Assembly: GCA_976226885.1 (NCBI GenBank)
Contig: OZ320313.1
Span: 38,440,001-38,504,000, forward strand
DNA length: 64,000 nt
Direction of reading: 5' to 3'
Source of the DNA: Iphione sp. A-MEVVRFRX5
Lineage: Eukaryota
Shown here: piece after piece, positions 1 to 64,000 of the stretch
Numbering within the stretch: position 1 is the stretch's first letter
Layout of the letters: the number at the start of each line of letters is the position of its first letter
Translations under genes and position numbers: made by a program
The notes under the pieces: generated by a model
What the model saw: the letters and a program-made list of their open reading frames with translations, nothing else
What the model was told of the DNA's origin: nothing
Database searches by the model: none

Positions 1-3000
1 AGAGAAGGAGGGAAAGGAAGGAAGAAGAAGAAGAAAGGGGAAGAGAGAAGGGAAGGCGAAATCTGTAAGGAAGAAGACTGAGAATGGCTGGGGATGGGTG
101 GCCTAGGGCGTGTCACATGGAGAGCCCGCGTGAATTGGAGAGATAGGGAGACTTTGACAGGGGCACGAACTCGGCATACGGGCAGAAGGCCTCTAAGAAA
201 ACGGTGAATGAAAGGAAAGGAGAGGTAATGAAGGGAGATACACATCTGATAACAATGAGAAAATAGAGTAAGGGGAAACGAAGGGAGGGAATGAAAAAGG
301 AAAGGAAAGGGATGATATAGATATCCATGAGGCTAGAGGTGAATTTGATTGAGAAGTAAGAGAAAATATAGGAGAGAGATATGTCATGTGAGACATAACA
401 GATGAACAGAAACCGAGGCATGGGTTAGACGGTCAGAAGGAGGGGGCGAGAACGATATGGAGAACACAGAACTCCATTCAATGGAAAGTAATCGAGAAAG
501 AATGAAAGAGAGAGAATGCGAGAGAGGGCCAAGCACAGAGACGGAGGCAGACAAAGGTGAGTGACGGAGAAGTGTGAGGTAGAGGTAGAGTGAATCGACT
601 CAGGAGACATTGTACACACATTGTGCTGGAAGCCGCAAAGACGAATAGCCTTGTATAGAGAATGTGATGCTTGACCAAGAAAGTAGAGTATTTAAGCTTG
701 TCTAATGGAGTATAAAGGATGCTTGTGGCCTATTCAAATACCCGTCACACAACCACCTGCCCCATTCTACGGAACTGAACATTTGGAAGCAATGGAAGAA
801 AGGAAAAAGAAAACACGCAGAACACAACTTAACAAGCAGTAAACTTAAACTTGAAGGAACCGCTCATTACAGAACCAGCCGGCGGCGGTTACTTTATGCC
901 CAGTCAGGACCGCCAGAAATTGCGTTGTGATACCTGAGGAGCGGGCACTGTTTGTTCATTGGTCGATTACGATCATGTGACTTGCAGTCAGTCGGCTCTC
1001 CGGGGGATGACGACATTGCGTGATGGACAAAGTAAGGACCTATGGTGCCGTCTATCTCCGTGCTGGAGATAAAAAGAGCCGCCCAGTAAAAGGCCAGTGA
1101 ACTGGCTCCTCGCTGCAGGATAGACGTAGGAGACTGCAATCAGTAGGGAAGTTCGTCGCAATTGTTGGTTTCTTGTCTACAGTTACGCACTATCTAGTGC
1201 ACAGGATTATCTTAGCCTTGTTAATACTGCATACCGCAATGCCAGTCTATGAGGAATGTGTAAACTGTGTTCAAAAAGTACGGTCAAAATTAAACGATCT
1301 TCAAATGTATTTAGATACACTTATTGAGACATATCGATGTGATGCACGGAATTGGAGAAATTGCTCGATACGCCCACCTATTGAAGGACATTACGCAAAT
1401 CACCTTTAATTATAACATTGCAATTTTAAAAAATACATGTACAGCCAATCAAATTGAGCACTGTACATCCAAGTGCTGACAACCCCACCACGGCTGGGAG
1501 ATCTTAGAAGAATGGAGGACACAGTCAGCAGGCTCTTCAACCAAGAAATTTCCCATCGTTGGCCTTGGTGCCTTGCATGCCCATCATGCGATGATCCATG
1601 AGGGCCAGAGCTGAATTGGAATTGTCACGATTAATCCAAGTGCTTCCACTTCAACTCAACTCCCTCTTTTTATCACTCATTCCGCAAGCAATCGCTATTT
1701 AGTTTCCAGCCTACAGGATGTTAGACCGGCACTTAGAGGAGTGGAGCCCGTAGGAGGCTTGTGTAATCGGTTTAGGACTGTTTTCTGTCCGTGGAATTTA
1801 CCCAGACGTCATTTTGCCGATAATACTGATTTAGGCCGTTATTTATGCATTGTGTGTACTGTTTCTGCGATTGTGGTGCTGCTGTCGGTGACGTAAGGAA
1901 TCAATCGTATACGAAACGGGCACATAAAGCCCACTTATAAGCAGTTGACCCTACCCACTTTCACGTCAATGCAGGGACAAATATGAACACAAACGAGTCC
2001 ATTAGGCAGTGACTATTAAAAATTTGAGTCACAGTTACCTTTGTACAGTTGTTTAGTGGATACTTAATTATCAGTAGAACTCGGAGGAAGAAGGCCTGAA
2101 ATTCTCTGCTGAAATACATCACGTAGACAACGACCAGTATATCAGCCAACAACAGCGCGCGAACTCCGTGAATTACTGTGAGGAATACTACATCCTTTTA
2201 AAGAAATTCTTCAGCACATCCTAGACGTTCCTGTCCCTGGTCTCTCTAGTAGCACTGTGGTCGCTCCAGTTGACTTGGTCCCGCCAGATCACTAGACTTT
2301 CGAGAAGCCCTGGGCTCTTTAGTGCCTTTCCGGCGTCATCTTCAGAAGCCCCTGGTCGCTACAGCGTGCCTAATAGTCTCAACAGCACCCCTTGAACACT
2401 CCATTTCCTGTCATTTGTCTGTTTCTAGTCTGTCTAGTCCCATTATCTTCACGTCGGACCATTCTTCACAGTCCTCCTGACTACTCGTCTCTCTAAAAGT
2501 ACCAGTCTCTCCAGCTCTTGTGGTCGCTACGGCTCATGTAGTCTCTTCCAGTTCTTGTGGTCTCTCTGGTTCTGGTGGTATCTGTAGTTCTTGTTGTCTC
2601 TCCAGACCTCCACCCTCTCGCCTCTCCAACCCCTTCCCTGTACAATACCCTGCCTTCCCCAGCTCCCCCAGTCTCCTCGACCACTCCCCAACTACGTTAT
2701 TCACTGTGTACTAAACCTGATTTATTGCAGCCATCTGTATAGCCATCCTTACTGACTATGCATAATAATATCATTTCAGGGTCGGTATGTTGGTGGTCAG
2801 CTTCGCCGACCCCCCTCCCCCCTTATTTATGAAGGCCCCCTACCCACTAAGCACCGTACTGGTCACCATTGTAAAAACTAAACGGTGCATAAAGATAGTT
2901 GCCACCCTCGCACAGAAACACATTGGGCACACGCACATTCACATACACACATTTAATGGTGTTATGTATTGCTTTGCATTTTAGACATAAAGTGTACCGT

Positions 3001-3470
3001 TACATGCATATTACTCATTCATAGAGATATAATTATGCATGAAGAATAGGTTGTATTATTATCACGTGCATCACGTACTAAGCAGTCCATGGTCCATCCT
3101 TTAAAGAACAAGCCAGTATCTATACACACAGAACACAATATAAATGTAACATTAGATCTTTTAAATGAACTTCTTCTGAACCGACTAGATGCACATACAA
3201 ACACTACACACTGACACACCGGATACTGACACGAATACACACGTACCTGCCATGTTCTACACATACGATTCACCAACCCTCCCCCCGCCACTGTCTCTCT
3301 TTGTGCGACCCTGGGTCTTCGGCCATTCCGAAGTTATCATCCAACACAAAGCAAATCTATATCACTGTTCGCCTGGGGAACTATAAAACCTGGCATTTTG
3401 TGATCAGGACAGAGGCTTGTGGTCTGCCTGCGGTCCCAGCACCCAGTCGTCCACTGGTCGTATATTGAAG

Positions 3471-3590
3471 TCATATGAATGTGTACAAGGTTATAAAGCG
3501 ACCCTTAGCCATAGGCATCCGATGCATTTTGCTGATGCATTTATGGTCGTGCTGATGGACTGAATGACCATGTATATCACCTGTGAATGC
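3471..3590 (-). pseudogene. Possible decayed tyrosine-recombinase C-terminal relic (DIRS/Ngaro-like)
   Basis: Minus strand reads GGT CAT TCA GTC C ATC AGC ACG ACC ATA AAT GCA TCA GCA AAA TGC ATC ... GGT CGC TTT ATA ACC TTG TAC ACA TTC ATA TGA. With indels this gives GHS.ISTTINASAKCI...GR....YTFI*, loosely like YR box II (GHSFRIGAAT...GRW.S.AY..YIR). Indels are needed, so the match is weak. Confidence 0.3.
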
Positions 3591-3902
3591 CCTCAGTTAT
3601 GACAGCTGTTCTTGCCTAAACTTGGGTACTTTGGGGCTTATAAATGTGTGGTGGCATTGATGTTATCCATTGAAACGAGCTGTAGCGCTACGGAGAGCGC
3701 TGAGGGACAACATGAGGTGGGCATTTGGGGTCAGTTTGGGCAGCTTGCTGGCCTGCTATAAGTTGATATACGTAGCTGTTCTGACTGGTAACGGTAAATA
3801 CGAAGCCAGGGCCTGCCGAAGGGATAGAAACATATCAAGAGGAACAGATACCAAGGGAGATGAAGATAACGGCACAGGCACATGGCGAGATACAGAGACA
3901 GG

Positions 3903-4057
3903 NNNNNNNNNNNNNNNNNNNNNNNNNNNNNNNNNNNNNNNNNNNNNNNNNNNNNNNNNNNNNNNNNNNNNNNNNNNNNNNNNNNNNNNNNNNNNNNNNN
4001 NNNNNNNNNNNNNNNNNNNNNNNNNNNNNNNNNNNNNNNNNNNNNNNNNNNNNNNNN
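3903..4057. other. Assembly gap (155 N)
   Basis: Run of N in the sequence. Confidence 1.
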
Positions 4058-6030
4058 CACAGTGCACCAAACAAATTTCATTTGCAGGATGGCATAAAAT
4101 CCAGGTTTGCAGGATTAGGAGACACTGCGTAACTGTTTAGAAGCACAAACTAATTTACCTTAACTTACATGGTATCTTCAAATTACCGTTAAAATGTATG
4201 GAGTTGCAAAGATCTTAATATCTAGATAAACATTGACATTAATGTCGAAACTATTATTTAATCTTTGAAATTGAAAAGGGCATTTATTATTGGTACATTC
4301 AAAAATAACCATTAATGCAAAAATAAAACAAGGCCCCCTCAAAACGAAATGTTCATGAAATGTTTTATGTCGGTTTTCCAGCCAAGTCATCAAATCGCCG
4401 GCCTCACTTTTAAGTCGTTTTTGACAGCGCTTACCGTGCCCTTGAGGGGCCGGGCCGGGCACGCAATCCCTCCCATTAGTGGTTTTTGTAGCTTCTTCAA
4501 CGTTGAAGATTTAAAAGTACTTTGGGTGGTTAACACCGTCTCCTTCCTTTCCCCTCGGCCGGGTCGTACATTCGCACCCTGTCCGGCCCGCAGCCACAGA
4601 CCTATCTCCCGAGAGGGTCGTTTCTGTCTGGCCCTGACACGTGCTGCTGCGGGGGCTGTCCTTTTCCAGCTCTCCCCCACCTCCTTCTTCTTACACCATG
4701 CTTCTCCACGTCACACCCTGTCCCTATCGGGTATATATGACAGTCACCACCGAAACCGGATAATTCGTCAGAACTTTCCGTACAACAAACTTCGGTGTTG
4801 TAAAAATGGTTTAGTTACTCCCGTAGTTGCCGCCAATAACAGAATCCTCTCATTCTTTTTTTTCATGTTATTTTGTTCCGCCCATAGCACTTGGCTTCAC
4901 GTCTTGATATGCAGTCTACTAGGAAAATATACAATGTAGAATACACCCTGAACATTCCTGACTACCTTTTCAAGTCCGATGCTGTGTACTGATGGTTTGT
5001 AATACAGGCAGTGTTTTTTTACTCTCAAGTCACAACTCATATTTTTTATGAGGTTTTCAAGGCTCACCATCAACGATTTAAACACATGGTTTTAGCCTCA
5101 TACCCGATTGTGGGACCCATATTGCTTATTTATAAGCGTAGCAGGTATCCAGAGTCGCTTTGTCCTGTGGCCTGTTATGCGCTGAACGGTGTCTTTCTCT
5201 TGATTGGTGACACTGCTAGGGAATTGAGAAACGCCAGGCAGTTTCTGCCAACTTCGTATTGGCCGCTTGGGAGTGACTCTTCCGCGCGTGGAGGCGTGAT
5301 AGCATTAGTGTGGTACACTTCCGGTTTAAAGGTTGATACCTTGATTGATACCCTACCAGTTGTCATCTTGTTCCCCGCAATGTATGACATTTTGGTTACT
5401 TGCATTTTGCTGTGTATGTTTGTCATGTTTATACCATAGAAAGCCATAAACATACACAATGAATTCATACACAGGACAACAGTGGCGACCGTTATTAAAC
5501 AAAAAAGGTGTAGAATACGTGCAAAGCTTTGTTTGGTTTGAATCGATTACCTCTGAGTTTTCAGTTCAGAAAGTCCGCATTTGTGCTCTGTAATGTGAGA
5601 GAATCCTCAAAACGTGCTGTAAATCGACGTAGACGGTGAGAGCGGCCGCCATTAAAGTGGAGAGTGTTACTTTCAGTAAATACCAACAAAGCCATAAATA
5701 AAGCAGCACTTGGCTGGGTTGAATATATTAAAACCATCCTGGAAGGCTGTGAAATATGGGCCCGTCATATCATACGCCTCCCTCACTCTAAATAATGTTT
5801 TCATGCCCGGGAGAGTACTGTTAGGCGTCCAATGACTCATAGGCTGGAAACACTTTGACTTTAAAAGCTGTAATGAAGTGGGGATGGTGTAGTATAGCTA
5901 TTATTGGAGCACTGCCAACAGTGGTTCCTGAAGGACTCCGTCTGTTGCAAGCTGAACTATTTTCCCTTTATGTTATTTTCTCTTTCCAATATAAAAAAGA
6001 TATTTCGCTCCTCATCAGCTCAGACACTTA

Positions 6031-6306
6031 GGGCCTGTTCACATGTAGCCTGACAAAAAGTCCGTCCGCGGACACAGACACTGATAATCCCCTTGTAGAG
6101 AACGTCAGAAAATTAGTTCTGTATGGTCTGCAGCTGTTTCTTAACCATTGTGTCTATGGGAATTCATGTCCATGTGCAGACCAAACCCATCCCAGATGGT
6201 TAGACATCCACACCCATGTGAGTACAACAGTAAGCTAGGGGTGGGAGAAAATCCGCACCTGTGTGCGGACGCGGAACTGAAAATCGGGATGGATGTGAAT
6301 GGTGCC
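6031..6306. mobile_element. PIF/Harbinger-like MITE (276 bp)
   Basis: TTA on both sides (6028-6030, 6307-6309). Imperfect TIRs GGGCCTGTTCACAT and, as reverse complement, GGCACCATTCACAT (10/14). Inverted subterminal motifs ccgtccgcggacacag and ctgtgtgcggacgcgg. No coding capacity. Confidence 0.55.
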
Positions 6307-9300
6307 TTAGACAGATTGAAATGTTGGATCACTAAGAATACTGATAATCCATAATGTATATAGTATCAGGATCATTTATGTACTGCGGGCAAGGGTCAGA
6401 CTGTTTACGAGTTCCAGACGTCGCAGACGTGTTTCATTCCTTCTTCAATCTCTCCTTAATCCACCGCCCAACCATTAAAGACGTAAGTGTCATAAAGTTA
6501 TTTATACACATCCATAAAACGTTGAACACTAACAGCCTAACAGAAGGTCCGACATAAAAAGCCTGTATTAATGTAATAATCTATAAAGCTAGCTGGCTGC
6601 TAGTAATTATAAAGACACATGGTTGTTCATTTATCTTGATCTTGTTTAATAGCACTATTCCTTGTAAAAGAAAGCTCTTTAACGCAGAAGCAGAATATCC
6701 ATGTTATGTCCATTATGAAATGGAAATTTTTATTTAAGCAGCAAGCCATATTGAAGACAAGTAGGTGGGAAATAACTTTCAAAATCTTGTAAAAGAACAA
6801 CCTGTTTTACTCTACTCCATCATTCATCTAGTTTCTTCTGTTATTCTTGAATTGACAATTTGATGCATCCACAACGAAAAACCACTTACATATGAGAAAG
6901 AACATTGGAGATGCACACGGCCGTGGACAGTTGACAAGACGCAGTCAGTCTGGTTCCGGGTGATGGCAGTGTCGGAGGTGATGGCCGAATTACAAGCATT
7001 TCATGGGTGCCCATGTCAGTGTCTGCCCATTAGCTCACAGTATATAGGCACATCATGCCTGCCCTCTGTCGGTCAAAATGGTCGGCGCATGCGTAGTGCA
7101 CACAGCACAGCCAGCCCTAATGGAGTCTTTTAATAGGCGTCCACCATTTCTTGCCTGCCACCCGCGCAGCCACTTCTCCTACGGGTGAAGGTGCCACAAT
7201 GCCAGGGAAACCCTGACTCTGCCTAACAACACCTCCACTCAAACACATACGCCCGCACACACATGCGCGAGGAGGGATATGTAGTAGCAGAGTTGTACAT
7301 CGACGACATCAGTCCCACTACAGTTTACTTGGTAACACCCACACGAACACACTCTAACACACAGACACGCACAAAGGGAACCCACCATCCAAACACGTGA
7401 TCACGAACCCTTATTGGTTGGCATGACAACAAGTTGGACTGGCGTCCTGACGAAAACGAGGCCGGACGCACCCGAAGGGCGAGCATTACTGGGCGGCGGC
7501 AGAGAAAGGACTAGCGACCATTAAGGTCATTACTGGGGTCATCAAACGCCCCTTGCTGGTTGACATGGCAACAACTAGGGCAGCGAAAGGCAGCGGAGGC
7601 GGCTGGTGGATAGGTTGACCGGGTGAAGGTGTCAGGAACGTTTCTCTCCGTGTTTGACACCCCGCGGGAATCACGTGCCTCTTGTCAGCTAAACCTCTTC
7701 ATATCACACTACACTGATACTGAATTCATAACTCCCCATACATGGCATATACGGTACTAAGAACTGCATGGCATCTTCATCTATAGTCTAGAGCAATGGG
7801 TCGTATGTGCACGGAGCAATTGCCACTCCAAGAAGCACAAATCTGACAGTTCCTCCAGTTAAAAGAAAGGATGCTTTTTGTGAAACAAACTATAGAAGTG
7901 ATAAGAAACTTAACATTTTCTATTTTCCTCTTAGCTTTCCGAAACTCACCTAAACATACATATTGAAAAACAAGTGCTAACACTTTTGCCCAACATTGGC
8001 TTTAAATACACTGCACATATTCGAAAAAAAAACTAGCAATGCCGTTTTCAGGGAAAGATGAATGCTTCTGGTGTGTACGAGTATAGGTCGAGCCAATGCA
8101 GTTAATACCAGCTTAGTGAACGTGCTCATAATTTAAAAAGTGCATTTACTATTAAAGTATCATGCAGATACATAATGGAACTTGACAGTGCACTGAATCT
8201 TCATTCTGGTCCAGAGTAGTAGCTACTCCCAAAAGACCTCCTCTGCCTGATTTGTACTCCAGACAAACTTTCCTCTGCTATAAATAGTATACGGTGTTCT
8301 GGGTAATGGCCAAAAACTGTAAGTAGTATAGGGGCTAATTTGGTGTCATTACAAAATGAAACGGTTTGCACTGGAACTAAGACTGTGACCTTTACACTGA
8401 AGGGTTTGTATATTATTGAGTACAGTCGGGCCAGACGTCTCAGGTGCTATCTAACTTACGCTGTCCCCGGTCAACCCATGACTATCGCCCATGTAGCCGT
8501 TTTATCCTCTTTAGTGTCTAGTCCTTTATAGTCTACGAACTCTATGCGGAGCTTAGAAAAGGCCTCCATCAGATTTTCCTACACTCTCTCAGCTTGATCC
8601 AACTGTCCCGTGCCTTCCTATCTTATTCTAGCATGCCACAGCTGTCCCTGTCCTGCTGCAGTCTATCTCAGCCTCCCCAGCCTCCTCAGCGCGCCCTATA
8701 GTTTCTCCCAGCCTCCTCTACATGAAACGGTGAAGGAAATGAAATTAGTAAATGGACGGCAGCTGAACTTACCGAATTAATCTCTCCACATAGCAGCATT
8801 TTTCATAGAAGACGTATGTCTGATTAGGGTTTGGCCAATCGTATCCTACCTGTTCTAACATCCCTCACTATCACAGGTAGGTGTCCTTCATCTCACTCTC
8901 TGAGGTAATTGAAAGTGTCACTGAGGAGGTTGTGTGGGGTGCGATCGTGCCGAACCTTCCTCCTTTTTGCCCAGTGAAGTTCACTTTTTTTATTCCTACA
9001 AGACACACCATCCTAAGCCCCAAACCCGACTGATATATTATACCTGTTTATATCGTCGTAGCTGCCTACATAGATGGATTGGCATTTGGCTATTTAATTT
9101 GCAAAACCCAATGATGCAGGACATTGCTGGTGGATGGGTGGACCTGTCTTTTAGAAGGATATCTCGTGTGGGTGCACTACCGCAAAATAATATGCGGCCC
9201 ATATGCTCTGTCTTTCTGTCTGTCCATGGATAGTTCTATGTCTGGACGGGTCAGTCTCTTATTGGATCGGTTTCTGGGCAGTGAATGGTTGTTCATCATC

Positions 9301-11263
9301 TGGTTGTATCTGTCCATAGATTGAATTGCCTTCCTTGCTGAGTCTGGATTGGAGAATTGATAATTTTTGTACAAAGTGTTGTCTTCTTGTGCGTCTCACT
9401 TGTCTGGCTATTAAATCTACCGTTCTCTCCTTAATTAATCCAAGTCCTGAACCTGGCATTGTACCATTGTTCCTCCTCCATTTTCTCCACACCCTCCGCT
9501 CCACAGTCCCTTCTGTCATCCCCCTAATTCCATTGCTTGCTACTATTGCAGAGAACACTCCCCTCAACTACTCAACTTTCCAGCACTATTCCTCTCCATC
9601 TCCCTAGGCCCTAAACCCTTGACATACTGGTCACCTAACGCTATGGTTTCTTTTTGTCTCTGCATTCCCCACCCGCCCATCCGGCCTCCCCTGCGTCCAT
9701 CCATCCTCCCGAACCACCTGCAAGTCATGTCACCTAAGACCTATAGGTGAGCTCTGGCACTCCCAGGGGGTAACCCCCTTCCCCACCCCTCCCCCACCCA
9801 CCACTACCACTTCAGCAATAGCCATGACACATCAGCTCAGGCCCAGGCACTGTCCCGCGCCAGGCATTGTGGGCCGTCTGGCATTGACCAATCACCGTCG
9901 AGGCCGTGAATGCTGTGGAGGGTGGAGGTGACTTCCTAAACTGATCTCAGCTCAGACTGCCTCTAGCGGCAACTCAGGGGCTCTGTCACTTGAATAACGG
10001 TGACCATGATGGCTTGTGAATAGCCTGCTACCAATTACAAGCTATCGTGGCACAGAGAAATAGCGGATCTGAGTCACAATATGTGACAGATCTTTATCAT
10101 ACTATTTTATCAATCCATTGATGTTAGGAAACTGGGACATTGGCAATGATAGGATTTTTTTTCACAAAATAATTACAACTCTGAAATTGTATCTCAACTG
10201 AATTCAAATCAACGGAATTTTATTAATCTCCGACCATCCCCCCAATAGTGCCTTTTCACAGCACAGATATTGTATGAGGAAGTACAGGAAGGCGTATCTT
10301 AAACTGCACGGAGATTGTGCATGCCACTAGTTACTCGGCTGGAATTCTGCGTGGCCCACCCTCCTCCATCGATGCAGGTAATTCCGAGCAGATTAGTCTA
10401 AAAAAACTTCTACCTAGGTACCCCCTGCACCCTATACATGACGTAGTCTATTTACCTTCACGAAGGAAAGAACGTTACTTGGAAGACTTCCAATCTTGGA
10501 ACTTGCAGGAGTAACGACCAATAAAACGTCTTCTCGTTAGGCGTTTTCTGCAATGCCGCGAGGGGGGCCGTAATCACGTGTTCTTCCATATAAGGAAAGA
10601 CAAGGCGCTCTCCTCTACGTGACTAAGGAAGTAACGCGCGGACGTGATTCTGCACCCCACTCCATATTATAACACATGCTACGTAATGTCAGCGTTGTCA
10701 TTTGTGTGTTAAACAATGATTGTATTGTTCGGAAGAATTCCTTCTAATTGTCTCGTAAAGTAAAGTATTTCACATTTAGTTTGGTATGAACAAATTTACC
10801 CTATACTACTGTGTTAATATGCCTTCTTCTCGTGTGGAGGATCGGAAGCTGCAGTGCTAAGGATTACCCGAGACCCCTTCTGGGGTGGTGCCGAGAAGAG
10901 ATGGCCCCAGACTCCAAATACTGAATTTAGCACTATGAGGACTATCATGCGTTCAGGTAGAGGTTGTAACTGCCTGCTGTTAGATGGTCCCAAGTAGAGG
11001 TCAATGCTCTGAACTTGAAATCTGTTGATCACAAATCCTGCCAACTGAGCCAACTGTTCTTGTAGCACTTTGGCGGTCTGCTAGCTTCAGCTGCTATCTA
11101 GCGAGCCTGAACTCTGCCATGTTGAAACTGCAGCATGCCGGCTACGGGCAGTTGTGGAAGGCGGAGGAAAGCTGATGGGAAAGCCGTGTTCACGTGACCA
11201 CCGCTGGATGTATTACCTTCTTCAGCCCTTGTCATTATTGACCGCTTGGTCAGAAGTCACCAC

Positions 11264-11322
11264 TGCTCAGTGGTACAGCACCGGGCCCTCTAATTTAAAG
11301 GTCAATGGTTCGGATCTCGGCC
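11264..11322 (+). repeat. Degenerate tRNA-derived SINE head
   Basis: A-box-like TGCTCAGTGG (11264-11273) and B-box-like GGTTCGGATCTC (11307-11318) at tRNA-like spacing. No intact cloverleaf. Confidence 0.35.
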
Positions 11323-11544
11323 TGAGTAAATTGGGTTTGCGTTCTTAACATCGATTTCCTCTGAATATAGACTTGACATATGTGTCACCTGGACTCTTTG
11401 TCTTGCCTGAAGTTGTCCGTGACCACAGGGATCAGGGGTCTGAGTGACCTTTGCACGAATCTAAAGATAACCCTTTTGATTAGGATTTGCCCTAAAGCGG
11501 TACCAAGAAACAGAAGGTACCTGAATGACTATGAAATCATATTT

Positions 11545-11601
11545 CAAAAACAAAAATGAAATTTATAGCAAAAACAAAAATGAAATTTATAGCAAAAACA
11601 A
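11545..11601. repeat. 24-bp tandem repeat (2.4 copies)
   Basis: CAAAAACAAAAATGAAATTTATAG twice plus a partial copy. Confidence 0.95.
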
Positions 11602-14600
11602 GGTTCGAGTAGCGTATGTCAATAGTTATGTATTGATCGTACCCATAGGCAATGCCCGCGCCTTCCATAGTGTGGTGGTATTACATAACTTTAGCGTTTT
11701 GACGGCCATTTGGTGGCCTTTGACCGACATCCGCCTTCATATGCATGCGTACAAGGTCGCACTGTGTTAAGTCGGGGTTCTACTTACAGTGTCAGGTGGC
11801 GTGAATGGATCACGTGGCCAAGAGGTCATATGATTAAGGTCGTGTACCGACGGTGGGCTGAGTGGGATGGTGAGTAGGCGTGTTCGTGGGAGCTATAGTC
11901 AGTGGTCTTGTGGATAAGTAAAGCTCCATGGTTCATGGCTGTATACGAATAACTGTTAAGTTGGTCGTTGTGGTGCAGTCCTACCAATTACTCATGGTTT
12001 TAGTTAAGGTGAATTTTTATTCGAAGCATACCTCATCTCTAGGGTTTTGTCTATGGTAGGGAAGTGTATGTGGTTTTAGATATAATAGTTATTTTGTATT
12101 CCAAATGATATTCGTTGGTCACTTTTTCCTATTTTTGCAGTGATATTTTGTGTGCTTCCATTTTCGGGTTAGTTCCCTTACATTAAATCATCTGGCTCAC
12201 GCACTGGGCCGCCTCCCACTTCCCGGGCTAATTACCAAGTCCAGGTGCACCTTACAAGGTTAAAGCAATAGTTCTAAGGAGCAGCTGGTCCTAGCAGCAA
12301 GAAAAGCATGTCACAAGTTCAGTATAGCTCACAAATAGCTACATCACCGCCCAACACTCCACCCAACACTCAATACGTACCTTCTACAATCAACTCCTGC
12401 ACACCACCGTCAACAACTACCATGCAATTTAATAATTAGCATCATGTGACCATCACTGATCACTGTCAACAACATCCCACTACCATCTACAACTAATAGC
12501 ATTATCCAAAATCACGCACTGCCAATACTGCTGTGGTGAAGGGCGGTTTGACTCCACCTTCGGAGAGGAAGCATTGGCTTCCAGAATGGTCTGTTGATGT
12601 CATGAGTTGAGTTTATGTGTGATTCCTAGATATAGATGCACAGTGCCTCAAAATAATGTCGCTCCGTATGGAGATTGGCTCCCATTGGCTGACTGTGATC
12701 ACCCCAAGTGACATGGCTATGCTGTACTAGCCATTCCACACCATAGCTTTGCATTGGATCCTTCTCTCTCCGGGCAGAATCCATAGGACCTAGAACCGCT
12801 GACTGACACAGACATACTATTCTACCATTTATGCTACCAACCACTGGCACATACTACCTCTGAAAGTTGGCACTTCCTACTTATCTATGTACCGCCATTC
12901 ACAGCTGCAACCACCCACTGCATCACTAAGCATCTTGAAGTGCATGAAATCATCATTACCAACTACCACCATTAGCCACAATCACCCATTGCCAACACTA
13001 CCATCAACATCACGAACTGCAACCACAGCACCACCACCAGCAACCAGCACTACCTCCATCACCACCAAGCATCCATTTCTGTCCAGAACTGACTATCACC
13101 ACCTCATACATCAATATCCAACCGTACTACCACTCACCCACCCACCCATCTGCCCACCCACTCACCGACTACCCATCCCCAACCCCTTTTATGCCTGACC
13201 TTCTTTCAAACCACCACCACACAAAGCTGAGCAGCTAGCATCAAAAGATCATCAAAGTCACCTGAAACGTTGAAATGGCGTTGTGAGATGCCTAAACACG
13301 AAGCTCAGTGGGGTCTGAACGAGGCTGGTGAGGGCTCGCTGGAGTTGCATTATTCATACACGTGCGTTCAGAGGTTCCCTCAGCGGGGAGCCAGCTATTT
13401 TTGCGTTTCTCTTCGTGCTTAAGAACTGACTGCCAGCAGAGGCTGTCTCCATAGCATGCTGGTTCTGCCACGCCCCCTCTAGAGATTGAGAAGCGTAAGA
13501 GAAACTTAAAACCTAGCATGCTACCCGCTACAAAGAATACCGTGCAGGCATTCGTACGTTAGGCCCCGCTTGCACCTGTTGAAGGACGGCCTGAATACCC
13601 GTTACAACAAGGAAAGGAAGTGACTATACCGTCACCACCAAATTCATATGGCACCCTTCCCAATGCAAATTACGTCTCCGATCCTGTAACGGAAAATGCA
13701 AGTCTTGATACATTCATATGTCGCCATATAAGTATGTTTTGATATATTGTTTGTAAATCCAACACAAAGTACATGTATATGTACCCTGGAAATATGAACA
13801 CATCAGATACGTTTGGGTCCTCTTCATTCGATTCTCGTTACCAAGATCATTTTTACTTAACAACTGTAGCGACTGAACGATCACTTAGCAGGAAACATTG
13901 TGTGCAGCTAAGCATGCATAAAGACTTCTTTATGTGTTCTGATTTGGGCACGTCTTATTAGTTCAGTCACCCGCCAAAACGCAACCGATAAATCTTATCT
14001 AAGGGCCACCAACATTTAAAGTCGACTAAGGTTGGACAATGTCCAAACTTCCTGACCATGGGATACAGCGCTTTCCGAACATTTCATTTATAAATATGTC
14101 TCATATCCAAATGCATCCTGTGCAGACCATTTTGCCTAAAAATCACTTATCTAATATTCCGTATCCAAACGAATCTCTTAACCGTACAAGTTCTGTAAGC
14201 AAGCGCCGACTGTAAATGAAAATGCTGCAGGAAACACATTCTATGCATGACATCGCCACTGAAAACAAGCGGTTTTGATTGATCTATGGTGCTTTGGGAG
14301 TTGCATTATGCTGGACACCTAATCTGCCACTCAGGTAGTGACCTGCATCTACTCACACCGATGGGAACCTCAGTAGGCTCAGTACAACATTATGCACACC
14401 TCCTCGTATGTGCAAAACTTTGCATTCAAAATTGAGGTTGAAACAAGCAGGGACATGGAAGAAATCAATGTAAAACTGGAAACCTAGGTTGATTACACAA
14501 CATAATACAGACCAACAGGGCCATATCGGTGTCTTTCCTTATACTTAACCTACCTCTTTTCAAATGATATGGTCTTGTATATATCTGTACTCTGTAAACT

Positions 14601-17600
14601 GAAAACATTTAGGCCAATTATGTTTAGCAGCAGATAGAAACACAGGGAGCGGAGAGACAGCCGTGTGGTATAACAGAAGCTCAGATATCAGATATAATTC
14701 TTCTCTAAGCATGACAGGGGAACAAAAACAGCGTTGAAAATACAGATATCCTCATCCATATTATATTTTCCCGCTGTCGGAAAAAGAATAGTCTCATATG
14801 GTTTCGACTTAACGGCATTGCGGACTGGAAGACGTAATGGATGCTTAGTGTTTGTCCCACAATCTGAGAGAGAAACCGACAGATACGTGCTCACGCGTGT
14901 ACATGTAGGCCATTCATGATTACACCAAACAGAGACACTGTGAGCATAATGTGTACAGGGACACTCCATACTCCATAAACAAATATTCACCAAGCAAACT
15001 TTGTCTAAATTGTGCAAGTATCAGTTGTGGATCTAGACATAAACCCATCTTACTGTAATGAGCGCCGAAGTACAAACTACATTTTCCTGCGAAAGACATG
15101 CATCCATTTGAATATGCACAAAGAGCCAAGCCATCCCACGTTAAAAAGGAATCTATGTATGCTCTTTCCAACAAAAAGTGTTCTTTGTAAAAGAAGATCT
15201 TAGGTACAAACATGCCTACGCCCATTTGTGCCATCCGTAGTCGTACGACTAATTTGAACCGAATCGTATAGATGTATTATCCTTTGTTCATTACGAACTT
15301 TGCTGCAAATCGGCTAAACTGAAAAAGCTATATGCGTAGAACAAGACAATCGGCCTTAACCGCCCTTCATTACGTAAAACCCTACGTAGAGATTATTCAA
15401 CCTAAATGAAAAACAATCACCTTCCGCAGAACTGCTCCGTGCGGTTTTGTTGCCTGCATTATACCCCATTTTACACATACTACTCAGAAGGCAGTTATGC
15501 CACAGGGGTATCACGGTACACTCTTAAATGGCGAAAGTTCTATTAGTAAAGGACAATACCGATTTATTCGTTGATATCAAATAACCAAAATGGACGACTA
15601 TAACCTTAGGCCTGTAGCAAGGGGACTTTGATCACTATACCATATGTCTCCCCTATGAAAAAAGGCAGCGTGTTACAAGCGGCATATATTTTACAACTCA
15701 TCGAACAGTGGGACATTTAACTTCGCTTTTAGCGACGAACATCAAAAACACTATATATATGATATCTTGAAGGGCAGTTACTTCTCTGTCTCGTGCTGCT
15801 TGCTCAGGTGGCTTCAGTTGGTAAACACCCACAAGTGAATAGAAAAATCGATACCTACCACCGTGATTATTTATCCTGCAGCCCTGTGCACCCTCTCACC
15901 ACGAATGAGCCAGCATATAAACACACATAAATATAATGAGAACTGTGTTTTTGGATGTGAATTTGTGTGTGGTACCATAGGATATGTAGTAAGAGACTAT
16001 ATAGGGGCCGCCCGTTAAATATACTAGATCCTACACAATTGGTTACACCCTTGGTATAGCCAAAATATAATACCGTACCGTGTTTAGGGTGTCTCCTGTC
16101 TTTGGTGTCCCCAGTCATGAGGTTCTACTGTATGCTGGTGGCCGTCACATGGATGAAGTGAACAAGTCATAGGACGGTAGAGGCTGGTAGGTGTAGCTGG
16201 AAAGGGGCGGATGGCACTTCCAATGAAGGCATTATAAATAATCACCCACTCATATTCTCGGTTAACTCATGCAGATCTCCTTTACCCTCCTTTACTCACT
16301 ATTCATTCATTCGAAGCACAATGCCTAATTTATATTCGGTATTACATATCCACTCACCCACCTGACCTTCTGGAGAATAGTTATACTCATGACAGCTACA
16401 CAATGATGATCTCAACAGGGTGAAAACGGCCAATGAATGGCAGTAGAGCTAACTTTAAAAACGTTATCTTTGATTTCTTACTGACTTTAAGCAATATTGC
16501 ACTGAGCCAAGCGATTCCCATTTAAATCTCTCACGTATCATTTCAAATTGTTCTGGCGAAGGCCACTAGACTGTAAACGAATTCGTACCACTCACCATGA
16601 GTATCCCTTGGAAGCGCCCCGATACAATGTATATCGAATTAAGACATCTTTACACGCTCATATACGATCAGATCTTTGGTACTGGTATTCTAAGTGGCTC
16701 CAAAATTGAGTCTTGGTCTTCACTTTACATTACATCCTTATGGCAGGAAGGCATCGTAGACGCCTAAAATGTACCCCTGACAGTCTACTACCCAAGCATC
16801 ACACGTTACAGCATGATTTTTCTTACATTCTTGTGCTTATAATATCGAAACAACTTTCACACCTTTTCAAGTGGGACAATGTTTTATATGTTCTTCCATA
16901 ACATTATGGAATTCTTGTAGCAGCGGGTCTCCTTGAAACTACGCACATGAGTCTACTACACTACACCCCATATATAATTCTAGTGCATCCTGGCCTTGGC
17001 AACCCAGACTCCTCCCATATCGTGCCCTTCAACCCCACCGTATATTATATACATTATGTATAGTGTGGGAGCCTTAGCAGCCACAGGACTGCTTCAAGTT
17101 CTTGTCATATTTGCCCCTGTCAAGTGACAGCACACCTCTTCCGTTTTCGAGCACCCACGAACGGCGTTCACAGTAATTGGTGACAACTGAGACCCCTAGC
17201 GACATAGGCCGCAGGAAAGGTGACGTCAGACGAGCTTCCGCTCAAGTGTTAGAAGATCCAATTCATCAAAACTGCAAGAGTTTCCAAAAATAAGTGTTTT
17301 TATTACTTGGGGTTTTTGGCATAATAAATTCATTCCCAGCACGTTCATAATTGCGTTGCATGGGTCATGTAACGAAGAATACCGGCAAGTTGGAAGCAGT
17401 CAGCACAGTGAGGCAGACAATTAAGAAATTATCAGGAGCATATTTAGATAGACACCCTACTCTTGCCTTTGGGATTGTTCTCTAAATAAATCACATTGGG
17501 AATAATGCCATCGAAGGAACCAGACACATTTATCCGTAACCTTGAGTTGCCCTGCTACCTGAGTTGGTTTTATTAAGGAAAATAAACATTTGGGACAAGG

Positions 17601-20600
17601 CAAATGTGCCTTTAATTTCAGGTTGCACTCCTAGTCGAGTAGCCCACCAGCTGAGTTACCACTGAAAAGGTGAGATTATGGAATCGTAGACAGCTTGACT
17701 ACACTTGGTCTGTTTTATTCACATAAAACACTATTATTGCTTGATATTTGGTACATAGGAGAATATAATATGGCCCTAGTTATAGAACACAAATAGTAAA
17801 CATGAAAAAATATATTCAAGCTTGAGGAAACAAATAGTAGTACATGTAAAGTAAGGAAATGAGGTGTGGCATAGAAATGCCGGACTGCAGAAATAGAGGA
17901 AACGAGGGATAGATTACTTAGCTTTGTTACTGACGAACGAATAGTTTCCTACCAAATCAGACTACCAAAGCAGTATGACTCATACGACCTGTAGCCATCC
18001 AATGCAACTTAGGGCCTATTTATACATTCCACCTTTCTCTTTGTTGGCCTCCTCGTCCCTTTCCTTGATTTCCTTTCTTCCCCTCCTCTATGATTCCTAT
18101 CTTACCTCTCGCTGTCCCCCTTAAAAGAATTCTCCTTTTTTTCTCTCTCCATGATCCCCCAGTACTCTATGTCCCTCTTCCCCCTTCTCCCATTTTTATA
18201 CTTCTTCAATCTCCATTTTCTTCATATCTTCTATAGGTAGCTTTATTACTACATTCGTTTTTTATATATCTCCTTCTCTGTCGGCCTCGCTCTCTCCTTT
18301 GTAACACCCAGATGCACATAAGTATGCATAGTTTTATATAGATATAGCACAAAGGGACGTGTCTAAGTAGAATTAGGCTTCCTATCATCGAAACAGAAGT
18401 AGTTCAGCAAAGTATGGACTTAGTTGGATCGGGGAAAGGAGGGAAATTAATATCCTCCATAGTGAGACCTTCAAGGACACAAGGGTCACCTTGACGTAAT
18501 TAGATTTTTGCCAGCGCCATTATCTCATGTCTGCAGTGGGGGGAAGCAGCCAATCAGCGTCGAGCTAGTGTAATAAATGTGCTTTGACACGGTAATGCAT
18601 TAGCCTGAGATTGATCGACGATTATGATGATATTTCTTTTTTTAATCGACATCTACTAAAGTCTCATAAGACCCCGTTTAGAGTGAGAGAAAGCGAAACC
18701 AAGAGAGACAGCAGAGGGTTGGGGAAGAAGTAGAGGGAAGCAAGTTGAAAGGTTAAGGAAAGTGGACGTTAAGACTGGCAGCTGTAGGGAGCTAGAGATA
18801 CACCAACAGAGAGAAGGCAGGGAGAGAGATGGGGAGGAACACACAGACGTAGGGAGAGAGGCTATGGAGAGAAGAGAGGAAACCACGTTAGCCCTGGCTC
18901 TTAGTAAAAACTGTCGTCAATACTTCATAATCGCTCCTCACATGCCATAGACCTGAAGAAAATCCGCACGTTAATGACATTTCCATTTGTATTGTCCAGG
19001 GTAGACATAATTCCCAAAAGGTTCTCAATCGTGATCGCTGAACAAATTAATTTCCTTTCTTTCGTGTAATTCGACGTATTCCATGAGAAACATTTCAAGC
19101 CATCATTGTAATTGACGGTGCGTTTGGACGTGAATCCTAAACTCCGGATGAAGCAATGGAGAACATTTAAAGCCGATATTGATATCATCCAGTTCTATAC
19201 TGTTCCGAAATATTGGCTGTGATAAAAAATAATTATGAAATAAATATTTCGAAGATGTCATGTCAGTTACTCAACTGATTCTTATTTGACAATACCTATA
19301 AACGAGTCCTTTTCGGCTTGTTTTGTGTGAGGTTCGCATAATAAGGTTGTGGTTTCGCGTGTGTGACCGTCTGGATAAGTCTTAACACCAGCATTTAAAG
19401 AGACCCATTTTCGAAATAACACCAGTTTCGTGTATTGCAGCTGTATTTTAGGCGTTATATCAGGATTTCTCTTTTTTGTCTCTATGTTGTGGAGACCTAG
19501 TTAAAAAACCAGATCACAGGAAGACCACACTATTGAGCAGAGACCAAGATTTCTAAGAACAAATCATTCTTTTTACTCTGTAGAGACTATTCTAATGAGA
19601 CTAAATTGTTGAGGAGACAAAGTTCACTCTCAAACCAAGCGCGTCTAAACTCTAGATATTTCCGTAACTCGTGATTTTTTGAAGAGGTGATTTGAATTAT
19701 CATTATGGTTGGGGCTCTCACCTCGTGGCTACACAATAAGTGAGAGAATAATAAAATAAATACTTACTAAATCCACATTTAACAAGCAAATTGGCATTAA
19801 ATTTAACACCTAAATATTAGAATAGACTACCTCGGTAAGAAGTACTCTTCAAGGTCAAACAGAAAATGGCTATGCACAAGTGAAGGGAATCGGCAACCAT
19901 ACTTTTTCTAGCAACTATCAGCCGTACTATACTGTCCCAATACGGGCATGGAATAAATGTCATTATCTCATGAAAGGAAACGTTTCTGTATTTAATTTTA
20001 ATTGCGTGAACCACCGACACATTTGTACACCGGATTGCACACACGCTGGACTATCTCTAAAGCTTCCCGGTTGTCCGTTGTTAAGCGCAGAATGTAATTA
20101 GCGGAGGGTTTTTGTTTCAACAGGGAGCACGTACCTGTTGTAGCGTACTCCATGCAGTTCGTGTTTGCCAGCTCTCCCCCTCTGACAACTGGCGCAGTCG
20201 ATGGTGTGCTAATGGCATGCTCAATCACGCCTGTCTATTCAACATGGCGACCACTTCCGTCACACCTAGCAATAGTACGACCAGGCCAGTTTTCTATTAG
20301 TGAACGTGTGCGTCTTTGATGAATGTTTGTAGAAGGTAGAAGCTGATTGGGCTGCCCCCTAGTGAGGAGTTGTACTCATTAGTGGGGCCATTGCTGTTGT
20401 TGTGTCAACCACGTACTGAGATGGCGGTAGCATTTAGCTGTGTGACAGGTGCTATATCACATGTGTACGTGTGCAGCCGACATTGATATTATCTTCGATC
20501 GAAATTGATTAGTGAGAAATAAAGGCTTTGACCTGATATGTGCGAACTATACCTTTTCATCAAATATATACTTCTAATAACATATCGAATTATATTTTAA

Positions 20601-21160
20601 GCATAGATGATTATATATATATGTATGAATCAGATTGATTGATTGGTTGAATGAAGTACGAATGACAGTGAAAATATTGTCCGGGATTTCAGTGCCGCAT
20701 GTATAACTGAATATTTATGCTTATCTAAAGGAAAATTACATAATTTTAAAAGCAGATGACAAATTCATTTATATCTCGGATAATTGTGAGCACTGGGAAC
20801 AGGTTTTCGTTCAATGAAAAAACATGGGAACCGCTGCGATCCGGGGCAACAGAGGCCTCCAAACGTCCAAAGGTGCTGTGTTGCTCATGAGATTTCTTAA
20901 ATTAGATCAATTAGATCGGGAGAAGATTGGGCCTGATTGAATTATGTGGAAGATAATTGAAGAAAGATTTGACTGGCTTCTATAGCCGAATAATTTAATA
21001 CTACCATATTAGCGCACTACCATATTACTGTATTTATCTTATTTTACTTTTATTCTTCATTTATGAAAGTGTATTCTTTATTCAGTACTTTGGATTTAAA
21101 ATGCATCCAACATCTTCTCTCATCACTTACACTGATATAGTGCATCCATTCTGCAAAAAT

Positions 21161-21324
21161 GTGTTCATATGATATGTACTGACCTATTTACACTGAATGA
21201 TATTGATATTACTTTAACCACTTCGCTACTTATCAATTATTTACTAGTGTTCATATGATATGTAGTGACCTATTTACACTGGATGATATTGATATCACTT
21301 TAACCACTTCGCTACTTATCAATT
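21161..21324. repeat. 86-bp tandem duplication
   Basis: gtgttcatatgatatgta...ccacttcgctacttatcaatt starts at 21161 and again at 21247, with few substitutions. Confidence 0.9.
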
Positions 21325-24300
21325 CTTAAGTTATTACTTTTTTTACATGTTTGATATTAATTTGCGAAAATAATACCATACCACAGTAATGGATCATGCT
21401 CCTCTTAACGTTTCAGGTTTCATTGATTTTGGTACAAAAATTATACAATAATATCTTAAGGGCAACCCGCACAACATCCCGTAAAGAATTGTAATACGTG
21501 TATATTGACGAACTGATTCTATTGCAGTCAAATAATATTAGGTTAGAATGAGACTAAATAAAATTCATTTGGATTCGAGAACAGTTAGGCTCCTTCGTTG
21601 AAGTATAACTGCGTGGAAGAATCATAATGAACCGGGAAACGAAAACAGCTTGTCTAAGCAGATTTTATACCAAGTGGTGCCAATTTTCCCGGTGGGTAAA
21701 CCTATACCCATTGCACCGTACGTAGTACTGTTTCATTTTCATTTTTATGTGTATTGATTTGTTTTATATGCCATCTGCAGCAAATTGCTTTAGATGTTTT
21801 TTCTGTTTCGTTTCCGAGATAAAGTCAATAAAGAACAAAGCACGGGCATCTATAATTATCTACACACCTTTGATTTCAACTATCACTTAGGCCTGGTATA
21901 TGTATATGTAAAGATACGCACACATACCTCAACGAAGGTAAGTAAACTCCGAGTTCCCGGTAAGATGCTGAAAACACATGGAGTCAGGAGGTAGGTGCTT
22001 AGATTGCCCAGATTTACTTGCTTAGATTTTTATGAAACTGATATTGTGTGAAGGCCAAGCCTCTAGGAAGAGAATAATGTATTTCATAAGTCTATATCAT
22101 TATTCATTCAAGAGACATGCACAAAACAAGACAGAAATATAGAGTTACAACTGGCCAAAATGTAGGTTCAGTCAGGTAAGCGGAAACACAGATCTTTTTT
22201 TATTAGGACTTATATATGACACACGTTTTATGTAGCCCAGATATGTGAGAATGCACATTAGAATAACAGTTGCCTTCATACCGGATTAAACATCTATTAC
22301 TAATTATCATGAGATTAATTTAATTGCTTCCATGTGAATATTCCTGGAATTATATATCTGATGGCCCTTTAATGAGAAAAGTAAAAATTCTGATGCAAAC
22401 CTACTGACAGGCGAGGAATATGTGGTGTCATAGAAGTAAGCCCACGTTGCAACCGCTGTAAATCTCTCTGTATATAGACATATACATTCATATGATTTTT
22501 ATGTATTTTAATATAAATATTTTAAGCTGTATCATTTACCGAACCTCACGAAATGAATCACCTATACCACCTGTTTCCCTCTAAGCCATTGCATCCAACG
22601 ATTACGGTTGCTTTCCTAACATTCACTGTTTTATACTAGGCGCCATAACCTGTGATTTAATCTCTGCCCTTAGGAATGGTTTAACCATGATATTATATCA
22701 TGTAGTGTGAATTTTAGATAGCTTATAAAACAAGCCCTGTGGTGTACAAATACTCAGTTCTCTTATTTTAGACATAAGCTTTCGTACCTCTCTCTTGCCA
22801 ATCCGCTGCCTTTTCCTCCTACCCGTTCTCACCGTGTGTCCTATCTCCAACTATTCTGTATAAATAATTTCTTTACTTGCATGCTGATTCTCCATCGTTT
22901 GACCATCCCTGATTCCATTTGTCTTGCAGCTTAAACTCTCAATACTTCTCATAACATCCTCGTTTCATTCTTTAGACCCTTATTTTTCCTGAGCATTTAA
23001 GTGATGAAGATATTCATCCGACAATATTAATGCGCTGACGTACAAGAATGAGCTATGTACAATTATGTATCAGAAGCAATTGAAGAGGTACCGCAAGAAT
23101 TACCATATCAAAAGCCTAATTGCAATATCGAAGTCTGGTAGACATATACTTGCCGCCGTCTAGTCAATCGTTCCTTATGTTATTACACAAAAGAATTGAC
23201 CCATTAAGATGGGCTGAAAGAGACATACATAGAAAAAAGGGGCTATAGACAAGAGACGGTGTCGAGGGAGTCCACAGCCCCGTTCACAATCTACGGGCAA
23301 GCTTATTGTTCTCCAGTAATATACTCATGTGTTTTTCAGATGATGTATATATTATATACAAACCTACTGTTTAAAACTGGTCTGCTCTTGAAAGCGACGC
23401 GTGTTGGGAGGGCCAACAAGTTTGCGGCCTTACAGAAGAAGGCGTTTTCCTCTTTATAGATATTATTATTTTTAGATTTTAGAAATAAACTGTTGATGCT
23501 TTCTCTCACTTAAACAATTCGGAGTTACCCGTTATAAAAGCTTTTAAACCATACTTCTCAATTATTGTGCCAGTTAGTATCTGAGATTTGCAAGTTCAAA
23601 TGAAATGGCACTCTTCGCTCGATGAATAGCGGCACCATTGAACAACAGCATTTTCTCATCACCGTTGTCCTTAATTGAAATAGAAACAACGTGGTTTCTG
23701 TAACCTCCCTCACCTTTTTTACTGCAAATATGCATACAATTTTTACTCATGACATCCCCATATTCGGCATTTGCCACATTTGGATCATTCCCCTTCCTTA
23801 TTGACCGGCATGTCTATTTATCACCACCCAATAACTGTCCTTTACCTATCATATATTGACTTACTCAGTCCCCTATCCGTCACCCAACCCCCTGCCAGTC
23901 ATTACCATTGATTCAGTCTCTGTAACGTGGCCATATAAAGAGACCCTAAACGCGCAGTGAACACCCACCACTGTTTACCCCTTCTGACTGAGGTAAACCT
24001 GTGGGGACAATAGGGATCGTGGTGAGGAGGAGGTGCGGAGCGCGAACACAATCGACCTATTGGTTGAAGGGGAGGGGGTTAGTGGAGGCGGGGAGGAAAT
24101 AGCCGACGGCGTTCTGGCCGCTGATTGGCTAAATGATTGATAGTAATTCGCCGTCGTTGGTTTCATCAGATTCCGATCAGGGGAGGGTTACTGAGGGCGA
24201 GGGGTGGATGGCTAGGAGCTTGGAAGGGGGTGGGTGGGTAGGTGGGTGGGAAGGCGAATTGAGAGTAGGGAAAGGCAAGTTATAAGGGATAGGAAAACAG

Positions 24301-25239
24301 ACAGAGGATGAGGGTGAGAGAATAGCTTAACTAATAGGTGGAAATTGATAGAATGACGGGGTGAAAGGGATGTGTGGGCTAGGGAAGATGGGGATGTAGA
24401 TAGTTAGGGTGGATGGAGGGAATGATAGACAGGACGTCGGCGGTCAGGGAACAGGGAAGGAAAAGAGAGGTACATGTGATGTAGTAGGTTTAGAGGAAGG
24501 ATTGAGGACACAGATGGGATACCAGGATGCCTGTTCGGAGGAAATTGATTGATGTGGAACAAGGTATGAAGAGGTAAGGATAAGGGGCTAGTTTCGGGTC
24601 TTGGTAGTAGGCGCTGTGAAAAGATGACTGTTACGTCAGTGCTGATATTAGGAGAAACAATTTGGTCAGGATAAAACAGCTACTCAACCTGTGAATAGTG
24701 CGTGTTTATATTTTAGCTTATATCATTAGCAGGGAGACTTACATGTCGTCAGTGCTACTTCGTTGTGTATCTTTCAGTCACGCAAAGTCGGTTTGGAAGT
24801 GCGCCTTACTGCCATAGGCTGGGGAACATCGTATGACTTCTACTGCACGTCAATTCATGGGAGATGAAAACACCCGGGAAGAAAAAAATATAATCACTTC
24901 ATAAATACACCCGTACAACAAAGTGTAATAGATTACAGCCTAGCAGAGCATTGATTTGCTTCACACACAATACCCACAGTACAATGTATTCCTCTCCCCC
25001 ATACACGTAGTGGATAGTGGGACAGATGGCTTGAACCCTGTTATGAGCCTACAGGGAAACCCCATTATACAGAATGAGACCCACTTAAGATGGCCACTCC
25101 GGGATCCTCCGCGCACATGGGGCTCTGATTATTAGTTCAGGAGAAGGCCCGGCTAGTCTGAAGTAACACTCCGAATTCAAATTATGGTAGACGATCTTTA
25201 TTTTGCGTGCGTCTATTTGACGAAACCAGAGACCAGTAC

Positions 25240-25388
25240 CTCAGGCATGCATAAATTGGCACATTCCTGCTGGAATTCACCGGAATACGTTCCCAGCTTG
25301 TGCGTTAATCGCTCAAAGGTTGCCTTTGGTAAGTATTCCCATGTTGTTGCAATTTTAATATTGCCCATACGTAACACTGATAGCAATC
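25240..25388 (-). CDS. Candidate internal coding exon, unknown gene
   Basis: Minus-strand acceptor tgtttgtctctctccttcag| and donor GAG|gtactg. 149 nt with one open frame: LLSVLRMGNIKIATTWEYLPKATFERLTHKLGTYSGEFQQECANLCMPE. No recognised homology. Confidence 0.2.
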
Positions 25389-25786
25389 CTGAAGGAGAGA
25401 GACAAACATGAGTAGTAGTATTTCATAGATTATAAGGAGATCACATCGTCATGTGTGTTAGTAATGAAGTTATTTGTTCCCCACTTTGATGTTTGGTCTG
25501 AGCCCCCATGCAATAACAACCTTTGGTTGAGCTAGAAACATAGTAAAGAACCATGAACTATAAACTATGGGCATACCACAAATATGCACATTGTACACTG
25601 TACAAGCGTTGTAAGTAGTATATGGAAAGGGATAGGGGACACGGTAAGGAGAAGGGAATTCCTCCTTTACCCATAAACAATTTACAGTCCTCTTATAAAA
25701 GATACGAAGAAGTCTCTATACAAAATGTATCTGTGTACATCTAACACAGTTTGATGATCAGCAGTGTTACATTTACGTATATATAT

Positions 25787-25933
25787 ATATGTCGAATAAG
25801 ACAGTTTATTTGAATATTGTTAGGGGATACCAAGACAACGTTCTGCATACATGGTAACCGCCATGACGACCTATGACGTCTAAGCATAGATAGAACATAT
25901 TGTACACTAACCGTCATTCCACTCCGATTTTTT
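25787..25933 (+). repeat. Split direct repeat A1 (147 bp)
   Basis: Identical to 29834-29980 by direct comparison (atatgtcgaataagacag...cattccactccgatttttt). Confidence 0.97.
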
Positions 25934-25968
25934 TGAGGAGGTGGACGTGTCGCTGGTTGTCGTGAATT

Positions 25969-26937
25969 ATGGCTAGATATTGTTCTAGATGCGACCGCAA
26001 ACATAATTCCCCTGTGGGGAAGAAATGCAGGCTTGACACCAACATTGTCTCGGACATCGCTTCGAAGGATTTCAATGTTATTGAGGGTTTGAGTCCCTCT
26101 GGTGATACGACAATTGGTGATAGGGCAGAAATGTCTGTTCCTGAAACATCCATTGGTAATGGTGAGGATTTCGCGGCTAGAATGGGAAGGTTGGAGAATA
26201 TGTTCTCAATCTTCTTGGCTTCGAATGGTGACGCTAAGGTGGTGAACGCTACTTTATCATCATTGTCGAAGGAGGCGGATGTTGACAAGAAATGTGGGTC
26301 ATCGTCAGGCGCCGCGAAGGGTGACAGCTCAAGTTATGATTCTTCATCGTCCTCTGATAGCGAGGAGGAGGACAAGAGAAAGAAAAGGCGTTCGAGGGGT
26401 AAGAAGAAGGACTTTAATATTGAAAGGGCTGTCAAAGCCAAAAAGATCGAGAATTTCGATCAACTTATGCTGGGCTCGATGAAATTACTGAAGCGGCACC
26501 TAGACAAAGAGAGAGACGTTTCCGGTTACATCGATCACCTCTTGTTTTTGCTAGAAAAACGTGTTAAAGGTGTTTATAGAGACTCATCGTTCATTGACTA
26601 TGATGCCGACATAAGGAAACGTGCAAGTAAGAAAGGTCTGAACCAGTTTAAATTTGGAGATGATGAGCTTATCAGATCGCATTTTTCATTCGACATGATG
26701 CTAGCCGGCACCCAACAGGGGAGCGGTAAGAGCAGGGTTAAAGTGAAGAAAGGCGTGGATGGTAAGAAAAGTGATAAGGTCTGCTACCGTTATAATAATG
26801 GAACATGCCACGATGTTAATTGCAATTTTAAGCATGCATGCTTGGTATGCGGTGTAGAAGATCACAAAGCGTATGAATGTGCGAAAAATGTGAATAATTC
26901 TGACAAGAGCAAAGAGCAGAAGGCCAGTAAGAAGTGA
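25969..26937 (+). CDS. gag: Gag-like ORF1 (322 aa)
   Basis: ATG 35 nt after A1. N-terminal CSRCDRKHNSPVGKKC, Ser/acidic tract, basic KRKKRRSRGKKK, and C-terminal Cys/His array CYRYNNGTCHDVNCNFKHACLVCGVEDHKAYEC. Position and motifs fit DIRS/Ngaro ORF1. Confidence 0.9.
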   Translation: MARYCSRCDRKHNSPVGKKCRLDTNIVSDIASKDFNVIEGLSPSGDTTIGDRAEMSVPETSIGNGEDFAARMGRLENMFSIFLASNGDAKVVNATLSSLSKEADVDKKCGSSSGAAKGDSSSYDSSSSSDSEEEDKRKKRRSRGKKKDFNIERAVKAKKIENFDQLMLGSMKLLKRHLDKERDVSGYIDHLLFLLEKRVKGVYRDSSFIDYDADIRKRASKKGLNQFKFGDDELIRSHFSFDMMLAGTQQGSGKSRVKVKKGVDGKKSDKVCYRYNNGTCHDVNCNFKHACLVCGVEDHKAYECAKNVNNSDKSKEQKASKK

Positions 26938-28851
26938 CTAGAAGGAGGTGTAGCTGATCCAGATAGTTCTGCGCAGTTGTTTAAATTCCCAGAATTCTTA
27001 CCAGTTGAGTATGTGGGAGTGGACAACATTTGTCAACTTTCAGATGAAGACTTGATGAACCTTCATTTAAGTGTTGATATAGGCAGTTCATGCTGGCTGA
27101 TATTTGTCGATGATAGTAGTGTCCCAGCTGGCGACAAATATGTTTTGAATTGTTACACTGTATTTAATGGCACGAGAGTGATCAAAGTGTATGATTCATG
27201 CATGAAGAATGAATGTTTATGCAACCATGTAATTGGTGAAGTGCAGAGTCCCTTATTACCTTGCAGATTCTTTAGGGGGTGTGCGTTTGGTAGTATGGAC
27301 TTGAAAAGTCGGTTATTCATCTGGGATGGCGTGGTTAATGGTTTCAAAATCGTTGATGATTCCTTCGACGGATCCTACTTCTGTAGGAATTATAACTCTA
27401 TTTTAGCAGAGCCGTTTAAGTGTCAGATGACAGAGAAGGTGATGAAGGAATTAGATGCAGGCTTTGTGAGTCTAGTCAAGGAGAGACCAAGATGTATTCA
27501 CGCAATGGGAGGAGTGCCCAAGTCGGATGGTAGTTTGAGGCCGATCACAGATTGCTCACGACCCGCTGGTGTAAGCATTAACAACTATATGGATTCCGTT
27601 TTCGAAGAATTCTCCTACAATTCGGTGGGTAGCGTGTGTCGGTTCCTATGTCATGGAGACCACATGAGTGTGGTGGACATAAGTAACGCGTACAGATCAG
27701 TGTTTGTTAGTGAGGATTGTAGGGAGGTCCAAGGCTTCACTTGGGAGTTGGAAGGAGAACAAAGATTCTTTGTTAGTAACACGCTGACTTTCGGGCTGAA
27801 ATGCGCACCATACATTTTCAGTAAGTTGTCTGATTTTGTGGTTATGGAGTACATACACAAGAAAAATGATAGGATTGTCAACTACCTCGATGACTTCATT
27901 GTATGTGGCCCAACTTATGAGGAATGTTTGGATAGCAGGTCTGTGTTGACGGATGTGATCAATGGGCTTGGTTTCATGGTGTCATGGAAGAAAGTGACAG
28001 TCCCTGATACAAAGTGCATTTACTTGGGAATCGAGATTGATAGTGTGTCCATGACCCTAAGACTCCCGGAAGGAAAGCTTGAAAAGATGAGGTCGTTGTT
28101 GCAGGAGGTCACGCTGAAGAATAAGATGAATAGGAAGGAAGGAGAGAAGCTTTCGGGTTATCTTTCCCATTGTGCTACTATTATCAACGGAGGTAGGACT
28201 TTTTGTAAGAACATTTACAGATTTGTTGATCAGCTTCCAAGGAGCAATAAGGAGGTGGAGCTGGAGAGTCATGTGTTGGATGACCTAAGTTGGTGGAAGT
28301 CTTTTGCTAGTCTATTCAATGGGATTGGAAAGATTATTTGTTGGGACAAACCGGACTTCATCTGTACCACTGATTCTTCATTTAGTGGCTTTGGTGGCTA
28401 TTTTGGAAGAGACTGGTTCGTAGGGTTTTGGGAGAGTGGCCCTGATTCAGTTGGTTGTGGTCATGTTGAACCAATCCCAAGCATGGATCTCAAGGAAAGG
28501 AATATTAACGTCTTTGAGCTTTGGCCGGTCCTTATCAGTCTCAGGAGGTGGGGACGGGTCTGGAAAGGTGGTTCTATCTTGTTCTACACAGATAACACCC
28601 AAGTCCTGCAGATGATCCGTACGGGAAGGAGCAGTAATGTCACTTGTATGTGGTGGATCAAAGAAATATTTTGGTTGTGTATGGTGTATAAAATTAGAGT
28701 GACGGCCGACTACATAAATACTAAGGAGAATGTGATTGCGGATAACCTTTCTCGTTGGTCGAAGGAAAATTTTGTGATTTGTGATGTTTGGTCTAGTTGG
28801 CTTGAGACGGCCTGTTGTAAATGGGCTTTGTCTTCTTGCAGGGAAGGTTAG
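26938..28851 (+). CDS. pol: Reverse transcriptase-RNase H ORF2 (open from the codon after the gag stop, 637 codons; first ATG at 27055)
   Basis: RT motifs RPITDCS, VVDISNAYR, LTFGLKCAPYIF, NYLDDF, YLGIEIDS. RNase H motifs TTDSSFSGFGG, INVFELWPV, YTDNTQV, NVIADNLSR, with all four acidic residues present. Confidence 0.95.
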   Translation, partial: LEGGVADPDSSAQLFKFPEFLPVEYVGVDNICQLSDEDLMNLHLSVDIGSSCWLIFVDDSSVPAGDKYVLNCYTVFNGTRVIKVYDSCMKNECLCNHVIGEVQSPLLPCRFFRGCAFGSMDLKSRLFIWDGVVNGFKIVDDSFDGSYFCRNYNSILAEPFKCQMTEKVMKELDAGFVSLVKERPRCIHAMGGVPKSDGSLRPITDCSRPAGVSINNYMDSVFEEFSYNSVGSVCRFLCHGDHMSVVDISNAYRSVFVSEDCREVQGFTWELEGEQRFFVSNTLTFGLKCAPYIFSKLSDFVVMEYIHKKNDRIVNYLDDFIVCGPTYEECLDSRSVLTDVINGLGFMVSWKKVTVPDTKCIYLGIEIDSVSMTLRLPEGKLEKMRSLLQEVTLKNKMNRKEGEKLSGYLSHCATIINGGRTFCKNIYRFVDQLPRSNKEVELESHVLDDLSWWKSFASLFNGIGKIICWDKPDFICTTDSSFSGFGGYFGRDWFVGFWESGPDSVGCGHVEPIPSMDLKERNINVFELWPVLISLRRWGRVWKGGSILFYTDNTQVLQMIRTGRSSNVTCMWWIKEIFWLCMVYKIRVTADYINTKENVIADNLSRWSKENFVICDVWSSWLETACCKWALSSCREG

Positions 28852-29161
28852 AGAATTGATGGAAAACATGCGCCGGTTGAAATCGAAGGCTTTCTCAGAA
28901 AACACCCTGAAGACGAGGAAGAAGCAAGAAGAGGTTTACCTTGTGTTTTGTAAGGATTTCGACTTCAAGCCATATCCTTGTGGTCAACACCAATTATTGT
29001 GTTATTGTTCGTACCTTTGTAGGGCGCTACATGCAAACTCGGTGAAGAATTATTTAAGTGGGCTGGTGTTTGAACACAAGATTAGGGGTCTTCAGGCTCC
29101 GGATGTCTCTGATTATAATATCAAATGGATGGTCGATGGTTTAAGGAGATCTGTAACATGA
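28781..29161 (+). CDS. Tyrosine recombinase ORF3, N-terminal (core-binding/SAM-like) part; ends at a frameshift
   Basis: KAFSENTLKTRKKQEEVYLVFC...LLCYCSYL...NSVKNYLSGL..EHKIRG...DGLRR matches the helical N-terminal domain of DIRS/Ngaro YRs. Overlaps the pol 3' end; ATG at 28859. Confidence 0.85.
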   Translation: MMFGLVGLRRPVVNGLCLLAGKVRELMENMRRLKSKAFSENTLKTRKKQEEVYLVFCKDFDFKPYPCGQHQLLCYCSYLCRALHANSVKNYLSGLVFEHKIRGLQAPDVSDYNIKWMVDGLRRSVT

Positions 29162-29787
29162 TAAGCTGGTCCTCGGACGGCTTGTCTGTGGAGGATATTA
29201 GTAAATTGTATGATGTTGTCAATTTTAGGAATCAGTTTGACTTAGTCTTCTGGTGTGCTATTTTATTAGGTTTTAGGTCGTTATTGAGGAAATGCCACTT
29301 CACAGGTAATGCTATTTTAAAGAGGGGTGATGTTATGTTGGATGACAACAAGGTCACCTTACTTATTCGTCGTTCTAAAACAGACCAATTTGGTAGTAAG
29401 CCTAGGAAAATTGTTCTTGCGTGTTGTGAGAACAAAAGGTTTTGTTTGGTGTTTTGGTTAGGGATGCTTTTCTCTATCATCAAATTGAAGAGCGACTCTC
29501 CAATTTTCAATTTTTATGTCAAATCCAAAATCTGTGAGTTAGATTACGACATCTTCCAGAGAGAATTGAAGAGGCTTTCTAAGCTAGCTGGTATAGTTGG
29601 TAGGATAACCTCCCATTCCCTGAGGAGAGGGGGTACTTCACATTTAGCGAGGTTAGGGGTTCCTCTGCACATCATCAAAGATAGAGGTGGATGGAATAGC
29701 AATGCTGTGTATACATACATTAAACCTACAGAGGATGATTTATTAGCTAAAGATCTTCCTGTTGCTTTTTCCTTGGGGTTGGCCTAA
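29125..29787 (+). CDS. Tyrosine recombinase ORF3, catalytic domain (-1 frame relative to the N-terminal part)
   Basis: Catalytic set present: R (SLLRK), K (RSKTDQ), HxxR (SHSLRRGG), W (GGWNS), Y (AVYTYI). The TAA stop at 29785-29787 lies inside repeat B1. Confidence 0.93.
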   Translation: MDGRWFKEICNMISWSSDGLSVEDISKLYDVVNFRNQFDLVFWCAILLGFRSLLRKCHFTGNAILKRGDVMLDDNKVTLLIRRSKTDQFGSKPRKIVLACCENKRFCLVFWLGMLFSIIKLKSDSPIFNFYVKSKICELDYDIFQRELKRLSKLAGIVGRITSHSLRRGGTSHLARLGVPLHIIKDRGGWNSNAVYTYIKPTEDDLLAKDLPVAFSLGLA

Positions 29788-29837
29788 TTGAGGGCATGTA
29801 TTCCCCCAATTGGTGTTCATGTGTATCACTTCAATAT
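29782..29837 (+). repeat. Split direct repeat B1 (56 bp)
   Basis: gcctaattgagggcatgtattcccccaattggtgttcatgtgtatcacttcaatat, identical to 29991-30046. Confidence 0.97.
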
Positions 29838-29980
29838 GTCGAATAAGACAGTTTATTTGAATATTGTTAGGGGATACCAAGACAACGTTCTGCATACATG
29901 GTAACCGCCATGACGACCTATGACGTCTAAGCATAGATAGAACATATTGTACACTAACCGTCATTCCACTCCGATTTTTT
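29834..29980 (+). repeat. Split direct repeat A2 (147 bp)
   Basis: Identical to A1; shares ATAT (29834-29837) with B1. Confidence 0.97.
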
Positions 29981-29984
29981 CTTT

Positions 29985-29990
29985 AATAAA
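29985..29990 (+). promoter_or_regulatory. Putative polyadenylation signal AATAAA in the A2-B2 spacer
   Basis: The spacer ctttaataaa (29981-29990) ends in the canonical hexamer directly before B2. Confidence 0.6.
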
Positions 29991-30046
29991 GCCTAATTGA
30001 GGGCATGTATTCCCCCAATTGGTGTTCATGTGTATCACTTCAATAT
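29991..30046 (+). repeat. Split direct repeat B2 (56 bp), 3' end of the element
   Basis: Identical to B1; ends ...caatat and runs into flank atgtatatt. Confidence 0.97.
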
Positions 30047-30994
30047 ATGTATATTAACTACCAACAATCACAACGCTTTTCATCGTGTTATATTAATTTG
30101 TTCCAAATCTCCTTTCTGTGATGTTCTTACTAGTCAGGGAGAAACGGTTATAAATTCTCTTGGTCACACACTGCTTTGTGACGTTCTTCTAAATAGAGCA
30201 ATGATTCTTCTGAAAAATCCATCCTTAATTATTTGGCTACAATTAATACCCCCTCCCGACAAAAAACAATAAACAAACTTAGCCAGAAAGTTCGTATACC
30301 GACCAATAATGTTTGTCGTCTCCAGAGTTCCTTCCCAACCACGTCCCACCTTCTACAGTATCCCCGTTTCCCATGACCAATGTCTCCTTCGCTCAGAGGC
30401 CAACGCACATCATATCATCATTCCGTATCAGTTTTCCCACAAGATTGCTATTTGTCCACTGCGTATATTCATGGTTAAAACTGGATCCCTTCAGTGATGC
30501 TGACCGCTGTTACCCATAGCTGCGTGAGCCCAATGCCTGTACATGTACAATATGTCCCCTAATAGTTTACCCCTTAAAGCTGCATACGATTAAGTCCATG
30601 TCGTGTTGCTCGGACATTTGTCAACAAACCAACTCTGTGGTTTTTTTAACGTCCTAGGTACTCCCTGGCTAAGAGTAGAAGCACTTAGTTATAGGAAAAC
30701 ATTGGACAAGAGAAGCTTACGGTTTTTTTAACCTCGTTGAGCGCCGGCTGCGCGTAGACATAAATTGTTTCCTAACCTCATGCATGAAACATAAGTATTT
30801 CCTATCCCTCCCAGCCCGCCCGCCAGCATGGCTCCCCATACCGCCAAACCAACCGACTACCGGTCGGGCAGCAATGCATCACTTACCACGTGACCTGGTG
30901 GTAGCCAATCAGGGCCCGTACTAGACAGACCCTACGTGCTGCCCTACACTCTGCTAAAGGCGGCCTGATAGATGAGTTTAAGGCAAATCCAAAA

Positions 30995-31012
30995 GTGTGT
31001 GTGTGTGTGTGT
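30995..31012. repeat. (GT)9 microsatellite
   Basis: Direct reading. Confidence 0.95.
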
Positions 31013-32965
31013 GGAGGGGGGTAGGGGTGGATGGAGGGTAGAATCGATATGCTTAGTTCTTTATTATTTTCTCCCTGCCTGTGTAATTCCTCTCAAACGT
31101 AACCTCATACCAATTTTTGTCTACACTAAATTTTAGAACTATTTCATGATGAAACTGATGTTGGTTCTCAACACCTGTCTGCCTTTTATTTTATTTCTGT
31201 GTGCAAGGTATTTGGCATGCTATAACATTATGGAGAGTTCTACCACTACAAAGCTACCCAGAGTACATGAATTCAGTCCAGTAAAAGATCAAATATCCTC
31301 ACAATTAAAATCATCAACCGAGCGAGGGAAAACTTAAAGCCATGATAGGTTGCATAATAATATATTGATTTTGTCCTATTTATTATCAAAGAATACCTTT
31401 ATTTCAATCTATCCTCTGTCTTGTTTTTCCCCATAGAATGGCATATCTATGATGTTCTCACGACACGACAGAAATAATTCCCATATAGATTGGTAAAATA
31501 ACTTTCACTAATGAAAACCTACAGCAACCAGACATTTGATCCAGTGATATGATTGCCCTTGCCCTATAGCTATAAATGCTGAGAGCGAAAGCGTAATATT
31601 TGTCTCCCGAATCTGAAACTCCCCTCAATGGCCTTCCCAATCCTCTATGTATGCATTGTTCCAACGCCTCGTGTGCAGTACACGTCAGCCATCAGTACCC
31701 CTCTCATCCATCCCCCTCCCTCCTCTAACCCCTACACGAGAAGGCGCACCACGCGCCCGGCTGAACCGAAACCGATGCAACGCAGATTTATTGACGCCCA
31801 TTTTCGGCGCTCTGGCGGGCGGAAATAGCCCTTGATTCGCTCATGATCGGCTCCCATGGTGTCTGAGTCAGCGGATGAGCGGCTTCGTGGGTCACCTGCT
31901 ATACGATCCCCATATACAGTGTCTACTAATAATATTTAGTTGGTCGTATCTGCATGAGAACAACGTTTGCATAGATGTGTGTGTGCATGTGTGTGTGGAT
32001 GTGAGGCTGTGTGTTCATGTGCTGGGGTGGAGAGGTGGGTGGGGTTGGGAAGGGATTTCCTCGGATTCACAGTGTGCTCTCGCATAAACACCGCATGGGG
32101 AAGTACGTTCCTAGACGAAATTATGGAAATCGGAGGAAAGATAACACCTTGTTTTCAGTGACGGTGAATGGTAACTTCCTGACCATCATAAGACAAACTA
32201 GGATAGTAGTTATATTATCATGGTTATATCAGAGAAATAAGGATATTGGATTTGTTAAAGATATCTGCGTATGAGATGTATCAGTTCAAGGGATTACATG
32301 CAGACAAGCATATTGTCACAGGTATCCATCTCCACAGCCAATAGAAAAAAATTGACAAAAAGTCAATATTTAGCAGGTAGTAACCCACTTTTATTCCAGG
32401 TTCGCACTATCCAAGTTCTCTTCCAATGCTAACAAATCAATTAGCTACAGAATGTCCCCTTGGAATTCAGAATCGAGGGACGGTACGATTTCGTAGGAAT
32501 GTTAAGGTAATGTTGAGGTTAATCGGTGTATTTAAGATCCTTAAAAAGCTCTATTTTGAAGGTGAGCAATTGATTCAACAAGCGCAAGGGATCAAGTACA
32601 CAGTGTGGAGCTCCCCCTTCCTCCTCCATTCCTACTAGCGACCCTCCTCAGTGCCTTGTTCAACGCTGGTCCATTTTGACCATTACGCTGGCGGGACCTC
32701 TCGTGCGAGATCTCGCGTGATCATATCATGACGCATGGCGCCCGCTAGCGGGCCGAGTAGTACCCCCTTGGAATTTCGATTTGAAATTCCAAGTGGCGGC
32801 CGCAGATTGGGGGTAAATGGGTACCTGCCGAGGGCGGAGGGATTGGGAACGTGTCTAGGGATTGCTTATGACCACTGGGCATCAGGGGAGAGCTGCTCAC
32901 TCCAATTAGTTTAGGAATCGGGTGCCAGGTGGCGCTAATGACATCAGATGAACCCACAGCATCAT

Positions 32966-33184
32966 CTACGCTACTGGATGTGCATCCCTGAACACCTTGC
33001 TCGTACTCCCCATGAATCTGGGCCCCCATCTTGATGGGTCTGCTTTGTCAGCATTCTCTATATAGCATTCTCGCCGGATTGAATAACTCTCAGACAGGCC
33101 AACCAAAAGGAACAAATAAAAAGCACCAAAAATCGTATGGTAAAGCAAATGATGGCGTAGGAAAATAGCTTTCATTAAAGGCAC
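32966..33184 (-). CDS. Candidate exon encoding a signal-peptide-like N-terminus (69 aa from ATG at 33175)
   Basis: Strong minus-strand acceptor ttttatttttccttacag| ends at 33185. ATG follows 9 nt later: MKAIFLRHHLLYHTIFGAFYLFLLVGLSESYSIRRECY..., with hydrophobic core IFGAFYLFLLVGL. No recognised homology. Confidence 0.3.
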   Translation of the reverse strand: MPLMKAIFLRHHLLYHTIFGAFYLFLLVGLSESYSIRRECYIENADKADPSRWGPRFMGSTSKVFRDAHPVA

Positions 33185-36100
33185 CTGTAAGGAAAAATAA
33201 AACTTTATTTTAGTTGTCCAAGTTTTTGACCCACGTGCTTGGTCCTGGAGGACATATAGCAGGAAACATTTCTGTGGCGCCTACCCAATGCTTTAGGGTA
33301 TGGTGCTGCCAGCAGCCGTATAACATCCCTTTTGATAATCCCATTCACTCGCATATAATGATGAGGTATACTTCATTGGGCCAGTTGCAGCAAGGTTAGC
33401 TTCCTTTAAGGATGCCCTTGTCATAGGCAGGCAACTATTCATCCTTGTCAAAGTGTTTTCATAGATAAATCTAGCCCTACATTATGCCACATGTCAACAA
33501 AGATGTCTGTTTTGGCATGCAGTATCCAGTTCTACTCTGAATAATGCATTTTTTATCCAATGAAAATTGTTATTTATTGTTCAGAATCTTCCTAAGAATA
33601 AAATCTCTCTGCAACTTTATGTTATTATACTGTATAATCACATGGATTTAATCACCCCGCCTCTGGAATTGAAGGAAAGCTAGTAGAGTATGGTAGACAT
33701 TGACATGACCTCATCCATATTCTTAGAGAGCACAACGGCCTGGCTCTCCGGCCTCCTGCCGTACTCCATGGAGACCCAAGCTTATGGTCTCTCTCTACCT
33801 CCATACCTAAAGAGTCTCCTGGTATTATTTACTCGATAGAACTGTCTTAGTACGATGTGTGTGTAATCTTGCGTATGGACTTGTGTACCTGACAGAGCCA
33901 GATAAGGTCATGTGCCATTAAGTTTTCACCAGCAGAAGCCCGATACTGTTCAACCAAGATTTGGCGTGGTAAAGAATACTTCTCAGTTGGCTGAAAGGTG
34001 TAAACCTGACGCCCGTTTTCCTTATAAATAGTATATGACTCCATTGTGTAGTTCGCTCTTTGACTTGTCATGACCTTAACTTAGACATCCGTCCGTCTCT
34101 CTATATAGGTTACAGTGTTACACACCTCCTACCATTAGCCTTAGGTATCCCAGCGTACGACCGCCACCGCCATCCCACCCACCTGGCCCTGTCCCTGACC
34201 GCTCCCAGCCCCACACACCCCATCTTGATCCCCTTGGCTAAGGAGCTTCTCTGCCAGGGTCACTGCGATAACACAATCATGGCGGGTGTGTGGAGCTGTT
34301 GATGGCTCTGCGCCTTCCGACATCCGCCTCCGACCCACCGCTGTTCATCAGGGTCCGGACCTGGTTCCCGGCGGATGATGTCGGGACGTTATCCGGTGCT
34401 GGATGCTGGTGGTGCCGAGTTTATTGGCGTAGGGAAGTCGTGTAGAAATATATCTGGCACCAACCGCGACTAACACGGTGACCCCTGCAGGTAGCCTGTG
34501 CCTTTTTTCTTCTTCATCTTGATGTATGTCTGTGAATATTCACACTTGGTAATGCTATGTGTCTGTGTGTGTTTAAGTTGTCTCTATACGTATCTGTATT
34601 TGCCGTATTGGTTTGCGTGTGTTTACATGTGTGTATAGCCTTATTGTTAGGGACTGCATTCTGAATGTAAAACTGCCAGTGAAATGCAAGTGATCGAAGG
34701 AGGGAAATTAGGGGACTCTTTATATACATGTATTTTCCCTGTAAAGACCCATACATATCAATTATATATACCCTTTCTAGGTAAGCGTGATGGATTTAAC
34801 TGAACTGTGAAGCTATATATCTGCGAAAGTTCCATGTATGCTAGAAATTGCACTTATGTATGTATTTGCGTATATCTGTGCACATTACACTGTCTACGTC
34901 CACGTCCCCCCGAGGGATATATTTACATATGCTTGATTCATGGCGGAGTTTGACTTCGGGGACCTAGCTGGTTTTTAGCATTTGTGAAACACGACCGAAT
35001 AGGAAGGGAAAAGCGCAATTTGTCATAGCCATAGACGGAATGCAAAAACACTTGCTATACAAGAGGGCTGTTCCGTTAGGTGCCATCGTGATTCGGAGGC
35101 AGACTGGCAAGAGATTTTTTAAAAATAACCCGCTCCATCTTCTTTGTTTCAAAATGTACATGGCTTTTTATTTATTATCTCTAGTGTAGAATAGTTAGTG
35201 CTCCATGGCCATTTCAGCATCATGCTAAATTAGCTTTAATGGGAACCATTAGGATATTCTCTCTGAATCGAATGTTGGGAGACGATGTGGTTACACAAGA
35301 CCAGAGCTGATTGAAGGAATAGCAGAAACAGTGACAAAGACAGATATGTACAGGGGAAAATAAGGAAGAGGAGAGAAGAGATGTGAACAGAGACGGATGT
35401 GATAGACTATGAAACCACAGAAACCAGAGAGAAAATAAACGAGAGATAAACGGAAGATGGTGGAGAGGGTAGAGAGTCGGAAAGAGAGAGAGAGAGAGTG
35501 TGTGGGGGTTTAGTGGAAGGAAATTGGAAGATTGAGTAAAAGGCGACGAAAAGAAAAGCAGATAGAAAGGGGAAAGAGGAGGTGAAATGTACTAAATTCA
35601 AATTAGATGTTTATACGTGTCTAAAGGGCTTTGTTTTGGATGTTAACACCCTCTTGTTCTGTGCCATACGTACAATTACCAACCGCGATTCGGTATCCAC
35701 ATTTAATACTGAAATAAGAATTGTTACAACCCAATTACTTTCTGTCTAGACTTTGACAAGCCCAACACTACTGCTCGTAAACTCATTGTTATGCTTTTCT
35801 ACTAATCATGTCGTCAACCTTCTCCGAAGAAGCCCTTTGGGCTCATTAGCCAAGAAACCGTCTCCACCTCAGCAGTTCATCACCATAGGGAGTGCAGCAC
35901 AGTCTGCTGTTTCCCACCATCATATGCTAACCGCCTCTAACTGCCTGCTCCAGCCCCACCTCCCACCCCATCCACACCCACAGCCTCTCCAGCCGTCCCC
36001 CTCCCCCCATCGAGCAAGAGTGTCATCGGAGGAGCGTTTTGTCAAAATAATTTTCCGTCGTGTGCGTTTCTGACACACGATTCCGGCTCAAGAGGACGCC

Positions 36101-36502
36101 ATCTTGGCGGTACCTAATTATTGTTCAGGCAGCCATGCAGGCAATTTGTTTTTGCTTTAGTTCCCACACAGAATAGAAATCTCTTGCACTGTTTCGGTAG
36201 CGTTGATTTTTCGGCTGGTTATCCCACCTCCCCCTTCCGCCTCCGGCCCATTTTGGTCGTCTTCCACCTTCCACTACACCTGTCCACCTACCAATTCTAT
36301 TTCCATCCATCTGCTAAGCTTTTACTGTACATGTCTAACTGTTCCTCCTAAAGAAAGAGCCTTGCAACTTTACGTAAACGGACAGCCAAGGCCTTCGCCA
36401 AGAATGGTATATGATTTAAACCTTCCTCCTATAACTCTACGATTCGCTGGCCCAATCAAGAGGATTTGGTCCCCTGATGAATAACCTGAAGAACAATAAC
36501 AA

Positions 36503-36505
<3 letters not shown>

Positions 36506-36534
<29 letters not shown>
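36506..36534. repeat. (GA)n microsatellite
   Basis: Direct reading. Confidence 0.95.
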
Positions 36535-36539
<5 letters not shown>

Positions 36540-39500
36540 GTACATGTATGCAAGTGAGCATGTATGTATTGTGTACGCAAAAAATTGATGCATGTACCCA
36601 TGCTTGTGCATACAATGTATTTGTCGATGTAGAGCATTCTGCATATGTATGCATTTATGGGTACGTCTACCTATGCAATTATGAATGTAGAAAAAGAGAA
36701 GTTAATTCCTAGGTTTGAATCACGAGAAAGGCAGAAAATGGCATCTCGCAACGTGAAAACACACTGAAATGATACGATGTAGACTGATTGCGGGAAATGA
36801 GGTGCTCGGGGATCACATGGGCTTGTTGTGCGAGAGCGAGAGAGGGGATGCAGGGATGGTTTTTACGTATGTGGCGACGCCACTGTACTGTCAAGGTCTG
36901 CTACTAGCATTTACATGTATATTAGATTACATAATCATTTGTCTGTTTAGTCTTCTTTATATAGACCTCTGCGTACATGCATTTTACGTTGTATTCATAT
37001 CTCAAAGTAACTTTTCGTCCCACAAATAATCCACATATATTTGTTAGTCCTACCTGTTCGATACCCGTAGATAGCAAGGCCTTGTTCGCTTTTCTGTCCT
37101 TACCGCCTCTTAAGGCATCTTCGAAGTTTCTGAGCATTCCTGTCCCTCTCGCTTTCTGTCGATAATACAACTTTTCCATATCTATCACTGTCGCTTCCTG
37201 CTCCCACTATGTCATCTCTTTTATTTGCGCATGTTTTATTCTGTTATCCGTTTCTTCGTCCAATGGTGATTATCCTCCACCTTTTGCAGTTTTTTTTTAA
37301 ATGTAACACATTCTTTCTATACTCTCTTTTGTGCTGGTCTTCATTTTCCAGTATTGGTCAGTCTCCTGGCCTTCCCAGCTCTCTAAATTTCATCTTTTCA
37401 TCCTTTGCATAGATCTATTAGTTCATTTAGATCATCTTATTCCGTATAACAGTGTTTGCCTTCGCCATCACGCCTTTAACGTTAGCTATATATAAATGAT
37501 AAAACATTATCTGGTATAACTGCTGACACAAATGAACCATTTATGCCCCAGTTAATCCCTCTGTCAGACGGAGAACGGTGTATGCTTGAGACATTGGGAG
37601 ATATTCTCTCCAGTGCAATATACATGTAGTAAAGTCGCAAGATGGAGGTGGGTTTGAGGGAGGGGCCTTTGGGAGCCTTTCCCACGTTCTAGGGTGCTAT
37701 GAATGCATAATCTATGGGCACTCAGGCGATCTGATCGGCTCTTATGAATATATAATCTACATAGATTAACATTGGCTAATCCTCTTACCAGGCGGCAAGG
37801 CATGGAGGCGACGAACGCCCGACATCCAATCACAATCGATCTGTGCCGGCTCGGGGCGCCTTGCTTAGAGGTGGGAGGGTAGCATAGGGGAGGGGGGCTA
37901 TGGACACTAACTGGTGGGTAAATATATGGCTTGTTATTGAATCAATGGGAAAGGGTGATGGATGCAGCTATACGGGAAAGAGAAGGAAGGAGACATAAGA
38001 GAAGTGGTTATCTGTGATAGATTGATGGGGGAAAATAATTAGCCAGTGATGATGGTGAGATATGATGGGAAGAGACAGACACACCAAGAGAGAAATATGT
38101 TGACAGGAGGCAGGAAATATGGGAATTGACTAAAAGGAGACAATGGTAGACAAGAGAAAACGGTCCCTTACTATCTCTAATAAATTTCCCTAGTTCAGTG
38201 TACATTCACTTAGCAACAGGGATGTGTGCATAGGCAATAAGGAGGGGAAACAGATTTATAGGAAAAGGGACAGAAACAGGCGCTTGGCGCCAACTATGAA
38301 AGAAAGAGAATGTACCCCGAGTCCTCGCTCAGGTTTTCATGTGACGCCACCTAGGCAGATTTACTAGTGTAATAGTTCTTCCTCATACCTAAGGGCATAT
38401 AGGGATTTCACAGTTACATTAGGGAGTTTCAACGGAGCCAATATCTCTTATTTCCTTCAAGAATAATTAGCTTACTGCGAAAAAATCAAATAAAATAGAA
38501 ATTAATGTCATTCACTATGAGCAGTGCGGAGGAGACCAGGGCGGGTCAGCTGTGTAGGCGAGGTGGTCCTGCAGGCAGCGGTTGTTTTATTTTCACTGGT
38601 TCCCCGCTTTCACCCGCTTCCCAAACCGTCATCCTCAGGCTGGTGGAACACAATGTGGAGGCTTCGTGAGATGTAAGGATGACGTCACTTCTTCGAGAGA
38701 CAATGGTTGTAGGGATCTTTGCGGTTAATCCCCATTGCGAACAAGATGGCGCTGAGGAAGGGGGATGGGCTGAATGTCAGCGGCGGGATGGTATTGGGGG
38801 TGGGGGAAGAAGGAGTAGTAAGGTTAGACTCTTGGGCCTAGTTGACATTACATGCCAGTAGGGGCGAAGTTGTATCGCTAGAGGGCGCTGGTGGTTACGT
38901 CATCAAGACCCGGACGAATGAGACTGTGCTTTCTCTAGGACAGGTCTAAAGCAAGGGGTACAGAAAAGGGCCTTCTTGGTTGGTATCAGTAGGTGTATCG
39001 TCGGAGAGAATAGCGCAAATGGGAGAAAGGAAGGAGGAGTCGACACACACGAAAGTAAGACGGAATAGTGATGGGTGCCTAAGAGGGAGAGAAGGTGAGC
39101 GCAGGCTGGTAGACGGGAGAGGTGACGGTGAAGGGACAGTTCGTGGTAGGAAGGTATGGAGCAGGGAAAATATGCCAGAGAAGCAAGAGCATGCGAGGGG
39201 AAATGTATAAACACAAGCTCATTCGGATATGGACGGAGAGGTCGATAGAAACATAATGAGTTTATATGAGTAAGCAACAGAGAGACAGATGCATGAGGAA
39301 TACGTTGGAGTAGAAGGACAGACCATAAAAAGCACGAGAGAAAATGAGAAAGGAACATATATATAGAGAGAGAGGAACAAAAAGAGCGAGAGAATGAGAG
39401 AGGGGGAGAATAAGGAGAGGGAGAAATGAAAGATTGAGAAGAGGCTGCGGTAGAAGGTAAACATGAAATATGAAGAGGGAGAAAGAGAAATAACACTTGT

Positions 39501-40401
39501 TAGAACAGCTTAGACAGAACGACGACAAACTGGCACAAAGAGGTTGGGAGAGGAAGGGGGATAATACGAGAAGACGATCGATGTATGATGGAGAGAGGAA
39601 GAGTGTTTTGAGGAGGAAGTACTAAGGTAGCATTGGAATCATTAGGGTATACTTGAAGAGGAAAAGAGCAGTGTGATCACGATTAAAAGAGAGACCTACA
39701 AAAAGAAATGGTTGTCGCCGGTGAGAAACAAGAGACTGAGAACACAACAGAACTAGTATGCAAATCGGGCTCTCTCTAGCCAGGTAGGCGGTGGCCAGCA
39801 AGCAGGGGCCGAATCTGCTTACTGTGACGGAGGTGGGAGTTGGCATTTCGTTTTGGTAGTGCGTGGGGGTGAACCAAACACAACTGCCTTTCTTACATGG
39901 CTTCAATTTGAAGATCATTACTGTTAGCACCGACGCAATAACTACAAATTACACTTCAAATGGTACAGGGTTAATACTATTTGCTTGATGGTGATTGGAC
40001 CATGACGTAGTAAACCCTGTCCTTCTGAGGCTCGCTTGTAATTTCATTGCAAATCCTGATTGCGAAGTTGATTAATGCAGATTCCAACAATTATTTCGAA
40101 CTGCTGTGATTATCCTGGAAGCACACGTTTATTACTTGAAATTCCATTAAGATTAACTTGCGAGGACAACAAGAGATATACTTTTACAATTATTTCCGAA
40201 TCTTTAAAAGTGATAATTCATGATCTTACATGTTGAAGTCTTAAATTACATCGGGCATGGTTAGTTTAAGAATTTGTAATAAATTCACGTAGCAAACACT
40301 TTCTGATAACATTAAGTAGTAAATTCTATCATATGCTGACATGGTTACGTACATGATTATTTCGTAATCTGACATGGCTATGTGGCAAATACCTTTAATA
40401 A

Positions 40402-40755
40402 GGCCAAAAAAAAATAGGTGTGTTTCTGGTAACCCACCCCTACCTAGTAAAACCTCACCCTACCTAAACATTTTTTGGCCCCAAAGAGTTTCCAAGGTTG
40501 AATCTCCTTAGGTATGTGTTTTCACGGTGCATATTTTTGATAAATTCAGTAGAAAAACAACAAAATCCATCGAAATTCAACAAAAAACTGTAAAACTCAT
40601 GCAAATTGATCAAAATTCTTCATATTGTCTTTATTATTATTGAAAATCAGAGGAAGAAAGTGGGAAAAAAATTTTAAAATAAAAAAGATACCCCCTCTCC
40701 CTACCTAGGTTTTTAGCTGGTCATTACCAGAAACACACGTATTTTTTGGGGGGCC
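40402..40755. mobile_element. PIF/Harbinger-like MITE (354 bp)
   Basis: TAA on both sides (40399-40401, 40756-40758). TIRs GGCCAAAAAAAAATAGGTGTGTTTCTGGTAA and, as reverse complement, GGCCCCCCAAAAAATACGTGTGTTTCTGGTAA. Three internal CCCTACCTA motifs; no ORF. Confidence 0.8.
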
Positions 40756-43700
40756 TAACTGAAAATGTTAGACACATAATTTGATAATCTAGCATAATTA
40801 TGTTTCAAAGAATTTCACTGCCCCATATAGGCTAACAATTTTAGAAAACACGAATGCATATATACAATGATAATTTCAACAATCCCTAAAGAAATCCGGA
40901 TATAGTACGGGCCACTGCAGGCATCAAACAGAATTAGTGCAATACCAGGCAGCTCGGGGAAGTAGTTTTTTCCAGTCTTACCACTGGGCCAGCTGCCGAC
41001 GTCACTCAACGATATTACGTAGTTTGGCGGATGGACGTGACCAAGAAGAGAAAACACAGTTACCATTTAAAGGGTTATTGTACAACAAGAATAATATCCA
41101 TGACCCTGCCAAACAGAAGCCAGTTTCAACGGTCCGAAGAAATAGTGAAGTTTCTTTCCTGAAGTTACAGATACAAAACTACATGTATATCCCAAATATA
41201 GATTCTCCTGTACGCATACCTCATGCTTTTGAATTCACACAGCCAAATATGCCAGATTTTAAGAGAACAGAATATTTCGAGACACATGTGTTTTCTTGTA
41301 GAGATGTGTTGGGGCTTTAGCACGATTGAAGCCTGGGCGCGGGGACAGCGGGTGACAATGTATTGGATAGAGCCAAGGCACACTATTTCTTCTGTAACCT
41401 TGTACCCTGCTCTGGAGAGTTGAGCAAGTATTTTCAATCTTGGAGATGACATCAGTCAAGACCCTAACAAGTCTTGTTTCTTTCTGTCAGTATGTTGGAC
41501 GCAAATATGGTGTAAACAAGCCTTTTTGCTTGATTTTGTAACTAATTATTAGTTTTCGTATATCTAGATACATGTACATAAATACTGGTATACAAAGTAT
41601 TGTAGCTTACTTCTGTCTGCATTAACCCACTTCAGAATATTAGAACACCACGGTACAAGCAATGATCATAGAAGATAAACCTAGAGCTACGCATCCAATA
41701 TTGACACAACTACTTGTACACTGATCCATGACAGGATACCCCGTGCCCCTAGACTCCCCCACTCCAACCTCCAGGCCATGTCAGTCTCCAGCCCTTCACT
41801 TTTAACTCCTCCCCTCCAGTCTGCATCGGCTGATATCCTTTCAGCTACCTTATCCTGTCTACAAGCACGGACATGTCAATACAGTGACATTTGCCGCTGT
41901 GATACCTCAACACCAGCGGGCGATAATAGATTGGTGTGGTGGGGTTGGTGCAGGGCTTCATAACACCAGCTGTCGGGAGCTGGTTCCATGTTGACCTGTT
42001 CTAGCAAAGACTCTAATATCACGCCATTTCTAATAAAGATGTTATGATTCCAATCAAGAATTACCGCCACTATTGATAAGTATAAGTTTTGTAAGAATGC
42101 TATGATATACTTTATTTACTTACATAGTATTATGTGGTTGATGAACTATAAGGGGTGAATATTACCCCACCTACCTCCTATGATATGGTGTCAGTTATGT
42201 TGTACACACATTAAAACAAGTGTTTCATTTTAGATATTAACATGACCATTTTAACATTGCATTTTATACAAAAGTAATTATTTCTCTTTTCTTGTATATT
42301 TCAGGTATGTAACCACCGTTCAGCCAACACAGTGGAGGGTAATGTAGTTTTATTTCCAAAACATATTTATAGCATTTATATACTATACTATATTACATAC
42401 ATTGATATACCTAAATTTGTATTTTCATCGATTATTCCTTTCTTTCTCCAAATACAACTAATCATATCGAGTTGAAGGAAAACATTGTATTGGTGAGAAG
42501 TACATGAATTATAGATGGATTGATTTGAAAGCTAGGTAGGATCAGCTTTGGGTTGATATTGTGAGCTGACATTTTTCCTTTTATCTGCCGTCCGTGTGAA
42601 TATTAGTGCCGCGGTTTCACTGCCGACATTTAAGCCTGCTATACAAGAAGGGCATGAACTGTGTTTCCCATATCTATTCATCTCATCCAGGCATATTTTT
42701 CTATATTTTCTTTAATATCTGGAGGCAATTTGAAGAACAACTGGAATTATTTCCAGCAGTCTCAAAAGAGAACCGAAGCCACTGATATTTAATATACAAG
42801 AACCAGTAGCGGACAACTGTCCACTACATAAAGCGATGTCTTCCTTGCCTGCGTTCCCAAGCCACTTATTGGTGCTTCTTGCAGTATTATTTCATTTTCC
42901 TTTTTAGAGGCCACTGCCGGCTTCATTGCTCCTTTTGAGCGCCCTCTATAGCTTCCCTCAAAAGGGGAACCTGCCTCATAGCGCCTCGCTTCATCTCCTT
43001 TGGAGAGATCCCCAGGCTCCCCCACGAGAGGCGCGCCTGTCGCTCCTCTTCTCTAAAACGGCATCCAATCACGATGAAGTTTCCCGCCGCTAGCAGCCGT
43101 ATCTATTTCTGTCATTGTCTGTCTGTCAGTCTCTAGTCTGTCTCTCCTTCTCTCGCTCACGCTCTCATTCCTTCACTGTGCAGGTGTCTCCCCCCCCAAT
43201 CCCCTGGTTTCTCTGCCCATTGTTGTGCCTCGCACACTACCTCACCGCCCATCCCTTCTGTGTCTCCCATTAATTCCTCTTTTTTTCATCACTCACTTCT
43301 GTGGCTCTTTCTGTCATCCTGGTTTAAATGTTTGCAGTCTATTGGTATGTCCCGATTCTCATTTCATTTCGTTCATTGTTGCCCAAATCTCATACTTTCC
43401 GTTTCACCTTGTCTTAAGCCCAGTTTCCATGTCTCTGAAAGGTTCTCTGTAGTACAGAGCACATGCTCCCCCAAAAAATGACCTCATTGTTTTTAACAGA
43501 GTGTTCCATGTGTATGTGCTCTGTGCTCCATGCTCTGTGTCTGGAGCGATCGGGAGACCCCAAACAGGCCATGTTCGTTTTTTTTCCGCACCACAGAGGT
43601 GCACAGATGAGTAGCATAATGAAATGGTTCTTTAAAGAAGGAGTAACACTCTGTAGCATATGTTACATGGTGTGAACATATTTTGCAATTTGCATATCAT

Positions 43701-46217
43701 TTGCATAAAAACCACACAATTTCTACCAATATGCCTCAGCCTCAATGAAAAACCTCACATTTTCTACCGATATGCCTCAACCTCCATGAAAATCTCTCTC
43801 CCTTCCAACCTGTCTCTCTCTCTCCCTCCCTCCCTCTCTCTATCACTCATGTACGTGGAAACTGGGCAGCGATGTTTGTGTAGAAAAATGGCTAATTTTC
43901 CACACTAACACGGAGTACAGAAAAAAACATGTACATATGGAAACTGGGCCTTACTTGTGTCCTTCAGCCATCACTCATACATTCTCTCATGGTGCATATC
44001 TATCTGTCTCCCACTGTCGATGTCTGTCATTTTCGCTGCTCCCCCTTTTCCTACCTTATGAACGCCGTTCTAGATGCCCTACTACCTTTCCACAAGTGCC
44101 AAGCAACCAGTGGAAAGGCCTTTGTTTGGTTTTCTGGTTCTCTCCTTTTCTTTCATTCCCATCTTCATCTCTGTCGCTCCATCTCTCTCTCACCTTTCAC
44201 AAACCAACAACCTTCAAGACTTGTGGCTTCTCAGGCCTAACCATATTGGTCGCAGTGGTGGTTGCGGTGCTTCCTGGATCTGTCTTTCTCTCATGAATAA
44301 CCTCTCACAGATGACTGTAAAAGACTGCCCATGGTTCTTTTTCATTTTCAATAATCTTAAATTTTGGCTGGCTCACTGTAATCAAAGGAGTTATCTTTCT
44401 AAAGAATATGACAACAGAATAGAGGCATAGACACGCCCTACGACATAACGAAAACAAACACCATTCCGTTCAGATTGCTTGATGAAAAGCGAGTAGAAAT
44501 ATGACCGGTGATTCCCGTTTTTTCGTCCTTTATCTGACATTGGACACTATGAAAAAAGTCTTTATTGGAATGTTGTCAATGAAAACTCAAATAAACCCCG
44601 TTGCCAAGAAGCTCCTGTCACCGACGTCATTTTACCGGAATGGCTGAGATTTATTAATCCATGAAACCTGAGAGTATTCTTTTTATTTTCAGAGCCTTAT
44701 CCCTGGCTGTGATTTAGTGTTGTGACCTAAACATACATCATCATTCTCCCATGGTGGGTCTCCCCCTGCCAGTCAATATGTTGCCTTCTCCTCCTTCCTA
44801 CGACTAGATCTCTGTCTTTTCTTTTTTCTTTCTCTTTTCTCTCTATCACTCACCTCCCTCCTCCCTCCCCAGCTTTCTCTCCGTCTCTGTCACTCTATCT
44901 CTCTCTTAATCGTTCGCTCTGCCGTAGGAATTGTGACATGTAGACGTTTTTGTCCACGTCATAAGGGAAGCCTATCCCTTCCTTTGAGAAGAGGGCAAGG
45001 GTACCGTCACGTGGTCTACCACAGCATACAACGCCCGCTTTTTCAATGGTTAATGAAACGATGCGTCAAAAGGCCTTCTATAACGGTCTAACACCCTGTC
45101 ACAACTGTTTAGTCCGCAAGACAAAGGTAACTGTAGCTCAGATATAGGCAGGTTAGACAATAGTCAAACAACATTTAAGTGAAAGCATATGTGCAGGTCT
45201 CTTCATGTCCTGTATATTTTATAGCACATGCTTGTATATCATTAGTCACCTTTTTTCATCGAAAAAAAAGGACAGAATAGATGCATATCTTCTCTCGAGG
45301 TATGTATTGAATGTGCATTCCCCTGTATACCCAGACCTTTCAAGTTATTATTCCCCCTCATGTGGCTCTGAAATAGTTTTCCAGCCTTCTCTGATGGACT
45401 ATATGCACACTGTCGCTCCCTTTCTTTCTCGTCGAGCTATAACAGGGTAGGCTAGTTAGATAAGGGCGGTCCCGGCGCTTATCGTCTTTATGCTCCCCGA
45501 TAAAATTGTCACCCTATCCTTTCCTGCAAGAGGCCTGTCGATAAGAACATATAACAGATTGAGATAAGTAATAGAGCAGTAGTTGAGACGATTGCCAAGT
45601 GAGAATTGGAATTCGATTGTGTGCCTTTACAGTAGAAAAAAGGACTTCTGGCTCTCCGCACTTGAGATTCGTATTATAATGGAACCAGCTGTCCTCGGAG
45701 ACGCACCCTAGCATAGAATGATATGGTCGCAGTTCTCAACAATATAGCTCATGGAAGACAAATGATAGAAGATTTTATCAGACACTCATTATACCATACG
45801 CATACGCTCAGATTCTCCTCACCCCTTTAAAATATTTCATTTGTATTCATTATATGTACGTGTTATTTTTGTCGCCTGTTGACACCTCACTTGATTTATA
45901 TTTGAATGTGTCTTTTTATGAAAATGTATCATGTTGATGTTAAAAGTTAAATGTTCACACTAGCTCTCGAAACCTACAAGGTTTGGCACTTAATTATTGC
46001 ATTAGTCAGGTTTATCTTCCTGTTTTCACACTTATGCTTTGATCATGTACATATCATGTACTTCAAAACCTTTAAAATCTTTACACCAAGGCAGAATAAA
46101 CCCTCCACATTTTTGTACTATTTCTGCTATGGCAACGTATAAAACCTGAAAACATAAATCAGTTTCTTTCAAAATCCACAAAAAGAACTGGTATGTTACG
46201 AATAGTAGAGCCTTTCT

Positions 46218-46219
<2 letters not shown>

Positions 46220-46262
<43 letters not shown>
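46220..46262. repeat. (TC)n microsatellite
   Basis: Direct reading, about 21 units. Confidence 0.95.
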
Positions 46263-46266
<4 letters not shown>

Positions 46267-49200
46267 GTCTCTTTTCTCTCTCTCTATCTGACTAGGTGGA
46301 CGTGTTCTTGGTAAGACTGGCAGTCGGCCCCGAATTTGTGTGTGATGTACATATCCCTGTTAACCTGGTGTCTGTGCCTACTCGTCCCCATAACAACGTA
46401 CCAAAGTGGCAAAATAAGTGGCATGACATCCCACTTAAACAGCAACTCACTGCCTGCATCATGAGGTCGTTTTTCAAAGGGAAGACCCCAAGTCTAATCG
46501 GTCCCTTCAGCCTGCGTTCCTGTACACTCAGGTCTGACAACACTTATAGAAATCTAAAATTATAGTCTGTGCACACGTATATTCGTTATGTCACCCCCAG
46601 AACTCAGGATGATCAAGTACATATATTGGCGAAACAGGAATATATGACAGTCCTTCGCCATTTTGTCGGTGCCTTACGTAGACGTGTTAGTTACGATTTT
46701 CGATTTATTTCCTAATGGGTTGACATTGAGTTATCTCGTCTAGAATCCTCCGCTTATACCAGTCTCTCCCTCCACTCACCCTAGATTTCTCAGCTCTGGG
46801 CGTGGCAATACTCTTTGATTCACCCCTTACTGCACGCCACTGAGTATATTGCGGCCATTCTAATTTGAACAATCTCCTTTCTTAAGGGTGCTAGAGGCTA
46901 TTCGCCACTTCCAAAGTGGCCCACTTATTCCTGGCCAGTTTTCCGTGGCCAGTTATTCTACACCTGTTTTAAACATCTCATTGGATAAATGTCGCGTTTA
47001 CCATTACTTTTTACAAAATTCTCATATGTCTGTAACATTTAAGATCGTCCATATGATCTGTCAAACAGCCCATTCAAAAATAACGTAGGTCTGAGAATTA
47101 TAGCATTTGTACTTGATGCACTTTACCAAAAACCACCCAAAACAGCTCTCGTCGTCACATGTTGTAGGGGATATATCAATAAACCTTAGCTAAAAAAGAA
47201 TATCAAAGCTTTTGGCCAGTCTATATTTCCGAACCTGTTTACTTCATATAGTAGGCGATGGTTTCCATATTGCCGGTTGAGGCTGGAAACGCTAGCCTTC
47301 TCTTCATGACCATATTAAAGGGCGGGGCTGACATATGTCCTCCATGACGCCTTTCATGTGAAAAGATCGCCTGCTCCGAACCTCTCCAAACTAGTCTCGT
47401 TCCGTTTTGTGTTTTTTTCATTTGGTAACTTCTGCCAAAATCGTAGAGAAACCGTGCACTCCATCAGGCCTCTGAGGCGTCCTCCTGTTTCGGTGATTTT
47501 TCTGGAGAAAAAACTCGGAAAAATGGAGGAAGATGACGATTTTTTCTTGATTGAGTGAGTCTGAGCGGGAAAAGCCTTGAGCGGTGGATGTTCGTGCAGA
47601 GGAAGAGTTACGGACATCTGATTATGAGTCGGGCCCAAAGGGACAGGGCCGTGTCATAAGCCCGCGATTAGGCTTGTTCAGGTCCCCGAACATGATGGGA
47701 TATGGACTTGCAGACTTCTCTCAGCTTCATATGTAGAAGGAGGTCCTTTTATGGTGGATCCAAAGCGGGCTTTTCGTACAAAATACAGAAGTTATTGCAG
47801 GATACATAGAATATAACTGTGTCATCCTTTCTTCCTCTATTTAAGGTACACTGAAGGCTACTCTGATGGATTACAAGTTTCTATTGCACGATTGAGTGCA
47901 TCAGAATTAGTGCATGATACTACGTAAATTGTAAACAATATTGATTACGTTTCAAACCTGTCAAGGGTGACTGCTTCTCCAATCCCGTTCTATTCCATCC
48001 TTAAACATACGACCAATATCTTACTGGAGTCAGATTGGTATGTACGCCAAGATATTTTTGCACTTGATACATACTATGCAAAATGAAAGTTACAGCTGTT
48101 ACATCTAATGCATTTAACGTGAAACCGGTTTGAAACCTTTCAGAAGGCTTTGATTGACAGTTTACATAGAAACAAGTGAGTTTCTGACGGCGGCTGCGCT
48201 CACTTCTATAAATATTTACAAAGACTTTTTATTCAAGGGAAGTAAGTGTAACTCAAACACGAGCTACTATATACATAAATGTGAAACGAAATATCGAGAC
48301 CTAAAGACGTTGAGCAAGACTAGTCCTGCCATCAACGAGTAATAAACTCTGATGTAGGTCTATGACGGCCCCTTCTCTTTACACATTAAATACCTCAACT
48401 GCCTCCAGCCTCTCCCATACCCCTCATCTCAGTTATGAGTTGTGAGGGGGCGTACTTTAGTGTTCATAGTCGCCACTCCCTATCGTGTAGCACTTGAGCC
48501 AGTAGGTATAAAGCGTTTGCTTTGAACTAGCCTCAAAAGGACGTTTATCTAAATATCTGTCGTTCAGTATTATTTTCACTTTGTCCCTACACTTAGCATG
48601 ACTTATATTCCAACAGGTTGTGGTTCTACTCTGGTCTTAAGCTGACTTGTATGACTACACAAACCTTTTCTAGTAAGTGTGGTATATATTGTATATTCAA
48701 TGGAGATCCGGCCGACTTATTGTGTTTCACAGTGGTCCGTAGAACTCGACTGCATGTACATGTATATGAACCGGGTAACTGACTGGGTGCAGGGGTTTGC
48801 TGTGTTAAAAAATTTCGTAACCAATTGGTGGTTGTTTTTGGTACATAATTTCGTAACTATTTAGTGGTTGTTTTGGGTATTGTCGCGGGTGGGATGAACA
48901 TGCAGCCCTCTTGTATTTCACTTCCAACAGCCAGATCCGCACTGTTCTAACTCTTAAAACATCACATATGATGCCTGCTGGCATCAAGGCGTAATAAATA
49001 TCTTTTTTTAGTTCTCGACGAAGATACACATGGACGTGAAGATTGCAATAATGGCCTTCATCCAGCTGTCCTGCCAACGTTTAGAACTGTTGTCGCAAAT
49101 AAAACACTCCACCTCACTGCACGTTGAAATCCCTCGTAAAGTGGCCCCAACCGGTGTTTGTGATCACAGTGGACATGGGCAAAAAAGAATATATTGTAGA

Positions 49201-49840
49201 CTGGACCACTATTCACATGATATATGCACTCCTTGAGTGATCTGTAATTTACACGGAAGTTAAAGTCGACACCAATAGTTGCAGACAGTCACATTCATTC
49301 GACAACTCATAATGGCAAACCAAGGTTCTTGCGTCAAGTTTCTGTATATGTTCGTCATTAGCTTTACCTACAATTTAGGGATTTTAATGGTATACTCCAA
49401 AAAACAAATATGACTGATTATTGGTTAGTATAGGTTCTTTTATAGAATCCTGCCAGATGCTAGGGACCGGGCACGCCAGCCCAGCTAGGGCCAGAGGAAG
49501 GATGGGCGCTTGCAACATTAATTTTGACGTTGCACTGATACGCACGCGAACTACACGAAATGGGCATTAATATCATGATATTACTAACATGCATGTGCTA
49601 GGAATATCCTAGGAATAGGAACATACCACCTGAAAGCGCAGTTCCATGATATTGCGTCGTTTCTATTCCGTAGCTCCTTGTCTAGAAACTTAATCTTTTC
49701 GTCAACCTTTCGTTATGTATTGTACTTTACATTTCAAGTACATAGACAATACGAATAACGCGTCGTTTGTGTTAGACTTTGAAAGGCCAATCTCGACCCG
49801 TGTTAAAAGCCTTGTAAACACTCCATGAGAGGGCTGGTTC

Positions 49841-49979
49841 GATTGGCTGGCGCGCCGCTCGCCGCCGACCGTATATGACAAGGCATGCCATTGGCTGAAT
49901 CCCATAAAGCGCCCTCTCTTCCCGTTGGTTGCGTCGGCCATGATAGATGGCTAGCGCCGTTGCCATGGTAACCAGTAAA
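49841..49979. promoter_or_regulatory. CpG-rich motif cluster: two CCAAT boxes (minus strand) plus an RFX X-box-like palindrome
   Basis: gattggct near 49842, cattggct near 49890, and GTTGCCATGGTAAC at 49959-49972. Motif match only. Confidence 0.35.
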
Positions 49980-50387
49980 TTAAGTCGGTTAAAGGTGGAA
50001 TACATCAAAGAGGTTGGTTTGGGGGGGGGGTGTTCAGGCTTGGATGGGATGGGGGTTTACGAAAGCTAGGGGAAGCACGGGATGGGTAATGAGAGGGGTG
50101 GGGGAAGGGGGCATGCCAGGAGGAGGTGACTGTCAACGCCCCCAGATGACGCCATCCATCTTATGGGCAGCCATGTTGCCGGCGTCCTCTGTCCACGTCA
50201 TTGCTGTTAGGCCTGCAGCCTTAAGCCAGGACCTTGTCTGTTCAGATCCGTGTTCGGGATCTCTGGGCAGTAATGTTTGGGCAGGTCATGCCTAGACACA
50301 ATAGTCAAAGCTCCAGACATTTCCGCTTTAAAAGAGTGCATTTTGTCCACTGCAGGTTTACGACACAACAATTGTCGCTTCAATAAA

Positions 50388-50490
50388 TCTCTCTCATCCT
50401 CTCATTCTCCCTCTCTTTCTCTCTCCCTCTCTTTCTCTCTCTCTCTCTTTCTCTCTCTCTCACTCTCTCTCTCTCTTTCTCTCTCTCTCT
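50388..50490. repeat. Imperfect (TC)n microsatellite
   Basis: Direct reading. Confidence 0.9.
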
Positions 50491-53400
50491 GCATCAATCC
50501 ACATTTCCATCCTACTGACATCCCGACATTGGTGACTACACACACTTCATTAATTTAGCCTCGGTCCAGAAAGCCACAACTCTTATACCCACCAGTGAAA
50601 GGGGGGGGGGGTATTTTATCTGTAACGGCCGTGTTCCTCCTATTTTGCCGTGGCCAGGTTCACACCCAGGGCCAGGATCTCGCCCGTTAACATCCGTGAT
50701 CGGGATCCATTTGCCATAATGTGTGGGTCTCGGCTTCATGAATGCTGCCGACCTCCAGAGACAGAACCTTTTATGTATTAGGTCCCGTTTGATGGCTCTT
50801 ATAGCATTTTACGGCGTTAGCTGGGTCAGTCCACAGATCTATCATATCATTGGATATCGATTAGGGCCACAGACCTTGCAGTCACCAAAAGCAAAGTCGT
50901 AGCCATGCCCAAGCGGAAAATTTAGAGTAGGCATCCAAAGCGAAGACCTAGCTTTCGCCTCATAGCTAACTTGAAGGATTTACTTCTGTTTACATCAACG
51001 TCCATCCTAGGCTTCGCTGCTGTTAGTTCTTGGCCGATATAAAAAAATCCCTAGACCTTTACCCCGGATCTGTTTACAGGAATGTGCGGTCATGCTTACA
51101 TAGTGGGTCCTGACTATACCAGTAAAGGAAACAGGTGCTATTTTATTCGCAAGTAGCATTTTGTGTAAGACGACGAGGGTGGGGAGTCTGTAGTGCAATT
51201 AGTGGATGAATTTCCTTGACATCTTTTCAACTTTGATGTCGAGCATGAAAGCTGTTGAATTTCGCCGCATGTCTCCGTCAGTTATTTATTAGATCTGACA
51301 GGATGGCAGGACGATTTCTTCGATTGCACCCGCCAGCCCAGGCCAGCCTCCTCATGTTGGCCATTGCGGAAAGTAGACCTGACAACATGACTTCCTCTGC
51401 TGACAGTTGTCAGTATGATGTGTTCATGCCTGGAATGGTTTCAATCCTAGAAATCAGTTTTTTTACTCGGCCATTTCGATATTTAAACTTATCATGTCAT
51501 GTAGCCGCAAGGGCTGTTTGGTAATATATATGTGTATGTAAAGTTGCTACATTTCTTAAACTTTACCATTCATGAGGGTTATTCTATGCTCAGTAATAAT
51601 TGTGTCAACTCGACAAAATTCGTAAAATAATCTTTTTTGGCCTAATGTACGTTTAAATACCTTTAATGGCAGGCAGCGTGACGTAGTAGTAAAATGTTAA
51701 TTCATTGGTCAGTGGCATTGTTCCAAGTGTTCTCTATCCTCTCACTATGCATATGCGACTTAACCATAGCTAACAGGAGTACAGTACAACGTAGTTCGTA
51801 ATACATGCTTAGGTCTCAGGGACCCTTTTTCTCTGGCACAAAGAGTAACCATCGACGTGTCGGTCTGAGCAAATTATAACACTGTTTTACGAAAGCTGGA
51901 TCCCCCAAGGTTAATACAGGCATCCTCGAAGATAGGTTGTTTGATCTGAAGGACTGCGCCTTGTCTGAATAACAAGTACAACTTTCATAAAGGGCAAGGG
52001 AAGAGTTTTCAAATGTCACCTGAGACCGGACGACCTGCCCCGCAGGAAGCACCTGCTCCAAAGTGTCAGCAAATGCTGTCTTCTTCCATCATTTACGAGC
52101 AGATGTAACTCTTACACATACAACATCTGGTTTGACTGTTGTGTCCTGTTAGTGGGTTGGAGTTGATAAGCAGCTATCTCGCACTGTGGGGGAAAGGGTC
52201 AAAGCATAAAAATTATATGGCCCTATTTCAAACTTGGTTTAAAGAGACATGGCAGTTATGACATAAACGTTCATTCAGTGAATTTATACCAGATAACTAC
52301 ACGTAAATAGGTTTGAGTTCTTTAATATGTTGTCTATATTAAACGACAGGCAATATGCCTAAAAACATTTAAACCCCAAAGCGGCAGACATTTGGGAGAG
52401 GTTCCAGCTACAAGAAGTAAATGGCTGCCTACGGTCTAGATGACATCTGCCAATCAAATGTCAAATGCTTTTGACCATTCCAGAAACCACTACCTCAAGG
52501 AAGGAAATCAACAGACGCGCAGACAGAATGACATGGTTGGCGTTTTTTTCTATAAAATGATAAAAAATAAGATCAGTTGAAGCCTATTTCTTTAAAAAGA
52601 CAGTGTGTACCCTAGCCTATCTACCTAGGGGATAACAAGTTTTCTTTCCGTTTTTTAAAGGTCATCTATTTCGGGCCTCTTCATTTGGTAGAGTTACCAT
52701 TTACTTCCTGTGACCTTGACGTGACCTTGCAGAATAGGAAACAAGATTGAAGCAAACCTTCTCGAAGACCTTGCGAGGGGGCGTGGTGACATTTAACAGT
52801 GTATTCCCGTTCACTCTTGGGTATTTTCGTTTTAAACCTGCTTCTCCGTTTTCCCATAAGTTATGATAGGCACGTTGGAACGGAAGGCGAACGATGGTTA
52901 CCACGGTAACCAGTAAAACTATCATGTCAACAGGAGCAGACGACATTTTGCTTTCTTTTTAACCTTCCCTGCGCCCGTGGCAGGCGAAGCTCGGGAAAAT
53001 ACAACTATTGCAGATGTTAGGAGGGAACGGGACAGCAAATTAATGACATGATAAAATCGAGGTCAGAGAATAGATTCTCCTTGGAACATGTCCATCACCT
53101 TCTCTGTGATATACTGGCCATTTCTGTAAACCCTTAGTCATGTGTCTGTATTTATAGTTATGTGTTTTCATAAGGACTGACTGAGGAGTGGGTTGGGGAA
53201 TGGTGGTAGAATTGCTTTAATGTGATGTGTTTTATGTACTGCCTCTAATATGAACCATAGGTTCTTCATTCTAATGTGAAATGGTTCTGTGTGTGGCCCA
53301 CTGGTACATAATGACATTATCTATATTTCATTGTGACATGGCTCTGTTTATGGTACATTGGTACATTGTTTTTATTTCAATGTTATGCGCTCTGTATTTG

Positions 53401-56400
53401 GTGAACAGGAAAATAATCACCTTGTTTTATGTCAGTATTAAAGAACTAAAGCTGTACGACCACTCCACTGTCTTTCGTGCAGCAGGAGTGTCACACTTAA
53501 TTGTCTACCCGTTGGGTAGTTTCTACTTGTGTATTTCTCAAGCAGCCTTTTGTGCTGAAATAAATTCCTCAGACGAGAAAGATATGAATCAGCAGGGGTT
53601 AAAAAGGTATGTTATACAAACGCCAACTCATCATGACAACAACATGGGATATAGAATTCACTCTCGTCGAATTACATGTGAATAAGTGATTTAGTGGCCA
53701 CCCCTGTATATGCAGAGGAGCTGCTAGGACACTCGTAATATTAGACTAAATCTGTAAACCGCTTGTCAATAAGGTAAGCTTTTCCTACGGTTGACCGAGG
53801 TGCTCGTGATTACCATCTCTTTCTCGGTCAGCAGAATAATCTTGAGAGATCTCACCAATACTTGTCCTACAGATACGTATGCAGAAAGCAGTACTCTCAA
53901 TGAGTGTCCATATCTTCAAGGGCGTTCACGTAATCGCTTAGATATAAAATCATGTCTGCCGGCTGGGGAAAAAAGCCACTTTTAGTTGAAACTATAGCTG
54001 CGTCACAAATATCGAGTGAGCTTTATTTCACCTCTGTTTTTATTTGGACACGTAGCTTCCGTCATCTTTGAGAATACAGCAGGTGGCGATACCAGGATTT
54101 GTGCGCACACCTTTAACAGGTACATACATGTATATAGAGAAAGTTGCACCCCCCACATTGCGACACCGGCCGAGACTCAGGTAAAAACACTCCTTTCGGA
54201 ATTATAGCCTTTTGACAGGGCCTCGAATCCATTTATATCCATTTCTGAATGTATCCGTACTCTGTGTTCCGTCGTCCGTTTAATATCGCTAAGCACACAC
54301 CAACATAACTGATTCCCAGCCATGTTTTTCTTTCTAGTTGACGTAGAGGTACGTCCATGTCTCCAGCTTCTTCGTTTCCACGATTTACTTGCATGATCAA
54401 CGCTCAACTGCAAACAGAAACTTACTCCTAATGCGTCTAAAGTGAATCCTTGGCATTTTGCCCAAAATATTGACAACCATCACGAAAATGCCATCCAGAA
54501 ATGACATCGTGTCTCATGCAAGTAGTATTGTAATACGATACCTTGTCATTTGATGTGTCTCCGTCTGTGAGAACATGTCAAGAAATTACTCAAACTAAGT
54601 GGGGTTGGAGAGCAATAAATGTATCTAGGCACAAACACGTCAAGTAGATCTCTGATACTTGTAGCTCAGACATCTCAAGAGTTGAAAGCCAAAGATAGCA
54701 TTGAATTCACACGGCAATAATATCAGAAGCTTTAGCTCAAGGATGCCATGTATTTGGTACGAGCTGAATAAAATAAGCATGCAGGAGAGGGCGTTCCAGT
54801 CTCCAGTCTCAAGTTTCCAGAGTTTTCATTTTTCTTCCGACCAATTACTTAAACATGGTCGATTCAATTAAATGTATAACCGTCACACAAGTTGTCCACG
54901 ACCTGTCAAAGGCATTAGGCGTATGCACAACACACCAGAATCAGAAAGGTAGGCTTAGGGATAACCCTCTTGGATTTGTTATACAACCAGTAGGAGATGA
55001 TATAACATTTCCTCCTCAATGGGACACAAAGGCAAATCAAGAGAACTAAATGGGTTTTAGATATATACATACATATTTAGAGGTAATTACAGACACTTTG
55101 TATAACTGTACTTCATCAATATCTGTTCTGTACACGAAACCTAATTCAGTCCATTTTACTGTGAGGTGTCTGGAGTTTCGTTCCATCTGTCCACAAGGGA
55201 TACCCGCCTCGTATCTCGTTGCTTTATGTGAGAGAAATAAATCCACATACCCCTGCATGCCTCCCCACAATCCGGCCCGCCACTTTCCGCTTTTCTCCCT
55301 TGGGGTCGCCTCAGTCACCTCACGCCGTACCTTACAATAACTGTCTTGGCGCCTGTGATTGGATGATGGCGCCTCGCCGCTGCGTAACGCTGCTTCCCAT
55401 TGGTTGTGACGTGTCACCTGACCTGTTGAGGTCCACAGTGATGGGTATATTCGCCATACAGACAGCTAGGGATGATGGGATATCACCCAGCAAGCAAGCG
55501 CGAATGACTAGGATTGATAAGTACAAAAGATATTTTTGGTGAAAATTACCCTTGGCCAAAAGGGACCTTCGTCGTTCTCGTCGTTTCTATCTTTTTTCCA
55601 CCAGAGTGGCCGAAGAAAGACTTTAATACAGTAGATTCTGACAAGTGCGTAAATTGTTCCATACACACATTAGTTCTTAGATTTTTCCTTACTTTCTATT
55701 GAATATTGCATTCCAAATCTAAACGTATCTTTCAATTCATATATCATCATATTTCACACTTTGAATAGCTTGGTTTATTTCTTAATTTGTGTCTTACCAA
55801 ACTGACTTAGGGTTACATATATTTTCAGATGGGTAAAGTACATTTCTTTGCAAACTTCCTTTGACAACCACCTCAGTCAGCCCAAGGAAATGTCCTGCAG
55901 GCAAACAAAAGGAAAATGATGACATAACTCTAACGTTCTGATGAAGATGAATCATTAATCATGATTGGATCAGCTGCTACCTCTTAAAAAGCACTTTCAA
56001 ATAAAGGAAGGAGCAACGATCATGTCAATGCTTGTCTAAAGTATGAAAATTGTTGCCATTTCAGATGTTTCCTACATCAAATATGTATGCCATTATACAC
56101 TTTAAGTAGTTACGTAAGGCACAGTTGATATTCTCCATTTTGAATCTCTATTACTAGCCAAAAACTGTAAGATATTATTTTGGGTGCCCTCTGACAAGTG
56201 CCTGCACTCTGCATGTTTTTACTTCCACTAGCAACTATGTTTAAGCCTTATTCAAATGAGGCTTTCGTGTTCTCAACTACATAGATGTGTTTGGCTAATT
56301 TACAGTTGACAATCTACCCAACAGGACACTAATATTTAATATTGATATATCTTAATGTTTATATGTCTCTTAGTTATATATCACAATGGTTATCCAGAAT

Positions 56401-59400
56401 CAAAAGTACAGTCGAATGCCCAATTCAGGACAACATCTGTTCTGTGTCAAATTGTCTGCATTTCAGAAGTGTCCCGATTATAGATCACTTAATAGTATAT
56501 GAGATGTGGAGTTGGTTCTGCGTCAAATCATCCGCATTGTAAAAGTGTCCGCAACCAGGATGTGTCCACGAGGGGAAGTCCCACTGTATATTTTTCATCC
56601 TGTGAAATCAATACTTTCAGAATGGCCCTTATTGACTGGCTGTCTAATTGCATTTAAAAGCATGCAATATGATGCTGCATTGTCTGAAATTTAAAGGGTT
56701 TTACCCTCAGTGCAAATTCTCATTTAGTAAAATACCTCATAAATACGAGGGTAAGCTTCTCAATATTGTAGTTACCCCGTGTGATGCCATGGAAATAACA
56801 GAACAAAGTTAATCTATGTTATGTTTACTTTATGTCAATTTTACGAGCGCATTTTTACACATTGTGTATGGCAAGAATGGAATTGATTTATAAGCAATGT
56901 GTTGATATATGGCGTCAATTGCAATCGACAAGTTTCAAATTACAAGATAGATAACTGTCAAATTTACACCAAGTTTCCCATTAAAACAAACGTGTTCAGT
57001 TAGATGATTGGTTCAGGTTAAATAGATCTGCCCATTAAAACAAATAAATCCAGTTAAACGAATATGTCCAGTCGGATGTGACAAGTCACAAAAACATTAA
57101 ATATTGATATTGTGACCAGATTTGTGTCTACTTGCAGTTTCGGTTTACCAGATAGTAGCATATTCAAATGTGTATTTCAGTAATAAGCCTCTCTTTAGGC
57201 GGTTTTAGGATGATGCCAGTCTCAATTTTGTCTAATGACAAATGCCTTCAGTATGACTGGAGCCTCTAGGTAGTGTGCTTTATTGTTCTTGTAGTCTGCT
57301 ATCAGTCTGCCTTTTATCATATCTAGTCTACATTTATTCCTCATTCTATCTGCTATTATTTTCTTATTGGTTGCTTTACGTTTAACCTACATTTGTGTAT
57401 CACCTGTCTCCTCTACCAACTCTACCTCTGTATTCTGTTTGTAACAATTTGTAACAATGACACACAAGGCACAGTGGGTGACTGAGTAGTTGGAAGATTG
57501 CACCCTTAATCCTAGGTTCAACAATACCGTTCTCCATAAAAATAACGCGACATATATCTAAATAAGGATTGTGCATGATTCATGCCAGGATATCCTGTCT
57601 GGGTGTCTGGCGAGATGTCCATGCCAGAGAGCCTGGCTGTCAAGAGGTCAATAAGAGCTGACAATACGAAAAATGGAAATCTGGATCTTCTGTCAGCATT
57701 CGTAGAAGCGATGTCCCAGCATGTTTGGGTAAGGCTGATTCATTTATGGAAAAGGAAGAAGGACAGACTTCATGGTCTAAAATGGGCAGTTTTGCTTTCT
57801 TGTAAAATTCCTACTAAAGAAAATCAGGCTTCGAAAGGAATGACGTCATGATCAGATTAAATATTTCAAAGTTAGGTACAGTGAAATGCTTCGTAGTGGA
57901 CATGTCAAAATGCGAACACGGCCAGGGTTCAACGTTTTTTTCAACAATCCAAAATTCGACTGCGCACATCTGCACATGCATACTTAGATATACATGTACA
58001 TACACCCATACACACTCACACATACGTACTGGGTAAGCCATGCAGATGGCGTGCTGGAATCCGTGGTACTATTTACAAGCAATTTGCACACGAGCCAGGT
58101 CAGATGTGGGCACAGAGAGCCCCTTCTTGTCTGAAGTGATATGTGACCAGCCCAAGTAGCACTTCAAGCCAGACAAAGTTTGGCCAGCAATATCTCCTCC
58201 TCCTCCTGCTCCACCAGGCCTCGCACTAGAGTGCCTAGGCAGATCCAACAGAGAATGGTTGACAAGCTACCCAACAGGACACTAATGGTAATGTTTCCTC
58301 TTCCTGCTCCTCCTTCTCTTAGGCAATTGTAGAGTAACACTACAGAGTGAGAGAGATTTAAACAAAGAGACGAAGAACGACAGGTGGCTGACAAAACATG
58401 CATGGGACTATAGGCTAACATAAACCTAACGTGTTCTTTTCTCTCAGTACAGGCAAGTTCGTTACTTCGGCCTTTGCACGTCTGTATTGCCTTTTTTCTA
58501 TACTATTGAAATCAGGGTTTTAACCAGTAGTGAATCGTCAGCCCCATAACACAAACAAATATCTATACCTTCATCAGCCCTTTACTTCGTCTCTTAGTTA
58601 CACCCACTCTCTCCGTTCAAATCCAAATTTTCCTGTCTCATGAACAAGCACCCCACCAAGACTCCCCAGACAGAGCACAAATAGACACGAATCCGTCTGA
58701 GTGCAGTGCAATCCATAAATACAGAGACGAACAAGCATATTAATACCCATACACGCAGTTCCCTACATGAACGGTCCAAGTAATCCGGTCCGGTCTAAAG
58801 CCCTGCAGCTTTAATAAAGAGTTTGAGACAGGTGTGTGTGTGGTGGGGGGGGGGGGAAGAGAAGCACCTAGCCGACGTCTTTTCTCCTGCACGTTTTTAC
58901 GGCCGAAACTTTACGGCTTCATTTTCTACAGTAGCCCCACCTGTCGCCCACTAGCCGCACTACTCATAACCAGATTAGGCCGGCTACAGCGGCCTCAGCA
59001 TCGGAACTTTTTTGGGGGCTATGTTTGCGCGCGCAGACCCCAGTGCACACCGGAAGCATGTAAGGCGCCTGTTTCCGGTTCCTGTCGTGCCGTTGGACGA
59101 AAAGTAAACGACAGTGGAGGGCCGTGTTCTTAATTTTCCCCCTGTCGTCGCCGGTTCCGTCTTTCCCGCTATGCTGTAGCCATTGACTGTTGTGCTTCGT
59201 TAGCTCATTAGTTCTCTTCTTCACCAGCCTCTCTTGGGAGCTCTTGTCTCTAACCCTTCAAGAAAAACAACTTCTGCGACAAAAAAAGACCGTAGCTAAA
59301 TGAGGGCCTCTTGGTGATGCAAGATAAAAACACTAGAGGGTGCTAATGATTTAATATAGGTCTTTTTTTGTTTTCTTACAGCTATTCTAATGTACTTAGG

Positions 59401-61000
59401 CTGAGACTTCATTCTGTAGGTCCTTCAGCAGCCTGGTGGATTATGTCTTTATACACATTATTTAAATGTGTTTGCGCACATTACAATTTTATTTGCAGCG
59501 TCACAATAGCGACTGATCTTTTTAATTTGCAAGTGCAATATCATATATTCTGCATCAACATTTTTCGCTAAAGTGAAAAAATTCTCACGATTGTCACCAG
59601 CGTTATATACAAAATGCTCAATCCGTTTTGAACGTATCGTTCAAGAACGATATCGCACTAGTTTATATGATAAAGTATCTGGTTACCTTAATTAAAACGG
59701 TTAATGATACCTCCACGTTACAACTTGCCAGCGTGTATCAAAGGGTTAATGATACACTGCTGCTTTCAGGCACCAAATATACAGCTGTTCAGGAAGGAAG
59801 TATGTGGCAGGCAGTTAATTAGCAACCTACTGAAGCAATCCACTCTGATATAACTAGGACAACGCCATAGCTTCTAGTGAGCAGCTCCCTTTTTATACGC
59901 TATCTACCCGAGCAGATTCCTTTAGCTTTAATTGTGTGCCTCACAACGCGATGCCTGCACATAGAACTCTGCACCCGGGGTCCCCCGATCGTACATACAT
60001 AAATCTTTGTGCTCTGTAGATGGGTAGTAGCCTCCAACCGATATGGCATGGTCCTTAGCGTACGAAAGAGTCCTCTATTGCTGGTGTTGGAATACAAGCT
60101 AAGAAAAGGGGCATGGTTGTACCCTCCAAGTTGATTGGTACATAACTAAAATGTACTCTTTATATACTTGGAAGCAAAAAGAACGAACCACTGAGCAATT
60201 ATAGAAGACTCACAACTTGGATGCCAAGGTCACTGCGTTAATTGCAAGGGAAAGTTGCAGGAGATCCAAAGAGCCAATTGGAATAGATTCCTTCCTCTTT
60301 GATTGGCTAGACCTTGCCGTAGGTTCAGTGGGTTAGGTATCGTAATGAATCTAGGCCTAAGATTCATAGAGGATTCTTGCTTTCCTGTTTTAAGGAGAGA
60401 GTTAGGGATGTATGTATGAGATGAATATCTTCCCTCCACGACAGACACTGCGTTATGACGTCTTATAGATACTATGACCGTCTGCCGGTTACCGTTTAAG
60501 GCCTTTATTGGAAGGTCAAGGGCGGACAATATTAACTACATGCTCTCGTATGGGTAATGCTGTGCGCTTTGTATAAGAATATGTACATGTATATGTATAA
60601 ATTGACAAAGGCGACTATATTCTTCATATTTTAGAGCCTCCTTATTCAACAGGGACAATCTAGGGAGAACTTGTATACAAAATAAAATATAAACGATACT
60701 ATTCATCTAAACACCTTACCTCTGTTTTTTTCGTTACGCTTTGCATGTATTTACAAAATAACATCCTGTTTTCCAGGTTGTTATTTGTTTATGGAACATT
60801 TATACTAACTTATTATACAAAATATCAGTCTTATTTCCTATGCGGACTTTGATCATAGGCTCTCTGGGTAATATCGATACTATTCTGCTCAAGTTTTGTT
60901 TTTACGTCAGGCCTTGTCTTTTCCCTAGACGTTCGCTTACTTTGTATAGCCGCCATGGTGTGCACAGAATTTGTGAAGTAGATGTCTTTTCCCAGGCTTC

Positions 61001-61085
61001 AGAGAGAGAGAGACAGAGATAGAGACAGAGAGACAGAGAGAGACAGAGCAGGGGGAAGTGAGACAGAGCAGGGGGAGTGAGAGAG
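61001..61085. repeat. GA/GAGACA-rich simple repeat
   Basis: agagagagagagacagagatagagacagagagacagag... with two gagacagagcagggg units. Confidence 0.85.
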
Positions 61086-63054
61086 TGTCGAAGCTTGAAT
61101 AATGTGCTTTTATATATGCGATAGCAACGTTGACTTTATTACTGCATGGTACAGCACCTTACCGGTGTACTTCCATCCTGTATCAGAAAAAGAGAAATAG
61201 GATTCGACCCTCGTGCATTTATTTTGGCAGTTAGATATCCCAACTGCAGTGACCCAAATACAGCAAAGTCGTCTGCCTGATCGACGAGACGTGTTACCCC
61301 AAACAAAACTTTTCTTTTGCCATGCCTAATAGAGAAAGGGCAGAAGTTTACAACAATATACCATTTCCGGGCCTAATAGAGGGCCCTGGTAGAGAAAACA
61401 CTGTATAATAGACGTTAGGAGGCAGTTGAGGTGGTTAGAGCCATACTTATTGGTTGTTATTGCGACTCCCGCATTGCTGGGTTGACTTTGTGTTTAGGTG
61501 ACTGGTTGTTAGGCACATTCAAGGTCAGCATTTGACCTTAAAGGTAATAACTCCTCACGTAACTACCCGTCTTCTTCCCATACGACATGTTATGGTGGAA
61601 AATCATGCAACCCAAATGAAAGACCTTTTTGTGTGCCTTGCTTTTATTCTTGTCATTGTTTCCGCTGTCCGCAGTTACAAACTATTCAAGACCTCATCTG
61701 TCAGGAAATATTTTATGACTCAACTGTTGAAGTAAAGGGCGTCCATGTGAATTGCATCTACGTGGAGAAAGACTTTGGATACAGCCTAGGAGGTTTTACG
61801 TATAGACGATTCCTAATTAATAATTAATGATTAATATGACATCAACATTTAATGAAGGTTGTCCTGCCAACTCAGCCTTCCCTGACATAGCCTCCGATCA
61901 GTACGGAATACAAAATTTCTTATTAGTAAAGTTCGTTTGAACCACTAACAATGAACTAACGAATATTACGTGGCATTCAATTTGTCTATCACTTTCCTAA
62001 CATCCTGGGCGGTCAACGGGATGGACTTTGGATGTTCACCGTGGGAACCGTTATATGAACATAATAGCAGGGACAGTGCTTACGACGCCAAATAAGGAAG
62101 ATAATGAAGACCCATTGTGATTCATTACATGAGTAACTTTCGCGGGTTCATAGCACATAATATGACTCCAGATGGTGCAACTTGATTGATCATACTGCTG
62201 AGTGTCATACCCAGTAGGTTGGCCTCCATTCTATAGCCCAGCTCTGAACACAGTGATGTTAGGAAGTGACACGGTTCGAGTCCTGCTTTGTCCCGTCTCG
62301 CTTGTCAGCAGTAACACCTACTAGAGAACCTAACTAAGATACAGTGTGAGTGTGACAGTATTGTTCTTGATCTCTTCATGTGATAGATATCGTGGCTTGG
62401 TAGTCAAGTCAACAGCGCCCGTCCTGCTCAATAGAGCAGTCTTTGACCAAGCGGTACAAAGATTACAAGTGCATGACTGACTACTCACATTGATCAATCT
62501 TTCATGTGAAAACTATTCCCAAACGGACATCAGACCACCAAGCATTGTGTAGAAAGGCCAAAGGCTTCTCACGGAGCCATTCCTCAAATATCAACCAAAA
62601 CATACCCTTCCCTCTGTTGGCCAGCTTTCCGAGAAAGATAGTGTGTTCCCAAACGGGTAAGGAGCTTAACATGTCAGTCTCACAAAGAGGGCGTTGTTAT
62701 TCCTGCCTGACCCCCACCTTCTCCCCTTCTCCCTACTCTACCAAGATGGGCGCCACACACAGAAGGAGACTACTGTCAAACAGATGTCATCACCATGGGA
62801 GATGGAGCAGGGAAGGAGGAGATAGAGGGGAAAAGGCGGACGTGGGGAGAAAGGGGAGGGTTCTTTTCACACTCTTCACACCTAACGGTGTTTGTTGTAT
62901 CAGCCTCTTGCCAAAACGCTCCCCCAGGTAAATACAGATCGTTATTTTTTGTACCACATTGTGGAAAATGTGCTCAAGTCCTCAAGTTGGGTGCAATCTG
63001 GAGTGCCTGGGCCCTCTTCCATATGGCGGATATCCTACTTTATTGGTGGGACGA

Positions 63055-63092
63055 AAAATTGAACTTCAGTCATAAAATTGAACTTCAGTCAT
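63055..63092. repeat. 19-bp tandem duplication
   Basis: AAAATTGAACTTCAGTCAT twice. Confidence 0.9.
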
Positions 63093-64000
63093 AAATTCAC
63101 TTTCTTCTCTCCCGTTCTTATCGTCCACGGGCACTGGGGTATAAGAACAACCATATATTAAAGATCAAGACTGGCTGGAATATATTTTCAGCCTTAGGTC
63201 TTATTTACAAGTGATTGAATTCTTCAGTTGTCTTGAATATTGTAGCGGTTTGATCTCAACCTGGAATAATGGACTTGAATACTTCAGAGTTGTATCTCAT
63301 AGCATTAAGACGTTGACTGAGAACTTTGGGTATCAGGTCAGAACTATTCCCACACAAGACGCAAAAAGGCAGGGCATGTGGCAATCTGCAGATATTCCTG
63401 TTTGAACTGAAAGTATTCGGACTTGAACCATTTAAGTTTTGAACTATGAACCCCTAGGTGTGCGAAACTCCAAAGAACTCGTATGAACACTATTCCTGTC
63501 ATTACCTCGAATCCTCATCTATCAGCACACAATGGCATCTAACTCAAGGCGTCCTTTTGCAAATTACAATACATCTTGAGGGGAGTTTCACACACCCCTC
63601 TTTATTTTAGAATGTTTTAATCTGGTGCCCTAAAGAGGGATCCGAGGAAATGTCTTCACACATTAAGACTATTTCTGAAAATAGGTCTTAGATAACAAGG
63701 CAAAATCTTTAATATGGAAGGGAAACCTTGGCATAAGAACCGTTATTCTATTGTTTGATTACTTGACTCGAAGTCAGCTGGACTTTCTTGATATGAAATA
63801 GAACTTCCATACAGCATCATTATATGTTATAAAAGCAGGAATTTCATTAGTTACACCTTGGAGTCTATAAAATGCATTGTCACTGGTTGTTCTTGTAAGC
63901 CATATTCTTTTGGAATAAGAAGGTGATCAAATACATTGTGATTGACCTACGTTGGAAGCAAACTTTTGTGAAAAAGTAATTCAGGTTTAACTTGTGTGAA

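Follow-up and report, generated by a model that had tools for sequence, protein, structure and literature searches.

The window analysed here, the whole 64,000-nucleotide stretch of an Iphione sp. contig, carries a retrotransposon in which gag is followed directly by pol in one shared reading frame, the two being separated by a single TGA, and the locus raises the question of how its reverse transcriptase is made. From comparison of the sequences we infer, with a probability of roughly 0.85, that occasional ribosomal readthrough of a conserved UGA-CU(A/G) would yield Gag-Pol, i.e., that readthrough is programmed.

Layout and classification of the element

The element comprises the following features, all on the forward strand.

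25787..25933, +, repeat A1 (split direct repeat), 147 nt, identical to A2
25969..26937, +, gag-like ORF1, 322 aa, TGA-terminated
26782..26880, +, CCCH plus CCHC motif at the Gag C-terminus (sequence, motif search), which we take to be zinc-finger-like
26938..28851, +, pol ORF in the gag frame, 637 codons, with an N-terminal domain, RT and RNase H
27514..28038, +, reverse transcriptase domain (Pfam RVT_1, E 5.8e-17)
28360..28755, +, region with the sequence motifs TDSS...ELWP...DNT...ADNLSR, presumably RNase H-like
28842..29787, +, tyrosine recombinase coding region (Pfam Phage_int_SAM_4, weak; Phage_integrase, E 3.6e-8)
29782..29837, +, repeat B1, from repeat comparison
29834..29980, +, repeat A2, pair of A1
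29991..30046, +, repeat B2, pair of B1

The gag-like ORF, RT/RNase H and tyrosine recombinase are co-oriented, and the recombinase takes the place of a DDE integrase. A fold search matched the RT domain to the MLV and HIV enzymes. RNase H is recognized by motif only, as Pfam gave no RNase H match in pol of the window copy; relative P0152 gave a weak RT_RNaseH match. No protease domain was detected in the element, and Pfam found no methyltransferase after RNase H, pol stopping ~30 residues past ADNLSR. The absence of a methyltransferase separates Ngaro from DIRS1-like and PAT elements, according to the available text of PMC3266345, and the split direct repeats A1-[ORFs]-B1A2B2, present in the window copy and also in copies L031 and L138, are what defines Ngaro in the available part of PMC8547959. 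By its repeats, gene order and domains, the locus is thus assigned as an Ngaro-type tyrosine-recombinase retrotransposon, the RT tree placing it among unnamed sequences only. The Ngaro of Cafeteria burkhardae (PMC8547959) shares the repeat arrangement, the order of gag-like ORF1, RT/RNase H and tyrosine recombinase, and the lack of a detected methyltransferase.

Conservation of the gag-pol junction

26929..26940, +, putative readthrough cassette AAG AAG TGA CTA (purine at -1, UGA, CUR)
27055..27057, +, first in-frame ATG past the stop, pol codon 40

In the window copy, gag runs from the ATG at 25969 to the TGA at 26935-26937 (322 aa), and the same frame is open from 26938 to a TAG at 28849-28851 (637 codons), giving a predicted readthrough product of 960 aa. 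The first-pass annotation had described one frame across this single TGA, with the first in-frame ATG well past it; both statements are confirmed, the sequence quoted for the junction being correct and the ATG lying at codon 40.

The survey sample was 145 of 150 genome copies, picked by reverse-transcriptase similarity. The main counts rest on 107 automatically resolved main-clade junctions; a second junction locator, whose cut-off 108 of the 145 passed, served only to resolve leftovers. Lineages were defined as having <70% identity to each other over the 150 nt that follow the +1 codon, which gave 55, and full-length gag was recovered in 73 copies. The junction stop is TGA in 107/107 resolved copies and in all 55 lineages. 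Over the 122 located main-type junctions, there are 120 TGA, one TAA, one deletion and no sense codon. The window copy is damaged elsewhere, its recombinase being broken by a frame change near 29119-29161, and one might have suspected that its TGA is a nonsense mutation, private to this copy, within a continuous gag-pol ORF, or that the two ORFs abut in frame by chance; the copy survey refutes this idea, and we regard its probability as negligible.

The base at -1 is a purine in 107/107 junctions. The +1 codon is CTA in 95, CTG in 9, CCA in two and CAA in one; CTR thus occupies 104/107, and CTT, CTC, TTA and TTG never occur. Elsewhere, CTA supplies 163 of 2,107 other Leu codons (8%), and at 10 other conserved Leu columns the top codon has a share of at most 0.46, whereas at +1 the codon is fixed down to the nucleotide. 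CTA plus CTG follow any TGA within the surveyed loci at a frequency of 2.8%. Lineages with CTG are scattered over several separate parts of the RT tree. Note that the terminal stop of pol itself varies (19 TAG, 18 TGA and 15 TAA; n=52). The family-copy comparison proposed by the first-pass annotation therefore favors its reading of the junction: TGA and frame are retained, with the +1 codon held constant where other conserved Leu columns vary. Its UGA-CUAG context is indeed present in full in the window copy, but the family keeps TGA-CT(A/G), the seventh base being G in 46, T in 45, C in 8 and A in 8 of the 107. The conserved signal is UGA-CUR, a type II context, and the vertebrate UGA-CUAG heptamer is ruled out as the family motif.

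Coding after the stop

26968..27252, +, predicted folded N-terminal pol domain (~residues 11-105), with F-P, W, Y-x-V-F and CxCxH conserved

A stop occurs within the first 10 codons past the junction in two copies in frame 0, as against 62 and 96 copies in the two other frames (n=107), and length changes past the stop are of whole codons. An F-P motif lies 12-27 codons past the stop in frame 0 in 100/107 copies and never in the other frames, broken copies included. Over eight pairs, dN/dS was 0.10 for codons +91 to +180 and 0.45-0.62 for codons +2 to +90; these values speak for coding from the start, but the signal directly past the stop is weak and comes from few pairs, which counts against readthrough. 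The dS was 0.37 in codons +16 to +90, below the 0.71-0.96 found further downstream. From residue 11 onward, pLDDT in the AlphaFold model is mostly 85-97, interrupted by a single loop (63-69); the predicted domain begins upstream of the first ATG, and its first strand is the conserved V-(Y/F)-S-F-P. Fold searches with this domain gave no match at E 0.001 (best Z 3.6), which does not imply a novel fold. Gene callers begin pol at an internal ATG, and part of this conserved domain is therefore missed in annotation.

The stop might never be decoded at all, with pol translated by ribosomes that reinitiate once Gag has terminated or that initiate internally, or expressed from a minor internal promoter. 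An in-frame ATG does lie within 30 codons of the stop in 23/55 main lineages, and seven of 14 sister-clade copies have one at codon 5. However, the position of the first pol ATG is not conserved, and in 84 intact copies it ranges over codons 3-176; it is downstream of the conserved CxCxH in 9/67 copies, there is none before codon 90 in 9/55 lineages, and no Met is nearly invariant before codon 164. Codons 2-40 show no excess of Met (0.023 vs 0.029), and an ATG overlapping the junction stop (20/55 lineages) opens just 3-11 codons. CUA does not belong to the near-cognate start codons. Fixed TGA, fixed CUR and a common frame would also be left unexplained, and we consider this alternative quite unlikely.

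The retrotransposon Tca2 of Candida albicans, a copia-type element, bears on both readings. Its gag and pol are likewise separated by an in-frame UGA, and its junction showed promoter activity and no reporter readthrough (available text of PMC2194720), which favors pol expression without decoding of the stop and argues against readthrough here. Tca2, however, is an LTR element whose context failed in yeast (same text), whereas the Ngaro family has a known leaky motif under nucleotide-level selection.

RNA structure and other possible recoding

A conserved 3' RNA structure was not found: the mean folding z past the stop was about -0.5, and of 30 alignment windows a single one had a z as low as -3.1, which held for the five closest copies only, the signal being lost in larger sets. 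Gap-free sets of 13 and 18 copies yielded no consensus structure, although their divergence is too great to test this firmly. This counts against readthrough, as alphavirus type II sites use an extended 3' RNA structure, a feature that is general and not universal (PMC3159437). A sigma-70 promoter scan was set aside as inapplicable to a eukaryote.

The UGA could be recoded in another manner, by A-to-I editing to a Trp codon or by selenocysteine insertion. Both routes require UGA specifically, and the fused record of one relative has Trp at the junction, which may reflect how a gene caller read the codon or a mutation private to that sequence. Against this, an Rfam search of 25600-30200 (E up to 1) gave no match to SECIS or to any other family, and no conserved duplex spans the stop; nor does either route predict CUR at +1, which readthrough does. 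We judge such recoding very unlikely.

Recombinase and candidate splicing

26396..26404, +, candidate phase-1 donor GGG|GTAAGA, exon ending at 26398
28820..28842, +, candidate acceptor, pyrimidine tract plus CAG|G (AG at 28840-28841, phase 1, start of the recombinase domain)

The donor Gly codon is GGT in all 63 copies having Gly there (of 73), as against 72/247 for Gly preceding Lys elsewhere. The acceptor YAG lies at a fixed offset in 97/97 scored sequences (four more were unscored), and from it the recombinase is open for 301-383 codons in 65 other copies, mostly 312-319. A 2,443-nt intron (26399-28841) is likely to join Gag(1-143) to the recombinase independently of the TGA. Spliced genomic copies with gag directly joined to the recombinase were not seen, by eye, among 150 listed gag and 150 listed recombinase matches, and 20 recombinase loci lacking a listed gag match showed none either; both are weak evidence.

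Splicing might also remove the gag stop, from the mid-gag phase-1 donor to an acceptor at the F-P motif (TTY-CCA-G), 35-80 nt past the TGA, with TGACT as the branch point. The element evidently bears splice signals, namely, the mid-gag donor and the recombinase acceptor, and the phases of the donor and the F-P acceptor agree. The F-P Pro is CCA in 61/100 copies compared with at most 26/66 at six other Pro columns, an enrichment that can form a phase-1 YAG and thus counts against readthrough. In addition, a phase-1 YAG with a pyrimidine tract occurs in codons 5-40 in 36/55 lineages compared with 10-19 in control windows. However, CCA-G is found in only 40/100 copies, unlike the recombinase acceptor, and the supposed intron segment is stop-free, shifts in length only by whole codons, and encodes the first strand of the predicted domain. 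Removal of the stop by splicing is, in our judgment, unlikely. Other candidate sites were rejected: CTAG as an acceptor (present in 26/55 lineages, absent in 29), AA|GTGACT as a donor (GT at -1 present in 35/55, absent in 20), and a donor-like GT three codons upstream of the stop (only 39/73 copies).

Sister clade and distant relatives

The sister clade keeps the gag/pol frame, with TGA in 13/14; the following codon is mostly AGG, AGT, GGA, TGT or TGG, contexts that are not known as leaky and that count against readthrough. Of 41 metagenome loci, 10 have a zinc-finger gag that shares the pol frame and is parted from pol by one stop. The others weigh against readthrough: three have the zinc finger in another frame, three have a separate upstream ORF with an ATG as pol codon 1, and most of the remainder are truncated or broken. 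A cluster look-up gave one 1,100-aa Gag-Pol record with the junction KRK-W-SH. The sister clade, the 10 metagenome loci and this record are all in frame, with contexts other than that of the main clade. Three distant metagenome loci with a zinc-finger gag have UAG-G (UAG-GAU, -GGA and -GAA), resembling the type III (gammaretrovirus) context; the main clade has UGA-C throughout and never UAG-G. A weak search for long fused relatives with a gag query found none among 7,999 candidates, and 0/91 viral-contig candidates were confirmed.

Comparison with known systems

A literature search found no report of gag-pol readthrough for Ngaro or DIRS; Goodwin and Poulter 2004 and Poulter and Butler 2015, which may mention the arrangement, were outside its coverage. 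The Ngaro (order DIRS) papers covered describe separate ORFs and, in the available text of PMC8547959, do not address translation of pol or the recombinase, whereas here there is an in-frame UGA-CUR and the recombinase starts at a conserved candidate splice acceptor. The first-pass annotation had taken overlapping ORFs to be the usual Ngaro description; this is contradicted by the available text of PMC3266345, in which overlaps are usually absent, while the recombinase ORF may overlap or be frameshifted according to that of PMC3783388.

Sindbis and related alphaviruses and tobraviruses, with type II UGA-CUA or UGA-CGG (PMC3159437, PMC13517186), share the hexamer and also make the polymerase as a minor C-terminal extension; here, the element is a retroelement, the tolerated variant is CUG and not CGG, and no conserved 3' stem-loop was detected. 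Vertebrate OPRL1, OPRK1, AQP4 and MAPK10 (PMC4132726) have UGA-CUA and the purine at -1 in common with this family, in which, however, the seventh base varies freely and readthrough would add a 637-aa enzyme rather than a short tail. The gammaretrovirus MuLV makes Gag-Pol across an in-frame stop, as here, but it uses UAG plus a pseudoknot (PMC13517186 and the available text of PMC2194720) and has a protease, whereas this element has UGA-CUR, with no pseudoknot or protease detected.

Readthrough model and significance

Overall, the junction has a shared frame, a fixed stop and +1 codon, early coding constraint, and no conserved start or acceptor. Readthrough, as the first-pass annotation had proposed, is likely because gag and pol share a frame and, with few exceptions among >100 diverged copies, CUA or CUG comes right after the UGA. 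One transcript would start from repeat A1, and most ribosomes would stop at the UGA and release Gag. At low frequency a near-cognate tRNA may decode the UGA as Trp, Arg or Cys, by analogy, producing the predicted Gag-RT-RNase H fusion. An efficiency of one to a few percent would set the Gag:Pol ratio, and the fusion would carry RT into the Gag particle; as no protease was detected, it may remain uncleaved or be processed by the host.

We put at slightly better than even the chance that Ngaro-type elements across eukaryotes make all three proteins from one promoter by a common strategy that the literature search did not turn up, readthrough giving an uncleaved Gag-RT-RNase H, with a signal that changes among lineages from UGA-CUR to other UGA contexts or UAG-G and back, and a conserved intron fusing the Gag N-terminus to a start-less recombinase. 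If so, the UGA-AGG and UGA-GGA junctions of the sister clade would be a readthrough signal of an undescribed kind.

Since 55 diverged lineages coexist in one genome, they constitute a natural mutagenesis of the readthrough signal: selection keeps UGA-CU-purine, the seventh base is free, and a strong 3' structure is not evident. How protease-less tyrosine-recombinase retrotransposons express RT and recombinase is unaddressed in the literature covered, and this family offers a testable answer, namely, readthrough for Gag-Pol and splicing for Gag-recombinase.

Structure of the element

A complete element with split direct repeats spans positions 25787–30046 of the window. Its parts (window coordinates, forward strand) are:

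25787–25933, repeat A1
25969–26937, gag, terminating in TGA
26396–26404, candidate splice donor G/GTAAR at gag codon 144, phase 1, matching the acceptor phase
26635–26643, second phase-1 donor-like site at gag codon 223, GGT in 59/73 copies
26938–28851, pol frame, continuous with gag, 637 codons open
26968–27252, pol N-terminal domain (F-P, W, Y-x-V-F, CxCxH), conserved, with a confident predicted fold
28820–28842, candidate splice acceptor, phase 1, conserved
29782–29837, repeat B1
29834–29980, repeat A2
29991–30046, repeat B2

Pfam places RVT_1 within pol and phage-integrase domains further downstream; no methyltransferase was detected. By repeat order, gene order and the lack of a methyltransferase (criteria from PMC8547959 and PMC3266345), the element fits Ngaro in its architecture. 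The nearest protein clusters with assigned taxa are mostly mollusc- or cnidarian-rich, which makes an animal the probable host. Both element ends (25775–25790 and 30040–30055) lie within (AT)n-like sequence matching the ATAT where repeats B and A meet, the pattern expected if the recombinase inserted the element without duplicating its target. In the window copy the recombinase switches frame near 29119–29161, although its repeats are 100% identical, which suggests a young but defective copy. Two 81-nt repeats in tandem, 95% identical to each other and unrelated to the element, lie at 21161–21327.

The gag-pol junction

As the first-pass annotation proposed, gag and pol share one frame across a single TGA. 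A DNA search seeded with the junction returned 30 loci, all similar to one another; because such a search is biased toward look-alike loci, the 1.18-Gb genome was searched with the RT domain only, and 145 of the 150 listed matches were analysed. Five were left out; in the last batch only, ranks 128, 129, 130, 132, 135 and 137 were skipped for ranks 146–150. Junctions were called automatically by taking the first stop past the zinc finger, which resolved 107 in the main clade, and adding broken copies by inspection gave 122 main-type junctions; of the remaining copies, 14 belong to a sister clade or separate lineage, and the junction was not located in nine.

The gag stop was TGA, preceded by a purine, in all 107 automatically resolved junctions. 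The next codon (+1) was CTA in 95, CTG in nine, CCA in two and CAA in one, whereas the seventh base was G in only 46 (T 45, C 8, A 8); thus, TGA-CTA/CTG (104/107) survives from the TGA-CTAG context originally claimed, but the final G does not. The reading frame was maintained and stop-free to RT in 84, in frame with stops in eight, and shifted further downstream in 15. Of all 122 junctions, 120 have TGA, with CTA or CTG next in 117; the other two are a TAA-CTA and a deletion. None carries a sense codon, which refutes a private nonsense mutation in the window copy.

Grouped at 70% identity across the 150 nt that follow the +1 codon (median 49%), the 67 intact copies formed 55 clusters and so do not represent a single recent burst. 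TGA-CTA was found in 48 clusters, TGA-CTG in six, scattered over several distinct branches of the RT tree, and TGA-CAA in one. The family is highly diverse in this genome, with most lineages having one or two copies and many ORFs open. CTA accounted for 59/66 codons at +1 versus 163/2,107 of other Leu codons, and the commonest codon in ten other conserved Leu columns reached only 0.23–0.46. At the pol stop of 52 long ORFs, TAG (19), TGA (18) and TAA (15) all occur.

In the 14 sister-clade or separate-lineage copies (L133, L136–L148), the stop was TGA in 13 and TAG in one, followed by AGG, AGT, GGA, TGT, TGG, CGT, CTG or CTA, mostly the first five. A semi-conserved (M/K)-A-D-L occupies codons 5–8 of the sister clade, codon 5 being ATG in 7/14, and these elements may bypass the stop by a different mechanism. 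Among metagenome loci, 41 of 47 were examined, six having been dropped because their match began inside RT or at the edge of a contig. Of the 41, ten carried a gag with a zinc finger that shares the pol frame across one stop: TGA-CCT (two), TGA-CCA, TGA-ACG (two), TGA-CTG, TGA-TGT, TAG-GAT, TAG-GGA and TAG-GAA; the gag-UAG-G-pol junctions (L163, L165, L178) resemble the retroviral type III context. Three had the zinc finger in a different frame from pol; three distant relatives (L168–L170) had a separate upstream ORF that ends 26 nt before the pol-bounding stop, pol codon 1 being ATG, an organisation that differs from gag-stop-pol; and the rest were mostly truncated or broken. A 1,100-aa Gag-Pol (protein record P0152), which shares a cluster with a relative ~45% identical in pol, has junction residues KRK-W-SH, seen as protein only.

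Coding constraint after the stop

Within ten codons of the gag stop, frame 0 contained stops in 2/107 copies; the other two frames did so in 62 and 96, the frame +1 count being inflated by CTA-G. Shuffling gave a probability of ~10^-26 for no stop in 15 codons across the 55 lineages, but these were drawn from intact copies, and the count over all 107 is thus the fairer figure. The F-P motif lies 12–27 codons past the stop in frame 0 in 100/107 copies, never in another frame, and is substituted in seven. In eight disjoint pairs, dN/dS was 0.61 over codons +2 to +15, 0.45 over +16 to +90, 0.10 over +91 to +180, and 0.05 beyond. These comparisons mark the sequence downstream of the gag stop as coding. 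A mid-gag donor spliced into the F-P motif would bypass the stop and keep phase, and CCA is enriched at the motif; CCA-G, however, occurs in just 40/100 copies and the stretch to be skipped behaves as coding, making this route improbable.

AlphaFold models the N-terminal domain from residue 11 (mean pLDDT 91 with RT, 81 alone). It has no Pfam match and no clear match to solved folds in the PDB, and is possibly zinc-binding. The first in-frame ATG of the window copy is codon 40 after the stop, and initiation there would lose the first two predicted strands; among copies the first ATG ranges from codon 3 to 176 and lies downstream of CxCxH in 9/67. Not until codon 164 is a Met nearly invariant. 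Reinitiation, or a promoter within the element like that at the Tca2 junction, is more plausible in the sister clade, given its codon-5 ATG, but as a source of pol it leaves both the fixed TGA-CUR and the lineages lacking an early ATG unexplained, and we consider it slightly the less probable of these two unlikely routes. Editing of the UGA, or decoding as selenocysteine, found no support.

Predicted splicing of the recombinase

A pyrimidine tract and YAG lie at a constant distance from the Cys-Cys close to the end of pol in 97/97 scored sequences (four not scored), with an offset of 27 in 84, 30 in 11 and 28 in two. From the YAG, the recombinase frame is open for at least 300 codons in 65, mostly 312–319, and has no shared ATG position. 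At gag codon 144, GGT is used in 63/63 Gly codons versus 72/247 for Gly-Lys elsewhere. This donor is missing in 10/73 copies, eight of which have a phase-1 GTRA nearby; all nine main-clade copies without it carry AAAG/GT at codon 223. Removal of the predicted 2,443-nt intron (26399–28841) would join Gag(1–143) to the start-less recombinase, a product of ~458 aa in intact copies; no spliced genomic copy of that junction was seen among the loci compared. The predicted splice is independent of the gag stop.

Probable readthrough of the gag stop

Searches of the open literature, including PMC3783388, PMC7192593, PMC6681497, PMC3266345, PMC8547959, PMC12440569 and bioRxiv 10.1101/2021.04.08.439009, turned up no account of gag-pol readthrough for Ngaro or DIRS elements, although Goodwin and Poulter 2004 and Poulter and Butler 2015 may mention it. 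UGA-CUA is a type II readthrough hexamer (PMC3159437, PMC13517186) that alone gives 1.5% readthrough, with a purine at -1 favourable (PMC4132726); MuLV makes Gag-Pol via readthrough, and Tca2 and SIRE1 have in-frame stops (PMC2194720). No conserved 3' RNA structure was found (mean z ~-0.5 over 45 lineages), and alignment folding after the stop gave nothing consistent. Synonymous divergence is lower at codons +16 to +90 (0.37) than downstream, leaving room for a diffuse RNA structure.

A fixed TGA-CUR, a shared frame, and coding from the stop onward are all predictions of programmed readthrough, in which ribosomes would pass the gag UGA to yield Gag-Pol. The signature is real and strongly conserved, and we put at roughly 85% the probability that it reflects programmed readthrough, which would be a variant of a known mechanism.
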